Assembly (NCBI GenBank): GCA_017963125.1 | Contig: JAGCUA010000039.1 | Location: forward strand, 13,190-77,189 | Length of the DNA: 64,000 bases | Direction: 5' to 3' | Source of the DNA: a bacterium | GTDB lineage: Bacteria; UBP6; UBA1177 | Shown: one piece after another, positions 1 through 64,000 of the stretch | Numbering within the stretch: the first letter of the stretch is position 1 | Layout of the letters: every line of letters starts with the position of its first letter | Translations under genes and position numbers: made by a program | Notes under the pieces: model-generated | Seen by the model: only the letters and a program-made list of their open reading frames with translations | What the model was told of the DNA's origin: nothing | The model's database searches: none

Positions 1-1
1 A

Positions 2-1069
2 AAAACAGAAGTCGCAATCGTTGTAAACCCAGGCTCGACCTCGACAAAATTCGCAGTATTCAGCCGTGAGGGCTCGCTTTACGAGGAAACCGTGAGACAT
101 CCGCAGGAAGAGCTCGCGAAGTTCAAACTTGTTTCGGAGCAGTTCGATTTCAGATACACGATGATAAAAAAAGCTGTTGACAAAGTCGTTGCCGAAAAAG
201 GCTTTCAGGTTGTCGCTTCTGTCGGCCGCGGCGGCCCGGTAAAACCGCTCGAAGGGGGCACATACCTTGTCAATCAGGCGCTTTTAGACGATTTGAACAG
301 CTGTAAATTCGCGAACCACGCTTCAAATCTCGGCGGAATAATCGCTGATCAGCTGGCGAAGGATTTCGGTCTTAAAGAAAGCTACATCGTTGACCCTGTA
401 ACGACCGACAATATGTGGGATAAAGCGAGACTTTCCGGACTTCCGGGAATAACGAGGATCTGCCGTGTTCACGCACTCAACATCAAGGCAGTTGCAAGAA
501 AAATCGCCGAAAAGCAGGGTAAGGATTTCTACAAAGCGAACTATGTCGTAGCTCATCTTGGCGGCGGGATCTCGATCGCTGCACTCGAAGGAGGAAAAGT
601 AGTTGACGTCAACGACGGACTTCTCGGAATGGGGCCTTTCAGCATGAACAGAGCAGGCGCGATGCCGCTCATCGGGATAATCAACATGTGCTATTCGATG
701 CCGAAAGAAGAAGTCATCCGCATTTTCTCGCGTGAAAGCGGCTTCAAGGCATACATCGGGACTGAAGATTTCCGCGACATCGAAGACCGCGTCAAAGCGG
801 GAGATCCAGAAACTCTCAAAGTTTTCGACGCTTTCGAGTATCAGGTCGCAAAAGAGATCGGCGCTTACGCAGCAGCTCTGAAAGGAAAGATCGACGGGAT
901 CATCGTCACCGGCGGCTGCGCATACTTCAAGAAATTTGTCGAAGATCTCAAAGAATACACCGGCTGGATGGGTGAATTTTTCGTTTATCCGGGCGAAGAC
1001 GAGCTTGCTGCCCTTGCTGAAGGCGCCTTCAGAGTCGTCGACGGGAAAGAAAAGGCGAAGAATTATTAG
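2..1069 (+). CDS. buk: Butyrate kinase, 5' end runs off the window
   Basis: The frame is open from nt 2 (KTEVAIVVNPGSTSTKFAVF, the N-terminal phosphate-binding motif of acetate/butyrate kinases) and joins ORF 92..1069. It also has HLGGGISIAALEGGKVVDVNDGL and IVTGGCAYF motifs. Confidence 0.9.
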   Translation, partial: KTEVAIVVNPGSTSTKFAVFSREGSLYEETVRHPQEELAKFKLVSEQFDFRYTMIKKAVDKVVAEKGFQVVASVGRGGPVKPLEGGTYLVNQALLDDLNSCKFANHASNLGGIIADQLAKDFGLKESYIVDPVTTDNMWDKARLSGLPGITRICRVHALNIKAVARKIAEKQGKDFYKANYVVAHLGGGISIAALEGGKVVDVNDGLLGMGPFSMNRAGAMPLIGIINMCYSMPKEEVIRIFSRESGFKAYIGTEDFRDIEDRVKAGDPETLKVFDAFEYQVAKEIGAYAAALKGKIDGIIVTGGCAYFKKFVEDLKEYTGWMGEFFVYPGEDELAALAEGAFRVVDGKEKAKNY

Positions 1070-1070
1070 C

Positions 1071-1131
1071 CGCCGCGCTTTCAACGTTACGTCGTCACGC
1101 CGTCACATCGTTACGACGACATGGCGCGGCG
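1071..1131 (+). terminator. GC-clamped long hairpin immediately after the buk stop
   Basis: CGCCGCGC (1071-1078) pairs with GCGCGGCG (1124-1131) around a ~45-nt interior rich in CGTTACG/GTCGTC/GACGAC words. There is no T-run. It belongs to a recurring 3'-end element family (see findings). Confidence 0.35.
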
Positions 1132-1159
1132 TTGACAAAAAAATCGTTGTTATTATAAT
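1132..1159 (+). promoter_or_regulatory. Sigma70-type promoter candidate for the lipid kinase/PP2C operon
   Basis: TTGACA (1132-1137), 16-nt spacer, TATAAT (1154-1159), about 30 nt upstream of the ATG at 1189. Confidence 0.45.
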
Positions 1160-1188
1160 CTTTCGTTTGTTTTTTTAGAGGTGTTTTT

Positions 1189-2112
1189 ATGCCGGGAATC
1201 GGTCTTGTCTCCAATCCTTATTCAAAAAAGAACAGAAAACATCCTGAGAGGCTGCAGAAACTGATCGAATGCGCTCCTGACAAGGACCTTGTCAGACTGC
1301 CGGATTCATTCGACAAAATGGACGCGGCGATGGAGCATTTCAAGCAGAAGAAAGTCGATGTCATTGCGATAAACGGCGGTGACGGAACAGTCCATGTCGC
1401 CCTCACTTCGATGATGAAGATCTATCGCGGCGAGCAGTTGCCGAAAATCGCGATCCTCAAAGGGGGAACGATGAACATGACCGCTACGAACCTCAAGCTC
1501 AGAGGCAACACCGTTTCGATTTTCAAGCGTGTCGTCAAGGCGTATAAAGAAAGGGAACTCAACTGCCGGCAGATCTCGCTTCTCAAGGTGAACGAGCGTT
1601 ACGGCTTTATTTTCGGAAGCGGCGCGGTCTGCACTTTCATGGATCTTTATCACAGAAGCAGCAATCCGTCTCCGCTTGTCGCGGCCAAATCGGTGCTTGC
1701 GATGGCCGGTTCGATGCTTGTCCACGGAAAACTGGCGGCAGAGTTCTTCAAACCGACATGGCAGGAGCTCAACGCCGACGGTTTTTCGTTCGGCAGAGCA
1801 CCTTATCTTGCTTTCCTCATTACGACGCTTCCTTCTGTCGGCCTCGGAATGGATCTTACTTTCAGGGCGAAGATCGATCCGAAAAAAGCGCAGATGATAG
1901 CGTTCCGCGATAAGGCGAGAATAGTGCCGCAGGTCCTCAGAGTATGGCTCGGCCGCTCGGTTCCGCCGGATGTCGTCGACGATACGGTGGGAAGCCGCTT
2001 TTTTATAAACGGAGAAAAATCGTTCAGATATACTTTGGACGGCGATATGTACTCGTCGTCAGGCAAACTTGTGGTCGAAACCGGACCGTTGTTGGATTTA
2101 GTTACGGAGTGA
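1189..2112 (+). CDS. Diacylglycerol/lipid kinase family protein (DAGK catalytic domain, YegS/BmrU-like)
   Basis: VIAINGGDGTVH nucleotide-binding motif. AGAGG RBS precedes the ATG. 307 aa. Confidence 0.7.
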   Translation: MPGIGLVSNPYSKKNRKHPERLQKLIECAPDKDLVRLPDSFDKMDAAMEHFKQKKVDVIAINGGDGTVHVALTSMMKIYRGEQLPKIAILKGGTMNMTATNLKLRGNTVSIFKRVVKAYKERELNCRQISLLKVNERYGFIFGSGAVCTFMDLYHRSSNPSPLVAAKSVLAMAGSMLVHGKLAAEFFKPTWQELNADGFSFGRAPYLAFLITTLPSVGLGMDLTFRAKIDPKKAQMIAFRDKARIVPQVLRVWLGRSVPPDVVDDTVGSRFFINGEKSFRYTLDGDMYSSSGKLVVETGPLLDLVTE

Positions 2113-2115
2113 AAA

Positions 2116-2883
2116 ATGCATTATAAGAGTGCTGCAAAGACGCATCCCGGCATGAAAAGGGAGCTTAACGAGGACAGTTACGTCATTCTTGAACACGAAG
2201 GCGTTTTTGTCGTCGCCGACGGAATGGGCGGTCACAACGCCGGTGAAGTCGCATCAAAGATCGCGATCGATACGATTGCCGAATTTTTCCACGCTTCCGA
2301 GGAAGATGACGACATGACATGGCCTTACAAACTTGATCCGACGCTCGCACTTGACGCTAACAAGCTCATGGTCGGCATAAAATTCGCCAACAAGCGCATT
2401 TTCAAGCAGTCTTCCGAAGACGCGGCATGCAGCGGAATGGGAACGACGGTCGTTTCGATAATAGCTCATGACGGCGGCGACGATCTGTATGTCGCACATG
2501 TCGGCGACAGCCGCTGCTACTGTTTCTACGAGGGCGAACTCGTTCAGGTTTCCGAAGACCACTCTCTTGTCAACGAATACATCAAAGCGGGTCAGATCAC
2601 GAAGGAACAGGCGAAGACTTTCCCGCACAAAAACGTGATAATGCGTGCTCTCGGCATGAAGGACAACGTTCTTGTCGATATCCAGAAACGCACGGCGAGA
2701 GCGGGTGAGATATATCTTCTCTGCTCCGACGGTCTTTCGGACATGGTTTCAGATCACGACATGGAAGTCGTTCTTGGCAGCGATGTCTCTCTCGAAGAAA
2801 TGACGAGACAGCTTGTTGATATGGCGAACGCAAACGGCGGAAAGGACAATATAACTGTTATTTTAGTCAAAGTTGAACCTTAA
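2116..2883 (+). CDS. PP2C-family Ser/Thr protein phosphatase
   Basis: VVADGMGGHNAGEVAS, HVGDSRCY, LCSDGLSD and GGKDNITVILV motifs of bacterial PP2C (Stp/PrpC type). Confidence 0.9.
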   Translation: MHYKSAAKTHPGMKRELNEDSYVILEHEGVFVVADGMGGHNAGEVASKIAIDTIAEFFHASEEDDDMTWPYKLDPTLALDANKLMVGIKFANKRIFKQSSEDAACSGMGTTVVSIIAHDGGDDLYVAHVGDSRCYCFYEGELVQVSEDHSLVNEYIKAGQITKEQAKTFPHKNVIMRALGMKDNVLVDIQKRTARAGEIYLLCSDGLSDMVSDHDMEVVLGSDVSLEEMTRQLVDMANANGGKDNITVILVKVEP

Positions 2884-2898
2884 TATTTGGAGATTATT

Positions 2899-3657
2899 AT
2901 GAAAAAATTCTTGGTTTCAGTCGCAGTCATCTGCGCAATGTTCGTTTTTGTTTCGTGCGGCGGAAGCAGCAGTGAAACGAAAGATGATGAAAAAACAGAC
3001 AAGGACGAAGTAAGTGATTCGGAAGAAGCCCCCGATTCAGAAACGGAAGATTCTGAAGTGACTGACGAAGCGGTAGAAGAACCAGATGAACCGGAAGAGC
3101 CGAAAGAACTCGCTTATCCGGAAGTTACTGCGACCTCAAATAAAAACGGCGATATCGCGCAGAACATCACCATCTATGATGATCTCGATGTCGAGCACAA
3201 ACTTGCTGAATGGTATAAGCCGAACAATCCGTCGAGCGAACTGATCTGGCTCATTTTCACCACGTATGACTGCGGTCCGTGTCACATCCTTAAAGAGGAT
3301 CTTCTTGTTCTCAACAAGGCTGAGTACAGGGAAAAAGGACTCAAGATAATCGTTGTTTTCAACGGTCTGCTTGCCGGTCCGCAGCCGGAGCTCGAACCTG
3401 AGAAACTTGCCGAAATCAAAGATATATACCTTTCGGAATATCCGGATACCGGCCGTTTCGAGATCTACGGATATCTCAAACAGGAAGAGCAGAAAGTTCT
3501 CCGCAAGTTCTTCAGCAGTCCTATGGGCGGCGCATATCCGACCTGGATGTTCATCAATGCAGACAACATGGAGATCCTTGAATACGGCGAAGGCTGGGCA
3601 GAAGATGCAACGGATGAGGTTTCGGATCTGATCGAAATGCTTCTTGAAGAGTTCTAA
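2899..3657 (+). CDS. Thioredoxin-fold lipoprotein (CGPC active site) with acidic linker
   Basis: Lipobox FVFVSCGG. D/E/S-rich linker. TTYDCGPCH thioredoxin motif. GGAG RBS favours the ATG at 2899 over the TTG at 2887. Confidence 0.7.
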   Translation: MKKFLVSVAVICAMFVFVSCGGSSSETKDDEKTDKDEVSDSEEAPDSETEDSEVTDEAVEEPDEPEEPKELAYPEVTATSNKNGDIAQNITIYDDLDVEHKLAEWYKPNNPSSELIWLIFTTYDCGPCHILKEDLLVLNKAEYREKGLKIIVVFNGLLAGPQPELEPEKLAEIKDIYLSEYPDTGRFEIYGYLKQEEQKVLRKFFSSPMGGAYPTWMFINADNMEILEYGEGWAEDATDEVSDLIEMLLEEF

Positions 3658-3660
3658 GCC

Positions 3661-4194
3661 ATGAAAAAAATCATTGTTTTTGCTGCAGCTTTACTGCTTT
3701 TCGCTTCTTGCGGAAGTGCTTCTCCGAAATCGGAAGAGCCTGCCGCTCAGGCTGGAACGCAGGATCCCGCGGGCTTTTCTATAAGCCTTGACAAAGTTGA
3801 CGGCGGCACGTTTTCGTTTGAAGAGATCCGCGGAAAGAAGCATCTTGTCGCGGCTTTCTGGGCGACCTGGTGCGAGCCGTGCAAGCAGGAACTTAAAAAA
3901 CTTGCTGAAATCTATCCCGCTTTTTCCGATTCGGTCGAATTTGTCGGGATTTCGACGGACACTGAGGAGATGATCGACAAAGTCAGCGAATTCGCGGCTG
4001 AGGCAGCCCTGCCTTTCCCGATACTCGTAGATCCGAGCGGAAACACGGTAGGTTCGATCATTCCCGGCGGTGATTCTGTTCCGTATATGATGGTTGTAGA
4101 TAAAAACGGCGTGGTGGTTGCACGCCACAGCGGATATAATCCCGGTGACGAAGAGGCTTTGAAGCGCGAACTTGAAGAGCTTATCGCCCGCTGA
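3661..4194 (+). CDS. TlpA/ResA-like thiol:disulfide oxidoreductase lipoprotein
   Basis: Lipobox LLFASCGS. FWATWCEPCKQELKKL redoxin CxxC motif. Confidence 0.85.
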   Translation: MKKIIVFAAALLLFASCGSASPKSEEPAAQAGTQDPAGFSISLDKVDGGTFSFEEIRGKKHLVAAFWATWCEPCKQELKKLAEIYPAFSDSVEFVGISTDTEEMIDKVSEFAAEAALPFPILVDPSGNTVGSIIPGGDSVPYMMVVDKNGVVVARHSGYNPGDEEALKRELEELIAR

Positions 4195-4332
4195 TTTCCG
4201 CGGTTCTTTGAATGTAGGCGGAGAATTTGTGTATCTGATACCGAAAAAACTTGAATTTATATGTTGTTTAATTACGCTCTTTCCGATTTTTTTGACTGTT
4301 TTGCAAATATTTTGACTTTTTAGGAGGATTTG

Positions 4333-5754
4333 ATGTTCAAAAAAATGTTCACACTGCTTATCGCAGTCCTTTTTGTTGTCCCGTTTGTTGTAGCGGCAGA
4401 CGATTTTGATGATGACTTCGGCGGCGATTTCGAAGAAGAAGGCGAAGACGCTGAAGAGGAAGAAGAGGAAGCTCCTGCAAAAAAGAAAAAAAATGAGGAG
4501 CAGTCCGAAAGCGACGCTGCAATGAAAGATCTCATGGGTGATCCGGAAGATGAAAAACCGGCTAAAGAAGAAAAAGAAGATGAATCTGAAGAAGCTGATG
4601 CTGAAGCTGCTGCTCCGGCAAAAGACGGAAAGGCTCCTGCCGGCAAAACTTTCAATGGTGTAAAACCTGTCCTTCTCGTAAAAGGCGGATTCACGGTTTT
4701 CGGTTCCTATAAAGAAAACGGAAAATCCCTCAGCACGATGTTCGGCAGCCTTGACGAAGGTATCGTCGGTGTCGAATACCTCGGAAAACACGTCATTGCG
4801 AAAGGAACTCTCAATATCAGAACGAACTATGCGTTCCTTGACAACGGTGCCAACCCGCTTGCAAAAGTAAACCATCATTCGATCCAGAACGGTGCTGCAA
4901 ACGCTCTTTACGAAGTTTACGGCGGCGTTAAATTTTATGATGTTTTCATTAAAGCCGGTAAACTGATCCCTGAATACGGCCTTGTCGACACATGGCAGAA
5001 CCTCGGAATGGGTTTCACGACTCCGTTCCTTACCAAAAGTCTTATCGCTGTCGAAGGTTTCCTTCCTGAGACTGATGCAGGTCTTGCTCTCGGTTACAAC
5101 GGCATAATCAAAAAAGACCACAATGTTTTCGTAGGTCTCTCTCTCGGAACCGGTGCCAATGCAAGCGAATTCTGGGAATCAGACAGAACCCTCGGCCTTT
5201 ACGGAAGAGTCGGCTACGGCTTTAAAGAATATGTCAAGGCTGCTTTCGCTTTCCAGTACAGAAACGACTACTACAGCGGAAAGAAACTTGACCACATCGG
5301 CATCGGCGTTCACATCAATGTTGCTGCAAAAGGCTTCGAAATGCCGATCACTTTCGACTACGGCATGATGAAGATGGTCAAAGACCAGACTGCAAGAAAG
5401 AGCACTACTTCGATGCTTCTTTCACTTGCTCCGGGATATGCATACCACTTCAACCACGAGTGGATCGACAAAGTCGGTCTTGCACTCAGATATGACCTCG
5501 TTCAGGGTGTTTACCTTGACGGCAGCGCGGACTACCTTGACTGGCGCAACTACAGAAGCAATTCGATGGTTATGAGAATCGGCGTTACGGCAAACTTCTT
5601 CACAAAAGAACTTGCTGGTATCCGCGGTATGGCCGGTCTTACATTCCTTATGCAGCCGGAAAGCAAGGTCGATAAAAAAGACATCAACGGCGACGGCAAA
5701 ACGAAAGATTTCGGTTTTACGACGATCGCTCTTCAGGCAGGTGCTGAGTTCTAA
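4333..5754 (+). CDS. Putative outer-membrane beta-barrel protein with acidic N-terminal region
   Basis: Signal peptide MFKKMFTLLIAVLFVVPFVVAADD. D/E/K-rich stretch. Alternating Y/G/aromatic strand-like segments. C-terminal ...LQAGAEF with a terminal Phe. AGGAGGA RBS before the ATG at 4333. Confidence 0.55.
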   Translation: MFKKMFTLLIAVLFVVPFVVAADDFDDDFGGDFEEEGEDAEEEEEEAPAKKKKNEEQSESDAAMKDLMGDPEDEKPAKEEKEDESEEADAEAAAPAKDGKAPAGKTFNGVKPVLLVKGGFTVFGSYKENGKSLSTMFGSLDEGIVGVEYLGKHVIAKGTLNIRTNYAFLDNGANPLAKVNHHSIQNGAANALYEVYGGVKFYDVFIKAGKLIPEYGLVDTWQNLGMGFTTPFLTKSLIAVEGFLPETDAGLALGYNGIIKKDHNVFVGLSLGTGANASEFWESDRTLGLYGRVGYGFKEYVKAAFAFQYRNDYYSGKKLDHIGIGVHINVAAKGFEMPITFDYGMMKMVKDQTARKSTTSMLLSLAPGYAYHFNHEWIDKVGLALRYDLVQGVYLDGSADYLDWRNYRSNSMVMRIGVTANFFTKELAGIRGMAGLTFLMQPESKVDKKDINGDGKTKDFGFTTIALQAGAEF

Positions 5755-5762
5755 GATTTTTT

Positions 5763-5788
5763 GGGGACGAAAGTCCCCGTTTTTTTTA
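5763..5788 (+). terminator. Rho-independent terminator
   Basis: GGGGAC-GAAA-GTCCCC hairpin followed by a T-run, directly after the stop at 5754. Confidence 0.75.
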
Positions 5789-5825
5789 TTTTTTTCTTTT
5801 CCGCTAAGGAAAAATGGAGGATCTA

Positions 5826-6443
5826 ATGAAAAAATCGGTTCTTATTATGGTAGTTTTCGCGGTATTTTTTGCTTTTTCCGCAGTTTCCTGTGGTGAAAAA
5901 CAAACAGTAGACGAAAGAGCTAATGTCAAAGAGCTTGTAGCAAAAGGCGAATATCAGCAGGCGAAGGCGAAACTCGTAACTTTGAGAGGACAGTATCCGA
6001 ACGATCAGGAACTGACCGAACTCAACAGACAGGTCGATGAAAAAATCGCTGAAAGTTTCTACCAGAAATATTGGGATGAAGCTGAGCAGAAAGGAGATCA
6101 CAAGGCTTGGATCGAAGCTATGATCAGAATCAAAAAAGTCGAGAACATCAACAAGGAGATGGTGAACGGCTGGATCAAAAGAGCGGCTGAAAAATGTGTT
6201 GATGCAGGTGCAAAAAACCTTAACGACGGAATGCTTCTCGCTCTTCTCGACCAGCTTGTCCAGCGTTATCAGGTCATCACGATGAACGACAGACTTATGT
6301 ATATAACGATGTTCGTCAAAGAGGGAAGATTCCCGCTCAAAGAGTGGAAGGACACTTTCCTTACGAAGTATCCTGAACTTATGGACGAAGACACCGACGA
6401 GTTCCTCGGCTGGCCGAGACCGGAAAAACCGGCTAAAAAGTAG
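5826..6443 (+). CDS. Hypothetical lipoprotein (helical)
   Basis: MKKSVLIMVVFAVFFAFSAVSCGEK signal plus lipobox. GGAGGA RBS favours the ATG at 5826. No recognisable family. Confidence 0.6.
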   Translation: MKKSVLIMVVFAVFFAFSAVSCGEKQTVDERANVKELVAKGEYQQAKAKLVTLRGQYPNDQELTELNRQVDEKIAESFYQKYWDEAEQKGDHKAWIEAMIRIKKVENINKEMVNGWIKRAAEKCVDAGAKNLNDGMLLALLDQLVQRYQVITMNDRLMYITMFVKEGRFPLKEWKDTFLTKYPELMDEDTDEFLGWPRPEKPAKK

Positions 6444-6643
6444 TCCCTGTTAATTTCTTCAATTCTTTTTTTACGATCCTGAAATTTTTACGGCAATTTA
6501 TTTGTTTGTTTGTCGTATTTTTGTGTTATAGTGCGATAAAGATGAATAAAAAATATAAAAATATATGCATTTATCTCTTTTCTTATTTGTTTTTATGTTT
6601 ATAATCCGATGCTTTGATTGTTTTTTCAAGTTTGGACTTTGGA

Positions 6644-8254
6644 ATGTATATGTATTTGTTCGGAATAGTTCTTCTCGGAATCGTGGTTCTTGTTCACGAG
6701 TTCGGTCATTTTCTTTTTGCAAGGATCTTCGGGGTCAGAGTCGAAGTCTTTTCAATAGGTTTCGGAAAACCGCTTTTCAGGAAAAAATCGGGTGATACCG
6801 AATACAGAATTTCGCTCGTTCCGCTCGGCGGCTATGTCAAAATGCTGGGCGAATCGACTTCAGAAGGTGACGATATCGAAGAAAAGGATCTTCCTTTTGC
6901 CTTCAGCAGTAAAAAGTGGTGGCAGAAGGTGCTGATCGTCTTCGCAGGGCCGCTGTTCAACATGATTTTCGCATTTCTTGTTCTCATGGTCGTAGCATGC
7001 TTCATGTTTTCTGCACCGTCTTCGCTCCTCGAATTCGTCTCTCCCGACGGTGCGGCTTATGCTGCCGGGATTTCCGACGGCGACAGGATCGTAAAGATAA
7101 ACGGTGAAGATATCGCTGTCTGGGACGATATCCCGTCAGTCCTTGCACCCATGTCAGGATCCGGAGAATGCGGAGAGATCTCTGTCGAAGTCGAAAAAGC
7201 GTTTACCAAAGAGATAAAAACTTACACCGTTCATCCTAAAACCGGCTCTTTCACCGATCCTTTCGGCGATACGCACTCCCGCTGCGAACTCGGTGTCGTA
7301 CGTGCTCCGCGCGAACCGAAAATCTTCCTGCTGAAAGATTTCCCGGGGCTTGAGAACGGCGACGTCGTCCTTTCTGTCGACGGAGAGAATCTCCTGAGAT
7401 ACTACGAACTTGCCGAAAGGATAAAAAAACCGTTCAAAAACATGACAGTCCTCCGCGGAGGAAAGGAAATCACGGTAAATTTCCCGGAAGATGTGACGGA
7501 AAGACCTGAGATTGCTTACGGAGGAATGATCATTGCCTCTGTCGAAAAAGAGAGCTATTCCGAAAAGGTCGGTGTGAAAAAAGGTGATTTCATAACTGCT
7601 GTCAACGGAGTTGCAATGACTGCTCCGTTCCAGTTCTATTCGATAATGGGTAAACTAAAGGAAGGTGATCACGTCACACTTTCGCTTATCCGCGATGCTG
7701 CTCCGCTTGACATCGCCTTCACGGCATCTTTCGATGAAAAAGAGAATGAAATGACCGGTGTCCGCGACAAAAAGATGAACTGGGGCGCATTTTTTGATTA
7801 CGATTATGAAGTGAAAGAGTTCTATGCGCGCCGCAGCGGTCTTTTGACTTTTCCGCTCAGGTATGCGGCAGACGAGATCGTTAATGTTACGATGTCGACT
7901 TTCAAAGGTCTGGCCTACATGATAAGCGGAAAAATTTCGGCAAAAGGGCTCGGCGGTCCGATAATGATTTTCGACATTTCGAAGCGTGCTGCCGATGCCG
8001 GACTGCGGTATTTCCTTGCGATAATGGCGATGATAAGCATAAATCTCGGGCTTATAAATCTTTTCCCGATCCCTGTTCTTGACGGCGGATACATTGTTAT
8101 CTATACGCTTGAAGGAATATTTCGGCGGACGATACCCCAGAAGGTGAAAGAGAAGGCGCTGATGGTAGGGCTGTTCCTGCTTGTCGGGCTTATGGTTTTT
8201 GCGATAGTAAACGATTTTACCCGTTATATCCCGATGCTTTTTAAACATAATTGA
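6644..8254 (+). CDS. rseP: Site-2 protease RseP (M50 zinc metalloprotease with PDZ domains)
   Basis: VLVHEFGHFLFAR HExxH motif in the first TM. PDZ-like GDRIVKINGE and GDFITAVNG segments. C-terminal NLFPIPVLDGG motif. The ATG at 6644 gives the usual short N-terminus. Confidence 0.9.
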   Translation: MYMYLFGIVLLGIVVLVHEFGHFLFARIFGVRVEVFSIGFGKPLFRKKSGDTEYRISLVPLGGYVKMLGESTSEGDDIEEKDLPFAFSSKKWWQKVLIVFAGPLFNMIFAFLVLMVVACFMFSAPSSLLEFVSPDGAAYAAGISDGDRIVKINGEDIAVWDDIPSVLAPMSGSGECGEISVEVEKAFTKEIKTYTVHPKTGSFTDPFGDTHSRCELGVVRAPREPKIFLLKDFPGLENGDVVLSVDGENLLRYYELAERIKKPFKNMTVLRGGKEITVNFPEDVTERPEIAYGGMIIASVEKESYSEKVGVKKGDFITAVNGVAMTAPFQFYSIMGKLKEGDHVTLSLIRDAAPLDIAFTASFDEKENEMTGVRDKKMNWGAFFDYDYEVKEFYARRSGLLTFPLRYAADEIVNVTMSTFKGLAYMISGKISAKGLGGPIMIFDISKRAADAGLRYFLAIMAMISINLGLINLFPIPVLDGGYIVIYTLEGIFRRTIPQKVKEKALMVGLFLLVGLMVFAIVNDFTRYIPMLFKHN

Positions 8255-8290
8255 AGGTTGTTTTGAAATTATAATTATCCGGAGGCTTTG

Positions 8291-9013
8291 ATGATCATCA
8301 ATCTTAATTTCGCTGCAACAGCACTCACGACAGGTCTTAATGTTGCCGAAACGATGAAAAATTCTTCTTTTCTTGTAAACTGCATGCTTCTCCTTCTTGT
8401 TTTAGCAAGCGTGATCGCTGTTGCGATAATCGTCGTGAAGTTCGTTCAGTACAGGCTTGCCGTTATAGAGACTACAAAATTTGTTGATATTTTCTGGAAA
8501 AACAAGGATCTCAAAGATGTCGCAACAAAGACGGCGACTATGGTGAAATCGCCTGTCGCAGCAGTGTTTACGGCAGGTTATGCTGAGTTTAAAGAGACTA
8601 AGGAAAGTTGGGAAGACAAGGGGATAGTTCTTGTCGGCGGAAAGGTCGACGAACTTGCAGCAAACGTCGACAGGGCGATGAGACGTGAGACCCACGTAAG
8701 GATCCAGCTTCTTGAAAGCGGTCTTCCGTTTTTAGCTACAGTCGCTACGGCGGCACCGTTCATCGGTCTTTTCGGAACAGTCTACGGCATTATGAACGCA
8801 TTCCAGGAAATCGGAAAAACAGGCAGTGCGACACTTGGTTCGATAGCACCTCATCTGTCGGATGCTCTCGTAACGACTGCGTTCGGTCTTATCGCAGCGA
8901 TCCCTGCATCGGTCGCATTCAACTACTTCAATGCGCGCCTTCAGAAATTCGAGAACGAAGCTATGAATATCGCGGCTGATTTTCTTAATCAGATCAAAAG
9001 GAGCAACGTCTGA
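8291..9013 (+). CDS. tolQ: TolQ (MotA/TolQ/ExbB proton-channel protein)
   Basis: Three-TM pattern. LPFLATVATAAPFIGLFGTVYGIMNAF signature. Lies in a cluster with tolR, tolB and pal. Confidence 0.85.
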   Translation: MIINLNFAATALTTGLNVAETMKNSSFLVNCMLLLLVLASVIAVAIIVVKFVQYRLAVIETTKFVDIFWKNKDLKDVATKTATMVKSPVAAVFTAGYAEFKETKESWEDKGIVLVGGKVDELAANVDRAMRRETHVRIQLLESGLPFLATVATAAPFIGLFGTVYGIMNAFQEIGKTGSATLGSIAPHLSDALVTTAFGLIAAIPASVAFNYFNARLQKFENEAMNIAADFLNQIKRSNV

Positions 9014-9462
9014 TGGCAAACTACGGAATGGAAGAACCCCGCAAAAGAAACATCCGTGCGGAGATGAACATTACTCCGATGGTCGATATCGTCTTTACGC
9101 TGCTGATAATCTTCATGGTTGCGGCTCCGCTGATCGAGCAGGGTGTCGATCTTGATCTGCCTCAGACCGAGACGATCCCGATAGAAAGCCCGAAGGACAA
9201 ATTCATTGTCAGGATCTTCAGCGGCAAGACCGAGGCTGACAACAAGATATTCGTAAGCGATGTGAAGCCTCCGATCGAAGTTCCGCTCAAAGAACTTGAG
9301 GTGAAACTCAAAACAAACGCGTTCCTTCAGGAAAAAAAGGAGATCTATCTGCATGCAAGCCGTGATCTTTCGTACGGTTACGTTGTCAGGGTCATGGCAA
9401 TAATGAAAAAAGCCGGCATCAACAATATCAACCTTGTGACTGAACCTCTGGAAAAGGAGTAG
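9013..9462 (+). CDS. tolR: TolR (ExbD/TolR family)
   Basis: INITPMVDIVFTLLIIFMV motif. ATG overlaps the tolQ TGA (ATGA-type coupling). Confidence 0.85.
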   Translation: MANYGMEEPRKRNIRAEMNITPMVDIVFTLLIIFMVAAPLIEQGVDLDLPQTETIPIESPKDKFIVRIFSGKTEADNKIFVSDVKPPIEVPLKELEVKLKTNAFLQEKKEIYLHASRDLSYGYVVRVMAIMKKAGINNINLVTEPLEKE

Positions 9463-9467
9463 AGCGG

Positions 9468-10319
9468 ATGGCTGGCAATGTAAGGAACGGATCATTTATT
9501 TTCGGTAAAAATTCTGGCGGAATAGACCGGAAAACTTTTCTTGGATGTTCTGCCGGTTCGCTTGTTTTGCATATTCTGGTGCTGATATTTTTCGGAAGCG
9601 GTCTGTGGTTTGCGGAAAGCCATAAGATCGAGTTCGACATCGTTCAGGCAAAACTCGTAAAGTTGGGCGAAGAGCGCGACAAAAAGCTGCTGCCGCGCAT
9701 AACCCAGCCGAAACCTGCGCCGAAATCGGAGAAAAAAGATCTTAAAAACGAGCCGAAAAAAGAGGAGAAGCCGGCGGAAAAACCGAAGCAGAAACCCGAC
9801 GGCAAGGAAAATTCGCTGAAACCCAAGGAAGAACCTAAGAAAGCCGAGCAGCCTAAGAAGGATGAGCCTACGAAAGAAGAAGAGAAGAAGCCTTCGTCCC
9901 TTGACGAACTTTTATCGGGCGATGTCATGGAAAAAATCAAGCGCGACGCCCGTGCCGAAGAGACCAAGGAAGGTGCCAAGGACGGAGTAGAGGACGGAGA
10001 TGTCACCGATCCGGCACTTGCGCTCAAGGCGAATATGTATGCGCGCCAGGTCAGCAAAAAAATCAAGGAAAACTGGAGTATTCCGAGTATAATTTCGGCG
10101 GAAGAACGTAAAAAACTGATGACAAAAATTTATTTCAAGATAACTTTCAGCGGTGAAGTCTACGATATAAAAATCACATCTTCATCGGGAAATTCTGTTT
10201 ACGACAGTTCGGTAATAGAAGCCGTCAAAAAAACGGGAAAACTTCCGTTGCCGGATGATAAGAATTTGAAGAAACTTGTATTAAAGGAGGGTTTTGAATG
10301 TCCGTTCACTTCAGATTGA
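9468..10319 (+). CDS. TolA-like protein (TonB/TolA C-terminal domain, K/E/P-rich linker)
   Basis: N-terminal TM, a long KPxEKP-type linker and a C-terminal TonB_C-like domain. Sits between tolR and tolB. Confidence 0.7.
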   Translation: MAGNVRNGSFIFGKNSGGIDRKTFLGCSAGSLVLHILVLIFFGSGLWFAESHKIEFDIVQAKLVKLGEERDKKLLPRITQPKPAPKSEKKDLKNEPKKEEKPAEKPKQKPDGKENSLKPKEEPKKAEQPKKDEPTKEEEKKPSSLDELLSGDVMEKIKRDARAEETKEGAKDGVEDGDVTDPALALKANMYARQVSKKIKENWSIPSIISAEERKKLMTKIYFKITFSGEVYDIKITSSSGNSVYDSSVIEAVKKTGKLPLPDDKNLKKLVLKEGFECPFTSD

Positions 10320-11599
10320 TCACCCTGAGTGCGGTGATTTTTGCCTGCTTCAATCTTTTTGCCCAGCTTCAGGTAGAGGTAAAAGACGGTGCTGTTGCCG
10401 AGTACAACATGGCTGTTTCCCCGCTGCATGTTCTTGACGGCGCTGATGCCGCAAACGCTGCGGAGATCGCTCCTGCTATAGAAAAAGTGCTTGATATTAC
10501 AGGATATTTTAAAATTCTTGACAAGCGGTCGTTTTTGGAAAAACCGGAAACCGCATTTAAAGCTGTCAACTTCAAAACGTGGCTTGATGTCGGTGCCAAC
10601 GGCCTTGTCAAAGGAACGATAAAGGGTAAAGACGATGTCGAGCTCGAACTTGCGTTTTTCGATGTCGCGAAAGGAAAGATCCTTATCCAGAAAAAATACA
10701 CTTCGAAGCCTGCTTTAGTTAAAAAATCGGCTTACCGTTTTGCTGCAGAGGTCATCAAGCTGCTTACCGGCGAAGAGATGAACTTTATGTTCTCGAAGAT
10801 CGCTTTTGTTGAAAAAACAGGTGAAAAATACTCGCTTGTCGTAACCAATTTCGACGGCAGCGGAAGAAATGAACTCTATTCCACGTCAAAAACGATCCTT
10901 CTTCCCGAATGGTCGGCTGACGGACAGAAGATTTTCTTCACGAGCCATGAAAAGAACAATCCTAATCTTTACTCCTACGATCTCAAAACCTCGCAGATAA
11001 AGACTGTTTCGGCTTACGAAGGACTCAATGTTTCGGCAAGCGCTTATCCTGACAACAAAACGGTAGCTCTCTGCCTTTCGAAAGACGGAAACTCCGAGAT
11101 CTATTCGCTCGACACTACGACGAACGAACTCAAGAGACTGACTGTAAACGCTGAAATCGACGCAGCTCCGAGTGTAAGCCCGAAAGGTGACGAAATAGTT
11201 TTTGTTTCCGGCAGATCGGGAAATCCGCAGATCTACAGAATGAATCTTTCCGACCTCAACAAGGTCGAAAGACTTACCGAGCAGGGAAACTACAATCAGG
11301 ATCCCGAATACAGTCCTGACGGCACGAAAGTCGCATTCAGCGGCCGTGACGAAAAATACCAGTTCGATCTTTTTATTATCGATCTGGCTTCGAGGCAGAT
11401 CAGCAGACTCACGCAGAATCAGGGGAAAAACGAATCTCCGACATTCTCGCCCGACAGCAAAGTGATCGGTTTCTCTTCCAACAGAAGCGGAAAAAGCAGA
11501 CTTTTCCTTTCGAATTTAAGCGGGACGAGACAGATAGCGGTTTATTCGGGTAACGGCGAAGTGCTCATGCCTTCGTGGTCTCCGGCGGAAACTAATTAA
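10298..11599 (+). CDS. tolB: TolB periplasmic beta-propeller protein
   Basis: Repeated PxxSPDGxxIxF blades (WSADGQKIFF, PSVSPKGDEIVFVS, PEYSPDGTKVAFS, PTFSPDSKVIGFSS). Confidence 0.85.
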   Translation: MSVHFRLITLSAVIFACFNLFAQLQVEVKDGAVAEYNMAVSPLHVLDGADAANAAEIAPAIEKVLDITGYFKILDKRSFLEKPETAFKAVNFKTWLDVGANGLVKGTIKGKDDVELELAFFDVAKGKILIQKKYTSKPALVKKSAYRFAAEVIKLLTGEEMNFMFSKIAFVEKTGEKYSLVVTNFDGSGRNELYSTSKTILLPEWSADGQKIFFTSHEKNNPNLYSYDLKTSQIKTVSAYEGLNVSASAYPDNKTVALCLSKDGNSEIYSLDTTTNELKRLTVNAEIDAAPSVSPKGDEIVFVSGRSGNPQIYRMNLSDLNKVERLTEQGNYNQDPEYSPDGTKVAFSGRDEKYQFDLFIIDLASRQISRLTQNQGKNESPTFSPDSKVIGFSSNRSGKSRLFLSNLSGTRQIAVYSGNGEVLMPSWSPAETN

Positions 11600-11611
11600 G
11601 AGAGGTGCGAT

Positions 11612-12355
11612 ATGAAACAGATTTTCAATTTTTGTGCAGTTGCCGTATTTGTTTTTACAGTGCTCTGCTCCTGCGCGGGCAATCCGCCGAAAGATGAAAG
11701 GGAACTCGCCGAGAAGGCTTTTGCCGATGCGGAAGGCGGCAAGGACTGCGACAGAGAAAACTATCTCGCTGCGGAAGAGCTTCTGAGACAGGCTCGTGAA
11801 GAGATCAACAACAAAAACTACGACAAGGCGAAGGAGCTTTTCAACGCCGTCAAGGAAAAAAGTGACGCGATCGCTAAATATTACCGCGAACATCCGGATG
11901 AGTGCATGACCGAAAAGGACAAAAAAGGAAACGGTGAAGATGACGGAAACATCAAAGAGGAAGATGTCAGCTCATCGTCTTCCGAAGCGGCTGATCCCTC
12001 TGCAGATCCGAAAAATCCCGATATGGATTTCCAGGTCGTTCACTTTGAATACAACCAATACGCTGTTCTTGAAGAAGACCTTCCGAAGATCGACCTCATG
12101 GCGCAGTGGATGATGAATTTCCCAGAAAGAGTAGTCAGGATCGAAGGTCATGCAGATGAACGCGGCAGCAACGACTACAACCTTTCGCTCGGTGAAAAGA
12201 GGGCGATGGAAGTCAGAAACAAACTGATCCAGGCAGGCATTGATGCTGCAAGAATAAAAATCGTTTCCTACGGCGAGGAACTCCCGATAGACACGGCTTC
12301 GAACGAAGAAGCGTGGTTCAAGAACAGAAGAGCCGAATTCAAGCGCGAAAATTAG
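11612..12355 (+). CDS. pal: Peptidoglycan-associated lipoprotein Pal (OmpA-family C-terminal domain)
   Basis: Lipobox VLCSCAG. VHFEYNQYAV...RIEGHADERGSNDYNLSLGEKRA...NRRAEF OmpA_C motifs. Confidence 0.85.
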   Translation: MKQIFNFCAVAVFVFTVLCSCAGNPPKDERELAEKAFADAEGGKDCDRENYLAAEELLRQAREEINNKNYDKAKELFNAVKEKSDAIAKYYREHPDECMTEKDKKGNGEDDGNIKEEDVSSSSSEAADPSADPKNPDMDFQVVHFEYNQYAVLEEDLPKIDLMAQWMMNFPERVVRIEGHADERGSNDYNLSLGEKRAMEVRNKLIQAGIDAARIKIVSYGEELPIDTASNEEAWFKNRRAEFKREN

Positions 12356-12366
12356 CGTTTTTACTG

Positions 12367-12426
12367 CCGCCGCATTTTTTGAACGGTATCCCGATATTTC
12401 GATATTTCGACATCCCGACGCGGCGG
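12367..12426 (+). terminator. GC-clamped long hairpin after pal
   Basis: CCGCCGC (12367-12373) pairs with GCGGCGG (12420-12426). The interior contains the direct repeat CGATATTTCGATATTTCGA. Followed by TAAATTTTT. Confidence 0.35.
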
Positions 12427-12503
12427 TAAATTTTTCCCCGAATAGTTGAAATTTCAACTTATATAAATACAATACTCCGACTTAATTTTTTCAGGAGTGA
12501 AAA

Positions 12504-13607
12504 ATGAAAAAAAAGTTCTTGTCTTTGTTTCTGATTTCGGTCGTTTCACTTGTTTTTGCCGTATCCTGTTCAGATGAAGAAGAGGATACCGGAGTTGTAA
12601 AAATACGCTGCAATTCGAATGCTGACTGCAACAGAAATGCTTACTGCGATCTCGACAATCCTCAGCAGGATGCAGAGCTCGGAATGCTTGTTTATTACTG
12701 CAAACAGAGGCAGCTCTGTTCGACGCAGGCTGACTGTCCGATCAAATGGAAGTGTAAAATCAGCGAAGGTTTCTGCATAACCGATAAAGAGGCGTCCCAG
12801 GTATTGTGTTCTTCCGACACCGATTGTTCCGATCCCGCATATCCGAAGTGCAATCTCGCATCGGGTGAATGCGAACCGGCTAACGGAGGAGGCGGAGACA
12901 GCGAACTTCCGGATTCTTCGGAGATCCCGGATAATGACAGCGGCGATTCAAGTGACAGCGAGCCTGATGATACGTCCGATACGACGACTGATAATGATCC
13001 TGCAGATTCCGGTGACGACGGCGATACCGATACAGGTGATGCGCATGTCGGAGAGACGGTTCTTTCTGAGGATTTTGAGGACGGCGGCACGAAATGGACT
13101 ATAGTTCCCGCTTCGGAAGAGGCTTCTCCGTGCTGGGAGATAGGCGCACCGACTACCGGTCCGGCTGAAGCGCACGAAGGTTCCAACGTCGCGGCGACCT
13201 CTCTTGGCGGCAACTATGCAGACAACTGCAACGATCTTCTTAAATACAACACGGCTGTGTCGATTCCTTCGACGGGTGTTCCTGAAATATCTTTTTATGC
13301 TTGGGTGGACCTCATAGGATCAGGCTATTCGCCTTACGATTATGTTGAAGTCCTCGTTAAAAAAGACGGTGAGATGTGGGAAACCACGACAGGTGTCTAT
13401 CTTTCGGCAGATACACCTTCGCCTCTTTCGGCTCTCGACAACACGAAAACGAAAATTACAAAGCAGCTCGGGACGGCTTACTACAAGTTTACCGGCGATC
13501 TTTCGGCTTACAAGGGAAAAAGTGTCGAGATAGGTTTCCGCTTCATCAGCGACGAGAGCGACAACAAAGATGGTTTCTACCTTGACGATATAAAGGTATC
13601 GCATTGA
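12504..13607 (+). CDS. Secreted lipoprotein: Cys-rich module, acidic D/S/T linker, C-terminal MAM/choice-of-anchor-J-like beta-sandwich
   Basis: Lipobox FAVSCSD. 14 Cys in about 100 aa. DSSDSEPDDTSDTTTDNDPADSGDDGDTDTGD linker. C-terminal FEDGG...W...GFRFISDESDNKDGFYLDDIKV pattern. The domain name is recalled from memory, not searched. Confidence 0.55.
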   Translation: MKKKFLSLFLISVVSLVFAVSCSDEEEDTGVVKIRCNSNADCNRNAYCDLDNPQQDAELGMLVYYCKQRQLCSTQADCPIKWKCKISEGFCITDKEASQVLCSSDTDCSDPAYPKCNLASGECEPANGGGGDSELPDSSEIPDNDSGDSSDSEPDDTSDTTTDNDPADSGDDGDTDTGDAHVGETVLSEDFEDGGTKWTIVPASEEASPCWEIGAPTTGPAEAHEGSNVAATSLGGNYADNCNDLLKYNTAVSIPSTGVPEISFYAWVDLIGSGYSPYDYVEVLVKKDGEMWETTTGVYLSADTPSPLSALDNTKTKITKQLGTAYYKFTGDLSAYKGKSVEIGFRFISDESDNKDGFYLDDIKVSH

Positions 13608-13646
13608 TTTTATTGATTCTTTAAATGATTTTTCGAGAGGGGAGCC

Positions 13647-15176
13647 TTGATACCTAAAACTACTGCCGATTTTGAAGAAAAATACATCGGATCGGTCATA
13701 AACGACCGTTATAAAATAATCAAACTCGTAGGAACAGGCGGCATGGGCAGCGTTTATCTTGCCGAACACGAGATCCTGCGGAAAAAGGTCGCCATAAAAA
13801 TCCTGCACTACGAGCAGAGCAAGAGGAAAGACACTGTCGAGAGATTCAAGCGCGAAGCCATTGCGGCGTCGAATATCGGTCAGGACAACATTGTCGATGT
13901 CACCGATTTCGGTTACACAGAAGAAGGCAACGCATACTTTGTCATGGAGTATGTCGAAGGTCGTTCTCTCGCCGATGTTATGAAGGAACAGCGCGTCCTT
14001 CCGCTCGAATTCGCCGTTTCCGTGGCTGCGCAGATAGCTGTAGCGCTCTATTCGGCGCACGGAAAGGGGATAATCCACCGCGATCTCAAACCGGAGAATA
14101 TTCTTCTTGCGAACAAGGACGGAATATATCCTTTCGTGAAAATAGTGGATTTCGGTATTTCGAAAATACTTCAGGATGATGCCAAACCTGACGAACGTCT
14201 GCGTACTCTGACCAAGTCGGGAGCCATCTTCGGAACGCCCGAGTATATGTCGCCCGAGCAGGCTGCCGGTGAAAGCGTTGAACCCGCTTCCGACATTTAT
14301 TCTCTGGGTGTCATACTTTACGAGATGCTGACAGGCAGGCTTCCGTTTTTTGACGACAACTACATGAAGATACTGCACAAACACCAGTATGAATTTCCTG
14401 AACTGCCGAGCAATGTGAATCCGGATATCCAGCCTGACGTCAATGCGCTGATAATGAAGTGCCTTGAAAAGAAGCCTTTCAACAGATACGGCACGATGAT
14501 GCTTCTTCTCAACGATCTGAAAAATATCTACCTGAAATACAATCTGGAAGAAAAAATCAGTCTTGCCTTCCTTTTCAATTCAGGAACCGTCAGAAGTATG
14601 AATCCTGTTGCCGACATGATATCGAGCGAAGATATAATCAGGATGCTCAATTCGTCGCAGGATGAAAAGGTCAGACATGTTACGGCCGAAGAAAACCGTT
14701 CTTCAGGAACAGTTCTCAAAGTTTTGACCGTTGTCCTTCTTCTGATTGTGGCCGGGATCGCGGTATATACTTTCATCAGAAAGCAGAATCCGCCGATGGT
14801 CGCCGAAAGGACAGAACTTTCCAAGTATGACGACAAAAGCGCCGCGGTAAAAGAGGAGCCTCGGCAGAAAAAAGAAGCTCAGGCTGAGAAAAAAAGTGCC
14901 GACACAGCTAAAAAACCGGCGGCAAACGGCAAAAAAAACGTTCCGATGATGAAACTCACCGTAAATTCAAATATTCCCGGAGTCAGAGTTTTCAACAATG
15001 AGAACGGCAGGACTATCTGCAAAACACCGTGCACTAAAAAGCTGCCGAGGAAAGAGTCTGAAGTTATAATCCTGGGCTTTGAATACGAAGACTACTCGAT
15101 AAAACCGATGGCTGTCACGCTTGACAAGGATATGACGGTCAATTTGAACCTTAAACAGGAGGCGGATAATGGCTAA
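13647..15176 (+). CDS. Hanks-type Ser/Thr protein kinase with one TM and a PEGA-like C-terminal domain
   Basis: GTGGMGSVY, VAIK, HRDLKPENILL, DFG and GTPEYMSPE motifs. TM VLTVVLLLIVAGIAVYTFI. TTG start behind a GAGGGGAG RBS. Confidence 0.85.
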   Translation: MIPKTTADFEEKYIGSVINDRYKIIKLVGTGGMGSVYLAEHEILRKKVAIKILHYEQSKRKDTVERFKREAIAASNIGQDNIVDVTDFGYTEEGNAYFVMEYVEGRSLADVMKEQRVLPLEFAVSVAAQIAVALYSAHGKGIIHRDLKPENILLANKDGIYPFVKIVDFGISKILQDDAKPDERLRTLTKSGAIFGTPEYMSPEQAAGESVEPASDIYSLGVILYEMLTGRLPFFDDNYMKILHKHQYEFPELPSNVNPDIQPDVNALIMKCLEKKPFNRYGTMMLLLNDLKNIYLKYNLEEKISLAFLFNSGTVRSMNPVADMISSEDIIRMLNSSQDEKVRHVTAEENRSSGTVLKVLTVVLLLIVAGIAVYTFIRKQNPPMVAERTELSKYDDKSAAVKEEPRQKKEAQAEKKSADTAKKPAANGKKNVPMMKLTVNSNIPGVRVFNNENGRTICKTPCTKKLPRKESEVIILGFEYEDYSIKPMAVTLDKDMTVNLNLKQEADNG

Positions 15177-16497
15177 AAAAATTTTTGTCCTCGACACCAA
15201 TGTTCTGATTTCCGATCCGAAGGCGATTTTCAACTTTGACGAGCACGATATCGTTGTTCCGATCGTTGTTATCGAAGAGCTCGATAAGTTCAAAAAAGAC
15301 ATGAATCAGGTCGGTCTGGCGGCACGTGCTTTTGCGCGTCATATCGAGGAACTTCGCCAGCAGGGAAGCCTTCTTGACGGCGTTTTTCTTCCGAACGGCG
15401 GCTCGATAAGAATAGACATCACAGGAGAATTAGAGCTTCCAGGCGCAAAACTCGCTTCAGGTTATGCCGATAACGTCATTCTCTGTGCTGCCTACAAAAT
15501 CACGAAGGATAATCCGGACAGAGAGGTCGTTCTTGTCAGCAAGGACGTCAATCTTCGTATAAAAGCTGATGTTTACGGCATAAAGGCTGAAAATTACAGA
15601 AACGATACTGTAAATTTCAACAAGCTCCCGACAGGATACGAAACTCTGAGTATCGAGGGAGCGTTTATCGACCGCATTTTTGAAGAGAAGAAAATCCCGC
15701 TCGATACGCTGGCCGGAACTCCTTTCGAGACAGCACACGCAAACCAGTTCTTCAAACTCATAGATGCCGAAGCCGGCGAGCAGCACACTGCAACTGTCAG
15801 GTTCGATCCTTTTGAAAACGCACTCGTTCCGCTCAAACAGTTCAAAGAAATCTGGGGACTCAAGGCGAGAAACTTCGCACAGAGGCTTGCATTGGACCTT
15901 CTGATGGACGACAGAGTAAAACTCGTGAGCCTCATCGGAACGGCCGGAACTGGAAAAACTCTTCTTGCTATCGCTGCCGGTCTTCAGAAGTGCCTTGAAG
16001 AGGGAAAATATACGAAAATGCTCGTTGCAAGGCCGATCTACCCGATGGGAAAGGACATCGGTTTCCTTCCCGGTACGATCGACGAGAAGCTCAAACCGTG
16101 GATGCAGCCCGTTTTCGACAACTTGGAATACCTTCTTGCCGACCATGACATGAACAGCATGGGCAAAATGAACGAACTTATGGCGAGCAAGGTCATCGAA
16201 GTCGAAGCTCTGACTTACATCCGCGGAAGAAGCATCCCCGAGCAGTTCATAATCGTCGACGAGGCGCAGAACCTCACTCCGCACGAAGTCAAGACGATCG
16301 TTTCGAGAGTCGGCGAGAACACGAAAATGGTCCTTACCGGCGATCCGTTCCAGATCGATAACCCCTACATGAATGAGTCGAACAACGGTCTGAGCTACAT
16401 CGTAGACCGTTTCAAAGACCTGGAACTTGCAGGTCATATAACCCTTGAAAAAGGCGAGCGTTCGGCACTTGCAAACGCAGCCGCAGAGCTCCTGTAG
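15169..16497 (+). CDS. PhoH-like ATPase with N-terminal PIN domain (YlaK type)
   Basis: FVLDTNVLISDP...VVIEELD PIN signature. GTAGTGKTLLA Walker A. IIVDEAQN Walker B. Confidence 0.85.
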   Translation: MAKKIFVLDTNVLISDPKAIFNFDEHDIVVPIVVIEELDKFKKDMNQVGLAARAFARHIEELRQQGSLLDGVFLPNGGSIRIDITGELELPGAKLASGYADNVILCAAYKITKDNPDREVVLVSKDVNLRIKADVYGIKAENYRNDTVNFNKLPTGYETLSIEGAFIDRIFEEKKIPLDTLAGTPFETAHANQFFKLIDAEAGEQHTATVRFDPFENALVPLKQFKEIWGLKARNFAQRLALDLLMDDRVKLVSLIGTAGTGKTLLAIAAGLQKCLEEGKYTKMLVARPIYPMGKDIGFLPGTIDEKLKPWMQPVFDNLEYLLADHDMNSMGKMNELMASKVIEVEALTYIRGRSIPEQFIIVDEAQNLTPHEVKTIVSRVGENTKMVLTGDPFQIDNPYMNESNNGLSYIVDRFKDLELAGHITLEKGERSALANAAAELL

Positions 16498-16500
16498 AAT

Positions 16501-17253
16501 ATGAAGATCGTAGTTCTCGGCGATGTCCACTCTAATCTTCCCGCTTTGGAAGCGGTTATTAAAGAGATCAAAGAGAACATCAAACCCGATGTCGTTTTGT
16601 TCTCAGGGGACGCTGTCGGTTATGGACCGTGGCCGGGTGAAACTATTGATATTCTTAAAGAAAATGTTAACTTCGGTGTGCTTGGCAATCACGATGCCGG
16701 TATCGTCGGAAAGACCGACATAAACGACTACTACGATGCTGTCAGGTATGTGATCAACTGGACGACCGATATTCTGACGAATGAGCAGTTCGCGTTCCTT
16801 GACCGCCTGAAATATATCCATGTCGATGATATGGCTCACTGTCTTCTTTCGCACGGATCTCCAAGAATGCCTGAGAGATACGACTACATTTTCAACTGCA
16901 GAGGTGTGAACCGCCTGTACGATGTTGCTCCGTTTCTGCAGAAGGTGAATTTCGTCGGTCACAGCCATTACACCAACCTTTTTCTGCTGACAGGCAACGG
17001 ACAGTCTGTCGAACTCAACATAGCAAGCGGCGAAGTCGATATTTCAACGCTTCCAAATCCCGTTGTCTGCGTCTGCGGTTCGGTAGGTCAGCCCCGCGAC
17101 GGCGATCCGAGGTCAAGTTTCGTTTCATACGACACGGATAAAAAGATCCTTAAATATCACAGAGTTGAATACGATTTCGAACTGACGATCAATAAAATCA
17201 AGTCACTTCGTCTTCCGGCCTCGTTCGGAGAGAGGCTCAGAAATGGCTGCTGA
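16501..17253 (+). CDS. Calcineurin-like metallophosphoesterase
   Basis: VVLGDVHSN, SGDAVGYGP, GNHD and GHSH metal-binding motifs. Confidence 0.75.
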   Translation: MKIVVLGDVHSNLPALEAVIKEIKENIKPDVVLFSGDAVGYGPWPGETIDILKENVNFGVLGNHDAGIVGKTDINDYYDAVRYVINWTTDILTNEQFAFLDRLKYIHVDDMAHCLLSHGSPRMPERYDYIFNCRGVNRLYDVAPFLQKVNFVGHSHYTNLFLLTGNGQSVELNIASGEVDISTLPNPVVCVCGSVGQPRDGDPRSSFVSYDTDKKILKYHRVEYDFELTINKIKSLRLPASFGERLRNGC

Positions 17254-17872
17254 CATTCCTTTCCGGATATTTGAAGAGCCTTGCGACTACGGAGAAATGC
17301 TTGAGTTCCAGGAAAATCTGAGAAATGACGTCATTGCCAAAAACAGCGCCGGCTGCGTTCTGTTTTTAGAACATAAACCTGTCTATACTTCGGGGCTTCG
17401 CGGCAAGGAAGAAGATTTTATAAAACCGGTCGGAGACATTCCCGTTTTCAATGTGCGCCGCGGCGGAGAACTCACTTTCCACGGGCCGGGGCAGCTTGTG
17501 ATCTATCCTGTGATCGATTTCAGAAATTACGGTTTCGCTTCGATAAAAGAGTTCGTCCTATTCTTTGCAAACTCGATAAAAAGCGTTCTGAGTACCTTCT
17601 GCGGCGTGAAAAACCTTGAGTGGCACGATGAAAAGGCGGGGCTCTGGATTGAAGACCGCAAAATCGCGTTCACCGGGATGCACTTTAAGAAATTTGTTCC
17701 GATTCACGGATTTTCTGTCAATATTTCCAATGAGTTATCGTATTTTTCAAGAATCGTTCCCTGCGGGATCCCTGATTGCAGGATCACTTCCGTGAAAGAA
17801 GAGACCGGCAAAGTTTTTTCTGTCCGTGATGTCGCTGAAAAAATCGCCGAAGCTATAAACGGGAGATTATAA
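17243..17872 (+). CDS. lipB: Octanoyltransferase LipB
   Basis: RRGGELTFHGPGQLVIYP and AFTGMH...HGFSVN motifs typical of lipoyl(octanoyl) transferase. Confidence 0.85.
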   Translation: MAADIPFRIFEEPCDYGEMLEFQENLRNDVIAKNSAGCVLFLEHKPVYTSGLRGKEEDFIKPVGDIPVFNVRRGGELTFHGPGQLVIYPVIDFRNYGFASIKEFVLFFANSIKSVLSTFCGVKNLEWHDEKAGLWIEDRKIAFTGMHFKKFVPIHGFSVNISNELSYFSRIVPCGIPDCRITSVKEETGKVFSVRDVAEKIAEAINGRL

Positions 17873-19702
17873 ATGAGAAAATCGACTCTCTTTTTTATGC
17901 TGCTTTTCATATTTTCATTTGTTTTTGCCGAAACAGAGGAGAAATCTGCGGAAAATACCACAAATACTGGTCAAAACGTAGAGACGTTTCATGAAACGTC
18001 TCTACAGAAAACGCCGCAGGAAACGAAAAAAGACGAAATAAAATGGAAATTCTATTCGAAAAACAAGGCACATGTCTTTATCGATGAGAAAATAAGCGGC
18101 GGCGAGGCAAAAGATACCTACGGAGTGCTTCAGACCGAGGATTTCGGTGAGATTTCGTACAAAAACTACACTTTCGGCATCAGAAAGACGCTCCTTTTCT
18201 TTGCCGGAAAGGACGATGATTCCGAATATGTCAGAAATTTCGACTACGTTTACAGCGACGAGCATTTCAATCACTGCTGGGAACAGTATCTGGACAGGCT
18301 TTATATGAAAGGAAAGTGGAAGAATATCCAGTTCACGGCGGGCGATTTTTACGAGAGCATGAACCGCGGAATGGCGTTTTCGATGAAAAACGACCAGGTT
18401 TACGGCGACAATTCGATACGAGGCGGCAACATCGCGGCGAACTACAACGGTTTTTTCATAAAGGCTTTCGGCGGCAGGGCAAATCCGCAGCTCCGCGACA
18501 GCGCTACTTTCAGAAGAATGAACGAGGCCGATGACTGGCTTGCCGGCATGGAAACAGGCTACAAGTGGAAAATTGCCGAAGCGGCGGTGCAGTACGGCTA
18601 CGGAAACTACGGCAAATACGATCTCTTGACCCCGGTAAAAAACGCAAATATCAAAACCGGAGTGAGCGCAGAAAAAGAATTCCACTTTATCGGAAGTTAT
18701 GTCGCGCTTCGTAATCCGTTTCCCGGCTTTTCGTTTTACGCAGGTGCAGTCTATGTTCCATACGGCTATGAAAACACGATCGAAACCAGGCAGATAAAGG
18801 AAAACGAACCTAAATCGGAAAAGGAAAAAACAGATCTCCAGAATGCTGCTGCGTTTTATTCGTCGGCTCTCTACTACTTCGATTTCGGTGAGAAAAAAAG
18901 CCGTCTCACCTTTAAAATAGAGGGCAAACTCTACAACAAGTTTTTCCTCAACTACAACAGGATGGAGGACAGCGACTATCAGAAACGCCGCTACTTCAAT
19001 CCTCCGACGCTGCTTCCGAAAGAACTTCAGATCGACAACGAGTTCGACACGTGGGCGGTAGGCGGAAGGATCAGCTACAACGAGAATCATTCGGGGATAA
19101 AGTTCCATGCAGACCTTGTGAAAGGCGATACGCTCGGCAACAAGAGCGCGCTTCCGCAAAGCAGGAACAATCTTGTTCTCAACTATCGGGCCGAGGATTT
19201 CTGGTATTCGGCTCTGAGCGGCGAGAAAGAATGGAAGCATGTCGCGCTTTCCGCAGGTGCAGGCTGGCACACTGTCGACGGCAGTTCTGAGAGAAAAAAC
19301 AGCAGGGACTGGATAATTGCATTCATCCACGTCGGCGGTTTCGTCTCCGACTGGTCGATGAAACTCACGAACGACTATTACCACAAGGATTACTGGCTTG
19401 ACGACGTTCACGAAATGGATCATATCCACGAACTCAAGACGATTGCCGAAGTTTCGTGGAAATACAAGCGGACTCACGAGCTTTTTGCAGCTGTCAAAAA
19501 CACGACGTGGATCGAGAAAGAGGACGGTGTAAGCTATTCTCCCGATTTTTTTACAGGCGGATCGATCGGCTACAAATACAAATTCCTTAGAACTTATGTC
19601 TTCGGCGGACTTGAGAAGGGCGGTTTCACATGCGACGGCGGAACATGCCGCTATCTCCCCGATTTCAAAGGGGTCAAGGTCGAAATAGAGATAAATCTGT
19701 AG
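17873..19702 (+). CDS. Hypothetical secreted protein, probable outer-membrane beta-barrel
   Basis: Signal peptide MRKSTLFFMLLFIFSFVFAETEE. 609 aa rich in Y/G/N with an alternating strand-like pattern. No named family recognised. Confidence 0.5.
   Translation: MRKSTLFFMLLFIFSFVFAETEEKSAENTTNTGQNVETFHETSLQKTPQETKKDEIKWKFYSKNKAHVFIDEKISGGEAKDTYGVLQTEDFGEISYKNYTFGIRKTLLFFAGKDDDSEYVRNFDYVYSDEHFNHCWEQYLDRLYMKGKWKNIQFTAGDFYESMNRGMAFSMKNDQVYGDNSIRGGNIAANYNGFFIKAFGGRANPQLRDSATFRRMNEADDWLAGMETGYKWKIAEAAVQYGYGNYGKYDLLTPVKNANIKTGVSAEKEFHFIGSYVALRNPFPGFSFYAGAVYVPYGYENTIETRQIKENEPKSEKEKTDLQNAAAFYSSALYYFDFGEKKSRLTFKIEGKLYNKFFLNYNRMEDSDYQKRRYFNPPTLLPKELQIDNEFDTWAVGGRISYNENHSGIKFHADLVKGDTLGNKSALPQSRNNLVLNYRAEDFWYSALSGEKEWKHVALSAGAGWHTVDGSSERKNSRDWIIAFIHVGGFVSDWSMKLTNDYYHKDYWLDDVHEMDHIHELKTIAEVSWKYKRTHELFAAVKNTTWIEKEDGVSYSPDFFTGGSIGYKYKFLRTYVFGGLEKGGFTCDGGTCRYLPDFKGVKVEIEINL
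17978..18005. repeat. Perfect 28-bp palindrome GTAGAGACGTTTCATGAAACGTCTCTAC inside the CDS
   Basis: Self-complementary over 14+14 nt. It shares the GAGACGTTTC/GAAACGTCTC core with the intergenic hairpins at 20087 and 40973. Confidence 0.8.
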
Positions 19703-19711
19703 TGAGGTAAG

Positions 19712-20044
19712 ATGATCGCAGGCGTCGGAACAGACATCGTCGAAGTCGTGAGATTCAAAGACAAACCGGAACTCTGGGACCGTTTCTTGAGCGGGAAAGA
19801 ACGTGATTACATCGATAAATTCAGGTTCAAAGAGGAGCACATCGCCGGATTCTGGGCGGCGAAAGAAGCTCTTGTCAAGGCTCTGAACAGAAAGGATTTC
19901 AATTTTTCAAGCGTTTCGGTTCTTCATGACGAAAACGGAAAGCCTTTTTTTGAATTAGACGGAATCGAGGTCGAAGGAACTCTTCATCTTTCTATAAGCC
20001 ACGAGCGCAAGTTCGCAACCGCAGTTGTTGTCTGGGAAAAATAA
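19712..20044 (+). CDS. acpS: Holo-[acyl-carrier-protein] synthase
   Basis: MIAGVGTDIVEV start, WAAKEALVKAL and a size of 110 aa. Confidence 0.85.
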   Translation: MIAGVGTDIVEVVRFKDKPELWDRFLSGKERDYIDKFRFKEEHIAGFWAAKEALVKALNRKDFNFSSVSVLHDENGKPFFELDGIEVEGTLHLSISHERKFATAVVVWEK

Positions 20045-20086
20045 AATCAACAGATAAAAGATACGTTGATATGATGCCGTGATTAT

Positions 20087-20108
20087 GAGACGTTTCGGGA
20101 AACGTCTC
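20087..20108. terminator. Bidirectional hairpin between convergent acpS and topA
   Basis: GAGACGTTTC-GG-GAAACGTCTC. Same core as 17978 and 40973. Confidence 0.5.
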
Positions 20109-20118
20109 TGCAATGGGA

Positions 20119-22347
20119 TTATTTATCGATTTTTTTGCCGCATTTCTGGCAGACTTTGCCGCTTCTTTTCTTTTCGACGACGTATTTGAAGCCGCATTCA
20201 GGGCAGACTTCGCCTTCGACAGGCTTGTACCAGCTGACGAAATCGCATTTCGGATAGTTCGAACAGCCGTAGAAAAGTCTTCCTTTTTTGGAGCGTTTGA
20301 CTGTGATGTATCCGTCTCCGCAGACTGGGCAGTCGCAGATTTTCTTGTCTTCTTTGATTATCGTTTTGCACTTGGGGTAAGCGCTGCACGCCTTGAATTC
20401 GCCGAAACGTCCTTTTTTGATGACGAGTTTGCTTCCGCAGTTCGGGCAGACTTCGTCAAGTTCGACATTCTTTTCCTCTTCTGCTTCGTTTTTGAGGTGA
20501 TAGATTTCTCCGTCCTTTTCAAAAGTTCCCGCAAAGTCGCATTCAGGGTAACCTTCGCATGAAAGGAACGGGAGATTTCCTTTTTTCGACCATCTGAGAA
20601 CGAGCCTTTTGCCGCATTTCGGACACGGTTCTTCGGCATATATTTTCTTTTTGCCCTCTTTTTTGACTTCGGTGATCCCTTTGTCGAGGACTTTTGAGAA
20701 TGTTGCGTAGAAACTTCTGAGAACGTCAAGCCAGTCTTTGTCGCCGGTTTCGACGGTGTCGAGGTCCGATTCCATCTCTGCCGTGAAGTTGACGTTTATG
20801 ATCTCGGGGAAGAACGAAACGAGAGTGTCGCTGACTAAAATTCCGAGGTCTGTTGCCATGAGTGCGCCTCTAGGCTCCTTCATACGTTCGATGTAGTTGC
20901 GCTGAACGATCTGTTTGATGACAGTCGCGTAGGTAGAAGGTCTGCCGACTCCTTTTTCTTCGAGTTCTTTTACGAGGCTTCCTTCTGTAAATCTCGGTGT
21001 CGGCTTGGTGAAATGCTGCTCGCATACCGGATTTTCAAGATTGACCGCTTCGTTTTCTGTGACTTTCGGAATCGTGTCGTCCTTGCCGGTTTTCTTGTAT
21101 ATTTTGCGGAAGCCTTCGAACAGAATGACGCTTCCGGTCTTTTTGAACGAATATTTCTTTTCGCTGTCTTCGATCGTGATCGCTGTCGTTTCGTAAACGG
21201 CATCCTTCATCTGCGTCGCGACGAATCTTTTCCAGATCAGAGTGTAGATGTTGAGTTCGTCTTTTGTGAGTTTTGAAGCGATTTTCGTGGGAGTAAGTTC
21301 GACATTGGTCGGTCTGATCGCTTCGTGCGCGTCCTGAGTCTTTCCTTTTTTGTTAGCGTAGTATTTCGTCTTCGGCGCAAGGTATTCTTTGCCGATATTC
21401 GCCGTGATGTATTCTCTGAGAGATGCATTCGCTTCGTCGGAAATCCTGAAGGAGTCGGTTCTCATGTAGGTGATAAGACCGGTGAATCCGTCTTCGCCGA
21501 GATCTTTACCTTCATAAAGTGACTGTGCGATCCTCATCGTCTGTTCGCCTGTGTAGTTGTGCAGCCTTGAGCCTTCCTGCTGAAGGTTGCTCGTGTTGAG
21601 CGGAGGAAGCGGGGATTCCTTCTTTTCTTTCGTTTCGATCGAAACTATCGAGAACTGCCTGGTCTTTTCAATATCGTCTCTGATTGTATTTGCATCTTTT
21701 TCGTTTGTTACTTCTACTTTTTCCCCTTTGATTTTTTCGAGAACAGCGTCGAATCTGCCGTTTTTCCCTGCAAAATCTGCTTTGAACGACCAGTATTCTT
21801 CGGGAACGAAGGCACGGATCTCTTTTTCGCGGTCAACGATCATTTCCAGTGCGACCGATTGTACCCTGCCTGCGCTGAGCCCTTTCTTTACGCTTCTCCA
21901 GAGGAAGGGGGAAAGTTTGTAGCCGACTATTCTGTCTAAAATTCTGCGTGCCTGCTGCGAATTGTAAAGGTCTTCATTGAGCTCTGCTGAAGTCGAAAGG
22001 GCCTTTTCAATGCCGCTTTTTGTTATTTCGTGGAAAAGAACACGGTGGATGAGTTTGTCCTTAAAAAGTGATGCGATGTGAAACGCTATTGCCTCTCCTT
22101 CACGGTCAGGGTCGGATCCGATATAGATTTCGTCAGCCGCTTCGGCCTCTTTTTTGAGCATCGAGATCGTTCCTTCCTTGCCGGGGATCACCTCGTAATC
22201 AGGTTTGAAGTTGTTGTCGATGTCGATCCCTAAAGTTTTCGACGGCAGGTCGATGATGTGACCCATTGACGCCACGACTTTGAAATCAGGCAGATATTTT
22301 GTAAGAGTTTTTGCCTTTGTTGGTGATTCAACAATAAGAAGTTTCAT
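20119..22347 (-). CDS. topA: DNA topoisomerase I
   Basis: Toprim start MKLLIVESPTKAKT. DPDREGE. Active-site region LITYMRTDS. Four C-terminal CxxC...CxxC zinc ribbons. Confidence 0.95.
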   Translation of the reverse strand: MKLLIVESPTKAKTLTKYLPDFKVVASMGHIIDLPSKTLGIDIDNNFKPDYEVIPGKEGTISMLKKEAEAADEIYIGSDPDREGEAIAFHIASLFKDKLIHRVLFHEITKSGIEKALSTSAELNEDLYNSQQARRILDRIVGYKLSPFLWRSVKKGLSAGRVQSVALEMIVDREKEIRAFVPEEYWSFKADFAGKNGRFDAVLEKIKGEKVEVTNEKDANTIRDDIEKTRQFSIVSIETKEKKESPLPPLNTSNLQQEGSRLHNYTGEQTMRIAQSLYEGKDLGEDGFTGLITYMRTDSFRISDEANASLREYITANIGKEYLAPKTKYYANKKGKTQDAHEAIRPTNVELTPTKIASKLTKDELNIYTLIWKRFVATQMKDAVYETTAITIEDSEKKYSFKKTGSVILFEGFRKIYKKTGKDDTIPKVTENEAVNLENPVCEQHFTKPTPRFTEGSLVKELEEKGVGRPSTYATVIKQIVQRNYIERMKEPRGALMATDLGILVSDTLVSFFPEIINVNFTAEMESDLDTVETGDKDWLDVLRSFYATFSKVLDKGITEVKKEGKKKIYAEEPCPKCGKRLVLRWSKKGNLPFLSCEGYPECDFAGTFEKDGEIYHLKNEAEEEKNVELDEVCPNCGSKLVIKKGRFGEFKACSAYPKCKTIIKEDKKICDCPVCGDGYITVKRSKKGRLFYGCSNYPKCDFVSWYKPVEGEVCPECGFKYVVEKKRSGKVCQKCGKKIDK

Positions 22348-23291
22348 AATTTCGCCTCACTTGGTTTATAAATCTTGCCGCTAAGCTCGCTCACTGCACC
22401 TTCGAGAACCAGCGAAAGCAGTACGGCCGGAAGCTCCGCCGCGCCGATTCCGGAAAGAACGGTGAGATCGTCAAAGTCAATTCCTGACGGTTTTGACTTT
22501 ATTATGTTATAAACAATTTTTTCAGATCCTTCAAGTTGCAGTTCCTTTTTCTCTTTCAAAAACGGTTTTTCTCCAGAGATTTCAGTTAGATCCGAAATCT
22601 GTTTTTCGTACATGGATCCTGAAATCAAGTCCGAATCTGCGCCGATTTCAGTCAGCATATCGAAATCAAAAAGTATTTTAAGATTTATGTTATTCCGGTA
22701 TTTTTTTAAAAAACCGTAGTTCCCTTCAAAAAGCGGATCGCCGATCTCGCCCGGGCAGACAAAAACTTTTTTGCCGTATTCAAGGGCCAGGCGCGCAGTG
22801 ATAAGGCTCCCGCTCTTTGCTGCAGCCTGGATGAGTATGAGGGAGCTGCACATTTTTGCTACGGTTTCGTTTCTTATCGGAAAATTTCTTCCTATCGGCG
22901 GAGTGTCCGGCGGAAACTGTGAAACGACCGCGCCTCTCTGCTTTATTTCTTCGGCAAGTCCGACATTTTCTTCGGGATATATGACGTTTATTCCGGTTCC
23001 GAGAACCGCGATGGTCCTGCCGCCGTATTTGAGTGCCGCGCGGTGCGATTCGGTGTCTATTCCGCGCGCTAAACCGCTGATCACTGTTTTTCCGCTTCCG
23101 ACTGCGGCTGCGGCTGCTTTTTCAGCTAATTTTATTCCGTAAAGCGACGGTTTCCTGCTTCCGACTATTGCTACTGCGCCGGCATCACACGGCAGGATCG
23201 AGCCTTCAATGTCGAGAGGAAGCCCGATTTCCGGACGGAGTTTCAGGATCCTGTCGGGATGGTTTTCCGCAGCATTGCTTATTTTAGCCAT
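22344..23291 (-). CDS. dprA: DNA-processing protein DprA (Smf)
   Basis: VAIVGSRKPSLYG...SGLARGIDTESHRAAL Rossmann-like DprA signature. 4-nt overlap with topA. Confidence 0.85.
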   Translation of the reverse strand: MAKISNAAENHPDRILKLRPEIGLPLDIEGSILPCDAGAVAIVGSRKPSLYGIKLAEKAAAAAVGSGKTVISGLARGIDTESHRAALKYGGRTIAVLGTGINVIYPEENVGLAEEIKQRGAVVSQFPPDTPPIGRNFPIRNETVAKMCSSLILIQAAAKSGSLITARLALEYGKKVFVCPGEIGDPLFEGNYGFLKKYRNNINLKILFDFDMLTEIGADSDLISGSMYEKQISDLTEISGEKPFLKEKKELQLEGSEKIVYNIIKSKPSGIDFDDLTVLSGIGAAELPAVLLSLVLEGAVSELSGKIYKPSEAKL

Positions 23292-24180
23292 TGAGAGATC
23301 CTAAGAACGATTTCATTTCTGCAATCTGCTCGTCGGGAGTCGATGCTCCTGCGGTGATTCCGACAGATTCGGAATTTTTCAGTATTTCCTTATCGGATTC
23401 GGTGAAATCTTCGGGTGATTCGACCCAGAATGAGTTGCGGTTGTGTTCGGAGACGACCTGAAAAAGCTTTGAAGTGTTTGACGAGTTCCTTCCGCCGATG
23501 ACGACCATCGCACTAGTTTTTTTAGCAAGTTCTCCTGCCGAATCCTGCCTTTTCAGCGTTGCAGTGCAGATCGTTTCAGCCGCAAGAAACCTGTATCCGG
23601 GCATTGCGGCAACGGTTTTTCGCACTTTTTTAAGCAGAAAATCGTAGTTCGCCGGGCGCGAAGTAGTCTGCGCAACGGCAAAAATTCTGTCGTGCTCCTT
23701 TATGAATCCGGAAAGTTCTCCGCTTTTCGATTCGAATTCTGTCGGATGGATGACGAAAAAGTCTCCTGATATTTTTGAAGTGATCCCTCTCACTTCCGAA
23801 TGTTCGCGGTCTCCCATGATGAGAACGGCAAAACCTTCATGCGACCTTTTTTCGACAAGCTGATGGATCCTCTGGACATAAGGACAAGTAGTATCGACGA
23901 GGGTGATCCCGCTGAATTTGTCAAGTTTTGCCCTTTCATCTTTTGTTATCCCGTGGCTGCGTATCACGACACACGAATTTTTCAGGATCGAGTCGATATC
24001 AATGACATCGACGCCCTTTTCCGCATACTGCGCGATCACTCTCGGATTGTGGATAAGAGGCCCCAGCATAAAGACTTTCATTCCGCTTTTTTTCGCGTTT
24101 GTTACGGCATCTTCAAGGAGCGAGAAAGCCCTTCTAACGCCGAAGCATACTCCCGAATTGTCGGCGACTGTTATCTTCAT
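23284..24180 (-). CDS. ispH: 4-hydroxy-3-methylbut-2-enyl diphosphate reductase
   Basis: GVCFGVRRA, GPLIHNPRV, TTCPYV and SSNTSKL motifs (three Fe-S cysteines). Confidence 0.9.
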   Translation of the reverse strand: MKITVADNSGVCFGVRRAFSLLEDAVTNAKKSGMKVFMLGPLIHNPRVIAQYAEKGVDVIDIDSILKNSCVVIRSHGITKDERAKLDKFSGITLVDTTCPYVQRIHQLVEKRSHEGFAVLIMGDREHSEVRGITSKISGDFFVIHPTEFESKSGELSGFIKEHDRIFAVAQTTSRPANYDFLLKKVRKTVAAMPGYRFLAAETICTATLKRQDSAGELAKKTSAMVVIGGRNSSNTSKLFQVVSEHNRNSFWVESPEDFTESDKEILKNSESVGITAGASTPDEQIAEMKSFLGSLNG

Positions 24181-24845
24181 CTTTCCTCTCTTTCTTTTGC
24201 ATATTTCACTATAAGTTCGACTGTCTGTTCTAAATTTATGTCGGAATTGTCGAGCAGTACTGCGTCTTCAGCCTGTTTCAGCGGGGAGACGGCGCGCGTA
24301 GAATCTTTGATGTCACGCTCCTTTATCTCTTTCACGAGTTCGTCAAAATCAACTTTGAGTCCCTTGGCTTCGATTTCGAGCATTCTGCGTTTCGCTCTTT
24401 TTTCCGGAGATGCCGTGAGAAATATTTTGAGTTCTGCATCCGGCATGATGACTGTGCCGATGTCGCGTCCTTCCATGACGACACCGCCTTTTTCAGCATA
24501 TTTTCTCTGCATGTTGAAAAGAGCCTCTCTGACAAAAGGGAGTGCCGAGATAGAACTTGCCTTCATGCTGATTTTTTCAGCACGGATCTCGGTCGTAACG
24601 TCTTTTCCGTTGAGAAAAACGCGGTTGATCCCGTTTTCGATCTTGAATGAAACCTCGAAATTTTTAAGAAGTTCCCTGATTTTGTCGTGTTCCTCAGCGC
24701 CGGTTTCTCCCATTGAAAACGCGAGAGCCCGGTAGATCGCGCCGGTATCGATATAAGAGTAACCCAGTTTTTCTGCCGTGAGCCTGCTCACGCTGCTTTT
24801 CCCGGCACCTGCCGGACCGTCGATTGCAACTCTGATTTTTTTCAT
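24177..24845 (-). CDS. cmk: Cytidylate kinase
   Basis: VAIDGPAGAGKSSVSR P-loop, YIDTGAIYRA and GRDIGTV. Confidence 0.9.
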   Translation of the reverse strand: MKKIRVAIDGPAGAGKSSVSRLTAEKLGYSYIDTGAIYRALAFSMGETGAEEHDKIRELLKNFEVSFKIENGINRVFLNGKDVTTEIRAEKISMKASSISALPFVREALFNMQRKYAEKGGVVMEGRDIGTVIMPDAELKIFLTASPEKRAKRRMLEIEAKGLKVDFDELVKEIKERDIKDSTRAVSPLKQAEDAVLLDNSDINLEQTVELIVKYAKEREER

Positions 24846-24937
24846 AGCACCCTCCCAAAAAAACGCGGCATTGTAATGCGGGATTCCAGAAAATCAAATT
24901 TCTTTTTAACTTGTTGTTATTGACGATAAGAACGATC

Positions 24938-24997
24938 TGCCGCCGTGTCATCGTGACGACGTAACGGCGAAACGACGTGACGCTGATGGCGGCGGCA
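24938..24997 (-). terminator. GC-clamped long hairpin downstream of moxR
   Basis: TGCCGCC (24938-24944) pairs with GGCGGCA (24991-24997). The interior has repeated GTGACG/ACGACGT words. Confidence 0.35.
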
Positions 24998-25003
24998 TTA
25001 AAT

Positions 25004-25996
25004 CTAAGGTACTTCGACGCGGTTGAGCAATTCTGAAATGATTTTGTCGGTTGAGATTTTTTCGGCTTCTGCTTCGAATGAGGGGATGATCCTGTGGCGA
25101 AGCACCGGATATGCGACTTCCTTGATGTCTTCTGGTGTTACGAAAGTGCGCCCTTCGATGAAAGCGCGGATCCTGCCGGCAAGAATGAGGAAAATGCTTG
25201 CACGCGGGCTTGCTCCGACATCAATGAGCTGAGAGAGAGCCTTTTCTTTCGGCTGTCTCGTTTCGGATACGATAGAAATGACGTATTTTTTGATCCTGTC
25301 GTCGGTATAGATCTGTTTTGCGATCTCCTGCCACTCTTTTATCGTCTCTTTGTTGAGGATTTTGTTGAGTGTCTGAGTGAGTTCTCTGCGCTCGAATTTT
25401 TCAATGATTTTAAGCTCTTCATCCTGAGTAGGATAATCAATGAGCACCTTGAACATGAACCTGTCGACCTGCGCTTCGGGAAGCGGATAGGTCCCTTCCT
25501 GCTCAAGCGGGTTCTGCGTCGCCAATACAATGAAGGGGTCGGGGAGTTTGAAAGTGTCGCCGCCGATCGTGACCTGACGTTCCTGCATTGCTTCAAGAAG
25601 GGCAGACTGGACTTTCGCCGGGGCCCTGTTTATCTCGTCGGCAAGGATGACGTTAGAGAAAATCACCCCTTTTTTCGTCTCGAAACTGTGCTCAGTCATG
25701 TTGAAGATCCTGCTTCCGATAATGTCTGCGGGAAGCAGGTCGGGAGTGAACTGTATCCTCTGGAAATCAAGATCGGTCGAGTCTGCAAAAGCCTTTACTG
25801 CAGTCGTTTTCGCAAGACCCGGAACACCTTCGAGCAGTATGTGGCCTTCGCCGATCATCCCCATGATGAGTGCTTCGACCATTTCTTCCTGTCCGACTAT
25901 AACTTTTGAAATTTCCGATTTCAGAGCGTTTATCGTCAGTGCGTGGGCTCTGATTTTTTCATTCAATTCGCTGAATTCCATTTGATCCTCCGTCAA
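25004..25996 (-). CDS. MoxR-family AAA+ ATPase
   Basis: HILLEGVPGLAKT Walker A, ILADEINRAPAKVQSALLEAMQE and VLATQNP. Confidence 0.9.
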   Translation of the reverse strand: MTEDQMEFSELNEKIRAHALTINALKSEISKVIVGQEEMVEALIMGMIGEGHILLEGVPGLAKTTAVKAFADSTDLDFQRIQFTPDLLPADIIGSRIFNMTEHSFETKKGVIFSNVILADEINRAPAKVQSALLEAMQERQVTIGGDTFKLPDPFIVLATQNPLEQEGTYPLPEAQVDRFMFKVLIDYPTQDEELKIIEKFERRELTQTLNKILNKETIKEWQEIAKQIYTDDRIKKYVISIVSETRQPKEKALSQLIDVGASPRASIFLILAGRIRAFIEGRTFVTPEDIKEVAYPVLRHRIIPSFEAEAEKISTDKIISELLNRVEVP

Positions 25997-26104
25997 AAAA
26001 CCGAACCAGAAACAAACTGCATATTAAATTTATTTCATTTTTCTTGCAAGTCGGCGCGAAAACTATATATCCGATACGGGTTTTGTTTGTCGGAGTCAGG
26101 TTCG

Positions 26105-27193
26105 ATGCCGAAAAAAAAGTTGGACATTCTTTTGATTTTTCCGATGGCTATGATTCTTGTTCTAGGCCTCCTTTCTCTGAGTAGCGCGCTGGTATCGAAA
26201 TTCTACGTCCAGCTTATCTGGGTTATTCCATCCGTTATGGTATTTGTTGCGGTATCTTATTTTGACCTCAGGATTTTCGAGCGGACGGCTATCCCGATAT
26301 ATTTCGCCAACATTATTCTTCTTCTTCTCGTTCTTCTTATCGGAGAGAAGATCGGCGGTGCAAGAAGATGGCTCGATCTCGGGTTCACTAAGTTCCAAGT
26401 CAGCGAACTCACAAAAGTTTCCGTAATATTATTCATGGCTTATCAGTTTAATTTGAAGCCGACGCTCGAAGGAGGCTACAACCTTTTTGACATTCTTCCG
26501 GAGGCTTTCGGCATACTTATTCCGGTGTATCTGATATACAAGGAGCCCGATTTGGGAACATCTATCCTGGTCGGAGCAGTATCGTGCGCGATGATCCTTT
26601 CGACAAAAATCAACCGGAAATGGATTATCGGTGTTATGATTTTTGTTCTTGTTTCTGTGCCTGTACTCTGGATGTGGGGACTCCGCGATTATCAGAAAAC
26701 GCGCGTACTTTCGCTGGTCTCGATGCTTTTGGGAGAAGAGTCTCATGAGCTGAGCCAGACTTCGCAGTATCACATCAAACAGTCGATAATCGCGGTCGGA
26801 AGCGGCAGACTGCACGGGAAAGGCTACAAGCGCGGCACGCAGAATATGCTCCGTTTTATTCCCGAGCATCACACAGACTTCATTTTTTCGGTCTATGCCG
26901 AGGAATTCGGTTTTTTCGGTGTTATGGCACTGCTTTTTCTCTATTTTCTGCTGCTGGCGAGGATCCTGATCCTCATCGGCAAGGTCAAGGACAAGTTTTC
27001 GGCACTAATCCTTGTAGGTTCATGTGCCCACATCTGGATACAAGTGGTTGTCAACATCGGCATGGTCACCGGTGTCCTGCCTGTCGTAGGGATCCCTCTT
27101 CCGTGGTTTTCATACGGCGGTAGTTCGCTTCTTTTCAACATGACGCTCATGGGACTCGTGCATAATGTCAGTTTGCACCGGTGTTATGTTTAA
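26105..27193 (+). CDS. SEDS-family peptidoglycan glycosyltransferase (RodA/FtsW)
   Basis: About 10 TM segments. QVSELTKV, EPDLGT, PEHHTDFIFSVYAEEFGF and GIPLPWFSYGGSS motifs. The ATG at 26105 (MPKKKL) is preferred; the upstream part of ORF 25943 overlaps moxR. Confidence 0.85.
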   Translation: MPKKKLDILLIFPMAMILVLGLLSLSSALVSKFYVQLIWVIPSVMVFVAVSYFDLRIFERTAIPIYFANIILLLLVLLIGEKIGGARRWLDLGFTKFQVSELTKVSVILFMAYQFNLKPTLEGGYNLFDILPEAFGILIPVYLIYKEPDLGTSILVGAVSCAMILSTKINRKWIIGVMIFVLVSVPVLWMWGLRDYQKTRVLSLVSMLLGEESHELSQTSQYHIKQSIIAVGSGRLHGKGYKRGTQNMLRFIPEHHTDFIFSVYAEEFGFFGVMALLFLYFLLLARILILIGKVKDKFSALILVGSCAHIWIQVVVNIGMVTGVLPVVGIPLPWFSYGGSSLLFNMTLMGLVHNVSLHRCYV

Positions 27194-27439
27194 ATCGGAA
27201 TTATCGTTATTACCGTTATTATCGATTCGCGCCGTCGGAATAACGTTATAACGGTATCACGGTATAACGATCCTGATTCCGGCGCGTCGAACTTAATCGA
27301 CAAGAACGATCCTGATTTTCGGCGCGGCGCAAAAAATTGACAAAAAAAACTCTTTTCATTAACTTTCGCGCGTTTTTTGTTTATTTAATTGGATTTTAAA
27401 GGTTTTTTGGATTATTCACTAATAAAAAAGGTAGGAAAA

Positions 27440-30400
27440 ATGGTCAGAAAATCGTTGGTTTTGGTATTCACGCTTTTTGTTTCGCTCTCTATTTTTGCAG
27501 CTGATCCTAAAATGGCGGTTGCTCCCGCAGCAGGAGAAGACGATGCTGCAGAAATGGCTAAAAATCTTTCGAAAGAGTTCAAGATCCTTTACAAAACCGT
27601 GAAGGGTGCAAAACTTTCCGATGTCGAAGCGGCTTCAGCCGGCAAGTTCAAAAAATGCGGCACAAAGCTGAAATGCGCGAAAGACGAGGCTAAGAAAGTC
27701 AAAAAATCGCAGTATGTTCTTTTCCCGGTTGTTAAAGTGACTGACGAAGGATTTTCCGCGATCCTCTACATCCTTGATGCGAAGAGCGGCAAGCTTGCCA
27801 AGAAACAGAATGTTGATGTCAGCAGTGATACCGATGCCGAAGATTTCGCTTCGGAAGTTGCAGGAAAACTTATGGATGCCATCGCAAAACTTTCGGAAGG
27901 AAGTGAAGAGGGCGGCGACGATGAAGAAGATGCTGCTCCGCAGAAGGAAGAGGCTCCTCAGATGACCGAAAGAGAGAAAAAGGAAGTTCTCCGTTCAGCA
28001 TTCAAATCATACAAGGCAGGCAAAGGCAAAGAGGCTTCATCCCTTTTCAGAAAGGCTGAGAACACAGCTCTTGCAGACTCGGTAGACGAGATCCTCCAGG
28101 CTATCGACGATGCAAAATCAATGACCAAAAACGGCGATGCATCGAGAGCTGTCGAGACTGTGAACAAGATCGAAAAGAAGGATCTCGATATCAGGGAAAA
28201 AGGCTACAAAGAGCTCCAGTTCGTAAAGGAAACCAACAAGAAACGCCGCTATAACGAGCCTTCGAGCGACGATTACGCAAAGGCGAGAAGAACTTTCAAG
28301 AGCGTCAAGAAAGAGATGAAGACTATCTCCGTATGGCGTGACGGCGAAATGAAAAAACTCGAAGATTCCATGGCAGGAAAACTCGACGAGCAGACAAAAC
28401 TCAACGAAAAGTTCGAACAGGACGAGAAAAAACAGGCAAAAGCTGAGAAAAAACAGGAGCGCGAACATCAGAAAAAGCTCGAAACTCTCAGGGAAAACGT
28501 CGAGAATATGGACGCGATATACCGCGACAAACTCAAAAAGACCGACAGAGAGATCGAAAAGCTGAACAAACAGCTTGAAGACGACAGACCGGCCGAAGAG
28601 ATCTACAAAAAAGAGATCGAAGAAGAGATCGCTGCTATAGAAAGCAAATACAAACAAGGCAACAAAGATCTCAAAAAACAGCTCATTCAGGCTAAAAAAC
28701 AGGCTAAGGCCGATACCGAAGCAGCTGAAAAAGAGTATAACGACAAGATCCAGGATCTCGAGAAATCGAATTCCGACCTTGACAAAAAGATCAAGAAACT
28801 TTCCGAAGAAGTAGAAAGACTCGAAAGCGATTTCGAAGCTGCCGAGCAGAAGGAATCGGAAAAGCTGGACAAGAGCATAGCAGCAGCTGAAGAACAGGAT
28901 TCGAAAGACCTCGAAGCAGCTGAGAAAAAGGCTGACGAAGAGACCGAAAACCTCAATAAACAGCTTGAGGATTACGACAAGAAAATCGCTTCCTACACCG
29001 AAAAGTTCGACAAAATCGACGGCGAAATAAGCGATTTCAACGACAAACAGGAAGAAAAACTGAGCAAGAATCAGGAAAAGTTCGACAAAAAACGTGAAGA
29101 TGCAGAGCGCAAGTTCGAATCTGAAAGAAGCGCTGCCGAGGAAAAGGCGGAGCAGGCTTACAGCAAGGAACAGGCTGCACGCGCGAAAAAGGTCGAAACT
29201 CTTGAATCCCAGATGTTCGAGATCCAGGATAAAGTCGAAAAATACGAAAAGGATCCGAAGTGGCAGAAACTTAAAAAAGATTCCGCTGCAGCTTCCAAAG
29301 ATCTCGCAAAATTTGAAGACGGTCACGACAAATTCATCGAAAAAGAGACCGCTGCGGCTTCCAAAAACTACAAAGCCGAGCAGGCTAAGATAGATGCTGA
29401 CCAGAAAAGCAGCGATGCCGAAATCAAAAAAGAAACTGCCGCTTTCAAAACTAAAAAAGATGCGGAAAAGAAGGCGATCGCCGCTGACATGAAGAAGGCT
29501 GAACAGGAAAAAGCCGCTTTTGAAAAGGACATCAAGAAGAAACAGGCTACTATAAACGCCAACAAGAGCAGAAAGATCAAAGAGATCGAGGGCCGTGCTG
29601 CAAAACGCGACGCGGAAAGAAACGCTAAGGCTAAACAGAGAAAGGCTCAGTTCGACAAAACTTCCGCAGAGAAGAGAAAACAGCTTGCAGCTCTTGAAAA
29701 ACAGCGTGAAACTGCTGATGCCAACGCTGAAAAGACGAGAGACGCTCTTGCTCAGCAGCTTGAAAACAAAAAGGCCGCAGCAGAAAAGAAGGTGAATGAC
29801 CTCGAAGTCGCTGTCGAGCAGAAGAAAGACGCAAGCGAAAACGCGATAGAAAAAGAGAAACAGGCGGTCTATGCGAAATACGAGAAAAAGGCCGAGACCG
29901 ACAAAAAAGCGATAAACGGCAAGATCGCACAGCTTGAAAGCAGCTCGAAGAAAATGATTGCCGACAGAGGAAAAGACGAAGCAAAACTCCGCGCGGAACT
30001 TGAAGCTGCCGAAAAGAAGACCGACACGATGAAAGACGACTGGGAAAAGGCTGCCGCAAAGAGAAAAGCTGCGCATGAGGCTAACCTCAAGGCTGCCGAA
30101 AAACGTGAAGCTGCCGCAAAAGCTAAATACGAACAGTCGAAGAACAACATTGAAAAGCAGTATAAGGCAAAAGTTGACGCTCTTATAAAAGAAAAATCAA
30201 TTTCTTTCGCAGGCGGAAGCGAGTTCAAGGAAGAGAGAGACAGAAACTTCGAATACAGTGCTTACACGAAACAGCTCGATTCGATCAAGGCCGACGCTCT
30301 TTCGGCTCAGGGAATGGAACAGCTGAAAGATGAAAACATCGCAGAGGCAAGAAAATACTTCTACGAGGCTCTTTATGCTGATGCAAACAGCAAATCGGCT

Positions 30401-30601
30401 CAGAACGGTCTCAAGGAGATCGAAAAGACTGCGGCTGCAATGTATGACAGAGCTTATGCTGATATGCAGTCGGGCGACGTAAGCGCGGCAAAGAAAGTCC
30501 TCATCAAACTCAGAAAGGAACTCAGCCCGAAGAGCGCTTACTATCTCAGAGTTCTCGCCCTCATTGAAGACTCGAAGGAAGGCGGAGATTCCGAGGAATA
30601 G
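27440..30601 (+). CDS. Secreted giant coiled-coil protein (K/E/A-rich) with small N-terminal globular domain and TPR-like C-terminus
   Basis: Signal peptide MVRKSLVLVFTLFVSLSIFAADP. About 120-aa mixed domain. About 800 aa of heptad-like K/E/A/Q sequence. C-terminal AEARKYFYEALYADANSKSAQNGLKEIEK. Confidence 0.6.
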   Translation: MVRKSLVLVFTLFVSLSIFAADPKMAVAPAAGEDDAAEMAKNLSKEFKILYKTVKGAKLSDVEAASAGKFKKCGTKLKCAKDEAKKVKKSQYVLFPVVKVTDEGFSAILYILDAKSGKLAKKQNVDVSSDTDAEDFASEVAGKLMDAIAKLSEGSEEGGDDEEDAAPQKEEAPQMTEREKKEVLRSAFKSYKAGKGKEASSLFRKAENTALADSVDEILQAIDDAKSMTKNGDASRAVETVNKIEKKDLDIREKGYKELQFVKETNKKRRYNEPSSDDYAKARRTFKSVKKEMKTISVWRDGEMKKLEDSMAGKLDEQTKLNEKFEQDEKKQAKAEKKQEREHQKKLETLRENVENMDAIYRDKLKKTDREIEKLNKQLEDDRPAEEIYKKEIEEEIAAIESKYKQGNKDLKKQLIQAKKQAKADTEAAEKEYNDKIQDLEKSNSDLDKKIKKLSEEVERLESDFEAAEQKESEKLDKSIAAAEEQDSKDLEAAEKKADEETENLNKQLEDYDKKIASYTEKFDKIDGEISDFNDKQEEKLSKNQEKFDKKREDAERKFESERSAAEEKAEQAYSKEQAARAKKVETLESQMFEIQDKVEKYEKDPKWQKLKKDSAAASKDLAKFEDGHDKFIEKETAAASKNYKAEQAKIDADQKSSDAEIKKETAAFKTKKDAEKKAIAADMKKAEQEKAAFEKDIKKKQATINANKSRKIKEIEGRAAKRDAERNAKAKQRKAQFDKTSAEKRKQLAALEKQRETADANAEKTRDALAQQLENKKAAAEKKVNDLEVAVEQKKDASENAIEKEKQAVYAKYEKKAETDKKAINGKIAQLESSSKKMIADRGKDEAKLRAELEAAEKKTDTMKDDWEKAAAKRKAAHEANLKAAEKREAAAKAKYEQSKNNIEKQYKAKVDALIKEKSISFAGGSEFKEERDRNFEYSAYTKQLDSIKADALSAQGMEQLKDENIAEARKYFYEALYADANSKSAQNGLKEIEKTAAAMYDRAYADMQSGDVSAAKKVLIKLRKELSPKSAYYLRVLALIEDSKEGGDSEE

Positions 30602-30654
30602 TTCCATCGAAAATTTTCTTATAACTTTCACTTTTTAAAAAATCAGAGGTTTCA

Positions 30655-32514
30655 ATGACAGAAGAAAACAAAAACGAAAATTTTTCTGCCGGAAACGGCG
30701 TCTCGGCGAAAGTCCCACCGAAAAGACCGCTCACTTTGGAAGAGCAGTACGAGGAAGACGACCGCCGGTGGCTCAAGAATGTCTATCAGGGCGATGTCAA
30801 GCAGCTCACCGTCCGTGCAGTCGTCATGGGAATGATAATCGGCGGACTCATGAGTCTGACGAACCTTTACATCGGTCTCAAAACCGGCTGGGGTCTGGGT
30901 GTCACGATCACGGCATGCGTCCTTTCGTTCAGTATCTGGAAACTTCTGCGCGTGATTTTTCCCAAAATTTTCACGACCGACATGACGCTTCTCGAAAACA
31001 ATTCGATGAAGTCGACCGCTTCGAGCGCCGGCTACACGACAGGCGGAACGATGGTGAGCGCGATCGCGGCTTACATTCTGATCACCGGCGAGCATCTCAA
31101 CTTCTGGGTGCTTACTGCGTGGACTGTTTTCCTCGGAATTGCGGGCGTCGTCATGGCGATACCGATGAAAAAGCAGATGATAAACATGGAAAAACTTCCT
31201 TTCCCGTCGGGAACAGCGACAGCCGAGACTCTTAAAAGCCTTTATGCAGGCGAGGAAAGCAAAAAACAGACGCGCACTCTTCTCGGATTCGCCCTTGGCG
31301 GCGCGGTTTTGACGGTGATCCGCGATTTTTTCGAGTGGATAAAATACACCTACGCGGTTTTCGGCGAAAAACTTGCTGAATACACTGTTTCGATGGAAAC
31401 GAGCCTCATCATGGTCGCAGCAGGCGGCATCATGGGCTGGAGAACGGCGTGGAGCATCCTTTTCGGCGCGATCCTCAATTACATCGTTTTAGCTCCGTAT
31501 ATGTTCAAAATCGGCGCGATTACCGAGCTCGGCTACCGAGGAATAAGCAGCTGGAGTTTGTGGTTCGGCGCTTCCGTAATGGTTGCAGCGGGATTTACGT
31601 CGTTCCTCATGCAGTGGAAAGTTGCCCTTAAGGCTTTCGCATCGCTCAAAGATCTCTTTTCTCACAAAAAACGCGAGCTGACCGAAATCGAGAAAGTCGA
31701 AGTTCCGATGAGCTGGTTTTTCTGGGGGATCGTTGTCGGCGGAACGGGAATCGCCCTCATCATGCTTTTTGCGTTCGACATTCCGGTCTGGGTCTCGGTC
31801 CTTGCCGTCATCCTTTCGTTCTTCCTTTCGATAGTCGCATGCCGTGCAACAGGCGAAACCGATACGACTCCCGTCGGCGCGCTCGGTCAGGTAACTCAGG
31901 CGTTCTACGGAATGCTCCGTCCCGGCAGCAAAGTCACGACTCTTATGACCGCTTCGATCACTTCCGGTATAGCAGGATCTTCGGCTGACCTTCTCACCGA
32001 CCTCAAAACGGGATACATCCTCGGTGCGAACCCGCGCAAGATGTTTTTAGCGCAGTTCCTCGGCATTTTTGCGGGAACAGCTGTGATCGTTCCGGCGTTC
32101 TATCTCATCGTTCCGACTCCCGACGTTCTCGGAAGCGACTACTTCCCGGCTCCTGCTGCCCAGGTCTGGTCGAGAGTTGCTGACCTTCTTGCTCAGGGCT
32201 TTTCTACGCTGCATTCGACGGCGAAAATCGCGATGCTCATCGGCGTTGCTGTCGGTATAATCATCCCGCTGCTTGAAAAGTGGTTCCCGAAAGCGGCAAA
32301 ATATATCCCGTCTTCGATGGGAATCGGACTTTCGTTCGTCATTCCGTTCTGGAATTCACTTTCGATGTTTCTGGGCGCACTCATAGTTCTCGTCATCGAG
32401 CACAAAAAGAAATCGCTCGAAGAATACATCGTTCCGGCAGCTTCCGGCATAATCGCAGGAGAATCGCTCGCCGGAGTATTCATAATCCTGCTTTCGACTG
32501 TTTTCGGCGGGTAA
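30655..32514 (+). CDS. OPT-family oligopeptide transporter
   Basis: 619 aa with about 16 TM segments. QLTVRAVVMGMIIGGLMSLTNLYIGLKTGW N-terminal signature of bacterial OPT proteins. Confidence 0.85.
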   Translation: MTEENKNENFSAGNGVSAKVPPKRPLTLEEQYEEDDRRWLKNVYQGDVKQLTVRAVVMGMIIGGLMSLTNLYIGLKTGWGLGVTITACVLSFSIWKLLRVIFPKIFTTDMTLLENNSMKSTASSAGYTTGGTMVSAIAAYILITGEHLNFWVLTAWTVFLGIAGVVMAIPMKKQMINMEKLPFPSGTATAETLKSLYAGEESKKQTRTLLGFALGGAVLTVIRDFFEWIKYTYAVFGEKLAEYTVSMETSLIMVAAGGIMGWRTAWSILFGAILNYIVLAPYMFKIGAITELGYRGISSWSLWFGASVMVAAGFTSFLMQWKVALKAFASLKDLFSHKKRELTEIEKVEVPMSWFFWGIVVGGTGIALIMLFAFDIPVWVSVLAVILSFFLSIVACRATGETDTTPVGALGQVTQAFYGMLRPGSKVTTLMTASITSGIAGSSADLLTDLKTGYILGANPRKMFLAQFLGIFAGTAVIVPAFYLIVPTPDVLGSDYFPAPAAQVWSRVADLLAQGFSTLHSTAKIAMLIGVAVGIIIPLLEKWFPKAAKYIPSSMGIGLSFVIPFWNSLSMFLGALIVLVIEHKKKSLEEYIVPAASGIIAGESLAGVFIILLSTVFGG

Positions 32515-32566
32515 GTGACGCTTTTTATTGTTTTTTTACAATAAGATTGTTTTTTTGCTTTTTTAC

Positions 32567-32594
32567 TTGACAAAAAAAAAGGTACCCATAAAAT
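32567..32594 (+). promoter_or_regulatory. Sigma70-type promoter candidate with A9 tract in the spacer
   Basis: TTGACA (32567-32572), 16-nt spacer beginning AAAAAAAA, TAAAAT (32589-32594). About 70 nt upstream of the ATG at 32663. Confidence 0.4.
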
Positions 32595-32662
32595 TTTAGA
32601 CGGTTTTTTTACAACATGAATTTCGAGGGATTTTTTACTAACTTTTTTTTAGGAGATTTCAA

Positions 32663-33850
32663 ATGAAGAAATTCACAGCAATCCTTGTGGCGATCGTTCT
32701 CGCCCTCTTCGTTGTAAGCTGCGGTGGTGGTAGCAACAACGACAACACCGACACGGACACTGACACGGACACCGACACGGACACCGACACAGACACCGAC
32801 ACAGACACCGACACGGACACTGACACGGACACCGACACGGACACCGACACGGACACTGACACAGACACCGACACGGACACCGACGAAGGCTGCACACTTG
32901 ATGCATCCATCCTTAATTGGGACAACGAGCCTTACTTCGCATTCAAAGGCATCGGCAAAATCAACTCGGAAGACAATGACAATCCTTCCATGGCAAACCT
33001 TATTACCGCAACGCTTAAAGGTGTTGAGGGTAAAGACCTTGACTATTCGAACCAGTACTCCTTCTTCCTTGAAACAAGCCTTCAGGGAACGGATCAGTCC
33101 GGTGCAACCGTTGAGATTCCTGCAGTAGCAGTTGAAGCTCTCGGTGACCCGAACATGAGCAGCGGCCGTTTCACGACTGTAGCTTTCGCAGCAGTTCCGA
33201 TCCAGTACATCGACGCTCTTAAAGAAGCTGGTGTTGACGTATTCCCGTCAGCTCCGATCACTCAGATCATTGACCTTGCGTTCACCTCTGACAATGCTTA
33301 TGCAAAACAGTGCATGATCGCTGTCAACAAATATGCTGACAACGCAGATTTCGGCCAGGAAATGCCGGCTGGACAGTTCCAGGTTTGCTACGACAAGAAC
33401 GAAACGTTCGCAGTAGGCGAAACCTTCAAACTTGCAATGGTTGCTGAACTTGCAATGGGTCAGGAAATCGTTGATATGTATACCGATGTTGACACCATCG
33501 ATGATCTTTGCACCTGCTTCGATATGAACTCGACAGCTGCTGACTCAAGAGTTGACTGCGCAACGATCGACGAATTCAATAATCCGACCGAACCGACCGA
33601 ACCGACCGAACCGACGACCGAGCCGACCACAGAGCCGACCACAGAGCCGACCACAGAGCCGACCACAGAGCCGACCACAGAGCCGACAACTGAACCGACC
33701 ACAGAGCCGACGACCGAGCCGACAACAGAGCCGACCACAGAGCCGACAACTGAACCGACCACAGAGCCGACCACTGAACCGACCACTGAACCGACCACAG
33801 AGCCGACAACTGAACCGACCACAGAGCCGACAACTGAGCCAACGGTTTAA
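32663..33850 (+). CDS. Surface lipoprotein with N-terminal (TD)23 and C-terminal TEPT tandem repeats
   Basis: Lipobox [15 protein letters not shown]. The central ~230-aa non-repetitive domain belongs to no recognised family. Confidence 0.7.
32747..32884 (+). repeat. 23 x 6-bp in-frame tandem repeat (ACN GAC) encoding (Thr-Asp)23
   Basis: Read directly from the sequence: 138 nt of ACC/ACG/ACA/ACT-GAC units. Confidence 0.95.
33584..33844 (+). repeat. In-frame tandem repeat: 3 x 9 bp (PTE) then about 20 x 12 bp (TEPT)
   Basis: Read directly from the sequence: CCGACCGAA x3, then ACC/ACA/ACT GAG/GAA CCG ACN units running to 2 codons before the stop. Confidence 0.95.
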
Positions 33851-33879
33851 TTGAGTCTATATTCGGTAGATTTTTTAGA

Positions 33880-33904
33880 GGGCGCTCCGGCGCCCTTTTT
33901 TTTT
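33880..33904 (+). terminator. Rho-independent terminator
   Basis: GGGCGC-TCCG-GCGCCC followed by T9. Confidence 0.8.
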
Positions 33905-33975
33905 GCCTTTAATTGCTTGATTTTTTTAAATTCGGTTTCTATACTGAAATATCGAACTTTGAAAGGTGAGAAAAA

Positions 33976-35598
33976 ATGGATAAAAGAAAAAAACTTGTAA
34001 AACTTTTTTACGAAATCAATGATTTTATAAGGCAGAATTCGCTCAATTCTGATCCCTATGCCTTTCTGCTGAACAAATTCTGGCTTTCGCTTCAGAACAA
34101 GCGGCCTGCGGCGAATACTTTAGTCGGGATAAGCAAGAGCGATTTTTCAGTTCTCAACAACGAGTTCTCCGACAGACTCGGGCGGGATTTTGTCCTTTCT
34201 CTTTCCATAACATCGATTCTTTCGCTTCCGACTGAAAAGGTGTTTGAACTGCAGAATGTAAAGGTGCAACCGAAACAGTCTGTGCTCGTTCTCGCTGATT
34301 CGATAATCCTGCCGTACGAAACCGAGAAAAAGATCCAGCTTTTCATCGGATATTCTTCCGAAAAGACCAAAGAATCGCCTTTCAAAAACATAGAGTACTA
34401 TCCTGTTTCGCGTGAAGCGGATCTTTCTGTTTCGATCCAGGCGACGCTGTTCGACTTTATGAACAACGACAACACGCAGCTGCGTCCGCAGAATTTTGAC
34501 GTCGTTATTGACGATGCCGTCAACTATTCTTTCCCGAGTGAAAGTCTGCTCAACACGCTTTCGGTTCTGATGAAATACGACTCTTCTTTTTATCTCATCG
34601 TGAAAAAGGTCTTTCTTTCTTCACCGCTCACCCGTAAGGACAAAAAAAGCCTTTATTCGCATTTCGAAGCGGAAGAGATCGACCGTTTTGCCGATTTCCT
34701 GCAGCTGAGATCGCTTAAAAAGGTCGAAGGGCGCGTTTATCCGCAGTCGCACAATGTCGTTATCCGTGATTTGACGAGCGGCAAAGTGCTCGAACTCGAC
34801 CGCGGCTGTCTTGATTTCAACCATCTTTACACTTTTAACGACGATGTCACTGCCGACCAGCTTGCCCTTGTCTCGAAAATAGAGGATCATGCCGGCGCAA
34901 CATGCGGGGATTATTTCAGATTTTTCCTTGGAATGTTCAGGAACGCCCCGATCGACGATATTGTTGAAACCCTTAGAAAAAATGCGGGATACCGGCCGCT
35001 TGTCACGTCGAAGGAGATACTTCCTTTCAGAGATTTCAGGGTCAAAAAATATATTTATCCCGACCCGCAGGCATTCTTCCAGATCCCGCCCGAAAGCAGT
35101 TTTGAAAGCAAAAAACTGCTTATGCGCTATCTTTCGGTCAAGCCGGTTTTTGCCTACGACGAAGAGGGACTTTACTTTATGAACGATGTTGCCGCTGTCG
35201 TTCCGCGCACGCCGGATATCGACCTCTATTTTGCCGAAGGTTATCTCAATTCAAAACTTGTCGAGTTCTTTTATAAAATAAAATTCCCGCATCACAACAA
35301 GTTTTTGAAGAAAAATTTCAATAAGATCCCGTTTGTTCTCTGCGGAAAGAATATCCAGAATATAATTGCGAATGAAGTGCGTTCGATCCGCAGAATTTAT
35401 CACTCGATGGTTCTTACGGGAGACCGCGAAGCCCTGCAGAAGGAGCTCGACGCTATTATGGAAAGGCTTGACGGCTTCGTCTATCAGCTTTTCAAACTTT
35501 CGCTGGACGAGATCAATATTATTGAAAGATATGTTTGCGAGAATTCCGATTCTCAGGAGACGGATGATGAAAAACAAATGGAAAATACTGATCGTTGA
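33976..35598 (+). CDS. Hypothetical protein resembling an Eco57I-type N6-adenine methyltransferase with TaqI-like C-terminal specificity domain, but with degenerate catalytic motifs
   Basis: FDVVIDDAVNYSF sits where FDxVIGNPPY is expected. The C-terminal half has CGDYFRFFLG, a RDFRVKKYIYP segment, MNDVAAVVPR, YLNSKLVEFFYK, FNKIPF and a VYQLFKLSLDEINIIE tail. Assignment is from memory of the family pattern only. Confidence 0.5.
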   Translation: MDKRKKLVKLFYEINDFIRQNSLNSDPYAFLLNKFWLSLQNKRPAANTLVGISKSDFSVLNNEFSDRLGRDFVLSLSITSILSLPTEKVFELQNVKVQPKQSVLVLADSIILPYETEKKIQLFIGYSSEKTKESPFKNIEYYPVSREADLSVSIQATLFDFMNNDNTQLRPQNFDVVIDDAVNYSFPSESLLNTLSVLMKYDSSFYLIVKKVFLSSPLTRKDKKSLYSHFEAEEIDRFADFLQLRSLKKVEGRVYPQSHNVVIRDLTSGKVLELDRGCLDFNHLYTFNDDVTADQLALVSKIEDHAGATCGDYFRFFLGMFRNAPIDDIVETLRKNAGYRPLVTSKEILPFRDFRVKKYIYPDPQAFFQIPPESSFESKKLLMRYLSVKPVFAYDEEGLYFMNDVAAVVPRTPDIDLYFAEGYLNSKLVEFFYKIKFPHHNKFLKKNFNKIPFVLCGKNIQNIIANEVRSIRRIYHSMVLTGDREALQKELDAIMERLDGFVYQLFKLSLDEINIIERYVCENSDSQETDDEKQMENTDR

Positions 35599-36964
35599 CG
35601 ATGATCTTTCGATTCTGCGGAGCTATCAGAAGTATCTCGAATCGGAAGGTTACACGGTCTTTACCGCCGACGACGGAAGAAACGGCTATATTGCGATAGA
35701 ACATGAGCATCCCGATCTGGTTCTTCTCGACATAAACATGCCTGTGAAAACAGGATTGGAACTTCTTGAAGATCTTAACCGTACATTTAACAAAAAAGAT
35801 ATCCCGCTTATTGTTATGCTGACAGCTTTCGGTGATCTTGATGCAGCTGTAAAGGCAATGAATTTAGGTGCTTACGAGTTTCTTACGAAGCCTGTCCCGC
35901 TTGAAAAGCTGCGTTCGACTGTCGAATGCGCACTTGAAACTCTGACTTTGAAGGAGCGGGTAGCGTACTTTATCGAGCCGGACAACACTCCGTTCAAAGA
36001 TACGATAATCGGCAGGGATCCGCTCATGGTCGATATTTACAAGACTATCGGTACTCTGAAAGGGAACAAGGCGACGATCCTTGTTACGGGCGAAAGCGGA
36101 ACCGGAAAGGAGATGGTTGCGAAAGCTATTCACGAAAATACTGTGCCTGACGAGCCCTGTATTGCGATAAACTGCGCCGCTGTGCCTGAAAATCTGATCG
36201 AAAGCGAGCTCATGGGATATGTCAAAGGTGCTTTTACCGGCGCGAACGCAAACCGTGAGGGCAAACTTGAAGCGGTCAGGGGCGGAACGCTCGTTCTCGA
36301 CGAAATTTCTGAAATGCCCTACGAATTTCAGACTAAACTTCTGCGAGTCATTCAGGAAAAGGATTTCTATCCTATCGGAGCGACCGAAAAAAAGCGCTTT
36401 AACGGCAGGATTGTCGCTTTGACGAACAAAAATCTGAAGGAACTTGTCGAAAAAGGGAAGTTCAGAGAGGATCTTTTCTACCGTCTCAACGTCATCACGA
36501 TCTCCGTACCGCCTCTTAGAGATCACTTGAACGACCTCGAAATGCTTATCCTGCACTTCATAAAAAAGGCCAATTTTATAAATCACACTTCGATCCAGAG
36601 CATAACCAAAGAGGCTGTCGATTACCTCAGGTCGCACACCTGGCCGGGAAATATCCGCGAGCTCGAAAACACGATCCAGCGCGCTTCGATAAAGGCTAAG
36701 GACAAGATCCTCACACGCGACAGCTTTTCATTCCTCATAGCCGAGAAAAAAGAACAGACTGATGCGAAAGTAAAGCCGGCTGGCTCGGATGAGTTTCCTT
36801 TTCCGGAAAAGCTGATGCCTCTGCGCGATGTCGAAAGGAATTACATAGAATATGTTCTCAAACAGACTAACTGGCATAAAGGTAAGACTGCGGAATTGTT
36901 GGGAATAACAAGACCAACGCTTGACAAGAGGATCGAAGAGTTCGGTTTGCACAAAGATGTCTGA
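35564..36964 (+). CDS. Sigma54-dependent response regulator (NtrC family: REC, AAA+, Fis-type HTH)
   Basis: ILIVDDD...[12 protein letters not shown] domain. GESGTGKE Walker A. GAFTGA sigma54 contact loop. LVLDEI. RELEN. C-terminal [23 protein letters not shown]. The ATG at 35564 overlaps the upstream gene by 35 nt. Confidence 0.9.
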
Positions 36965-38957
36965 GTCACCTTATTTTTTATATTTCGTTATTTTTTTCGC
37001 GATAGCCATGTCTTCTGCCGGCTGGCACATCATGATAAAGGGAAGGGGACTGCCGCAGAATCTATGGCTATTTTTTGTTATGATGTCGAATGTTTTTATT
37101 TTTTCATCTGCGGCTGCTGTCTATTTTCCGTTTTCCAAAGTCTATTTTTTTGTTGCGCAGCTTTGTTTCGTAATATTTTCAACACTTTATATTTATTCGT
37201 TCCCGCATGCCGTGCTTCCGAACATAATATGGATGACAACTATAGCACTGTCTGTTGCTTTTATGGTCGTTATGTTTATTTATATGAAGACGCGGCTCTA
37301 TCTTGTCTACCTGATCCTCCCGCTTTCCGCACTTGTTCTTGATATTCCGATAATATTAAGGAAAATCAAATACTTGAATGCGAATGTCAAAAAATTTGTC
37401 CTTCTAAATATTTCAGCGATGGCGCTGCTTTCGCTTCTTGTTCCGTCCGCATCAGCTTTATCGGTCATCTCTTTCAATTCGCTCTATTTCAATGTGGCCG
37501 CAATGATTCTTTCGACTCTTTTCATTGTTTGCTTCGGTATTTTTGTAATGATGAACCAGCAGTCGTCAACAGGGATCAACAGGATAAATTTCTGGCTTAT
37601 GATATTTTTTGCCATTCCGGCATCTTTTTTGGTCAACTTTTTATTTTCATTGAGATTTTTGTTGACACGTGCTTTCGGCGGTGCAAACTTTTCGCTTATC
37701 GTGCTGTGCGCTCTGTTCACGATTTTCATGCTTGTCGGGGTCGCGATTTCATATTTTTCGTCATCGGTCGAGAGTTTCATCCACAAAAGCCGTAACTACT
37801 ATCAGACCTATCTGAACAAGTTCCGTCTCGAGATAGAAGACATCACGGAGCCGCCGCTTCTCTTCGACAGATTCTACGGATGCGTGAGGGAGTGGTTCCA
37901 CGAAGTCAGGGAGATAAAGTATGTTTATCTTGACGATCTTCTCTGGCAGGGGAGCCGTATGCCGGCCGAACTTTACGACGGGAACGATGACTTCCAGCCG
38001 CTTCTCAGCGAGCAGTTCCTTCTGCATGAAACCTATGTATCAAGGGATTTCGCGCTGATTTCGGTTCCTACGCTCGAAGATTTTGTCAAAAAAACAGGCG
38101 GAGATTTTTTCATTCCGGTCATTTATCACAACGAACTTTCAGGTTTTTTTGTCATAAATTCGAGAAACATTTCGCACAACGCGATGCTCTGTATCTGCAA
38201 CCTTGTCGAAATGGCGCTCAACAAATTCGAAAAGATCGCGCTTTTCGCCGCTGTTATAGAAACAGAGAAAAAAGTCGAAATGCTCAAACATTTCAAGGAA
38301 GTCGACAAGATGCTGTCGTTTGTTGCCCACGAGCTGCGTTCTCCTATGACTTCGATAATGTTCAACATCGAAGTTGTGAAGGATGCCATCGACAGAAAAA
38401 AGGATGTCGATACGGAATATCTCGATATTTCGCTCAAAGAGCTGAAACGCCTCAACGATACGATCGAAAAAATGCTCATCTACGGAAGAAACATCAAACT
38501 TGACCCGAAACCATACAATTTCAGATCGTTTTTTGCTGAAATGAAGCAGTTTTTCAGTTATGCCGACCGCACGGTCAACTTTACCGACCAGACTGGAGGA
38601 AAGGAATTCCTGTTCGACTGGGACGTACTGAAAAACGTTTTCGTGAACCTTGTGAACAACAGTCTGCAGGCGCTTGAAAAAACCGACAGAGTAGGGCGGG
38701 TCAAGGTTTCAGTCGCCAAGAAGAAGAAAAAACTTCTGATCGAAGTCTCCGACAACGGTCCCGGCATACCGCCAGAACACAAGGATTCGATCTTCGAGCC
38801 GTTTTATACGACGAAAAAGAACGGAAACGGTCTAGGACTTGCGACATGCGAGAAAATCGTGAAACTTTCCGGCGGTTCGATCGTTCTCTGGGACACCTCT
38901 CCGGCAGGAACTGTTTTTCACATCACATTCCCGATAGAATCGGTGAGTGTAAAATAA
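36957..38957 (+). CDS. Multi-TM sensor histidine kinase
   Basis: About 8 N-terminal TM helices. FVAHELRSPMTSI H-box. NLVNNSLQAL N-box. DNGPGIP and GNGLGLATCEKIV G-boxes. ATGTCTGA overlap with the regulator stop. Confidence 0.85.
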   Translation: MSESPYFLYFVIFFAIAMSSAGWHIMIKGRGLPQNLWLFFVMMSNVFIFSSAAAVYFPFSKVYFFVAQLCFVIFSTLYIYSFPHAVLPNIIWMTTIALSVAFMVVMFIYMKTRLYLVYLILPLSALVLDIPIILRKIKYLNANVKKFVLLNISAMALLSLLVPSASALSVISFNSLYFNVAAMILSTLFIVCFGIFVMMNQQSSTGINRINFWLMIFFAIPASFLVNFLFSLRFLLTRAFGGANFSLIVLCALFTIFMLVGVAISYFSSSVESFIHKSRNYYQTYLNKFRLEIEDITEPPLLFDRFYGCVREWFHEVREIKYVYLDDLLWQGSRMPAELYDGNDDFQPLLSEQFLLHETYVSRDFALISVPTLEDFVKKTGGDFFIPVIYHNELSGFFVINSRNISHNAMLCICNLVEMALNKFEKIALFAAVIETEKKVEMLKHFKEVDKMLSFVAHELRSPMTSIMFNIEVVKDAIDRKKDVDTEYLDISLKELKRLNDTIEKMLIYGRNIKLDPKPYNFRSFFAEMKQFFSYADRTVNFTDQTGGKEFLFDWDVLKNVFVNLVNNSLQALEKTDRVGRVKVSVAKKKKKLLIEVSDNGPGIPPEHKDSIFEPFYTTKKNGNGLGLATCEKIVKLSGGSIVLWDTSPAGTVFHITFPIESVSVK

Positions 38958-38970
38958 CAATGCCGTTTAT

Positions 38971-38999
38971 TTGACTTATACAAATTCAATAATTAAAAT
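38971..38999 (+). promoter_or_regulatory. Sigma70-type promoter candidate
   Basis: TTGACT, 17-nt spacer, TAAAAT. About 37 nt upstream of the ATG at 39036. Confidence 0.4.
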
Positions 39000-39035
39000 A
39001 ACAACAGAATTTTTTTGTTTTTTGCGGGAATTTAG

Positions 39036-40943
39036 ATGGAAGAAAATAATTCAACTTATAAGCTGCCGAGATTATTCGGAAAATACTATCTTTTGGAACT
39101 GATAAACGTCGGCGGTATGGCCGAAGTCTTCAAAGCGAAGATGTTCGGAGTCGAAGGTTTTGAGAAGATCGTCGCGATAAAACGTATCCTGCCGGAAGTT
39201 GCCGAAGACGCCGAATTTATCAAAATGTTCGTCGATGAGGCGAAGATCGCGGTAAAACTCCAGCATCCGAATGTCGTTCAGATCTTTGAACTCGGAAAGA
39301 TCGAGGATTCATACTTTATCGCGATGGAGCTTATCAACGGAAAGGATCTCAAAACTATCCGCAAAAGACTGAAAAGAGTCGATCTTCTTATGCCGGTCGA
39401 GCAGAGCGCATATATTATTTCCCAGGTCTGCGACGGTCTTGACTACGCGCACCGCAAGACTGATGAAAAAATGAATCCGCTCAACATCGTTCACCGCGAT
39501 ATTTCTCCGCAGAATATGATCGTTTCATACGAAGGCACGGTAAAACTCATCGACTTCGGTATTGCGAAAGCGAAGAGCAAATCGACGAAGACACAGGTCG
39601 GAATGCTGAAAGGAAAGTTCAGCTATATGTCGCCGGAACAGGTCAGCGGCCAGCCGATCGACAGACGAAGCGATATTTTCTCGCTCGGCGTCGTATTTTT
39701 TGAAATGCTCACCGGAAAGCGTCTTTTCCTCGGCAAGAACGATGTCGAAACGCTTGAAAAGATCAGAAAGGCGGAAGTCCTGCCTCCGAGCGTTTTCAAC
39801 AGTGCTGTTCCGCCGGAACTCGACAGGATCGTGCTCAAAGCACTTGCTAAAGACAGAGAAGACCGTTACCAGTGGGCGAGCGAGTTCTCTGAAGACCTCA
39901 AGAAGTTCAGCTATGCGAGCGGAAAAAGTTTCTCCCGTCAGGATATGATGAACTTTATGAGCGAGTTCTTCGCAGATGAACTTGAAGAAGAGACGGCGAA
40001 GCTCGAGGAATACCACAAAATCAAAAAACCTGCCGAGATGCCGCTCCGAGAAGCTGCACAAACTGAACGCAGGGATTCGACTTCGGTTGAAGACGAAAAA
40101 TCGGTCATTCATAAAAGTTCGTCGCCTAAAAAACTCATGCTTGTTTTTGCAGCAGTTCTTATCGTTCTCGGTTTTGCGGTCGCTCTGCTGCTCGTTCTCG
40201 GCGGAAGCAAGAAGGATGCTGCGTCTCTCATCGTAGATTCAAACGAAAAGAAGACGATAGTTGTCGTTGACGAAAATACGATGTACCAGAAGCGCTGTGA
40301 AACTCCGTGCGTGATCGACGGTCTTCTTGCCGGCCAGCATGAAATTTCGTTCTCGAAAAACGGTTTCGTTGATGTGAAGGAGAGTATTTTCCTCAGCAAG
40401 GGCGAGCCGCTTGAGAAATTCGTAAAAATGTACCGCATCGGCGAGCAGAAAACGATGATAACAGTCAAATCCGATCCGGACGGAGCAGTTTTATATATCA
40501 ACGACAAAAAGGTCCAGGCTGCAACTCCGACGATCGTCAACGATATTCCGGTCGGTCTTGACATAATCGTAAGAGTTGAAAAACACGGATACTTCCCGTA
40601 TGAAGAGAATATCGGTAAAGTGCCTGCCAACATGAACAAAGAGGTCAGCGTAATCCTTAAACCGATGAAGAACGCACCTGCACAGTCTAAGTCGAAGAAG
40701 TCGGAATCAAAATCGGTCGTTGAATCGGGAGAACCTGCATTCCTCACGATAAACAGCATGCCGTGGGCGAATATCTACATCAACGGCAAACTTATCGGTG
40801 CGACTCCTATATCAAAGCACAAACTTCCTGCCGGAGAGTACAAGATCCAGTTCAAAAATCCGAAATCCAAGATCGACAAGACCATTCCTGTCGAGCTTAA
40901 GCCAGGTGAAACCAAAAGACTGATCGAAAAATTCGATTACTGA
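39036..40943 (+). CDS. Hanks-type Ser/Thr protein kinase with TM and PEGA-domain C-terminal region
   Basis: GGMAEVFKA, VAIKR, HRDISPQNMIV, DFGIAK and SYMSPEQ. TM LMLVFAAVLIVLGFAVALLLVLG. PEGA-like VKSDPDGAVLYINDKKV and LTINSMPWANIYINGKLIGATP. Confidence 0.85.
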   Translation: MEENNSTYKLPRLFGKYYLLELINVGGMAEVFKAKMFGVEGFEKIVAIKRILPEVAEDAEFIKMFVDEAKIAVKLQHPNVVQIFELGKIEDSYFIAMELINGKDLKTIRKRLKRVDLLMPVEQSAYIISQVCDGLDYAHRKTDEKMNPLNIVHRDISPQNMIVSYEGTVKLIDFGIAKAKSKSTKTQVGMLKGKFSYMSPEQVSGQPIDRRSDIFSLGVVFFEMLTGKRLFLGKNDVETLEKIRKAEVLPPSVFNSAVPPELDRIVLKALAKDREDRYQWASEFSEDLKKFSYASGKSFSRQDMMNFMSEFFADELEEETAKLEEYHKIKKPAEMPLREAAQTERRDSTSVEDEKSVIHKSSSPKKLMLVFAAVLIVLGFAVALLLVLGGSKKDAASLIVDSNEKKTIVVVDENTMYQKRCETPCVIDGLLAGQHEISFSKNGFVDVKESIFLSKGEPLEKFVKMYRIGEQKTMITVKSDPDGAVLYINDKKVQAATPTIVNDIPVGLDIIVRVEKHGYFPYEENIGKVPANMNKEVSVILKPMKNAPAQSKSKKSESKSVVESGEPAFLTINSMPWANIYINGKLIGATPISKHKLPAGEYKIQFKNPKSKIDKTIPVELKPGETKRLIEKFDY

Positions 40944-40972
40944 TTAAATCGTGATCCCGTTTGATTTATTGG

Positions 40973-40991
40973 AGACGTTTGAAACGTCTCT
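40973..40991. terminator. Bidirectional hairpin between the convergent kinase gene and mltG
   Basis: GAGACGTTT-G-AAACGTCTC followed by TACGTTTTT. Same core as 17978 and 20087. Confidence 0.5.
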
Positions 40992-41003
40992 ACGTTTTTG
41001 ATT

Positions 41004-42035
41004 TCAATACACGAACTTGTCGCGTCTGCCTTTGACCTGATAGTGATCAACTGCCGCGTTGTGCTCTTTGAGCGTCTTTGAAAAATAGTGATAGCCTTTT
41101 CCTGTTGCGACGAAATAGAGATAGTTCGTGCTGTCGGGATGAAGAACGCTTTTTATTGCTCCCTCGCCTGGAAAGCAGAGAGGAGTCGCCGGATATCCGT
41201 AGCGGGTGTAGGTGTTCCACGGATGGTCGGTAAGAAGATCCTTTTTGGTGAGATTACCGTTGAATTTAGGCAGAAGTCCGTAAATTACCGAAGGATCGGT
41301 CTGCATTTTCATTCCGATTTTTTTTCTGTTCAGGAAAACGGATGCGATTTTCGGCTGTTCAGCTTTTGCGCCGGTCTCTTTTTCGACGATAGACGCGAGC
41401 TTGAGCATCTCATAGACATCCATGCCCGATTTTTCAATGTCGTTTTCATATTTTTTGAGTGTTTCCTTCATCTGAGCTGCCATTTTTTTCATGACCGCTA
41501 TGATGTCGCTGCCGCGCGGAAAGCTGTAGGTCGACGGGAAGAGGAGCCCTTCGCAGCTTGTTTTGCTTTTCGCTCCGATCGAGGCAAGAAAGTTTTTGTC
41601 GTGGCAGACTTCGAGGAATTTGTTGTTCCCGTTCATCCATTCAAGATTTTTGAAGACTGCGGATGCGTCGTATTTGTTGTATCCTTCGGGAATAGTGAAT
41701 GAGTAGAGTTTTACTTTTCCGCTCATGATTTTCTTTGCTGCTTCCTCGGGATCCATTTCGCCTGAAAATTCGAATTCGCCGGTTTTGAGCGATTTGCCGA
41801 AATCTTTCTCCTTGATCATCCACATAAATTGTTTTGCATCGGTAATTACTTTTGCTTCTGCAAGTTTTTTCGCCGCACTGTTCCATGTGTTGCCTTTTTC
41901 GATAACGACTGTTGTTCCTGCAGGGACTTCGATCTTCGTCGTTTTGAAAGCCTGATAGCCGCTGTAGATCGAATAACATTTGAAAAGTGCGACGGCAACT
42001 GCGATAAGAAAGACTGTCAGAATGATCTTTTTCAT
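41004..42035 (-). CDS. mltG: Endolytic murein transglycosylase MltG (YceG family)
   Basis: N-terminal TM. LASIVEKETG, ASVFLNR, LQTDPSVIYG, NTY and GLPPTP-like YPATPLCFPG motifs. Confidence 0.85.
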   Translation of the reverse strand: MKKIILTVFLIAVAVALFKCYSIYSGYQAFKTTKIEVPAGTTVVIEKGNTWNSAAKKLAEAKVITDAKQFMWMIKEKDFGKSLKTGEFEFSGEMDPEEAAKKIMSGKVKLYSFTIPEGYNKYDASAVFKNLEWMNGNNKFLEVCHDKNFLASIGAKSKTSCEGLLFPSTYSFPRGSDIIAVMKKMAAQMKETLKKYENDIEKSGMDVYEMLKLASIVEKETGAKAEQPKIASVFLNRKKIGMKMQTDPSVIYGLLPKFNGNLTKKDLLTDHPWNTYTRYGYPATPLCFPGEGAIKSVLHPDSTNYLYFVATGKGYHYFSKTLKEHNAAVDHYQVKGRRDKFVY

Positions 42036-42037
42036 GT

Positions 42038-43411
42038 TTACCCCTTTGATTTAGGTTTCTTGAAGCTGTGTCTGTAAACGATTTTCACAGGTACACCTTC
42101 GTATGGAAAGGTCTCGTAAAATTTGTTGAGCAGGTATCTGTCGTATGAAAAATGGATGTCGTTCGGTGCGCTTACTTTGATTACAACGGTAAGCGGCGAA
42201 GTCTGTTCCATTGTTATCCCGTTGAAGTGGATCATCTTGTTGCGTCTTGTGAGCGGCGGCGGATTTTTTGAGAGAACGGCCGAAAGCCACTCTTCCAGAG
42301 TTTCGTCGTCAATCATCTTGCGGTAGTTTTCGTGCACTGCAAGCACTTTTTCAAGCAGTTTCTGAACGCGCATGCCTTGCATTGCCGAGATCGAAATTAT
42401 CGGCGCATACGGCGCGAATTTGATCCTGTCACGCAGATCCTGAACGATTTTTTCGTAAGTTCCAGTCTCTTTTTCGATAAGATCCCACTTGTTTATGACG
42501 ATGATTATTCCTTTGCCTTTGTCGTGCGCAAGTCCAAGAATGCGGAGATCCTGATCTGTTGCAAGTTCCTGAGCGTCCATCATGAAAATGACGATGTCTG
42601 AGCGATCGACCGAGTGGAAAGCACGGACGATAGCCGCTTTTTCCATGAGCATTTCGATTTTTTTCTTCCGCCTGATTCCCGCCGTATCTATCAGACGAAG
42701 CGTCTTTCCCATATATTTCGCGGTCGAATCTATCGGATCCATCGTGGTTCCCGGGATCGGGCTCACGAGCATCTTGTCCTGACCGATGATTTTGTTGACG
42801 AGAGTCGATTTTCCGACATTCGGACGGCCGAAAATAGCGATTTTTATCTCTTCGGGAGCCGGCGGAAGTTTTTCGTTTATCTCTTTTTCAGTCCAGAAAT
42901 CCTTCGTTACATCGTCAAGCATGTCAAATACGCCGTAACCTGTTTTCCCCGATACGGGATAGACCATATCGGCGCCTGTTTCGTAAAATTCGGCAGATGC
43001 GATCTCTTTGTTTTCGGAATCGATTTTCGAAACTGCGAGCCACGAACGAAGCCCTTTCACGCGGATCAGGTGATAGATCTCGCGGTCGCTTCCGGTAAGT
43101 CCCGCCTCGCCGTCGCAGAGCATTATCACGCCGTCGACTTCATCGAGAACTTCATTTATCTGGTCTCTGATCCCTTTCGTTATCGCGTCGGTTTCGTCTT
43201 CGTCGATATGGAATCCGCCGGTATCGATTATCGTGAAAGGCTTGTCGTCGTAGATCAGATCCTGATAGTTGAGATCTCTCGTAACGCCCGGCATATCGTC
43301 GACGATAGCCGAATTTTTGTTCAGGATCTTGTTGAAAAGGGTCGATTTGCCGACATTGGGACGGCCGATTATGGCAATCAGCGGCTTGACGTTGTTGATG
43401 ATTCTGCTCAT
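42038..43411 (-). CDS. der: Ribosome-associated GTPase Der (EngA), tandem G domains plus KH-like domain
   Basis: Two P-loops (GRPNVGKST twice), DTGG and DTAG, NKxD motifs. Confidence 0.95.
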   Translation of the reverse strand: MSRIINNVKPLIAIIGRPNVGKSTLFNKILNKNSAIVDDMPGVTRDLNYQDLIYDDKPFTIIDTGGFHIDEDETDAITKGIRDQINEVLDEVDGVIMLCDGEAGLTGSDREIYHLIRVKGLRSWLAVSKIDSENKEIASAEFYETGADMVYPVSGKTGYGVFDMLDDVTKDFWTEKEINEKLPPAPEEIKIAIFGRPNVGKSTLVNKIIGQDKMLVSPIPGTTMDPIDSTAKYMGKTLRLIDTAGIRRKKKIEMLMEKAAIVRAFHSVDRSDIVIFMMDAQELATDQDLRILGLAHDKGKGIIIVINKWDLIEKETGTYEKIVQDLRDRIKFAPYAPIISISAMQGMRVQKLLEKVLAVHENYRKMIDDETLEEWLSAVLSKNPPPLTRRNKMIHFNGITMEQTSPLTVVIKVSAPNDIHFSYDRYLLNKFYETFPYEGVPVKIVYRHSFKKPKSKG

Positions 43412-43713
43412 TTTTTTCCGCTCCGTTTTTTAGGCTTGAAAGTGATCGTGATTTCAAGATTTTCGAGTGTTTCGGCAAGCAGTTTTGCCTTATCCGTCTT
43501 GTCGATCTGATCTCTGATTTCCTTGCGGATCTGTTCCGAAACGGCGTTCGTTATCTCGTTTTTGAGTTTGCTTCCCTGTTCGAGAAGCTGGTGCGATATT
43601 TCTGCCGCCAGCTGCTTCGTGAAAGTGAGGTCGAAATTTTTGTTCACCGCATCGATGATTTCGTTCGAGAACGGCACTTTTTCGAGAAATTTGTCAACAA
43701 TTTTTCCAGCCAT
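43408..43713 (-). CDS. Hypothetical small helical protein (101 aa)
   Basis: ORF overlaps der by 4 nt and folK by 20 nt, so it is in an operon context. No motif recognised. Confidence 0.45.
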   Translation of the reverse strand: MAGKIVDKFLEKVPFSNEIIDAVNKNFDLTFTKQLAAEISHQLLEQGSKLKNEITNAVSEQIRKEIRDQIDKTDKAKLLAETLENLEITITFKPKKRSGKK

Positions 43714-44227
43714 AGTCTTCTCCTTCTATTTTGAAAGGACACAGTTTTTCTATTTTCTGACCGGCGAAACGCTCCTGTTCCGTTTCGAGAATGTGGTCCA
43801 GACGCGACTTCTCGCTGCCGAAACACCCTGCACTTCCGATGATTTCAAGCGTCGGAAATATTACGAAAAGCCTGTTTTCAGCCTCTTTGTGCGGGATAGT
43901 CAGGTCGGACGATTCAAAGCCTCCTTTTTCCCAGAAAATAATATCCAAATCGATGTTCCGCGGCCCTTTTTCGATAGTTTTGACTCTTCCCATTTCACAC
44001 TCTATCTCCTTGAGTTTTTCAAGCAGAGACTGCGGTTCAAGCGACGTTTCGACGATGAGTGACATATTGAGGAAGTCGTTCTGGTAAACATAATCGACCG
44101 GCGAAGTTGCATAGACGCTCGAGCAGTCGTCGACAAAAACCGACTTCTCTTCGAGTTTTGTTATAGCCGTTTTCAGATTTTTCATCGGATCGCCGAGATT
44201 GGAGCCCAAGGAAAGAAGATATTTCAT
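43694..44227 (-). CDS. folK: 2-amino-4-hydroxy-6-hydroxymethyldihydropteridine diphosphokinase
   Basis: YLLSLGSNLGD start, GPRNIDLDIIFW and IPH motifs. Confidence 0.85.
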   Translation of the reverse strand: MKYLLSLGSNLGDPMKNLKTAITKLEEKSVFVDDCSSVYATSPVDYVYQNDFLNMSLIVETSLEPQSLLEKLKEIECEMGRVKTIEKGPRNIDLDIIFWEKGGFESSDLTIPHKEAENRLFVIFPTLEIIGSAGCFGSEKSRLDHILETEQERFAGQKIEKLCPFKIEGEDYGWKNC

Positions 44228-44242
44228 TTGCAGATCTTTTTG

Positions 44243-45103
44243 TTATTTTCCGATGTAAAGGTTGTCTATAAGCCTTGTCGTGCCGACATAGACCGCCGTA
44301 AAAATTCGGGAGTCTGCGGCAAGGTTTCCGCTTCTTTTGAGGTCTTTAGTGCTACGGATCTCGAAGTAGTCGATCTTTGATCCCGGGACAAGTTCCGAAA
44401 TCATTTTTTTCGCTTCGTTTTCAAGAGTTTCTACAGGAACAGTTTCATTTTTTGCGTGAAGCTTGTTCGCTTTTTCTTTAATAATATTCATGACTTTGTA
44501 AATATTGGGCGCGACTGCGAGTTCCGCTTCGGAAAGATAGCGGTTTCTCGAACTTTTCGCCAGTCCGCTCGCTTCCCTGACAGTCGGAACGCCGACGATC
44601 TCAATCGGAAAGTGGAGATCTTCGACCATTTTGCGGATGATAGTGAGCTGCTGATAGTCTTTTTCGCCGAAAAACGCGACATCGGGCTGCGCTATATTGA
44701 AAAGGATAGAGACGATCTGTGCGACGCCGTTGAAATGAATAGGTCTGCTTTTGCCGCAGAGGATCGAAGTCATCTCTTTGTCGACATTCAGCGTGACTAA
44801 CGGCTTTTCTGTGCCGTAAATAGTCTGGTTCGTCGGTAGGAAAACGTAGTCGGCACCCGCTTCTTCGCATTTTTTGAGATCCTCTTCCACTGTTCTCGGG
44901 TACTTTTCGTAATCTTCGTTCGGACCGAACTGAGTCGGGTTGACAAAGATCGAAACGATGGTCTGACCGCACTTTTCAACGCTTTTTCTGATGAGTGTGA
45001 GGTGCCCTTCGTGGAGCGCACCCATTGTCGGAACGAGGCCGAAAGTCGTTCTGCATTCGCGTCTCGCATTTCTTACTTCGCTTATTTCTCGTAAAACTTT
45101 CAT
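44243..45103 (-). CDS. panC: Pantoate-beta-alanine ligase
   Basis: VPTMGALHEGHL HIGH-like motif, SIFVNPTQF, FGEKDYQQ. Confidence 0.9.
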   Translation of the reverse strand: MKVLREISEVRNARRECRTTFGLVPTMGALHEGHLTLIRKSVEKCGQTIVSIFVNPTQFGPNEDYEKYPRTVEEDLKKCEEAGADYVFLPTNQTIYGTEKPLVTLNVDKEMTSILCGKSRPIHFNGVAQIVSILFNIAQPDVAFFGEKDYQQLTIIRKMVEDLHFPIEIVGVPTVREASGLAKSSRNRYLSEAELAVAPNIYKVMNIIKEKANKLHAKNETVPVETLENEAKKMISELVPGSKIDYFEIRSTKDLKRSGNLAADSRIFTAVYVGTTRLIDNLYIGK

Positions 45104-45178
45104 AATGAACTCCGATAGTTGATAAAAAAAACACGCGCTTATATCAAAAAGAATTTATGTTTTGAAGTTTTTTAGTGC

Positions 45179-45601
45179 TTACACGATCACGAAGCCGAGT
45201 TCGGCTGTGCAGACTGTTTCTCCGTTGATTTCGGCTCGGGCCGAGCCTCTGCCGATATTGTGCCGGAACGAAATGAGTTCGACGTAAAGTTCCAGAGTGT
45301 CGCCGGGAAGGACTTTTCTGCGGAATTTCGCGTTGTCGATAGAGGTGAAATAGACTTTTTTGCCGCGGTATTTCTCAATGCTCAGAATGAGGACTGCTCC
45401 GAGCTGAGCCATAGATTCGATGATGAGAACTCCCGGCATAACGGGCTCGTCAGGGAAGTGTCCGCGGAAAAAATCTTCGTTCCCTGTCAGGGTTTTAGTG
45501 CCTGACGCCGATTTTTCAGGCTCAACTATTTCGGCACAGTCGATCATTAAAAAAGGATCTCTGTGCGGAATGATTTTTATGATTTCTTCTTTGTTGAGCA
45601 T
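45179..45601 (-). CDS. fabZ: 3-hydroxyacyl-ACP dehydratase FabZ
   Basis: IPHRDPFLMID, FFRGHFP..PVMPGVLIIESMAQ hotdog-fold signature. Confidence 0.9.
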   Translation of the reverse strand: MLNKEEIIKIIPHRDPFLMIDCAEIVEPEKSASGTKTLTGNEDFFRGHFPDEPVMPGVLIIESMAQLGAVLILSIEKYRGKKVYFTSIDNAKFRRKVLPGDTLELYVELISFRHNIGRGSARAEINGETVCTAELGFVIV

Positions 45602-46731
45602 TATTTTTTGAGCAGCATCGTTATGTATGCAAGATCTTTTTCTTCCGCGATATCAAGAGCGGTTTTGCCGTCTTTTCCCGCGATGTATTTGTCGGCACCT
45701 TTTTCGAGAAGGTCTTTGACGACATCCCCGAGTCCCATGTGGACTGCGTAGATCAGCGCCGTTTTTCCTGCATCGTCTGTGATGTTGAAATCCTGACGGA
45801 ATTTAGCTATCGAGCGGATGAAACGCCTGTCTTTCGTGAAAATCGCGATCATGAGAGCCGTTCTTCCTTTTGCATATTTGAAGTTGAAGTCGCCGAGAGC
45901 GCCGTTTTTGAGGAGCTCTTCAGCTAATTTTATCTTGTTCGATGCTATGCAGTACATCAGGATCGTGTAGCCTTTGCTGTTTTTGAAGTTGACGTCGGCG
46001 TTGTTTTCAAGCAGGAGTTTGAGCATCGACTTGTCGTTGTTTCTTATCGCGACGAAAAGCGGAGGTTCGCCCGATTCGTTCTTGAGGTTGGGGTCGATCC
46101 CTTTTTTGAGGAGCGAGCGCGCTTTCGAAACATTTCCGGTTTCGACTGCGATTATGAAGTCGTGCGGCTGCGTTTCGTAAGCGCCGAGCATTTTGATTAT
46201 CTGCTTGTTTCTGCCGGCCATTGCGTAGTTGAGGGCGTTCATTCCTTTGCTGTCGGCATCGAGCGGGTTGGCTTTCGCTTTCAAAGCCTTGTTGACGAGT
46301 TCGAGGTTGCCCGCTTCCGCAGCGTACATGAGGACGTTCTTGCCTGTTTTGTCCTTAGCTGTGAGAGATGCTCTGTAGTTTAGCAGAAGATTTGTGACTT
46401 TTTTGTTTTTTGAAGAGATCGCGTGCATGAGTGCCGTTTTTCCGTCAGGTCCGGCGATGTTGATTTTGACGCCGTTCCTCAAAAAAACATCGATCAGATT
46501 GATGTTTCCGCCGCTTACCGCAGTGATGAAGTAAGGCCACTCGTCATCGTCGAAACCGTTCACGTTGGCACCCGCTTTGACGGCGTTGCGCGCCTTTTCT
46601 ACATTCATCGCCTGAACCGCGAAAAACAGTTTGTTGTCAGCCTGTTGATCGGCAAAAAGAGCCGTCCCGAAAGCAAAAAGAATGAAAAATGAAAGAAAAA
46701 ATCTTTTCACAGCAAGACCCCGCAAGAACAT
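45601..46731 (-). CDS. Secreted ankyrin-repeat protein (about 10 repeats)
   Basis: Signal-like N-terminus FFLSFFILFAFGTALFA. Repeated G.T.L(M/I)YA...G....V..LL..GA motifs. Confidence 0.8.
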   Translation of the reverse strand: MFLRGLAVKRFFLSFFILFAFGTALFADQQADNKLFFAVQAMNVEKARNAVKAGANVNGFDDDEWPYFITAVSGGNINLIDVFLRNGVKINIAGPDGKTALMHAISSKNKKVTNLLLNYRASLTAKDKTGKNVLMYAAEAGNLELVNKALKAKANPLDADSKGMNALNYAMAGRNKQIIKMLGAYETQPHDFIIAVETGNVSKARSLLKKGIDPNLKNESGEPPLFVAIRNNDKSMLKLLLENNADVNFKNSKGYTILMYCIASNKIKLAEELLKNGALGDFNFKYAKGRTALMIAIFTKDRRFIRSIAKFRQDFNITDDAGKTALIYAVHMGLGDVVKDLLEKGADKYIAGKDGKTALDIAEEKDLAYITMLLKK

Positions 46732-46803
46732 TCAAACAGCAACGGCGGAGTATATGAAAAACTGAATTTCACGCAAATTTATTGTGAGAATGCGTGTGCG
46801 GTA

Positions 46804-47745
46804 TTACCATTCATCTTCGGAAGGACATTGAAGATCGATCCTTTCGGTACAGGTCCATTTCGAGCCGTATTCTTCGTCTTCTTCACAGAAACACCATTCG
46901 AATTCATCTCCGTTGGGGCAGTCCCAATACCTTATTTCAAGCAATCCGTCCGGATCGCATTCATCATAACAGCCAAGGTTGCCGTAAGGAATCCAGCCTT
47001 CTTCCGAACATATCAAAATACCGCATCCGTCAGGAATCAGATCTTCTTCTTTGTATATTCTCCCTTCACTGTCTTCGCACTGCGCGAGAATTTTGTCATC
47101 CTCGGGTTCGACAGTGGCAGGATCAACGATTTCCATGTCGATAATGACCCCTCTGCTGATTTCTCTGCCGTCTTCCGTTGTTTCGTGCCAGTAGAATGAA
47201 GAAATTCTTCCTCCTTGGTAGTTGATATCACTTGAAAAACTTGTCTTGCCGTCAGCACTTTGAGATGCCCACACAAGATCTCCCCACGAGTATTGGTAGA
47301 CAACAGTATTGAACAGGTCATTGTCGGTCGAAAAATAGATGTCAGGACATGGAGTCATGCAATCGGTATGTTCATTGTCGCCGTCGTAATAGATATTGCA
47401 TCCTGAAAGTTGCAGAATTTTGATTTTTTCAGGAATGATATCGGGGCATTTTACCCGCTTGTTATTGTCGAATTCATCTTTGTCGTAGATATCGTAACAC
47501 TTTTTTTTGTTGAAGACGAGCTCGTATTTCTGCAACTCGGCAACCATATTTGTGATATCCTCTTTGCTTGAATCCTGAAAACAGGTCGCGCCGGCGAGTT
47601 TTTTTATGCAGGTGTTGGCGGCATCCTTAGTGAATGAGTTTGTGCCGTAGGACTTTGTGACAGTGCACGAACCGTTGCCGCAGCCGGCAGCCGAAAAAGC
47701 GAGCAAAACCAAAAAAAGCGGTAGTAAAAACAACTTCTTGAACAT
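46804..47745 (-). CDS. Cys-rich acidic lipoprotein, hypothetical
   Basis: MFKKLFLLPLFLVLLAFSAAGCGNG signal plus lipobox from the ATG at 47745. More than 20 Cys. The upstream part of ORF 46804..47838 lacks coding character. Confidence 0.55.
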   Translation of the reverse strand: MFKKLFLLPLFLVLLAFSAAGCGNGSCTVTKSYGTNSFTKDAANTCIKKLAGATCFQDSSKEDITNMVAELQKYELVFNKKKCYDIYDKDEFDNNKRVKCPDIIPEKIKILQLSGCNIYYDGDNEHTDCMTPCPDIYFSTDNDLFNTVVYQYSWGDLVWASQSADGKTSFSSDINYQGGRISSFYWHETTEDGREISRGVIIDMEIVDPATVEPEDDKILAQCEDSEGRIYKEEDLIPDGCGILICSEEGWIPYGNLGCYDECDPDGLLEIRYWDCPNGDEFEWCFCEEDEEYGSKWTCTERIDLQCPSEDEW

Positions 47746-47904
47746 GTCTGCCTCCAAAAAACAAAAAATTAACAAAAAATAATACGCTTTTTTGTAGATT
47801 CTGCAAGAGGAAATTTTTCGTCTCAGATAACCTTGCAATTTAAAAATATATATGTATTTTCCCCGCGTTTAGGTTTTTTAGGAATTCGAATCCAGGAGAA
47901 AGCT

Positions 47905-48309
47905 ATGAGCAGAAAAATCAATCACATCGGTATCGCAGTCAACAGCATTGACGCGTTCGTAAACCTTTACCGCGATGTTCTCGGCCTTGAGTATGCAGGC
48001 GAGGAGATCGTTGAAGACCAGAAGGTCAAAGTCGCTTTTTTCAACATCGGTGAGAGCAGGATCGAGCTTCTTGAGCCGACATCTCCCGAAAGTTCAGTCG
48101 CAAAATTCCTTGAGAAGAAAGGCGAAGGTCTCCACCACCTTGCAATCAGCAGCGACGACGTCGAGGCAGACATTGCGCAGACCAAGGAAAAGGGACTCAG
48201 AATGATCGACGAAGTTCCGCGCGGCGGAGCTCACCATACGAAAATCGCTTTCGTTCATCCGAAAGAGACGAAAGTTCTTATTGAATACACCGAAGAAACT
48301 CATCATTAG
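47905..48309 (+). CDS. Methylmalonyl-CoA epimerase (VOC/glyoxalase fold)
   Basis: INHIGIAV, IELLEP, GEGLHHLA and FVHPK motifs. GGAG RBS before the ATG at 47905. Sits directly upstream of mmdA. Confidence 0.85.
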   Translation: MSRKINHIGIAVNSIDAFVNLYRDVLGLEYAGEEIVEDQKVKVAFFNIGESRIELLEPTSPESSVAKFLEKKGEGLHHLAISSDDVEADIAQTKEKGLRMIDEVPRGGAHHTKIAFVHPKETKVLIEYTEETHH

Positions 48310-48340
48310 TTCATAGATTGTGATTTTTTAGGAGGAAAGA

Positions 48341-49876
48341 ATGGCAACAATCGAAGAAAAACTGGCTGCTCTCAGAGCCAAAAAAGAGAAGGGAAAGCTC
48401 GGCGGCGGCGAAAAGAGGATCGAAGCTCAGCATGCGAAAGGCAAGCTCACGGCACGCGAAAGGATCGCTAAACTTCTTGACGGCGGCAGCTTCGAGGAAA
48501 TCGACGCTCTCCGCTGCGCAAACGGCGCGAATGCGGCTATCGGCGACGGCGTAGTTACCGGTTACGGCACGATCGACGGAAGAAAAGTTTTCGTTTTCGC
48601 ACAGGATTTTACAGTTGCAGGCGGCTCGCTCGGCAAAATCGTCGGCGAAAAGATCTGCAAAGTTCTCGACCTTGCAATGAAAGTCGGAGCTCCTGTTGTC
48701 GGTCTCAACGATTCCGGCGGCGCAAACATTCCTGAAGGCGTTCATGCCCTTGACGGTTACGGCGAGATCTTCAAGAGAAACACTCTTGCAAGCGGCGTTA
48801 TCCCGCAGATCTCGGCTGTTTATGGTCCGTGCGCAGGCGGCGCTGTTTACTCTCCGGCACTTACCGACTTCGTTTTCATGACAGATACGAATTCATACAT
48901 GTTCCTTACCGGTCCGAAAGTCGTAAAGACCGTAACCCACGAAGATGTTTCGGTCGAAGACCTTGGCGGCGCGGCAGTTCACATGACAAAATCGGGTGTC
49001 GCACACTTCTCGCACGCTACGGAAGAAGAGAGCATCGCTGCTATCAGACAGCTTTTGTCATACCTTCCGTCGAACAACGCTGAAGAGCCCCCGATGGTAG
49101 AGCCGACAGATCCTTTCGACAGAATGGAAGAAGCTCTCAACCAGATCATCCCAGAGAACCCGAACAAAGGATACGACATGAAGCAGGTCATCGCTATGGT
49201 CGTCGACAACAGCGAGTTTTTCGAAGTTATGCCGCAGTATGCGACCAACATGATCGTCGGTTTCGCAAGACTCAACGGCAGAACAGTCGGTATCGTCGGC
49301 AACCAGCCGAACGTTCTTGCAGGATGCCTTGACATCAACGCTTCCGACAAAGCTGCAAGATTCGTAAGATTCTGCGATGCTTTCAATGTTCCGATAATCA
49401 CTTTCGTCGACACTCCGGGATTCCTTCCGGGCACAGGCCAGGAATACGGCGGCGTTATCAGACACGGCGCAAAGATGCTTTTCGCATACAGCGAAGCGAC
49501 AGTTCCGAAGATCACGGTCGTTACCAGAAAATCGACGGGCGGCGCTTACCTCGCTATGGCGTCGAAAAACCTCAGATGCGATATGAACTACGCTTGGCCG
49601 ACTGCTCAGATCGCAGTCATGGGCGCAAAGGGCGCAGTAGAAATCATTATGAGAAAAGAACTCGAAGCAGCTGAAGACAAGGCGAAATTCCTCGCTGAGC
49701 AGGAAGAGCTTTACAACGAAAACGTTGCAAATCCTTACATCGCTGCACAGCACGGATACATTGACGACATTTTCGAGCCGAAGACGACAAGACCGCGTCT
49801 TATCAAGGCTCTCGAAATGCTCATCACGAAGAACGACGACCTTCCGGCTAAGAAACACGGCAACATTCCGCTGTAG
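48341..49876 (+). CDS. mmdA: Methylmalonyl-CoA decarboxylase alpha subunit (carboxyltransferase)
   Basis: Carboxyl-transferase family: [53 protein letters not shown]. Confidence 0.9.
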
Positions 49877-49884
49877 GAGGAACG

Positions 49885-50316
49885 ATGATTCAGCATATAA
49901 GTTTAATTCAGTCCGCGGTCGCTGCTTTTTCGGCTGACCTGACGAAGTCCGACTGGGCTGTAATCAAAGCCCTTCCGTTTATCGGGATCGGAGTCGTTCT
50001 CAGCGGTCTGGCGATACTCGCGATAGTTCTTTCGCAGTTCTACCGCCTTGCAGGAAAGGACGCGAAACCGGCTCCTGTTGCAGCTCCGGCACCCGCACCT
50101 GCAGCTCCCGAGAAAAAGGAAGAAGCACCTGTAACGGAAGAGAGCGAGCTTGAGCAGATCGCAGCTATGATCGGCCTTTCGATCTACATGACCGAAAGCT
50201 CTGATAAAGTTTATCTGACCGAGACGAAGCAGTATTACAACAACAATCCGTGGACAAGCGAAAGTTTGGCAAAACAGTCCCGCCGTTTCAAAAGATGGCA
50301 GGCAGTAAAAAAATAG
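49885..50316 (+). CDS. Decarboxylase small membrane subunit (OadG/MmdD-like) with Ala/Pro linker
   Basis: Single TM LPFIGIGVVLSGLAILAIVLS followed by APVAAPAPAPAAPEKK. Sits between the alpha and biotin-carrier genes. Confidence 0.55.
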   Translation: MIQHISLIQSAVAAFSADLTKSDWAVIKALPFIGIGVVLSGLAILAIVLSQFYRLAGKDAKPAPVAAPAPAPAAPEKKEEAPVTEESELEQIAAMIGLSIYMTESSDKVYLTETKQYYNNNPWTSESLAKQSRRFKRWQAVKK

Positions 50317-50328
50317 TGAGGAGACGAG

Positions 50329-50781
50329 ATGAAAAAGTATGAACTTACGATAAAAGGAAAAAAATTCGATGTCGAAGTCAAAGATTTCGGCGGCGCGACT
50401 GCTAAAGTCGCTGTAAACGGCAACGAATACGATGTCGACATTACTTACAAAGGCGGAGAACCTGTTGCGTTCACCCCGGCTGCACCGAGACCTGCTGCTG
50501 CAAGACCCGCTGCCGCTGCTGCACCTGTTGCCGCTGCTCCGGCTGCTGCACCTGCAGGCGATGTAAGCGGAAACAACGTTGTCGCTCCGATGCCCGGACT
50601 TATCATGAAAGTCCTCGTTAAAGTCGGCGACACCGTAACCGCAGGACAGAAAGTCATGACTATGGAAGCTATGAAGATGGAAAACGACATCAACTCCGGA
50701 ACTGCGGGAACAGTCAAAGCCGTTCTCGTCAAGGAAGGCGACAATGTCAAGGAACACCAGCCGCTTGTAACAATTGGTTAA
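50329..50781 (+). CDS. mmdC: Biotin carboxyl carrier subunit
   Basis: Ala/Pro linker and C-terminal biotinyl domain with the EAMKMEN biotinylation motif. Confidence 0.85.
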   Translation: MKKYELTIKGKKFDVEVKDFGGATAKVAVNGNEYDVDITYKGGEPVAFTPAAPRPAAARPAAAAAPVAAAPAAAPAGDVSGNNVVAPMPGLIMKVLVKVGDTVTAGQKVMTMEAMKMENDINSGTAGTVKAVLVKEGDNVKEHQPLVTIG

Positions 50782-50790
50782 GAGGCGAAA

Positions 50791-52683
50791 ATGAAGAAAT
50801 ATACAACTTTAATTCTCGCTCTTTTACTGAGCTTCCTTCTTTTTGCTCAGGAAGAGCCCAAGCCTGAAGAGGCGGCAGTTCAGCAGGCTGGACAGGAACC
50901 TCAGGCTCAGGAAGAGCCTCAGGCGCCGGCGGCGAGAGCGCTGCCGATGCGCAATTTTGCGAAGCATCACAAAAAAGGCAGTGCCAACTCTGTTTTTACC
51001 GGAAGCAAGGAGAATGAATCCCTTGTAAAACTCGAGATCGAATACAAACTTCTCGACAACACTCCGCAGAAAAAGATCGAATACGCTGCTATCGTTTCGA
51101 ACAATGTCGTAGAGGGAACTCCGGAATACAAAACGATCGCTGAGCACCATGACGAAAGCACGATCGGCAACTACCTCATGATCACAGGTCTCGAGGCGGT
51201 CCTTCCGAACCAGAAGGAACAGAAGGATTCCAAACTTGCGGTCGTCGATCTTGATTCGTTCGATCCTGCAAAACAGGACTACAAAATCACGGCGATTTTC
51301 CCGAACGGTGAAAGAAAGGAATACAAACATTCAGACCTTCTTCTTGCCGACAACGGTGTCGCTTTCATCAACTTCAAGGAAGATCCGGAACTTTTCCCGG
51401 TTATGCTGAACGGCGAATCGGCGCGCGACGTAACACTCAATCGCACGCTCTACATCAAAAACTTCGGCAAAACCTATGAAGTTACCCCGCTTTTCATCAA
51501 TTTCTCGCTCCGTTCATCCGGAACGATGGAATATTACCTTCAGAAGAACAGAAGTTTCATTGCCCGTTTCTTCAACACCACGGCTGTCGCTCACATCACG
51601 ATAGGAAACCTGATAATGATGCTCGTTGCGTTCATTTTCATTTTCCTCGCGATCGCGAAAGACTATGAGCCGCTTCTTCTTCTCCCGATCGGTTTCGGTA
51701 TCCTCATCGGAAACATACCGACCGCGGCAGGTGTTCAGATCGGTGTCTACGATCCGGGCTCAGTTCTCAATTACCTCTACTTCGGAGTTCTGAAAGGTAT
51801 CTATCCTCCGCTTATCTTCATGGGTATCGGCGCAATGACCGACTTCTCCTACATGATCGCCAACCCGAAACTCATCCTTATCGGCGGCGGTGCTCAGGTA
51901 GGTATTTTCGCGGCATTCCTTATCGCTATCCTTCTTGGATTCAACCTTCAGGAAGCTGCTTCGATCGGTATCATCGGCGGTGCTGACGGCCCGACGGCTA
52001 TTTTCACGACAGGTCTCATGGCTCCGCACCTTTTGGGCGCAGTTGCAATCGCGGCTTACTCGTATATGGCTCTCGTTCCGGTTATCCAGCCCCCGATCGT
52101 AAAACTTCTCACGACCAAAAAGGAAAGACTCATCCGCATGAAACCGCCGCGCGTAGTTTCAAAGCGTGAAAGAATCGTATTCCCGATAGTTGCGTTCATC
52201 GTCTGCACATTCATCGCTCCCGGCGGACTTCCTCTTATCGGTATGCTCCTTCTCGGCAACATCATCAAGGAATCGGGCGTAACCGACAGACTTTCGAAGA
52301 CTGCAAGCAACGCACTTATCGATATCGTAACAGTTCTTATCGGTATCACGGTCGGTGCTTCAACAAGTGCTCAGACCTTCCTTACAGCCGCTTCGATCAA
52401 AATTTTCGCTCTCGGCGCACTTTCCTTCATGATCTCCACTGCCGGCGGCGTTCTGATCGCGAAACTCATCAACTGCTTCCTCAAACCGGGCAACAAACTC
52501 AACCCGATCATCGGATGCGCTGGTGTTTCCGCGGTTCCCGACAGTGCTCGTGTTGCACAGAATATCGGTAAACAGGCTGATCCGACGAACTACCTTCTTA
52601 TGCACGCAATGGCTCCGAACGTAGCAGGCGTTATCGGTTCCGCAATCGCTGCAGGTATATTGCTCGGCATCATCCCGCACTAA
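50791..52683 (+). CDS. mmdB: Na+-translocating decarboxylase beta subunit fused to a 245-aa N-terminal domain with signal/anchor sequence
   Basis: From residue ~246: NLIMMLVAFIFIFLAIAKDYEPLLLLPIGFGILIGNIP and GGADGPTAIF, typical of OadB/MmdB. Residues 1-245 are in the same frame with no stop. Confidence 0.85.
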   Translation: MKKYTTLILALLLSFLLFAQEEPKPEEAAVQQAGQEPQAQEEPQAPAARALPMRNFAKHHKKGSANSVFTGSKENESLVKLEIEYKLLDNTPQKKIEYAAIVSNNVVEGTPEYKTIAEHHDESTIGNYLMITGLEAVLPNQKEQKDSKLAVVDLDSFDPAKQDYKITAIFPNGERKEYKHSDLLLADNGVAFINFKEDPELFPVMLNGESARDVTLNRTLYIKNFGKTYEVTPLFINFSLRSSGTMEYYLQKNRSFIARFFNTTAVAHITIGNLIMMLVAFIFIFLAIAKDYEPLLLLPIGFGILIGNIPTAAGVQIGVYDPGSVLNYLYFGVLKGIYPPLIFMGIGAMTDFSYMIANPKLILIGGGAQVGIFAAFLIAILLGFNLQEAASIGIIGGADGPTAIFTTGLMAPHLLGAVAIAAYSYMALVPVIQPPIVKLLTTKKERLIRMKPPRVVSKRERIVFPIVAFIVCTFIAPGGLPLIGMLLLGNIIKESGVTDRLSKTASNALIDIVTVLIGITVGASTSAQTFLTAASIKIFALGALSFMISTAGGVLIAKLINCFLKPGNKLNPIIGCAGVSAVPDSARVAQNIGKQADPTNYLLMHAMAPNVAGVIGSAIAAGILLGIIPH

Positions 52684-52737
52684 GCGGTATTTGAGCTTTT
52701 TGTGATTTTACGGCTCCCTTCGGGGAGCCTTTTTTAT
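52681..52737 (+). repeat. Left copy of the 57-60-nt direct repeat (stop codon plus terminator of mmdB)
   Basis: TAAGCGGTATTTGAGCTTTTTGTGATTTTACGGCTCCCTTCGGGGAGCCTTTTTTAT. It matches 59710-59769 with 2 substitutions, 1 extra G and a T-run length difference. Confidence 0.9.
52712..52735 (+). terminator. Rho-independent terminator (UUCG tetraloop)
   Basis: GGCTCCC-TTCG-GGGAGCC followed by T6. Confidence 0.85.
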
Positions 52738-52814
52738 TTTTAAATAAATTTTTTCGCAGTTTTTTAATCTGTTAGTTTAATCAGTGTTCAAAAATATATA
52801 ATAAAATCAAATAG

Positions 52815-52842
52815 TTGACACTGTGAAAGCTATAAATATCAT
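52815..52842 (+). promoter_or_regulatory. Sigma70-type promoter candidate for hsdRMS
   Basis: TTGACA, 16-nt spacer, TATCAT. About 40 nt upstream of the ATG at 52882. Confidence 0.35.
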
Positions 52843-52881
52843 CATTGAGAAAATTTTGGGCGGTCAAATTAAGAGGATTTC

Positions 52882-55233
52882 ATGCTGTTAGACAAAAAAC
52901 AGATGTCGGAAGAAGATATCAAGCGCAACTTTATTACTCCGGCACTTCACATTAAAGGCTGGCATGACAAAATTACAATGGAAACAGCGATTACAGATGG
53001 TAGAATCCTTCTCGGCAGCAAAGGCAAGATGGCTGTTCGTGGTAAGCCTAAATTCGCTGACTATCTTCTTTACCTGAGTGCAAACAACCCGATTGCAGTA
53101 GTCGAAGCAAAGGATAATACTTACACTGTTTCTTTCGGTATGCAGCAGGCTATGGAATACGCCAAAATGCTTGATCTTCCGTTTGCATACAGTTCCAATG
53201 GAGACGGCTTTGTTGAGCATGATTTTCTTACCGGAGAGGAACGCGAATTCGGGCTTGATCAGTTTCCGACGGCTGATGAGTTGATTGCAAGATATAAATC
53301 CGAGCAGAACAACGGAACAGGACTTACAACGAATCAGGAAAAAATTATCGAGCAGCCCTATTACAGCAGTCAGAACACATATCCGCCGCGTTATTATCAG
53401 CGTATTGCCATCAATAGAACTTTGGACGCCATCGCAAAAGGTCAGGACCGGCTGCTTCTCGTTATGGCTACGGGAACAGGCAAAACTTATGTCGCGTTTC
53501 AAATAGTTTACCGCCTTTTGAAAAGCGGAATGAAAAGCAAAATTCTTTATCTTGCAGACCGCAATATTCTGGTGGATCAGTCAATTCAGCAGGATTTTGC
53601 CCCGCTGAACCAAGTTATTCATAAAATCAATGTCGCAAAAGACGACAAAACCACGATCACTTCTCACGAAGTCTATTTTTCATTGTATCAGCAGCTCGTT
53701 GGCGATGACGATCAGGAACACTTTTCGGAACTTTTTCAGCCGGATTTCTTTGATCTTGTTATTGTCGATGAGTGTCACAGGGGATCAGCGAAAGAAGAAA
53801 GCCGCTGGCGCAGAATTTTGGAGTATTTCAGTTCCGCCACACAGATCGGTATGACGGCCACGCCCAAAGAAACAAAGTATGTTTCGAACATCGATTATTT
53901 CGGCGAACCGGTTTACACTTACAGCCTGAATAAAGGAATCGACGACGGTTTTCTTGCGCCGTTTAAGGTGGTAAATATCAAAACAAACATCGGTGACGGC
54001 TGGCGGCCTGCGCCCGGGCAGCTTGATAAATTCGGGAATCCGATCGAAGACCGGGTATATAACAACAGAGATTATGATTACAACATTGTTATTGAAGACC
54101 GCATTCAGCAAGTGGCTTCGGAAATCACGAATTATCTGAAATTTACAGACCGCATGGCAAAAACCATAGTCTTCTGTGCTACTGAAGAAGCCGCAGAACG
54201 GATGCGTGTCGCATTGATCAATCTGAACTCAGATATGGTGAAAAAGAATCCGGATTACATTGTCAGGATCACCGGAAGCGATGATTACGGAAAAAGCAAA
54301 CTCGATTATTTTATTTCCGTTTCTTCGAAATATCCTGTTATAGCCACGACATCAAAACTGCTTTCCACTGGCGTTGACTGCAAAATGACAAAGTTGATCG
54401 TTTTGGATCAGATAATCGGTTCAATGACAGAGTTCAAGCAGATTATAGGCCGGGGAACACGTTTAAGAGAAAAAGACGGCAAACTCAGTTTTGCAATTAT
54501 GGATTTCCGCAATGTCACAAACTTATTTTCTGATCCTGATTGGGACGGTCCTATTGTAATTGATCCCGATTATCCGCCTGTAAAAAAGCCGGAACCCAAT
54601 GATCCTAGTCTTCCGCCGGTTGATTTTCCGGAACCTCCGGTTTCAGAGCCTAAAATCAAACCGATTGTTGATAAATCGGGCTGCCGTGTTGAGATAATTC
54701 AAAAAACTGTATCTGTTTATGATCCGCACGGTATTTTGCTCAGGCAGGAAAGTATCACCGACTACACAAAAAAGAACATTGTCGGAGAGTATGCGTCTCT
54801 TGATAATTTCATCCGCGAATGGCGTAAAGATCCTGAAAAAAGAACAATTATAAACATGCTTTCAGAACGCGGCATCAATATTGAACAGATGAAGGCCGAA
54901 AACGGCATGTCTGATGTCGATGATTTCGATTTTATATGCCATGTGGCTTATGACAAGAAGCCTCTTACACGCAGAGAAAGGGCTAACAATGTGAAAAAAC
55001 GCGATTTTCTCAGCAGATACAACGGTGTTGCCCGCGAAATTCTTGAAGCACTGCTTGACAAGTATATGAATGACGGCATTTCCGATATCTGCAACACGGA
55101 AATTTTGAAACTCGAGCCTTTCTTAAAATACGGTAAACCCTCCAGAATTTCTGAATTTTTCGGCGGTAGAGAAGGGTATCTGGAAGCGGTCAAGAAACTG
55201 GAAGAAGAAATCTATATGGATGAGGTGATTTAA
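52882..55233 (+). CDS. hsdR: Type I restriction enzyme R subunit (type IB / EcoEI-EcoAI-like)
   Basis: N-terminal nuclease core ADYLLY...AVVEAKD. Helicase motifs LLVMATGTGKT, VIVDECHRG, MTATP and QIIGRGTR. The C-terminal DNFIREW...LEPF...G tail resembles the EcoEI R C-terminal domain. Confidence 0.9.
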   Translation: MLLDKKQMSEEDIKRNFITPALHIKGWHDKITMETAITDGRILLGSKGKMAVRGKPKFADYLLYLSANNPIAVVEAKDNTYTVSFGMQQAMEYAKMLDLPFAYSSNGDGFVEHDFLTGEEREFGLDQFPTADELIARYKSEQNNGTGLTTNQEKIIEQPYYSSQNTYPPRYYQRIAINRTLDAIAKGQDRLLLVMATGTGKTYVAFQIVYRLLKSGMKSKILYLADRNILVDQSIQQDFAPLNQVIHKINVAKDDKTTITSHEVYFSLYQQLVGDDDQEHFSELFQPDFFDLVIVDECHRGSAKEESRWRRILEYFSSATQIGMTATPKETKYVSNIDYFGEPVYTYSLNKGIDDGFLAPFKVVNIKTNIGDGWRPAPGQLDKFGNPIEDRVYNNRDYDYNIVIEDRIQQVASEITNYLKFTDRMAKTIVFCATEEAAERMRVALINLNSDMVKKNPDYIVRITGSDDYGKSKLDYFISVSSKYPVIATTSKLLSTGVDCKMTKLIVLDQIIGSMTEFKQIIGRGTRLREKDGKLSFAIMDFRNVTNLFSDPDWDGPIVIDPDYPPVKKPEPNDPSLPPVDFPEPPVSEPKIKPIVDKSGCRVEIIQKTVSVYDPHGILLRQESITDYTKKNIVGEYASLDNFIREWRKDPEKRTIINMLSERGINIEQMKAENGMSDVDDFDFICHVAYDKKPLTRRERANNVKKRDFLSRYNGVAREILEALLDKYMNDGISDICNTEILKLEPFLKYGKPSRISEFFGGREGYLEAVKKLEEEIYMDEVI

Positions 55234-55235
55234 AT

Positions 55236-56714
55236 ATGGGCAATTTATCGGGTTTTGTAAAGCGTCTCCGCGATATTATGAGAAACGATGCCGGTATCAA
55301 CGGTGATGCACAGCGTATCGAACAGATTGCATGGATGCTTTTTCTCAAGGTATATGACTCCAAGGAATCAGACTGGAAATTTGACGATCAGAATTATGTT
55401 TCGATTATTCCTGAAGAATGCCGCTGGGTGAACTGGGCGCATGATGACAAGTCCGGCAGGGCTATGACTGGTGAAAGACTTCTTGATTTTGTCAACAATA
55501 CGCTTTTTCCGATTTTGAAAAAACTGCCGGTCGATGCTTCCACGCCGATAAAACAGGCTATCGTGCAGACGACTTTCGCCGATGCGAACAACTACATGAA
55601 AGACGGTGTTCTGCTTCGCCAGATTATAAATATCATCGACGAGCTTGATCTTTCAGATTACGAGGAAAGTTACGCTTTCGGCGAAATATACGAATCGATT
55701 TTGAAAGAGCTGCAAAGTGCGGGTTCAGCCGGTGAATTCTATACGCCGCGTGCTGTTACAGACTTTATGGCTCAGATGATAAAACCGCAGATCGGTGAAA
55801 AAATGGCCGACTTCGCATGCGGAACAGGCGGCTTTCTTACAAGCTGGCTGAAGGAGCTTGAAAAAAAGGTGAAAACCACTGCCGACCGTGCCGAGTTCGG
55901 TACTTCAGTTTACGGTATCGAGAAAAAGCAGTTCCCGTATATGCTCTGCATTACGAATATGCTTCTGCATGATCTCGATGTTCCGCAGGTGTTCCACGAC
56001 AACAGTCTTCTTTATGATGTGCTTGACTACACGGAACATGACCAGTTTGATGTTGTGCTGATGAATCCTCCTTATGGCGGCAGTGAAAAGGCCGAGGTCA
56101 AAAACCATTTTCCGGCTGATCTTGCAAGTTCCGAAACTGCTGATCTCTTTCTTTCTGTCATCATGTACCGCTTGAAAAAAAACGGACGTTGCGCTGTAAT
56201 CCTGCCGGACGGATTTCTTTTCGGTACAGACAACGCAAAAATCAACATCAAGAAAAAACTTCTTTCGGAGTTTAATCTTCACACCGTAATCCGTATGCCG
56301 CAGAGTGTGTTTTCGCCTTATACATCGATCACAACGAACATTCTCTTCTTTGAACGCGCCGGACGCACAACGGAGACTTGGTTTTATCGTCTCGATATGC
56401 CGGAAGGGTACAAGCATTTTTCAAAGACAAAGCCGATGAAACTGGAGCATTTCGCTCCTGCGGTGGAATGGTGGAACAACCGTGTCGCAATCAATGAAGA
56501 CGGCTTTGACAAAGCACGAAAATTCACTGTGAAAGAACTTTCTGAAGATTTGGGATACAACCTTGATCAATGCGGCTATCCGCACGCTGAAGAAGAGATC
56601 CTTGCACCTATGGATTTGATTCAACGCTATCAGGAAGAGCGTGCCTCGCTGAACGCGGAAATTGACCGTGTTCTTGCTGAAATCACCGACAAGCTCGGAG
56701 GAACTGCGCAATGA
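55236..56714 (+). CDS. hsdM: Type I R-M N6-adenine DNA methyltransferase subunit
   Basis: HsdM N-terminal domain (IEQIAWMLFLK). GEFYTPR. DFACGTGGFL (motif I). VLMNPPYGG (motif IV). Confidence 0.95.
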   Translation: MGNLSGFVKRLRDIMRNDAGINGDAQRIEQIAWMLFLKVYDSKESDWKFDDQNYVSIIPEECRWVNWAHDDKSGRAMTGERLLDFVNNTLFPILKKLPVDASTPIKQAIVQTTFADANNYMKDGVLLRQIINIIDELDLSDYEESYAFGEIYESILKELQSAGSAGEFYTPRAVTDFMAQMIKPQIGEKMADFACGTGGFLTSWLKELEKKVKTTADRAEFGTSVYGIEKKQFPYMLCITNMLLHDLDVPQVFHDNSLLYDVLDYTEHDQFDVVLMNPPYGGSEKAEVKNHFPADLASSETADLFLSVIMYRLKKNGRCAVILPDGFLFGTDNAKINIKKKLLSEFNLHTVIRMPQSVFSPYTSITTNILFFERAGRTTETWFYRLDMPEGYKHFSKTKPMKLEHFAPAVEWWNNRVAINEDGFDKARKFTVKELSEDLGYNLDQCGYPHAEEEILAPMDLIQRYQEERASLNAEIDRVLAEITDKLGGTAQ

Positions 56715-58159
56715 CTCCGCAGGAACTGAAAAACAGCATCCTTCAGCTTGCAATTCAAGGCAAATTGGTGCCGCAAATACCCGAAGAAGGAACTGCGGAA
56801 GAACTTTATCAGCAGATCCAGGCTGAAAAACAGAAACTCATCAAAGAAGGAATAATTAGGCAGGATACAGACATCACAGAACCAGATGAGTATCCATTTG
56901 ATATCCCCGACAGTTGGGTTATGGCAAGGATTACAGATTGTGGCGCTTTTATTTCTGGATTCACACCAAAGCCAAATGAGTTGGCAGAAGCAGGAAGAAT
57001 TCCATATTTCAAGGTATCTGATATGAACACTGAAGGAAACGAGGTTTATCTCAGTATCACAACTGCTTTTCTTAAAGATGATAGCCCCAAAAAGTACTTT
57101 CTTAAGAACACGATAGTATATCCAAAAAACGGTGGGGCTGTCTTTACGAACAAAAAGCGAATTCTTGTACAAGATTCCATAGTAGATTTGAACACAGGCG
57201 GATACTCAGTTATCGGGCCAGTCAATCTCATGTATTTCTATTATTTTTTTCTCCTTATCGACTTTAGGCAATGTTATAAAGGGACCGCACTTCCCACGAT
57301 TGATATGGACAGGCTTAAGCGAAAGTGGATTCCTCTTCCGCCTCTTGCCGAGCAAAAGAGGATTGTCGCCAAGATTGAAGAGCTGCTGCCGCTGATCGAC
57401 CGCTATGAGCAGGCTTGGAGCCGTCTTGAAGAATTTAATAAGCGTTTTCCTGAAGATATGAAAAAATCCATCCTGCAATATGCGATTCAGGGGAAACTTG
57501 TGGAGCAACGCCCGGAGGAAGGCACCGGCGAAGAATTGTATCAGCAGATTCAGGCAGAAAAGCAGAAACTGATCAAAGAGGGAAAGATCAAGAAAGAAAA
57601 ACCTCTGCCGGAGATTACAGAAGAGGAAAAGCCGTTTGAAATTCCGGAAAGTTGGAAGTGGGTACGGTTTTCTGCTGTTATTGATGTGCGTGACGGAACG
57701 CACGATACACCGAAATATGTTTTAGATGGAATCCCTCTTGTAACCAGTAAAAATCTAGTCGATGGCAGAATTGATTTTGAAACGGCAAAGAACATTTCGG
57801 TTGAAGATGCAACAGTTATAAATATACGTTCTCGTGTTGATGACGGAGATATTCTGTTCGCCATGATTGGAACTATTGGCAATCCCGTTATAGTTAAGAA
57901 AGATCGGGAGTTCAGCATTAAGAATATGGCTCTATTCAAACAAATTGATGATTCTTTACTTGACATGAGATATGTGTTGTTTTTTTTGCAGAGAGCACAA
58001 ACTGATATGAGGGCAATTGCCAATGCCAGCGTACAGTCGTTTGTTTCATTGACCGTCTTGCGGAATTATTTGTTTCCTCTCCCGCCTCTTGCTGAGCAGA
58101 AAAGGATTGTCGCGAAGTTGGAAGAGTTGCTGGAATTAAGTGAAAAATTAAAAAAATGA
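56711..58159 (+). CDS. hsdS: Type I R-M specificity subunit with two target-recognition domains
   Basis: Duplicated conserved regions LPPLAEQKRIVAK(I/L)EELL and ILQ(L/Y)AIQGKLV...EELYQQIQAEKQKLIKEG flank two divergent TRDs. 4-nt overlap with hsdM. Confidence 0.9.
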   Translation: MTPQELKNSILQLAIQGKLVPQIPEEGTAEELYQQIQAEKQKLIKEGIIRQDTDITEPDEYPFDIPDSWVMARITDCGAFISGFTPKPNELAEAGRIPYFKVSDMNTEGNEVYLSITTAFLKDDSPKKYFLKNTIVYPKNGGAVFTNKKRILVQDSIVDLNTGGYSVIGPVNLMYFYYFFLLIDFRQCYKGTALPTIDMDRLKRKWIPLPPLAEQKRIVAKIEELLPLIDRYEQAWSRLEEFNKRFPEDMKKSILQYAIQGKLVEQRPEEGTGEELYQQIQAEKQKLIKEGKIKKEKPLPEITEEEKPFEIPESWKWVRFSAVIDVRDGTHDTPKYVLDGIPLVTSKNLVDGRIDFETAKNISVEDATVINIRSRVDDGDILFAMIGTIGNPVIVKKDREFSIKNMALFKQIDDSLLDMRYVLFFLQRAQTDMRAIANASVQSFVSLTVLRNYLFPLPPLAEQKRIVAKLEELLELSEKLKK

Positions 58160-58180
58160 AAGAAGATTTTACAATAATGT

Positions 58181-58208
58181 TTGACAAAAATTTATTTTGC
58201 GATAATAT
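58181..58208 (+). promoter_or_regulatory. Sigma70-type promoter candidate for the ImmA/cyclase-like pair
   Basis: TTGACA (58181-58186), 16-nt spacer, TAATAT (58203-58208). GGAGGTGA RBS at 58237-58244. Confidence 0.45.
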
Positions 58209-58247
58209 ATTGTGCTTCGTTGGTAAAAATATTTGTGGAGGTGATTC

Positions 58248-58778
58248 ATGAGCTCTTCAAAACGCTATCAAGCAATTGAAGCTTTGGCTGAATCTATTAG
58301 AAAACAGCTCTATCCTTCCCACCCTGTAGATATGCAGGAAGTCGTTAAAAGTCTCAAAGGAGAATTGCAGGAAGAGTCTTTTGAAGATTCAACAATATCT
58401 GGCAAAATTGAGAAGGTTGGTGATGCTTTTAAAATTTCCTATAACAAAGAACATTCTCCACAGCGTTCTGGATTTACAATCGCTCACGAAATAGGACATT
58501 TATTTCTCCACATGGGATATATTATAGACCCTGAAAAATGGGATAGTATAAACGACTACTGTGACTCTCCTAAATATCGGCAAGGATATTCTGTGGAAGA
58601 ATATGAGGCAAATCATTTCGCAGGTGCATTCTTGATGCCTAAAGATGATTATGAGAACTTCCTTAGAGAGAATGGCCACAACAACAAAATTGATATCAGC
58701 TTGATAGCTGAACATTTTAATGTTTCTTTTGATGCTGCATTGACAAGAGGTAAGTGGCTTGGCATCTTCGACTGGTAA
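58248..58778 (+). CDS. ImmA/IrrE-family (COG2856) zinc metallopeptidase
   Basis: RSGFTIAHEIGHLFLH HExxH motif. Downstream EEYEANHFAGAFLMP motif at the spacing typical of the family. 176 aa. No HTH partner gene is present. Confidence 0.85.
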   Translation: MSSSKRYQAIEALAESIRKQLYPSHPVDMQEVVKSLKGELQEESFEDSTISGKIEKVGDAFKISYNKEHSPQRSGFTIAHEIGHLFLHMGYIIDPEKWDSINDYCDSPKYRQGYSVEEYEANHFAGAFLMPKDDYENFLRENGHNNKIDISLIAEHFNVSFDAALTRGKWLGIFDW

Positions 58779-59712
58779 TCGCTGGACAGATATTAACTTA
58801 AATGTATCTGATGTTGAACTTGCAAAATCTTATAATGAAATCGTCACTAAAAACATATATGTCTTTTTTTCATTTGATCTGGTCGGATCAACTAAATTCA
58901 AGACTGAAAAAACAAATTGGCCCTATGTTATTTCTTATTTTTACGACACTGTTTATAAGAAATTAAAATATTTAATCCCCCAGATCAAGGTATGGAAATA
59001 TTTAGGAGACGAAATTCTTTTATATGTTTCGATTTGCGATTTCGATTCTCCATCTGTAATTTATATGATCCCTGACACGGTTTATTCTATTCAACTGAAA
59101 GTGGCAGAATCAATCCAAAAAATTCCGGAAGCTAAAAAACTTGATGTAAAATCAACCATTTGGATGGCAGGGGTTCAGGCAGTAGAGTCAGAAAAATTCA
59201 ATCTTTCAAATATCCCGCAAACCTATCAAAATTACAAAAATCTAAAAGTAAAATTAAATGTGGAGGATCAAGATCAGGTGGATTTCCTTGGTCCGGATAT
59301 GGATATAGGCTTCCGTATTGCTAAGTTCGCATTTCATCACAAAATTGTATTAAGTGCAGATTTTGCGTATTTCTTACATTTTACAAAGCCCGAAAACTGT
59401 GACATAGATGAAAAACTGCAAATTGTTTCATTCGAGATTTTAAAAGGAGTATGGAACGAACAGTATTATCCAATTATATGGTACTATCCTGATTGGGAAA
59501 CTAAACCGTATGGCTTCTTTTATGCAGATCATAAGAAAAATGAGATTGCAGAGAGAGTTTTATCCGAAAGAGTTGAAACTATTGATGAATTGGAAAATGT
59601 CTATAAGGAATTGGAGAAAATTGACGAAATAAATGCATTTGTCAATGAATGCAATCGAGTAAATTATTCAAAAGAAAGAGACTTTTTGCTTCATCTCGAA
59701 ACTAGAAAATAA
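58759..59712 (+). CDS. Class III nucleotidyl-cyclase-like protein (317 aa) with uncharacterised C-terminal ~100 aa
   Basis: VFFSFDLVGSTKF (Asp40) and KYLGDEILLY (Asp84, 44 residues later) match the two metal-binding Asp motifs FxDIxGFT and IGDxxM. STIWMAGVQAV and DFLGPDMDIGFRIAKFA..HKIVLSADF match the hGxHxG and GxxVNxAxR...IxxS segments. TTG start behind AAGAGG, overlapping the ImmA gene by 20 nt. Confidence 0.6.
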   Translation: MASSTGNRWTDINLNVSDVELAKSYNEIVTKNIYVFFSFDLVGSTKFKTEKTNWPYVISYFYDTVYKKLKYLIPQIKVWKYLGDEILLYVSICDFDSPSVIYMIPDTVYSIQLKVAESIQKIPEAKKLDVKSTIWMAGVQAVESEKFNLSNIPQTYQNYKNLKVKLNVEDQDQVDFLGPDMDIGFRIAKFAFHHKIVLSADFAYFLHFTKPENCDIDEKLQIVSFEILKGVWNEQYYPIIWYYPDWETKPYGFFYADHKKNEIAERVLSERVETIDELENVYKELEKIDEINAFVNECNRVNYSKERDFLLHLETRK

Positions 59713-59769
59713 GCGATATTTAAGCTTTTTGTGATTTTACGGGCTCCCTTCGGGGAGCCTTTTTTTTAT
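59710..59769 (+). repeat. Right copy of the direct repeat (stop codon of the cyclase-like gene plus terminator)
   Basis: TAAGCGATATTTAAGCTTTTTGTGATTTTACGGGCTCCCTTCGGGGAGCCTTTTTTTTAT. Confidence 0.9.
59742..59767 (+). terminator. Rho-independent terminator (duplicate of 52712)
   Basis: GGCTCCC-TTCG-GGGAGCC followed by T8. Confidence 0.85.
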
Positions 59770-59927
59770 AGATTTTTTTGTGGAAACATTTCAAAACGTT
59801 TTTGCGATCATGTAGGTTTCTTCTTACAATTCAGCTACCTATATTTTTTACTCTTATTGACTTTCCGTGGCGTAAAATGATAATTCCCCGCTTTTCAGCC
59901 GTTACCTAAACGGCAGGGAGATTTTCG

Positions 59928-61280
59928 ATGAGACGTGAAATCGACATGCTTAACGGCGGTTTCGCCGCAAAAATACTTCAGTTTGCGATCCCGCTTGCTC
60001 TGACGGGGATCCTCCAGCAGTTTTTCAATGCGGCGGACGTCATGGTCGTAGGGCGTTTTGCAAGCAAGTTTGCGATGGCTGCTGTCGGCTGCAACACTCC
60101 TGTTATCGGCATTGTCGTCAACCTTTTTGTCGGGATCTCGACCGGCGCGACTGTCGTTATCGCCAAGTGTATCGGGCGCGGCGATAGCTCCGGAGTGAAG
60201 AAGGCTGTCCACACCGCGGTCTTTTTGAGTCTTGTCTGCGGAAGCGTGATGGCGCTTGTTGCGCTTGCTGTTTCAAGCCGCATCATGTCGCTTCTTTCGG
60301 TGCCGGAAGAGGTCCTTCCGATGGCGCTTTCTTATTTTCGGATCTACATTTCGGGACTTCCGGCGATACTTCTTTACAACTTCGAATCTGCGATTTTCCG
60401 CTCGAAAGGAGATACGAACACGCCTCTTTTCTGCCTTATTGCTGCAGGAATCGTGAATGTTCTGCTCAACCTCTTTTTTGTTCTCGTCCTCAAAATGGGA
60501 GCGGAAGGAGTCGCGATAGCCACTGTCATCTCCAACATCCTGAGTTCGGGAGCTATGTTCATAGTTCTTCTGCGCTCCAGAAGCGATGTCGGGATCGAGT
60601 TCCACCTCATCAGAGCTGACCACGCTTCGCTTTTGGAAATCCTGCGCATCGGCGTTCCGGCAGGTGTCCAGAGCATGGTTTTCGCCTTGTCGAACATCAT
60701 AATCCAGTCTGCGATAAATTCTCTCGGGCCCGATGTCATGGCTGCTTCGGCTGCCGCTTTCAATACTGAAATTTTCGCATACTTCATCGTGAACGCTTTC
60801 GGCCAGGCATGCACAGCTTTCATCGGGCAGAATTACGGCGCGAAGAAGTTCGACCGCTGCCGGAAAGTCACAATTCATGCCTTCTGGATGGACTGCGCTT
60901 TCACCGCCGCTGTAGCTCTTCCGATAATCATTTTTTCGAGGGAACTCCTTGCTCTTTTCAACGGCGATCCAGCTGTCATTGAATACGGAAGAACTAGAAT
61001 TCTCTACATCACATCTTTCCAGTTCCTGAACCTTACGACCGAAATTTTCTCAGGAAGTCTGCGTGGTTACGGCAATTCTCTCGCTCCGGCTCTGATCGCG
61101 CTGCTCGGCATCTGCGTGACGCGCGTCATCTGGGTCTTCACCGTTTTTCCGATGCATAGCGACTACGCCACGCTTCTTGCGTGCTACCCGATAAGCTGGT
61201 TCATCACGACATCGATACTTACAGGCTACTACTTCTGGTTCATGCGGGTCGCGCTGAAAAGGAAAGTTGCCGGAATATAG
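59928..61280 (+). CDS. MATE-family multidrug/efflux transporter
   Basis: 450 aa, 12 TM. FAIPLALTGILQQFFNAADVMVVGRF N-terminal MATE signature. Confidence 0.9.
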   Translation: MRREIDMLNGGFAAKILQFAIPLALTGILQQFFNAADVMVVGRFASKFAMAAVGCNTPVIGIVVNLFVGISTGATVVIAKCIGRGDSSGVKKAVHTAVFLSLVCGSVMALVALAVSSRIMSLLSVPEEVLPMALSYFRIYISGLPAILLYNFESAIFRSKGDTNTPLFCLIAAGIVNVLLNLFFVLVLKMGAEGVAIATVISNILSSGAMFIVLLRSRSDVGIEFHLIRADHASLLEILRIGVPAGVQSMVFALSNIIIQSAINSLGPDVMAASAAAFNTEIFAYFIVNAFGQACTAFIGQNYGAKKFDRCRKVTIHAFWMDCAFTAAVALPIIIFSRELLALFNGDPAVIEYGRTRILYITSFQFLNLTTEIFSGSLRGYGNSLAPALIALLGICVTRVIWVFTVFPMHSDYATLLACYPISWFITTSILTGYYFWFMRVALKRKVAGI

Positions 61281-61318
61281 CAGGATAAATCACGAAAAAG
61301 CAGGTAAAGACTTGTTGT

Positions 61319-62428
61319 TTATTCGTTAACGCATGAAGAATCTTTCCATGTGAAATTTTCTTTGCATTTGAAACGGCATTCGGAAGCTATTTTGGTTTCA
61401 CATTGATAGTTGACGCCGTTGAAAGAGAATTCTCCGAGACATTCGTAGCATTTGCCGGTTTCCGCGCCATATTCTAAACCGTTTTCGCACATAGCAGGTT
61501 CTTCACATTTAAGAGGTGCTGAAACAGGAAGATCGTTTTTATACATAACAGTATGGGTTTCATCATACAGCAGCGTCACATTGTTTTCTTCTTTGCTGTA
61601 ACCTCTGATTGTTATCGATGAATTGCAGCAGCATGGGACAAGTTCACCGCTGTTTTCTATAGCCTCACTTTCGGTTTTGTAACATTTGTCCTTGTCTGCC
61701 AGAGCATATTTATTCCCGCCGTCACTAGTAGTTGAAAAACCGTTTTTATATGTCCAGGTTCCGCAGCCGTCTATCTGACAAAAATCATTTTGCAAGCTTG
61801 TTCCGGTCGGGCAGGAAGGAGGCTGAATAGTGGCTTTCGCTTCCGGATAAGAGGTTTCTTCCTTGATAACAGGAACTTCGTCACTGTATTCACCTTTTTC
61901 AGACGGTGTGTATTCACCGTTTTCCAAGGTTTGGGTTATGAGAGAAGCGCCGTTCCACTCTGCATTTTCAGGAAGTCCGGTACACGAAACAGTTCTCTCC
62001 TGCGGAAGAGTATCTCCGTCGTCGCCAGTATCGGAAGTATCGCTCGTGTCAGAGGTATCACTTGTATCTGAGGTGTCGCTCGTGTCTGAAGTGTCGCTCG
62101 TGTCTGAAGTGTCGCTCGTATCTGAAGTGTCGCTCGTATCGGAAGTGTCGCTCGTGTCAGATGTGTCGCTCGTATCGGAAGTGTCGCTCGTGTCGGAAGT
62201 GTCGCTCGTATCGGAAGTGTCACTTGTATCGGAAGTATCGCTTGTGTCTGAAGTATCGCTCGTATCGGAGGTGTCACTCGTATCTGAAGTGTCCGGCGTA
62301 TCGGAATCTTCGTCAGGAATTTGATCCTGATCTTCGTTTGCCACGGGTGAAATTCGTTTTACAGCATCATCGCCGCAACCGACCGCAACAAGAAAAACGA
62401 TAAAGAAAATCAAAAAAGACTTTTTCAT
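61319..62428 (-). CDS. Surface lipoprotein with (SDT)31 tandem repeat and Cys-rich C-terminal region
   Basis: Lipobox FLVAVGCGDD. 93-aa SDT array. More than 20 Cys in the C-terminal 230 aa. Confidence 0.7.
   Translation of the reverse strand: MKKSFLIFFIVFLVAVGCGDDAVKRISPVANEDQDQIPDEDSDTPDTSDTSDTSDTSDTSDTSDTSDTSDTSDTSDTSDTSDTSDTSDTSDTSDTSDTSDTSDTSDTSDTSDTSDTSDTSDTSDTSDTSDTSDTGDDGDTLPQERTVSCTGLPENAEWNGASLITQTLENGEYTPSEKGEYSDEVPVIKEETSYPEAKATIQPPSCPTGTSLQNDFCQIDGCGTWTYKNGFSTTSDGGNKYALADKDKCYKTESEAIENSGELVPCCCNSSITIRGYSKEENNVTLLYDETHTVMYKNDLPVSAPLKCEEPAMCENGLEYGAETGKCYECLGEFSFNGVNYQCETKIASECRFKCKENFTWKDSSCVNE
62027..62305 (-). repeat. 31 x 9-bp in-frame tandem repeat encoding Ser-Asp-Thr (one Pro-Asp-Thr unit)
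   Basis: Read directly from the sequence: GTATC(G/A/T)GA(A/G/T) type units on the plus strand. 279 nt. Confidence 0.95.
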
Positions 62429-62593
62429 GACAGCCTCCTTAAATCAACAAAAAAACACAATATTTTAAACCTATTGGAAAAGAAATAAAGATTTAATTTT
62501 TCGATTAAAAAAAATTGATGTTGACAAAATCGTAACATTGCAAAAACTTGGCAGCGGCATGGATTGATTGGGCCTAAAAAAGCGGAGGTTTCG

Positions 62594-62729
62594 GTGAAAC
62601 TGATAAAAATCAATAATATAAAAGAGGAAATGAATCGCGTGGAAGAGCTTTATTTAAGCGCTTTTCCGGCAAACGAACGGTTTCCTTTCCGGCTTCTGAA
62701 AAAGCGTGCGCTCCAGGGAAAAGCCGACT
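62594..62729 (+). pseudogene. 5' fragment (about 45 codons) of a GNAT-type acetyltransferase gene, truncated at a fusion junction
   Basis: GCGGAGG RBS plus GTG. VKLIKINNIKEEMNRVEELYLSAFPANERFPFRLLKKRALQGKADF resembles the N-terminus of small GNAT proteins. Past ~62730 the sequence switches to MATE-homologous DNA in another frame. Confidence 0.4.
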
Positions 62730-62730
62730 T

Positions 62731-63066
62731 CTCGCTCTTTTCAACGGCGATCCCGCTGTCATTGAATACGGCAGGACGAGGATCCTCTACATCACTTCTT
62801 TCCAAATACTCAACCTTACGGTCGATATTCTTTCAGGAAGTCTTCGCGGCTACGGCAATTCTCTTGCTCCCGCTCTGATTGCGCTTTTAGGCATCTGTGT
62901 GACGCGCGTCATCTGGGTTTTCACCGTCTTTCCTCTCCACAGCGACTATTCTACGCTTCTTGCATGCTATCCGATAAGCTGGAGCATCACAGCAACGATA
63001 ATGCTCTGCTACTATTTCTGGTTCATGCGGGTCGCGCTGAAAAGGAAAGTTACCTTACACAGATGA
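62731..63066 (+). pseudogene. Orphan 3' remnant (111 codons plus stop) of a second, diverged MATE transporter gene
   Basis: Collinear with 60948-61280. Translates to LALFNGDPAVIEYGRTRILYITSFQ...FWFMRVALKRKV. It has no start and no 5' part. Differences from the intact copy are mostly at third codon positions. Confidence 0.75.
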
Positions 63067-64000
63067 CAGATTTGTTGCTGGAATGATCCTCAACAGATAC
63101 TTCTCCGGTTGCGAAATCAACTGTCATGAGGTATATATCTGGAAGTCCAAGTGTGTTACCGTACACATCTTCTTTGTATTGCGGAACAACAGTTGATGTC
63201 CACCAGTAATTATCTTTGAGGGCAGAGGATGGAATATAGGAAAACGGTGAATCAGTTTTTTCGTTGCTGATAATCGACACAAGCTCATTTCTGTTCGGCA
63301 TTCTCCAATCTGTAAAACCTGCATAGTCCAGCTTTTCGCAGTATTGGAGCGCTTTATTCCAGCTTCTTTCAGTGCTGTCGACATTTCCCTGCCACATGAG
63401 TTCTGTCGTGCTGTCAACATAGACAATGTCGCCATTTTCGTTTTTTTTCGTTAAATCAGCAGCTGGCAGCGTATTTCCTCCGACGCACAAAACATAGTTT
63501 TTTGCAACTTCAGACGAAGTGTTGCCAAGGTCGTTGAATTTTCTATAGATCGGGTCAACCAGTATCACAAAATCATCATCTCCGGCGAATGGAGTTGAAG
63601 TCCAGAAATCATCATTGTCAGATTCCAGAAGACTCTGTGAAATCTGTGAAAAAAGAAGATATTCAATGAAATAGCCGTCTAATGCAGGAGACAGTACACG
63701 GTCGTTCATCATTGTGAGAAACTCTTTCAAAGTCGGAATTCTCCAGCCTTCTCCACAGTAAATTTCAGCCTCCGCATAATTATATTTTTCTGTCGAAAAA
63801 AGCATTTTCCAGACAAGTCCGGAGTTCAGATCTTTTATAATTTCAATTCCGTCAAGCGTTTCCAAGTCAAAACTCTGAGGAATACATTTTCCCATGGCGG
63901 CATATAAGGCGTCTTGTCCGTAGAAACCGGCATTGTCAGAAGGCAGGCAGGAGATTTTATTTTCATTGCTGAAACATGTGGTCTGACCAGTACAGATTCT
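63050..64000 (-). CDS. DUF1566 (Lcl C-terminal-like) domain protein, 5' end runs off the window
   Basis: The reading frame stays open from 63895 to 64000 (RICTGQTTCFSNENKISCLPSDNAGFYGQDALYAA...). Two GWR(I/M)PT/N..EL motifs (GWRIPTLKEFLTM, FTDWRMPNRNELVSI) are typical of DUF1566 proteins. Confidence 0.75.
   Translation of the reverse strand, partial: RICTGQTTCFSNENKISCLPSDNAGFYGQDALYAAMGKCIPQSFDLETLDGIEIIKDLNSGLVWKMLFSTEKYNYAEAEIYCGEGWRIPTLKEFLTMMNDRVLSPALDGYFIEYLLFSQISQSLLESDNDDFWTSTPFAGDDDFVILVDPIYRKFNDLGNTSSEVAKNYVLCVGGNTLPAADLTKKNENGDIVYVDSTTELMWQGNVDSTERSWNKALQYCEKLDYAGFTDWRMPNRNELVSIISNEKTDSPFSYIPSSALKDNYWWTSTVVPQYKEDVYGNTLGLPDIYLMTVDFATGEVSVEDHSSNKSVICVR

What the first reader, a model, noticed from the sequence alone, without database searches (positions are those of the whole stretch)
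52681..59769. About 7-kb AT-rich island inserted at the mmdB terminator, bracketed by 57-60-nt direct repeats, with no integrase
The sequence from the mmdB stop codon through its UUCG-loop terminator and T-run (52681-52737) recurs at 59710-59769. The two copies differ by 2 substitutions, one extra G and T6 versus T8. Their starts are 7029 nt apart.

Everything between the copies looks visibly lower in GC than the mmd operon on the left and the MATE gene on the right. That content is hsdR, hsdM, hsdS, the ImmA-like gene and the cyclase-like gene.

This is the footprint expected of site-specific or homology-driven insertion that duplicated the target. No integrase, transposase or tRNA is present inside or next to it.
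Basis: seen in the sequence. Interest (0 to 1): 0.7.

Follow-up and report, generated by a model that had tools for sequence, protein, structure and literature searches.

The report
Integrase-less restriction island, duplicated mmdB terminator
A 7-kb foreign block of phage-defence genes sits right after the mmdB gene of an uncultured gut or rumen bacterium, bracketed by two copies of that gene's terminator and carrying no integrase, which is a further example of a known but mechanistically unexplained way that restriction systems enter genomes.

Summary
The unit made of the mmdB stop codon and its terminator (52681-52737) recurs at 59710-59769, 7029 nt away. The copies differ by 2 substitutions, one extra G and T6 versus T8.

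Between the copies lie an EcoAI-type Type I restriction-modification system, an M78 peptidase gene and a gene with a class III cyclase fold. GC is 0.41 against 0.47 for the rest of the window, and this is the lowest-GC 7 kb in the window. There is no integrase, transposase, tRNA or terminal inverted repeat.

Four strains of the same species (95-98% identical flanks) carry mmdB, one terminator, then the MATE gene. They also lack a 134-nt MATE promoter segment, so they are not pristine pre-insertion sites. The repeat was not found elsewhere in the sequence I could search.

Sister species carry other restriction cargo at the same place, again closed by a second copy of the mmdB end. In one of them the copies differ only at synonymous sites.

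This fits "insertion with long target duplication" of restriction systems (Furuta et al. 2010). Most likely the cassette carries its own terminator copy and is gained and lost by homologous recombination. It is a new member of a known kind, of moderate interest.

The parts
50791..52683 (+). mmdB: beta subunit of a Na+-translocating methylmalonyl-CoA/oxaloacetate decarboxylase, last gene of the mmd operon. The insertion target lies at its stop codon.
   Evidence: Pfam OAD_beta, E 3e-148, residues 273-627.
52681..52737 (+). Left direct repeat: mmdB TAA stop, a 28-nt spacer, the terminator hairpin (52712-52729), T6, then AT.
   Evidence: It is 58/58 identical to the single copy in the empty-site strains.
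52738..52881 (+). Left end of the cassette, carrying its own promoter (TTGACA-16-TATCAT, 52815-52842) upstream of hsdR.
   Evidence: Promoter scan, 11 of 12 matches. Homology to the hsdR upstream region of L099/L188 starts at 52738.
52882..55233 (+). hsdR, Type I restriction subunit of the EcoAI/FtnUII family (Type IB).
   Evidence: NCBIfam NF046051, 1084 bits against a cut-off of 550. Pfam ResIII plus EcoEI_R_C. PADLOC REase_I.
55236..56714 (+). hsdM, Type I N6-adenine DNA methyltransferase.
   Evidence: Pfam N6_Mtase, E 3e-62, plus HsdM_N. PADLOC MTase_I, E 2e-171.
56711..58159 (+). hsdS, specificity subunit with two target-recognition domains.
   Evidence: Pfam Methylase_S, two matched stretches. 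PADLOC Specificity_I, E 1e-140.
58151..59776 (+). A discrete module: promoter (58181-58208), M78 peptidase gene, cyclase-like gene and terminator copy. It is shared as one unit with another island (L200).
   Evidence: BLAST of the window against L200: 87.8% identity over exactly 58151-59776. The ORF-end/terminator junction is shared.
58248..58778 (+). M78 (ImmA/IrrE-type) metallopeptidase gene, CapP-like.
   Evidence: Pfam Peptidase_M78, E 6e-17. PADLOC capP, E 7e-27.
58759..59712 (+). ORF317, an uncharacterised protein with a class III nucleotidyl-cyclase fold. It overlaps the M78 gene by 20 nt.
   Evidence: No Pfam, NCBIfam or PADLOC hit. AlphaFold2 model pLDDT 86.7. The top Foldseek PDB matches are adenylyl/guanylyl cyclases, E 2e-9, target TM-score 0.76. 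D40, D84 and R186 are invariant (D40 nearly so) in 40 homologues.
59710..59769 (+). Right direct repeat: TAA stop of ORF317, spacer, terminator hairpin (59741-59760), T8, then AT.
59770..59784 (+). A 15-nt flank (AGATTTTTTTGTGGA) homologous to the sequence after the single terminator in empty-site strains. The right copy therefore aligns to the target over about 75 nt.
   Evidence: BLAST of 59710-59784 against L004 860-932: 89% over 75 nt.
59785..59918 (+). A 134-nt segment present only in occupied strains. It contains the MATE promoter (TTGACT-16-GATAAT, 59857-59884). Its promoter-bearing 3' part (from about 59844) is homologous to the native MATE upstream region of a sister species.
59928..61280 (+). 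MATE-family efflux transporter gene, the right-hand neighbour of the insertion site.
   Evidence: Pfam MatE, E 9e-54. The protein is 100% identical in the empty-site strain L004.

Best explanation
What it is (shown). The region is an integrase-less, horizontally acquired defence cassette. It holds a Type IB hsdRMS system with its own promoter, followed by a module of an M78 peptidase gene and a cyclase-like gene. It lies immediately after the intrinsic terminator of mmdB and ends in a second, slightly different copy of the mmdB stop-codon/terminator unit. Presence and absence are polymorphic within the species.

How it works (inferred). The right-hand terminator copy belongs to the cassette. 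It ends the cassette's transcription. It also gives the cassette about 60 nt of homology to the conserved mmdB terminator found in every member of this genus.

A cassette that leaves a donor genome with one terminator copy can enter a recipient by RecA-type recombination with the resident terminator. This could be a single Campbell-type crossover of a circularised fragment. It could also be a double crossover that uses mmdB as the long left arm. Either route produces mmdB-terminator-cargo-terminator. The same repeats allow loss, amplification and exchange of cargo.

Once resident, the restriction-modification genes favour their own retention. The mmdB downstream junction has thus become a genus-wide landing site for restriction cargo.
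For: 1. Insertion polymorphism. Four strains have a single terminator, and their flanks are 95-98% identical to the window.

2. Foreign composition. Relatives of the cargo also sit at an unrelated locus in another organism: L097/L098, between mazEF and thiG, 87% nt identity over hsdR-hsdM and 79% over M78-ORF317.

3. No recombinase, tRNA or terminal inverted repeats.

4. Recurrence at the same target with other cargo.
- L099-L103 and L188: a DUF4143 ATPase gene plus hsdRMS lie between terminator repeats that are 89% identical. The right repeat again starts at the stop codon of the last gene.
- L085: GmrSD, a 279-aa ORF and a SocA/Panacea gene lie between repeats of about 220 nt, made of the last 164 nt of mmdB plus the terminator.

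5. The two copies are different functional alleles, not a fresh fill-in duplicate.
- In L085 all 6 differences in the 164 coding nt are synonymous third-position changes. My rough estimate is P of about 0.004 if they had accumulated after a duplication.
- The L085 stems differ by a compensatory pair, GGCTTCC/GGAAGCC versus GGCTCCC/GGGAGCC.

6. The terminator copy travels with the cargo. In L200-L203 the M78/ORF309/TAA-terminator unit (87.8% identical over window 58151-59776) sits behind an unrelated Type I system, and no mmdB was seen in the roughly 9.5 kb fetched upstream of that system's second M78 gene.

7. The same architecture occurs next door with non-defence cargo. The MATE 3' end (60948-61277) and a relic at 62731-63060 are 83% identical. 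Differences by codon position are 15/5/36 and the reading frame is still open.

8. hsd alleles are shuffled among lineages. L188 shares the L099 arrangement, yet its hsdR-hsdM is 96% identical to the window's and only 91% identical to L099's.

9. The pattern matches the published class "insertion with long target duplication" (PMC2853133).
Against: - No circular or excised form was observed.
- About 57-60 nt of homology is short for RecA-mediated exchange, and natural competence of this uncultured organism is unknown.
- In the window itself the left copy carries all four empty-site allele states and the right copy none. A single crossover inside the repeat should give hybrid copies. This needs a crossover at the extreme edge, a crossover within mmdB, or a later conversion event.
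- With about 4% divergence between the lineages, the four differences between the window's two copies are also compatible with plain divergence after a duplication (my calculation).
- The mosaic analysis of mmdB was not decisive.
- The empty sites also lack 134 nt, so they do not show the exact pre-insertion state.
- hsd at mmdB in several species could be old and vertically inherited, with repeated loss.
- How a cassette first acquired a terminator copy remains unexplained.
Confidence: 0.55

Rival explanations
1. Site-specific integration by a recombinase encoded elsewhere. The island would be an att-flanked remnant or passenger, like the cis-mobilizable elements (CIMEs) of streptococci or elements that use the host Xer recombinases. 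The terminator would contain the att core, and the element-borne copy of the mmdB end would be its attP.
For: The direct repeats lie at the 3' end of a protein gene. The displaced copy is a diverged allele, which is the classic signature of integrative elements. The same site is used repeatedly by different cargo. A hairpin with conserved flanks could serve as a recognition site.
Against: No integrase, resolvase or transposase was seen in or beside any of about a dozen different mmdB-downstream contexts. The left edge of the repeat varies (the stop codon in two islands, -164 nt in L085), and a similar repeat of about 330 nt occurs at MATE. That is easier to explain by homology than by one att site. 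No viral contig carries the unit.
Confidence: 0.17
2. A true target duplication made at insertion. Staggered double-strand breakage 57-60 nt apart, possibly by the restriction enzyme itself, would be followed by fill-in. This is the property suggested in the literature as common to all restriction-modification types.
For: It is the idea put forward for this class of events (PMC2853133). The cargo at this site is restriction genes each time. In the window the number of differences between the copies is compatible with later divergence.
Against: In L085 the copies differ only synonymously and by a compensatory stem change. They therefore evolved as functional alleles in separate lineages. The terminator copy accompanies the M78-cyclase module in another context. 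The MATE relic shows the same allele-type divergence with cargo that is not a restriction system.
Confidence: 0.1
3. The occupied state is ancestral for the species or genus, and the 'empty' alleles arose by deletion. The repeats would then be old and say nothing about how the island arrived.
For: hsdRMS lies next to mmdB in at least two sister lineages as well as in the window's species. hsd divergence (88-96% nt) is similar to or greater than core-gene divergence. The empty alleles have lost the native MATE promoter segment, so a deletion did occur in that lineage.
Against: The empty-site terminator carries all four left-copy states, followed by a flank of the right-copy type with 3 differences. 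It is therefore not a simple recombinant of the window's two copies. The cargo is compositionally foreign and occurs at other loci elsewhere. Other genus members have unrelated genes directly after a single terminator.
Confidence: 0.12
4. A chance repeat, or a member of a dispersed terminator family. The island would be ordinary variable DNA between two independent terminators.
For: GC stems with a UUCG loop are common terminator designs.
Against: Similarity covers the 28-nt spacer before the stem as well as the stem itself. The pattern gave 0 matches in 100 shuffles. No other copies were found in 1.65 Mb of loci. The orthologous unit is conserved after mmdB across the genus.
Confidence: 0.03

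Closest known systems
Insertion of restriction-modification systems with long target duplication (Nobusato et al. 2000, Gene 259:99; Furuta, Abe and Kobayashi 2010, NAR 38:2428, PMC2853133)
   Same: The insert holds R and M genes, is under 20 kb, and is flanked by direct repeats longer than 30 bp that match a single copy in an empty-site genome. It has no mobility genes. The repeat spans the stop codon of the target gene, so that gene stays intact. The closest published case is a Haemophilus influenzae Type I system with extra genes and a 46-bp repeat overlapping the 3' end of a gene.
   Different: The host is an uncultured organism that is probably a spirochaete, and the target is an intrinsic terminator. 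The same target is used by three different restriction cargoes in sister species. In the related cases the two copies are diverged functional alleles, which points to homology-driven entry and away from a fresh duplication. The empty sites differ by a further 134-nt indel.
Immigration control region (hsd locus) of E. coli and relatives: cassette-like replacement of restriction genes between conserved anchor genes (Sibley and Raleigh 2004; reviewed in PMC12707154)
   Same: It is a fixed chromosomal locus where alternative restriction systems, or nothing, are found in different strains. There are no mobility genes, and exchange is presumed to occur by homologous recombination.
   Different: Here only the left anchor (mmdB) is conserved across species. 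The right neighbour varies: MATE, yidC, a radical-SAM gene, or a DUF8436/FAD gene. The cargo is bracketed by a duplicated target, which the E. coli region is not reported to have.
Cis-mobilizable elements (CIMEs) and other integrase-less islands flanked by att sites at the 3' end of a gene, for example at fda in Streptococcus thermophilus (from my own knowledge, not checked in a paper here)
   Same: Direct repeats lie at the 3' end of a housekeeping gene, the island has no integrase of its own, and it can carry restriction-modification genes.
   Different: No cognate integrase-bearing element was found at this site in any related genome examined. The repeat lengths and left edges vary.
CapP/CapH-type regulators (M78 peptidase) and Pycsar class III cyclases of anti-phage systems
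   Same: The M78 protein scores as capP-like. ORF317 has the class III cyclase fold, and its matches include a uridylate cyclase.
   Different: There is no HTH partner and no recognisable effector. There is no PADLOC, Pfam or NCBIfam hit for ORF317. The pair is an uncharacterised module, also found behind another Type I system and in the lysogeny region of Clostridioides difficile phages.

Membership tests
[quoted passage not shown] 2010) | Both R and M gene homologues lie inside the inserted DNA. | tested here: met
   hsdR, hsdM and hsdS were identified by Pfam, PADLOC and NCBIfam.
[quoted passage not shown] 2010) | The inserted sequence is shorter than 20 kb. | tested here: met
   The repeat starts are 7029 nt apart.
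[quoted passage not shown] 2010) | Direct repeats longer than 30 bp align with a single copy at an empty site in a related genome. | tested here: met
   The repeats are 57 and 60 nt. A single copy is present in L004, L086, L087 and L104. Caveat: the empty sites also lack 134 nt next to the right copy.
[quoted passage not shown] 2010) | No other mobile-element genes in or beside the insert. | tested here: met
   No integrase, transposase or resolvase family appears among the genes within about 10 kb on either side. No tRNA. No terminal inverted repeats.
[quoted passage not shown] 2010) | The repeat sequence is not a multi-copy genomic repeat. | tested here: inconclusive
   There are only two copies in the 64-kb window. 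No other copies were found in 1.65 Mb of fetched loci apart from mmdB ends and island ends. The complete genome was not available.
Integrase-mediated genomic island or prophage | A tyrosine or serine recombinase gene in or next to the island. | tested here: not met
   The five island genes fill the space between the repeats, and none is a recombinase. The neighbours are listed.
Integrase-mediated genomic island or prophage | Integration into a tRNA or tmRNA gene. | tested here: not met
   ARAGORN found 0 genes in the window. The target is a protein-gene terminator.
CIME-like att-flanked element mobilised in trans | A cognate integrase-bearing element uses the same site in related genomes. | tested here: not met
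   None was found in about a dozen distinct mmdB-downstream contexts, and no viral contig carries the unit. Sampling is limited.
Transposon-borne RM unit | Terminal inverted repeats, a short target-site duplication and a transposase. | tested here: not met
   The best inverted pair at the ends is 37 nt, only 70% complementary and AT-rich. There is no transposase, and the repeat is 57-60 nt long.
Type I restriction-modification system, family IB (EcoAI-like) | HsdR scores above the curated cut-off of the EcoAI/FtnUII model, with HsdM and a two-domain HsdS adjacent. | tested here: met
   NF046051 scores 1084 bits against a cut-off of 550. N6_Mtase plus HsdM_N, and Methylase_S in two stretches. 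Enzyme activity cannot be tested here.
Class III nucleotidyl cyclase (ORF317) | Cyclase catalytic fold with the two metal-binding aspartates. | tested here: inconclusive
   The fold match is strong, and D40, D84 and R186 are conserved in 40 homologues. However, there was no Pfam family match at all, and so none to Guanylate_cyc, and the residue equivalences were not checked by superposition.

The most novel reading that the evidence does not exclude
The mmdB stop-codon/terminator unit acts as a portable address tag. Defence cassettes in this genus, which is probably a spirochaete genus, carry it at their 3' end. With host recombination alone, the tag directs them to the conserved mmdB terminator of any genus member. 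This would be a recombinase-free cassette exchange addressed by a terminator, functionally like an integron without an integrase. It would also give the first mechanistic account of insertion with long target duplication.
Probability: 0.3. Interest if true: 0.6.

Novelty: new member of a known kind. Interest (0 to 1): 0.42.

Why it matters
How restriction-modification and other defence genes move when they carry no integrase or transposase has been open since "insertion with long target duplication" was described in 2000.

This locus offers a natural series for that question. One conserved target has empty alleles and three different restriction cargoes in sister species. The repeat copies can be told apart as alleles. 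The synonymous-only divergence in L085, and a terminator copy that travels with a gene module, favour homology carried by the cassette over a staggered-break duplication. That idea can be tested directly on metagenomic reads or in a culturable relative.

Apart from this, the island is an ordinary Type I restriction island. Its M78-cyclase pair is an uncharacterised candidate defence or regulatory module that deserves a separate look.

Tried and rejected
- A fuzzy-regex scan of all loci for the unit timed out. I replaced it with blastn-short.
Only L005 and L104-L107 were close relatives.
- I looked in mmdB for a recombination tract that came in with the island. The window and L099 are 97-98% identical over roughly the last 435 nt, against 89-95% further upstream. 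However, the island-free L107 partly shares that haplotype, so I did not use this as evidence.
- A dispersed terminator family is rejected as far as I could sample.
- A transposon structure is rejected.
- A plasmid or phage origin of the island is not supported. The best plasmid matches are at most 68% identical over parts of hsdR and hsdM only, and phage matches are confined to distant ORF317 homologues.
- A profile search of ORF317 against PDB sequences hit only the NUDIX domain that is fused in the longer homologues. The fold search was needed to see the cyclase fold.
- I tried to fetch more sequence upstream of the L200 island to see whether mmdB lies further left.
- Literature searches for an M78 plus cyclase module linked to Type I systems, and for recent work on integrase-less defence islands with direct repeats, found nothing specific.
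- No direct repeats bracket the related cassette in L097.

Full report
**1. The observation**

The sequence from the mmdB stop codon through a GC-rich hairpin with a UUCG loop and a T-run (52681-52737) is repeated at 59710-59769. The repeat finder reports the pair with a start-to-start spacing of 7029 nt (family D9).

The two copies differ by two G>A substitutions, one extra G before the stem, and T6 versus T8. Each copy begins with a TAA stop codon: that of mmdB (50791-52683) and that of the last island gene, ORF317 (58759-59712).

A gapped pattern covering 41-42 nt of the unit matches twice in the window and never in 100 shuffles. Both copies are the two top-listed + strand terminator-like sites in the scan of 52400-60100. 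Both fold as expected for intrinsic terminators.

**2. Content and composition**

The five genes between the copies are:
- hsdR (52882-55233). It matches the EcoAI/FtnUII family at 1084 bits against a cut-off of 550, which places the system in Type IB.
- hsdM (55236-56714).
- hsdS (56711-58159).
- an M78/ImmA-type peptidase gene (58248-58778), which scores as capP-like in PADLOC.
- ORF317 (58759-59712), which has no Pfam, NCBIfam or PADLOC match.

An AlphaFold2 model built on 40 homologues (pLDDT 86.7) matches class III adenylyl/guanylyl cyclase domains (Foldseek E 2e-9, target TM-score 0.76). The matches include a uridylate cyclase. D40, D84 and R186 are conserved in the family.

The cassette has its own promoters: 52815-52842 before hsdR and 58181-58208 before the M78 gene.

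GC of 52739-59709 is 0.409, against 0.471 for the rest of the window. The lowest-GC 7-kb window of the whole 64 kb starts at 52751. Third-position GC falls from 0.58-0.62 in mmdA, mmdB and MATE to 0.29-0.50 in the island genes.

There is no tRNA in the window. No recombinase family appears among the genes within about 10 kb on either side. There are no convincing terminal inverted repeats.

**3. Empty sites**

I looked up the exact MATE and MmdB proteins, and their close variants, in public assemblies. This found the island at the same place, with identical junctions, on at least ten contigs from different samples.

It also found four contigs of the same species in which mmdB is followed by one terminator and then, 76 nt after the stop codon, by the MATE start codon. 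These are L004, L086, L087 and L104. Their flanks are 95-98% identical to the window. The single terminator is 58/58 identical to the left copy.

There is one complication. The right copy together with the next 15 nt aligns to the empty site over about 75 nt at 89%. The following 134 nt (59785-59918) are absent from all the empty sites and present in all the occupied ones. This segment holds the MATE promoter. Its promoter-bearing 3' part (from about 59844) is homologous to the native MATE upstream region of a sister species in which MATE lies at another locus (L204).

The empty alleles have therefore also lost, or never had, the MATE promoter segment. They are not a simple recombinant of the window's two copies. 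At least two events separate the two allele types.

**4. The repeat is the native mmdB terminator and is not dispersed**

Other members of the genus have a recognisably orthologous unit after mmdB. Their MmdB proteins are 87-93% identical to the window's. They are L005, L106, L107 and L190-L199. The unit has the form TAAGCGGTATTT..., a stem, then a T-run, with compensatory stem changes. It is followed by quite different genes.

In 1.65 Mb of fetched loci the unit occurs only at mmdB stop codons and at the right ends of islands. No viral contig carries it. The complete genome could not be searched.

**5. The same target with other cargo**

- L099-L103 and L188. A DUF4143 ATPase gene and an hsdRMS system related to the window's (88-96% nt over hsdR-hsdM) lie between two terminator copies that are 89% identical. 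The right copy again starts at the stop codon of the last gene, here hsdS, and yidC follows. That junction could derive from the window-type island by a deletion between two AAAAT microhomologies that removed M78-ORF317. This is my inference.
- L085. A GmrSD Type IV restriction gene, a 279-aa ORF and a SocA/Panacea gene lie between repeats of about 220 nt. The repeats consist of the last 164 nt of the mmdB coding sequence plus the terminator.
- A fourth species (MmdB variant P0004). The content between mmdB and a DUF8436/FAD gene differs between strains whose MmdB proteins are identical.

The junction downstream of mmdB is thus a variable site across the genus.

**6. What the repeats tell about mechanism**

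In L085 the six differences in the 164 coding nt are all synonymous third-position changes. The two stems differ by a compensatory pair. If the copies had started identical and then diverged, most changes should have fallen in the unconstrained relic, at any codon position. I estimate roughly P = 0.004 for six out of six synonymous changes. The copies are therefore two functional alleles from different lineages. One of them came in with the island.

The terminator copy also travels with cargo. In L200-L203 the M78/ORF309/TAA-terminator unit is 87.8% identical to window 58151-59776 and has the same ORF-end/terminator junction. There it sits behind an unrelated Type I system, and no mmdB was seen in the roughly 9.5 kb fetched upstream of that system's second M78 gene.

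The same architecture exists just downstream with non-defence cargo. The last 330 nt of MATE (60948-61277) recur at 62731-63060 at 83% identity. Differences by codon position are 15/5/36 and the frame is still open. The two copies flank the 369-aa repeat-protein gene.

hsd alleles are shuffled among lineages. L188 has the L099 arrangement but a window-like hsdR-hsdM.

These facts favour entry and exchange by homologous recombination through a copy of the target carried by the cassette. They argue against a duplication made by staggered breakage.

For the window itself the evidence is weaker.
- The four differences between its copies are compatible with ordinary divergence.
- The clean segregation of allele states between the left and right copies is not what a crossover inside the repeat predicts.

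**7. Comparison with what is known**

The structure meets the published criteria for "insertion with long target duplication" of restriction-modification systems (PMC2853133). The criteria are:
- R and M genes in the insert;
- an insert under 20 kb;
- repeats over 30 bp that match an empty site;
- no other mobile-element genes.

That paper also notes that the repeats often span a stop codon, which leaves the target gene intact. It describes an H. influenzae Type I case with a 46-bp repeat at the 3' end of a gene. It states that the mechanism is unknown and proposes double-strand breakage as the common factor.

The E. coli immigration control region is a looser analogue. I tested an integrase-mediated island, a CIME-like element and a transposon, and found their defining features absent. 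The caveat is limited sampling.

No close relative of the island is on a sequenced plasmid or phage.

**8. Verdict**

The finding is a new member of a known kind. It has some added value because the locus provides a comparative series that bears on an unresolved mechanism.

The organism is an uncultured bacterium from rumen or gut metagenomes, and it is probably a spirochaete. I infer this because the nearest relatives with a named taxon are Spirochaetales (an MmdB relative) and Treponema (an ORF317 homologue).

Noticed in passing
window 60948-61277 and 62731-63060, with the gene at 61319-62428 (- strand) between them: The last 330 nt of the MATE gene recur 1783 nt downstream at 83% identity. 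Differences are biased to third codon positions (15/5/36) and the reading frame is still open. The two copies bracket a 369-aa gene with no Pfam match that contains 18-nt tandem repeats. This is a second "gene end, cargo, diverged relic of the same gene end" structure, and it is also present in the empty-site strains.
   Followed up: partly
window 58248-59712; L200 9467-10930; L097 14765-16235; phage phiCD27 (L208 2878-4961): The M78 peptidase gene and the overlapping gene with a class III cyclase fold form a conserved two-gene module. It occurs behind two unrelated Type I restriction families. It also occurs in the lysogeny region of Clostridioides difficile phages, between the endolysin and the integrase. 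In Bacillus, Leptospira and phage homologues the cyclase-like protein is fused to a NUDIX domain. No described defence system matched. It is a candidate new defence or regulatory module.
   Followed up: partly
L085 11730-16045: A sister species has a different island at the same mmdB end: GmrSD Type IV restriction, a 279-aa unknown ORF and a SocA/Panacea-domain gene. It is bracketed by repeats of about 220 nt that include 164 nt of mmdB coding sequence differing only at synonymous sites.
   Followed up: yes
L099 8419-8466 and 8492-8539; L200 1715-1749 and 11001-11035: A motif of about 35-48 nt (TCTATTGAAAAAA..GCC..AA..GGC.AAAAATTT, with a small internal palindrome) occurs twice upstream of the DUF4143 ATPase gene next to mmdB in L099. 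Related copies flank the whole L200 island, 9286 nt apart. It is not present in the window. Its function is unknown; it could be an operator or a recombination site.
   Followed up: partly
window 46823-47768 (gene 46804-47838, - strand) versus L086/L087/L104 5977-6924: In the empty-site strains this gene is present in the opposite orientation and is only 75% identical, while the surrounding DNA is 95-96% identical. This is either an inverted segment or an allelic replacement.
   Followed up: no
window 50791-51600: MmdB is 630 aa long. The OAD_beta domain covers only residues 273-627. The roughly 270-residue N-terminal extension starts with a signal-like hydrophobic stretch followed by a Q/E/P-rich region. 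It varies in length (595-644 aa in total) among close relatives.
   Followed up: no
window 32721-32908, 33557-33891 and 61985-62342: There are long arrays of 12-nt tandem repeats (ACACCGACACGG-type, at two sites) and of 18-nt tandem repeats. They are presumably coding repeats in surface proteins. The 18-nt array varies in length between strains (ORFs of 351-379 aa).
   Followed up: no
window 52746-52782 and 58133-58169: A 37-nt AT-rich inverted pair, 70% complementary, brackets hsdRMS alone, from the left cassette end to the hsdS stop. It is probably chance, but restriction-modification units flanked by imperfect inverted repeats have been described.
   Followed up: no
L107 3508-6018 compared with L002 18080-20590: In one sister species the ketoacyl-synthase, short-chain dehydrogenase and ApeP-like genes directly follow mmdB. 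In the window's species they lie about 16 kb beyond the mmdB stop (about 9 kb without the island). The whole block from MATE to the DUF4143 gene therefore also looks like variable DNA at this junction. The MATE gene itself sits at two other loci in other sister species (L184, L204).
   Followed up: partly

Follow-up and report, generated by a model that had tools for sequence, protein, structure and literature searches.

A mobile M78 peptidase–cyclase cassette as a candidate minimal member of a widespread, unnamed Pycsar-like family

The locus described here lies within a window of 64 kb, by which we mean the whole stretch of DNA that was analysed. Directly 3' of a type I restriction–modification (R-M) operon, two overlapping genes are carried on the forward strand in a compact cassette, which is bordered by hsdS on one side and by a gene for a MATE transporter on the other. 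The genes, ribosome-binding sites, promoter-like site and terminator all lie where an initial annotation, made from the DNA letters alone, had placed them, and the R-M genes are assigned through Pfam families precomputed for identical metagenome proteins. The features are as follows.

52882-58159, + strand: type I R-M operon (context, outside the cassette)
52882-55233, + strand: hsdR, type I R-M operon
55236-56714, + strand: hsdM, type I R-M operon
56711-58159, + strand: hsdS, type I R-M operon, directly 5' of the cassette
58150-59770, + strand: whole mobile cassette (promoter region, two overlapping genes, terminator)
58181-58208, + strand: promoter-like site TTGACA-16-TAATAT, agreeing with the consensus at 10 of 12 positions and conserved with locus L001
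58237-58244, + strand: Shine-Dalgarno sequence of gene 1, GGAGGTGA, read from the sequence
58248-58778, + strand: gene 1, ATG start, 176-aa open reading frame; single-domain M78 (ImmA/IrrE/CapP-type) zinc metallopeptidase
58745-58750, + strand: ribosome-binding site of gene 2, AAGAGG, inside the 3' end of gene 1, read from the sequence
58759-59712, + strand: gene 2, TTG start, 317 aa; predicted class III cyclase, short form without NUDIX
59741-59768, + strand: intrinsic terminator, GGGCTCCC-TTCG-GGGAGCC stem (59741-59760) followed by a T run

The limits of the cassette are drawn by comparison with its closest relative, L001. Similarity between the two begins ~90 nt 5' of gene 1 and ends just past the T run of the terminator, with unrelated flanks on either side; the ~90-nt upstream region is near-identical despite a different upstream neighbour gene, and the terminator is identical. 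In this comparison promoter, genes and terminator travel as one ~1.6-kb unit of low GC content (~0.34-0.355, the hsd operon having 0.42-0.46 and the genes around ~0.50-0.52), which bears out the earlier view of the pair as an independent unit. The TTGACA-16-TAATAT site is best described as a predicted, promoter-like element: it is conserved in L001 even though the upstream gene differs there, but the AT-rich stretch that contains it holds 11 such sites against 7.4 +/- 2.6 in shuffled sequence, which is not above chance. Since no terminator is predicted after hsdS and before gene 1, the hsd transcript may also run on into the cassette. A search within the cassette for a hidden helix-turn-helix (HTH) gene or small open reading frame found none, the remaining sequence being an 88-nt upstream spacer and the downstream terminator. 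The identical cassette occurs on 12 metagenome contigs (four of them listed).

Gene 1 had been read as an ImmA/IrrE peptidase, and both sequence and structure uphold this. Its HEIGH motif occupies residues 80-84 and EANHFAGAFLMP residues 118-129. The Pfam family PF06114 (Peptidase_M78) matches with an E value of 5.5e-17 and 62 bits, against a cut-off of 22; the best PADLOC model is capP (E 6.9e-27, profile positions 3-149 of 242); and the best sequence match in the PDB is CapP, 7t5t (E 5.5e-5), which together with PprI/IrrE also heads the Foldseek matches of the AlphaFold model (pLDDT 89.8). Residues H80, E81, H84, H88 and E118 do not vary across 77 sequences, the homologues all have a length of 170-200 aa, and the GGAGG of the Shine-Dalgarno sequence is kept across homologous cassettes. 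Comparison with L001 gives a dN/dS of 0.18, indicating purifying selection. Gene 1 is thus a single-domain M78/ImmA-IrrE peptidase that is nearest to CapP, a bare 176-aa catalytic domain in which Pfam and AlphaFold/Foldseek reveal no recognisable nucleotide-binding module.

Gene 2 overlaps gene 1 by 20 nt. Its TTG is the sole canonical in-frame start 5' of the first conserved strand, and the homologues in L002, L003, L004 and L128 have the same TTG in the same sequence context, AAGAGG included; L001 differs in that the homologue begins at an ATG 3 nt past the gene 1 stop. The fold of the protein is revealed only by structure prediction and not by sequence searches. No Pfam (PF00211 included), NCBIfam or PADLOC model matches it, Pfam and PADLOC giving nothing even at E <= 1, and a gene 2 profile run against the PDB sequences found only NUDIX hydrolases, which were reached via longer members of the family described below. 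The AlphaFold model (pLDDT 89, pTM 0.86) comprises a cyclase homology domain at residues ~30-245 and a C-terminal helical extension at ~257-317, and the best 50 listed Foldseek matches in the PDB are all cyclase domains. Class III adenylyl and guanylyl cyclases match with E values of about 1e-8, a probability of 1.0 and target TM scores of 0.65-0.80, the best being the canonical enzymes CyaC, Cya2, CyaB and Rv1900c. One Pycsar uridylate cyclase is present among these best 50 matches, at rank 50, and is outscored there by ordinary signalling cyclases. A GGDEF, Cas10-palm or mCpol fold can be ruled out, since class III cyclases match far better; in a search of BFVD, for example, GGDEF proteins reach E values of 0.02-0.05 versus 6e-8 for cyclase-domain proteins.

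Across 77 sequences D40, S44, K48, W79, G83, D84, E85, G178, D182, G184, R186, G230 and P238 of gene 2 are invariant, so that both of the aspartates singled out in the initial annotation, D40 and D84, are kept in 77 of 77. In the AlphaFold model D40 is near the end of the first strand, D84 lies in the beta2-beta3 hairpin, D182 and R186 are on the helix equivalent to alpha4 and K229-G230 are in the last hairpin. Our mapping of the catalytic residues and of K80/D175 follows motif spacing and the order of secondary structure and is not a residue-level superposition. So mapped, the metal-binding Asp, the Lys/Asp pair, the Arg and the final Lys-Gly have the order and spacing of canonical class III cyclases, and the conserved K229 falls at the position of the phosphate-binding Lys. 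The D182/R186 helix retains the G-x3-N-x3-R spacing with N replaced by D, placing an invariant D182 where the canonical enzymes have their transition-state Asn. Gene 2 differs from them further in an invariant Glu after the second metal-binding Asp (GDE), in its want of detectable sequence-profile similarity and of sensory N-terminal domains, and in being carried on a mobile cassette. A dN/dS of 0.24 relative to L001 indicates purifying selection. The model and the invariant residues identify gene 2 as a very divergent class III nucleotidyl cyclase with an intact active site, as had been proposed from its motifs. K80 and D175 would occupy the positions of the adenine-specifying Lys/Asp pair of adenylyl cyclases, and we therefore guess at a purine, possibly ATP, as the substrate.

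The pair belongs to a large family. A family profile search returned 909 sequence clusters at E <= 1e-30, and a scan of 185,579 species, with one genome per species, gave 174 confirmed matches. In 76 of 84 non-redundant loci, which span at least 12 phyla and include prophages, the gene immediately upstream of the cyclase gene (at -1) encodes the peptidase and has the same orientation; the gap between the two ranges from -128 to +24 nt, mostly as an overlap. The reciprocal test agrees, in that all four loci chosen from the peptidase side have a gene of the cyclase family directly downstream. Pairwise identities of the two proteins are correlated (Mantel r = 0.86, with 0 of 999 permutations as high). 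The pair is strongly co-conserved and its proteins are co-evolving, so that the translational coupling and co-conservation anticipated for it are both borne out, and the order of the genes, with the peptidase gene overlapping that of the cyclase, suggests a partnership at the protein level and not transcriptional control. Peptidase–cyclase fusion proteins were not found among the top 150 family representatives, and no conserved cleavage motif was seen in the family.

Most family members are longer than the window copy, as a C-terminal NUDIX-like domain, whose fold carries a degenerate catalytic box, is fused to the cyclase. These long forms match a NUDIX model only and no Pycsar cyclase model. 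At 46 of the 84 loci, including those of the Clostridioides difficile phages phiC2 and phiCD27, there is in addition an adjacent PycTM/2TM membrane effector, for which the matches are Pfam PF18967 (E 2e-10), the PADLOC CBASS-type '2TM' model (E 2e-36) and PADLOC PycTM (E 1e-23); it is for this reason that we call the family Pycsar-like. About half of the family loci are without a recognisable effector, so that the two-gene core may need no second-messenger receptor to work. The window copy is such a minimal form, having neither the NUDIX domain nor the effector: an HMM built from the PycTM-like genes of the family finds none at E <= 10 in the cassette or in the 64-kb window, in keeping with the original remark that no effector gene is present. 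The short forms constitute a diverse clade of full-length proteins, down to about 40% identity, in several phyla and in prophages. Their loci have no conserved third gene, the neighbours varying between R-M genes, relaxases, HTH-rich phage regions and others, and a few of them retain the cyclase with unrelated genes in the place of the peptidase.

The protein libraries searched assign family members to no family or to 'unknown function', and neither these libraries nor the full-text literature yielded a name for a system of M78 peptidase, cyclase and NUDIX domain, a 2015 comparative-genomics paper on nucleotide-centric conflict systems being outside the coverage. The proposal that the pair matches no named system thus stands in so far as PADLOC, Pfam and NCBIfam all miss gene 2, and has to be revised in that the pair is a reduced member of a large Pycsar-like family. 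In Pycsar, cCMP or cUMP is made on infection and confers protection against phage. The present family has in common with it a class III-type cyclase found in defence islands and prophages, as well as the small membrane protein which, at the 46 loci above, matches the PycTM/2TM models. Its cyclase is, however, too divergent for PF00211 or any PADLOC Pycsar cyclase model, and the family adds an obligatory M78 peptidase and, usually, the fused NUDIX-like domain. The window copy further differs from Pycsar in having no adjacent PycTM or PycTIR effector, and the base-specifying positions of gene 2 would point to purines. There is no mention of an M78 peptidase or of a NUDIX-like domain in a 2026 survey that covers clades of immune cNMP cyclases, and within the Pycsar-related literature we found no description of how Pycsar-type cyclases sense infection.

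Gene 1 shares its peptidase fold and HExxH...E site with the ImmA/ImmR, IrrE(PprI)/DdrO and Xre-COG2856 systems. In each of these, one specific partner is cut upon a stress cue; the cassette differs in that there is no adjacent or fused HTH substrate and the partner is an enzyme. A closer parallel is offered by CapP/CapH, a regulator of immune operons, CBASS among them, that responds to DNA damage, since there, too, an M78 peptidase with an HExxH site is carried on a nucleotide-signalling immune operon. CapP is an ssDNA-activated peptidase that cleaves one partner protein, and it possesses an inter-domain groove for ssDNA and a cysteine-switch loop. Gene 1, in contrast, is a catalytic domain only, with no C-terminal domain, ssDNA groove or cysteine-switch loop, and since the C-terminal domain is missing, infection sensing in the manner of CapP is impossible for it. 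A CapH-type HTH repressor is also missing from the cassette and is not among the conserved neighbours of the family: with hsdS and the MATE transporter gene flanking the cassette and HTH_3 present in only 2 of 138 family neighbour proteins, the observation that no HTH partner gene accompanies gene 1 is confirmed. RosmerTA, composed of the toxin RmrT and the HTH-M78 antitoxin RmrA, is likewise a two-gene M78 module of defence islands. The RmrA models, with profiles of ~380 aa, match gene 1 over the peptidase portion only (e.g. positions 139-294 of 380), and gene 1 has no counterpart of the N-terminal HTH part of RmrA (about 360-400 aa). As gene 2 matches no PADLOC model, it matches no RmrT model either.

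We tentatively propose the following account. On balance, we lean towards regarding the region as a self-contained, horizontally mobile two-gene cassette that represents, in minimal form, a widespread and still unnamed Pycsar-like family with a probable role in anti-phage signalling. Given the usual NUDIX-like fusion and the PycTM neighbours of its members, the family looks like a Pycsar-type signalling defence controlled by a protease. The defence role, the nucleotide product, the cyclase as the substrate of the peptidase and the direction of control are all what we infer in this model. Gene 2 would presumably act as a homodimer and make a cyclic mononucleotide, and translational coupling would allow peptidase and cyclase to be made in fixed proportion. 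ImmA, IrrE and CapP are quiet until a cue of stress or infection reaches them, and then cut one specific partner. By analogy, the peptidase may gate the cyclase by cutting or freeing an inhibitory portion of it when infection occurs. The nucleotide made by full-size relatives could then open the PycTM-type effector in the membrane, and the infected cell would be halted. Since the window copy has neither the NUDIX-like domain nor PycTM, its output would have to act on a receptor encoded elsewhere or by way of nucleotide consumption. A more specific version, in which the M78 peptidase is itself the sensor or switch of infection that directly activates an unrecognised clade of class III cyclases, and in which the two-gene form acts without a dedicated effector, perhaps with a receptor elsewhere or in cooperation with type I R-M, is possible, but we would not count on it.

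Should the family prove to be a defence system, proteolysis would represent a new regulatory layer on cyclic-mononucleotide immunity, the NUDIX-like fold with its degenerate catalytic box would be a new accessory domain, and the natural 'minimal' versions could reveal the function of the core pair by itself. A cyclase locked to a protease from a family of stress-activated switches also provides a concrete and testable activation step.

Many of the same observations can be read as a toxin–antitoxin or addiction module, an unlikely but serious alternative, in which the cyclase is a toxin that makes a toxic nucleotide or drains NTPs and the co-translated peptidase is the antidote that degrades or blocks it; the cyclase would then be set free once the cassette is lost or a phage shuts off host translation, and the module could stabilise the R-M island or prophage that carries it. 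Such a pairing of cyclase and protease would be an unusual kind of stabiliser. The effector-less two-gene core at about half of the loci fits such a role, as do the tight coupling with the putative antidote gene in first place, the occurrence of M78 domains in the predicted antitoxins of RosmerTA and spr1629-type pairs and the presence of the cassette on mobile elements in variable contexts. Against this, a protease would be unusual as a stable antitoxin, the known M78 antitoxins carry an HTH that gene 1 does not, and the frequent PycTM partner speaks for a nucleotide that serves as a signal rather than as a poison; this alternative also overlaps the signalling model, from which it differs only in the sign of regulation. 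The opposite direction of control, with a cyclase that senses infection and a nucleotide that switches on the M78 peptidase to cut host or phage proteins, appears improbable. The invariant peptidase active site and the want of any other candidate effector in the short forms would accord with it, but gene 1 has no recognisable nucleotide-binding module, its known relatives cut a single dedicated partner instead of acting as general effectors, and the effector, where present, is PycTM and not a variant of the peptidase. The few short-form loci in which the peptidase is swapped and the cyclase kept argue in the same direction.

The position of the cassette raises the question of a tie to its R-M neighbours. 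Cassettes lie directly behind hsdS in the window, L001/L123, L002, L026 and L128, where the type I operons vary in gene content and in the sizes of their subunits, another (L137) adjoins a type I operon, and in L123 an extra M78 gene follows hsdS; GmrSD, HNH, Shedu-SduA_C and Mrr genes adjoin cassettes that have type I R-M operons. These cases, together with the missing terminator between hsdS and gene 1, would fit a cassette that serves as accessory regulator to the adjacent type I system, for instance by easing or strengthening restriction following DNA damage or upon establishment in a new host. We consider such a function very improbable, because the cassette comes with a conserved upstream region and a terminator of its own, at a GC content far below that of the hsd operon, and because type I genes are near only a handful of the 84 loci, most of which are in prophages or unrelated contexts. 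Phmmer searches with the HsdR, HsdM and HsdS of the window matched in only 4 of the 84 loci, and clustering added a few divergent HsdS. A general link between the family and type I R-M is therefore rejected. The association put forward in the initial annotation does recur in the spirochaete lineage (the window, L001/L123, L002, L026, L128 and L137), and with R-M genes near so few of the 84 loci it is to be understood as a habit of that lineage. Finally, the absence from the window copy of both parts that many relatives carry could mean that it is a decaying remnant of a three-gene system that has lost its NUDIX domain, its effector and its function. This has very little to commend it, as the short forms are a diverse full-length clade that extends to about 40% identity across several phyla and prophages, the catalytic residues are all kept, both genes are under purifying selection (dN/dS of 0.18 and 0.24) and the same cassette recurs unchanged on the 12 contigs.

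The family is also found beside BREX genes, integrases and relaxases, and its neighbours are otherwise unrelated between loci, with 182 Pfam families in the 138 neighbour proteins, such diversity being usual for a mobile module. A sizeable family that has escaped annotation, it also occurs in the well-studied phages of C. difficile. In phiCD27, phiC2, phiCDHM19, CDKM9 and phiCD508 its locus lies between the lysis genes and the integrase, and gp36-38 of phiCD27 are one of its three-gene relatives. A 2025 preprint on Phold reports that one CDS of phiC2 and phiCD27 has a Pycsar-cyclase-like structure, and this CDS is probably the long-form homologue of gene 2.

The two genes are overlapping plus-strand ORFs lying between hsdS and a MATE transporter gene, and the initial annotation described them accurately in sequence terms: the ORFs, the TTG start, the overlap, the AAGAGG, the promoter-like site and the hairpin are all present.

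Features of the two-gene cassette and its neighbours
56711-58159, hsdS, 5' neighbour of the pair
58181-58208, promoter-like site TTGACA-16-TAATAT, a sequence match
58248-58778, plus strand, gene 1 (M78 peptidase), ATG start, 176 aa, with GGAGGTGA upstream
58759-59712, plus strand, gene 2 (divergent class III cyclase), TTG start, 317 aa, with AAGAGG upstream and a 20-nt overlap with gene 1
59741-59768, strong hairpin followed by a T run, the terminator 3' of gene 2
59928-61280, MATE transporter gene, 3' neighbour of the pair

On its own the promoter match does not exceed chance, as 11 such sites were found in this AT-rich stretch and 7.4 ± 2.6 are expected; no terminator lies between hsdS and gene 1. 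The TTG is the sole canonical start 5' of the first conserved strand of gene 2 and recurs in the same context in four relatives (L002, L003, L004 and L128), while gene 2 of the closest relative, L001, begins with ATG just past the gene 1 stop. When the DNA of the window and L001 is aligned, the two are near-identical from ~90 nt 5' of gene 1 to the terminator; on both sides the sequence is unrelated, and the upstream neighbour gene differs in L001. Across window positions 52000-60000 the GC content is ~0.50-0.52 in the flanking genes, 0.42-0.46 in hsdRMS and ~0.34-0.355 in the pair. The alignment borders and GC steps therefore delimit a ~1.6-kb cassette that was acquired separately from the restriction–modification (R-M) operon, and the two steps are consistent with two separate acquisitions.

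Gene 2 has no match in Pfam, PADLOC or NCBIfam, and a profile search of PDB sequences with its family returned only NUDIX proteins, reached through longer relatives. Its AlphaFold model, built from a 70-sequence alignment, is confident (pLDDT 89, pTM 0.86), and the best 50 PDB structural matches are all cyclase catalytic domains. These include the class III adenylyl and guanylyl cyclases Cya2, CyaC, CyaB, Rv1900c, mammalian AC and soluble guanylate cyclase (best E ~1e-8, probability 1.0, target TM 0.65-0.80), with a Pycsar uridylate cyclase at rank 50 among the matches listed. A GGDEF fold was considered and rejected, since such matches in a viral structure library reached only E 0.02-0.05, against 6e-8 to 7e-6 for guanylate-cyclase-domain proteins. 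Family motifs occur in the same order, and with the same spacing, as those of the canonical cyclase homology domain.

Conserved motifs of gene 2
FSFD40LVGS44T, with the first metal-binding Asp (close to where strand 1 ends)
WK80YLGD84E85, with the second metal-binding Asp (beta2-beta3 hairpin)
D175FLG178PD-M-D182-x-G-F-R186, equivalent to G-x3-N-x3-R of class III cyclases, with an invariant Asp for Asn
LK229G230, last hairpin

D40, D84, E85, D182 and R186 are invariant in the family, and K229 is present in 75 of 77 sequences. Residues 80 and 175 (window 58996-58998 and 59281-59283) take the position of the adenine-specifying Lys/Asp of adenylyl cyclases. At the aligned positions of loci L001-L118 this pair covaries, being K-D in 35 sequences, including that of the window, and R-E in 32, which, from the motif alignment rather than a superposition, suggests two purine-type specificities.

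Gene 1 matches Peptidase_M78 in Pfam (E 5.5e-17). Among PADLOC models capP fits best (E 6.9e-27, profile positions 3-149 of 242) and the peptidase portion of the RmrA models comes next, while NCBIfam gives only one sub-threshold match, to the peptidase half of spr1629-type antitoxins. CapP (7t5t) is also the top match among PDB sequences, and the AlphaFold model (66 homologues, pLDDT 89.8) resembles CapP, PprI/IrrE and the M78-like domain of M. tuberculosis PrpR. Residues H80, E81, H84, H88 and E118 are invariant across 77 family members, and the 198 close homologues, 170-200 aa long, all consist of a single domain. By these profile and structural matches, invariant residues and single-domain homologues, gene 1 is therefore a minimal, active-looking M78 peptidase.

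The two enzymes are intact, made together, co-evolving, co-moving and located where defence systems live. Scanning one genome per species (185,579 species) with the gene 2 profile gave 174 confirmed relatives, viral contigs gave a further 39, and in a set of 1.84 billion cluster representatives the profile matched 909 at E <= 1e-30. A gene 1 homologue lies directly upstream on the same strand in 76 of 84 non-redundant loci, with a spacing of -128 to +24 nt, mostly an overlap, and the pairwise identities of peptidases and cyclases are correlated (Mantel r = 0.86; none of 999 permutations as high). Approached from the peptidase side, four independently chosen homologues (Leptospira, a Rummeliibacillus prophage, a widespread gut contig and a short form beside a type I R-M operon) all carry a cyclase-family gene directly downstream. 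In comparison with L001, gene 1 has a dN/dS of 0.18 and gene 2 one of 0.24. Recurrent defence and mobility neighbours include type I R-M, BrxC/D, integrases, recombinases and a relaxase; the other neighbours have nothing in common (182 Pfam families among 138 neighbour proteins), HTH_3 occurring in 2 of the 138.

Most family members reach 440-530 aa: where the window protein stops, after its helical extension, they continue into a C-terminal NUDIX-fold domain. In these long forms (L005-L118; e.g., L018:6004-7695 and L127:5001-6587) the NUDIX box is degenerate. G653, Y674 and a His further upstream never vary, but conservation of the catalytic glutamates is poor, a pattern by which the domain may be a ligand binder, not a hydrolase. 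In half of the family the pair comes with a membrane effector of a type found in cyclic-nucleotide immunity. In 46 of 84 loci a third gene, encoding ~175 aa with transmembrane helices, immediately follows or precedes the pair or converges on it, and this gene matches Pfam PF18967 (Pycsar effector protein; up to E 2e-10) and the PADLOC models for the CBASS-type '2TM' effector (E 2e-36) and PycTM (E 1e-23). It accompanies 29 of the 32 R-E cyclases and 12 of the 35 K-D cyclases. The initial annotation was largely right on the identity of both genes, their coupling and the absence of a name, and wrong in supposing that the pair had no effector-bearing relatives or named kin.

The three-gene form is 100% identical in five isolated Clostridioides difficile temperate phages, phiC2, phiCD27, phiCDHM19, CDKM9 and phiCD508; in phiCD27 (L127, NC_011398, 4504-7169) it comprises the gp38 peptidase, the gp37 cyclase-NUDIX protein and, on the opposite strand, the gp36 membrane protein. 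It sits between the lysis genes (endolysin) and the integrase, an interval in which temperate phages often carry accessory genes, and PHROGs labels the three proteins 'metallo-protease' or 'unknown function'. In the metagenome contig of L135 (6058-7665) a DDE_3 transposase with an HTH gene has inserted into the downstream PycTM gene and split it; the gene is intact in L136 (6058-6564), a contig otherwise identical, and the insertion may be an inactivation of a toxic effector. A Verrucomicrobiia locus (L012:4223-4948, minus strand) carries, by eye, a second, unrelated cyclase-like gene convergent to the pair (241 aa, motifs FVDMRNS and IEGDCVWG).

The window protein is one of a clade of short forms that have neither NUDIX domain nor PycTM gene, and searching the 64-kb window with an HMM of the family's PycTM-like genes found none. 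Most carriers of this clade are Treponema-like spirochaetes from gut and rumen metagenomes, but it also occurs in Aminicenantes, Myxococcota, one actinobacterium and prophages. In this lineage the cassette repeatedly follows hsdS directly, and the type I operons in front of it vary in the genes they contain and in the size of their subunits; outside it the association with type I R-M is rare.

Loci with the cassette beside a type I operon
Window, directly after hsdS
L001/L123, after hsdS with an extra M78 gene in between
L002, directly after hsdS
L026 (Treponema bryantii, long form), directly after hsdS
L128, directly after hsdS, then GmrSD, HNH, SduA_C and Mrr genes
L137, adjoining the type I operon

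The extra M78 gene (L123:8723-9322, equivalent to L001:4768-5370; 194-200 aa) differs from gene 1 and overlaps the end of hsdS. A few short forms have other genes in place of the upstream peptidase, among them a 338-aa protein that is PD-(D/E)xK/Mrr-like by eye (L129:3406-4422) and a 301-aa protein that is TIR-like by eye (L131:5987-6892), both with no Pfam match on record. A Treponema MAG (L003:5493-8910) and the actinobacterial Paratractidigestivibacter (L006:5493-8981, gene 2 split by a frameshift) share an arrangement in which homologous 392/397-aa proteins with a relaxase-like histidine motif (by eye), then a second homologous gene, lie downstream of the pair, which suggests inter-phylum transfer on a mobilisable element.

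Among known systems the closest is Pycsar, together with Pucsar, an offshoot described in 2026, and we rate the system as Pycsar-like with an obligatory protease partner, the window copy being a minimal, effector-less form. The 2026 survey of cNMP cyclase clades in immunity has no mention of one linked to M78 or fused to NUDIX, and there is no model for the cyclase in PADLOC-DB 2.0 (2023), Pfam (2025) or NCBIfam (June 2026). The only earlier trace found in the literature is one sentence of the Phold preprint, likening a CDS of phiC2 and phiCD27 to a Pycsar cyclase structure (TM-score 0.87, 20% identity) with no mention of the peptidase, NUDIX domain or membrane gene; a prior description may nevertheless exist. 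The closest relative of gene 1 is CapP, which is activated via an inter-domain ssDNA groove and a cysteine-switch loop. Gene 1, however, lacks CapP's defining second domain and hence both of these elements, and the CapH partner is absent here. The interest lies in a large unannotated family, its coupling of a protease to a cyclase and the puzzling lack of an effector in the minimal form.

In the mechanism we favour, the cyclase would produce a cyclic mononucleotide signal and the peptidase would gate it by cleavage, in analogy to ImmA, IrrE and CapP, each of which cleaves one dedicated partner upon a stress cue. Where PycTM is present, it would carry out abortive infection; the minimal form in the window might instead act through a receptor whose gene lies elsewhere, deplete nucleotides or cooperate with the R-M system. 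In the main rival the control has the opposite sign, as in a toxin-antitoxin pair, the cyclase being toxic and the peptidase its antidote. Weaker contenders would make the peptidase itself the effector, the cassette an accessory regulator of R-M, or the cassette a decaying remnant; purifying selection and the conserved active sites contradict the last of these.

Beyond the MATE transporter gene, the window encodes a predicted 369-aa lipoprotein (61319-62428, minus strand) with a long (Ser-Asp-Thr)n run, specified by an 18-nt tandem repeat of 15.5 copies (62028-62306); its length varies across metagenome contigs (351, 357 and 369 aa). Further on, a GNAT-like N-terminal fragment (62564-62878) lies just 5' of a 55-aa ORF (62899-63066, plus strand) that is close to the C-terminal end of the MATE transporter and looks, by its sequence, like a fragment of a second MATE copy.
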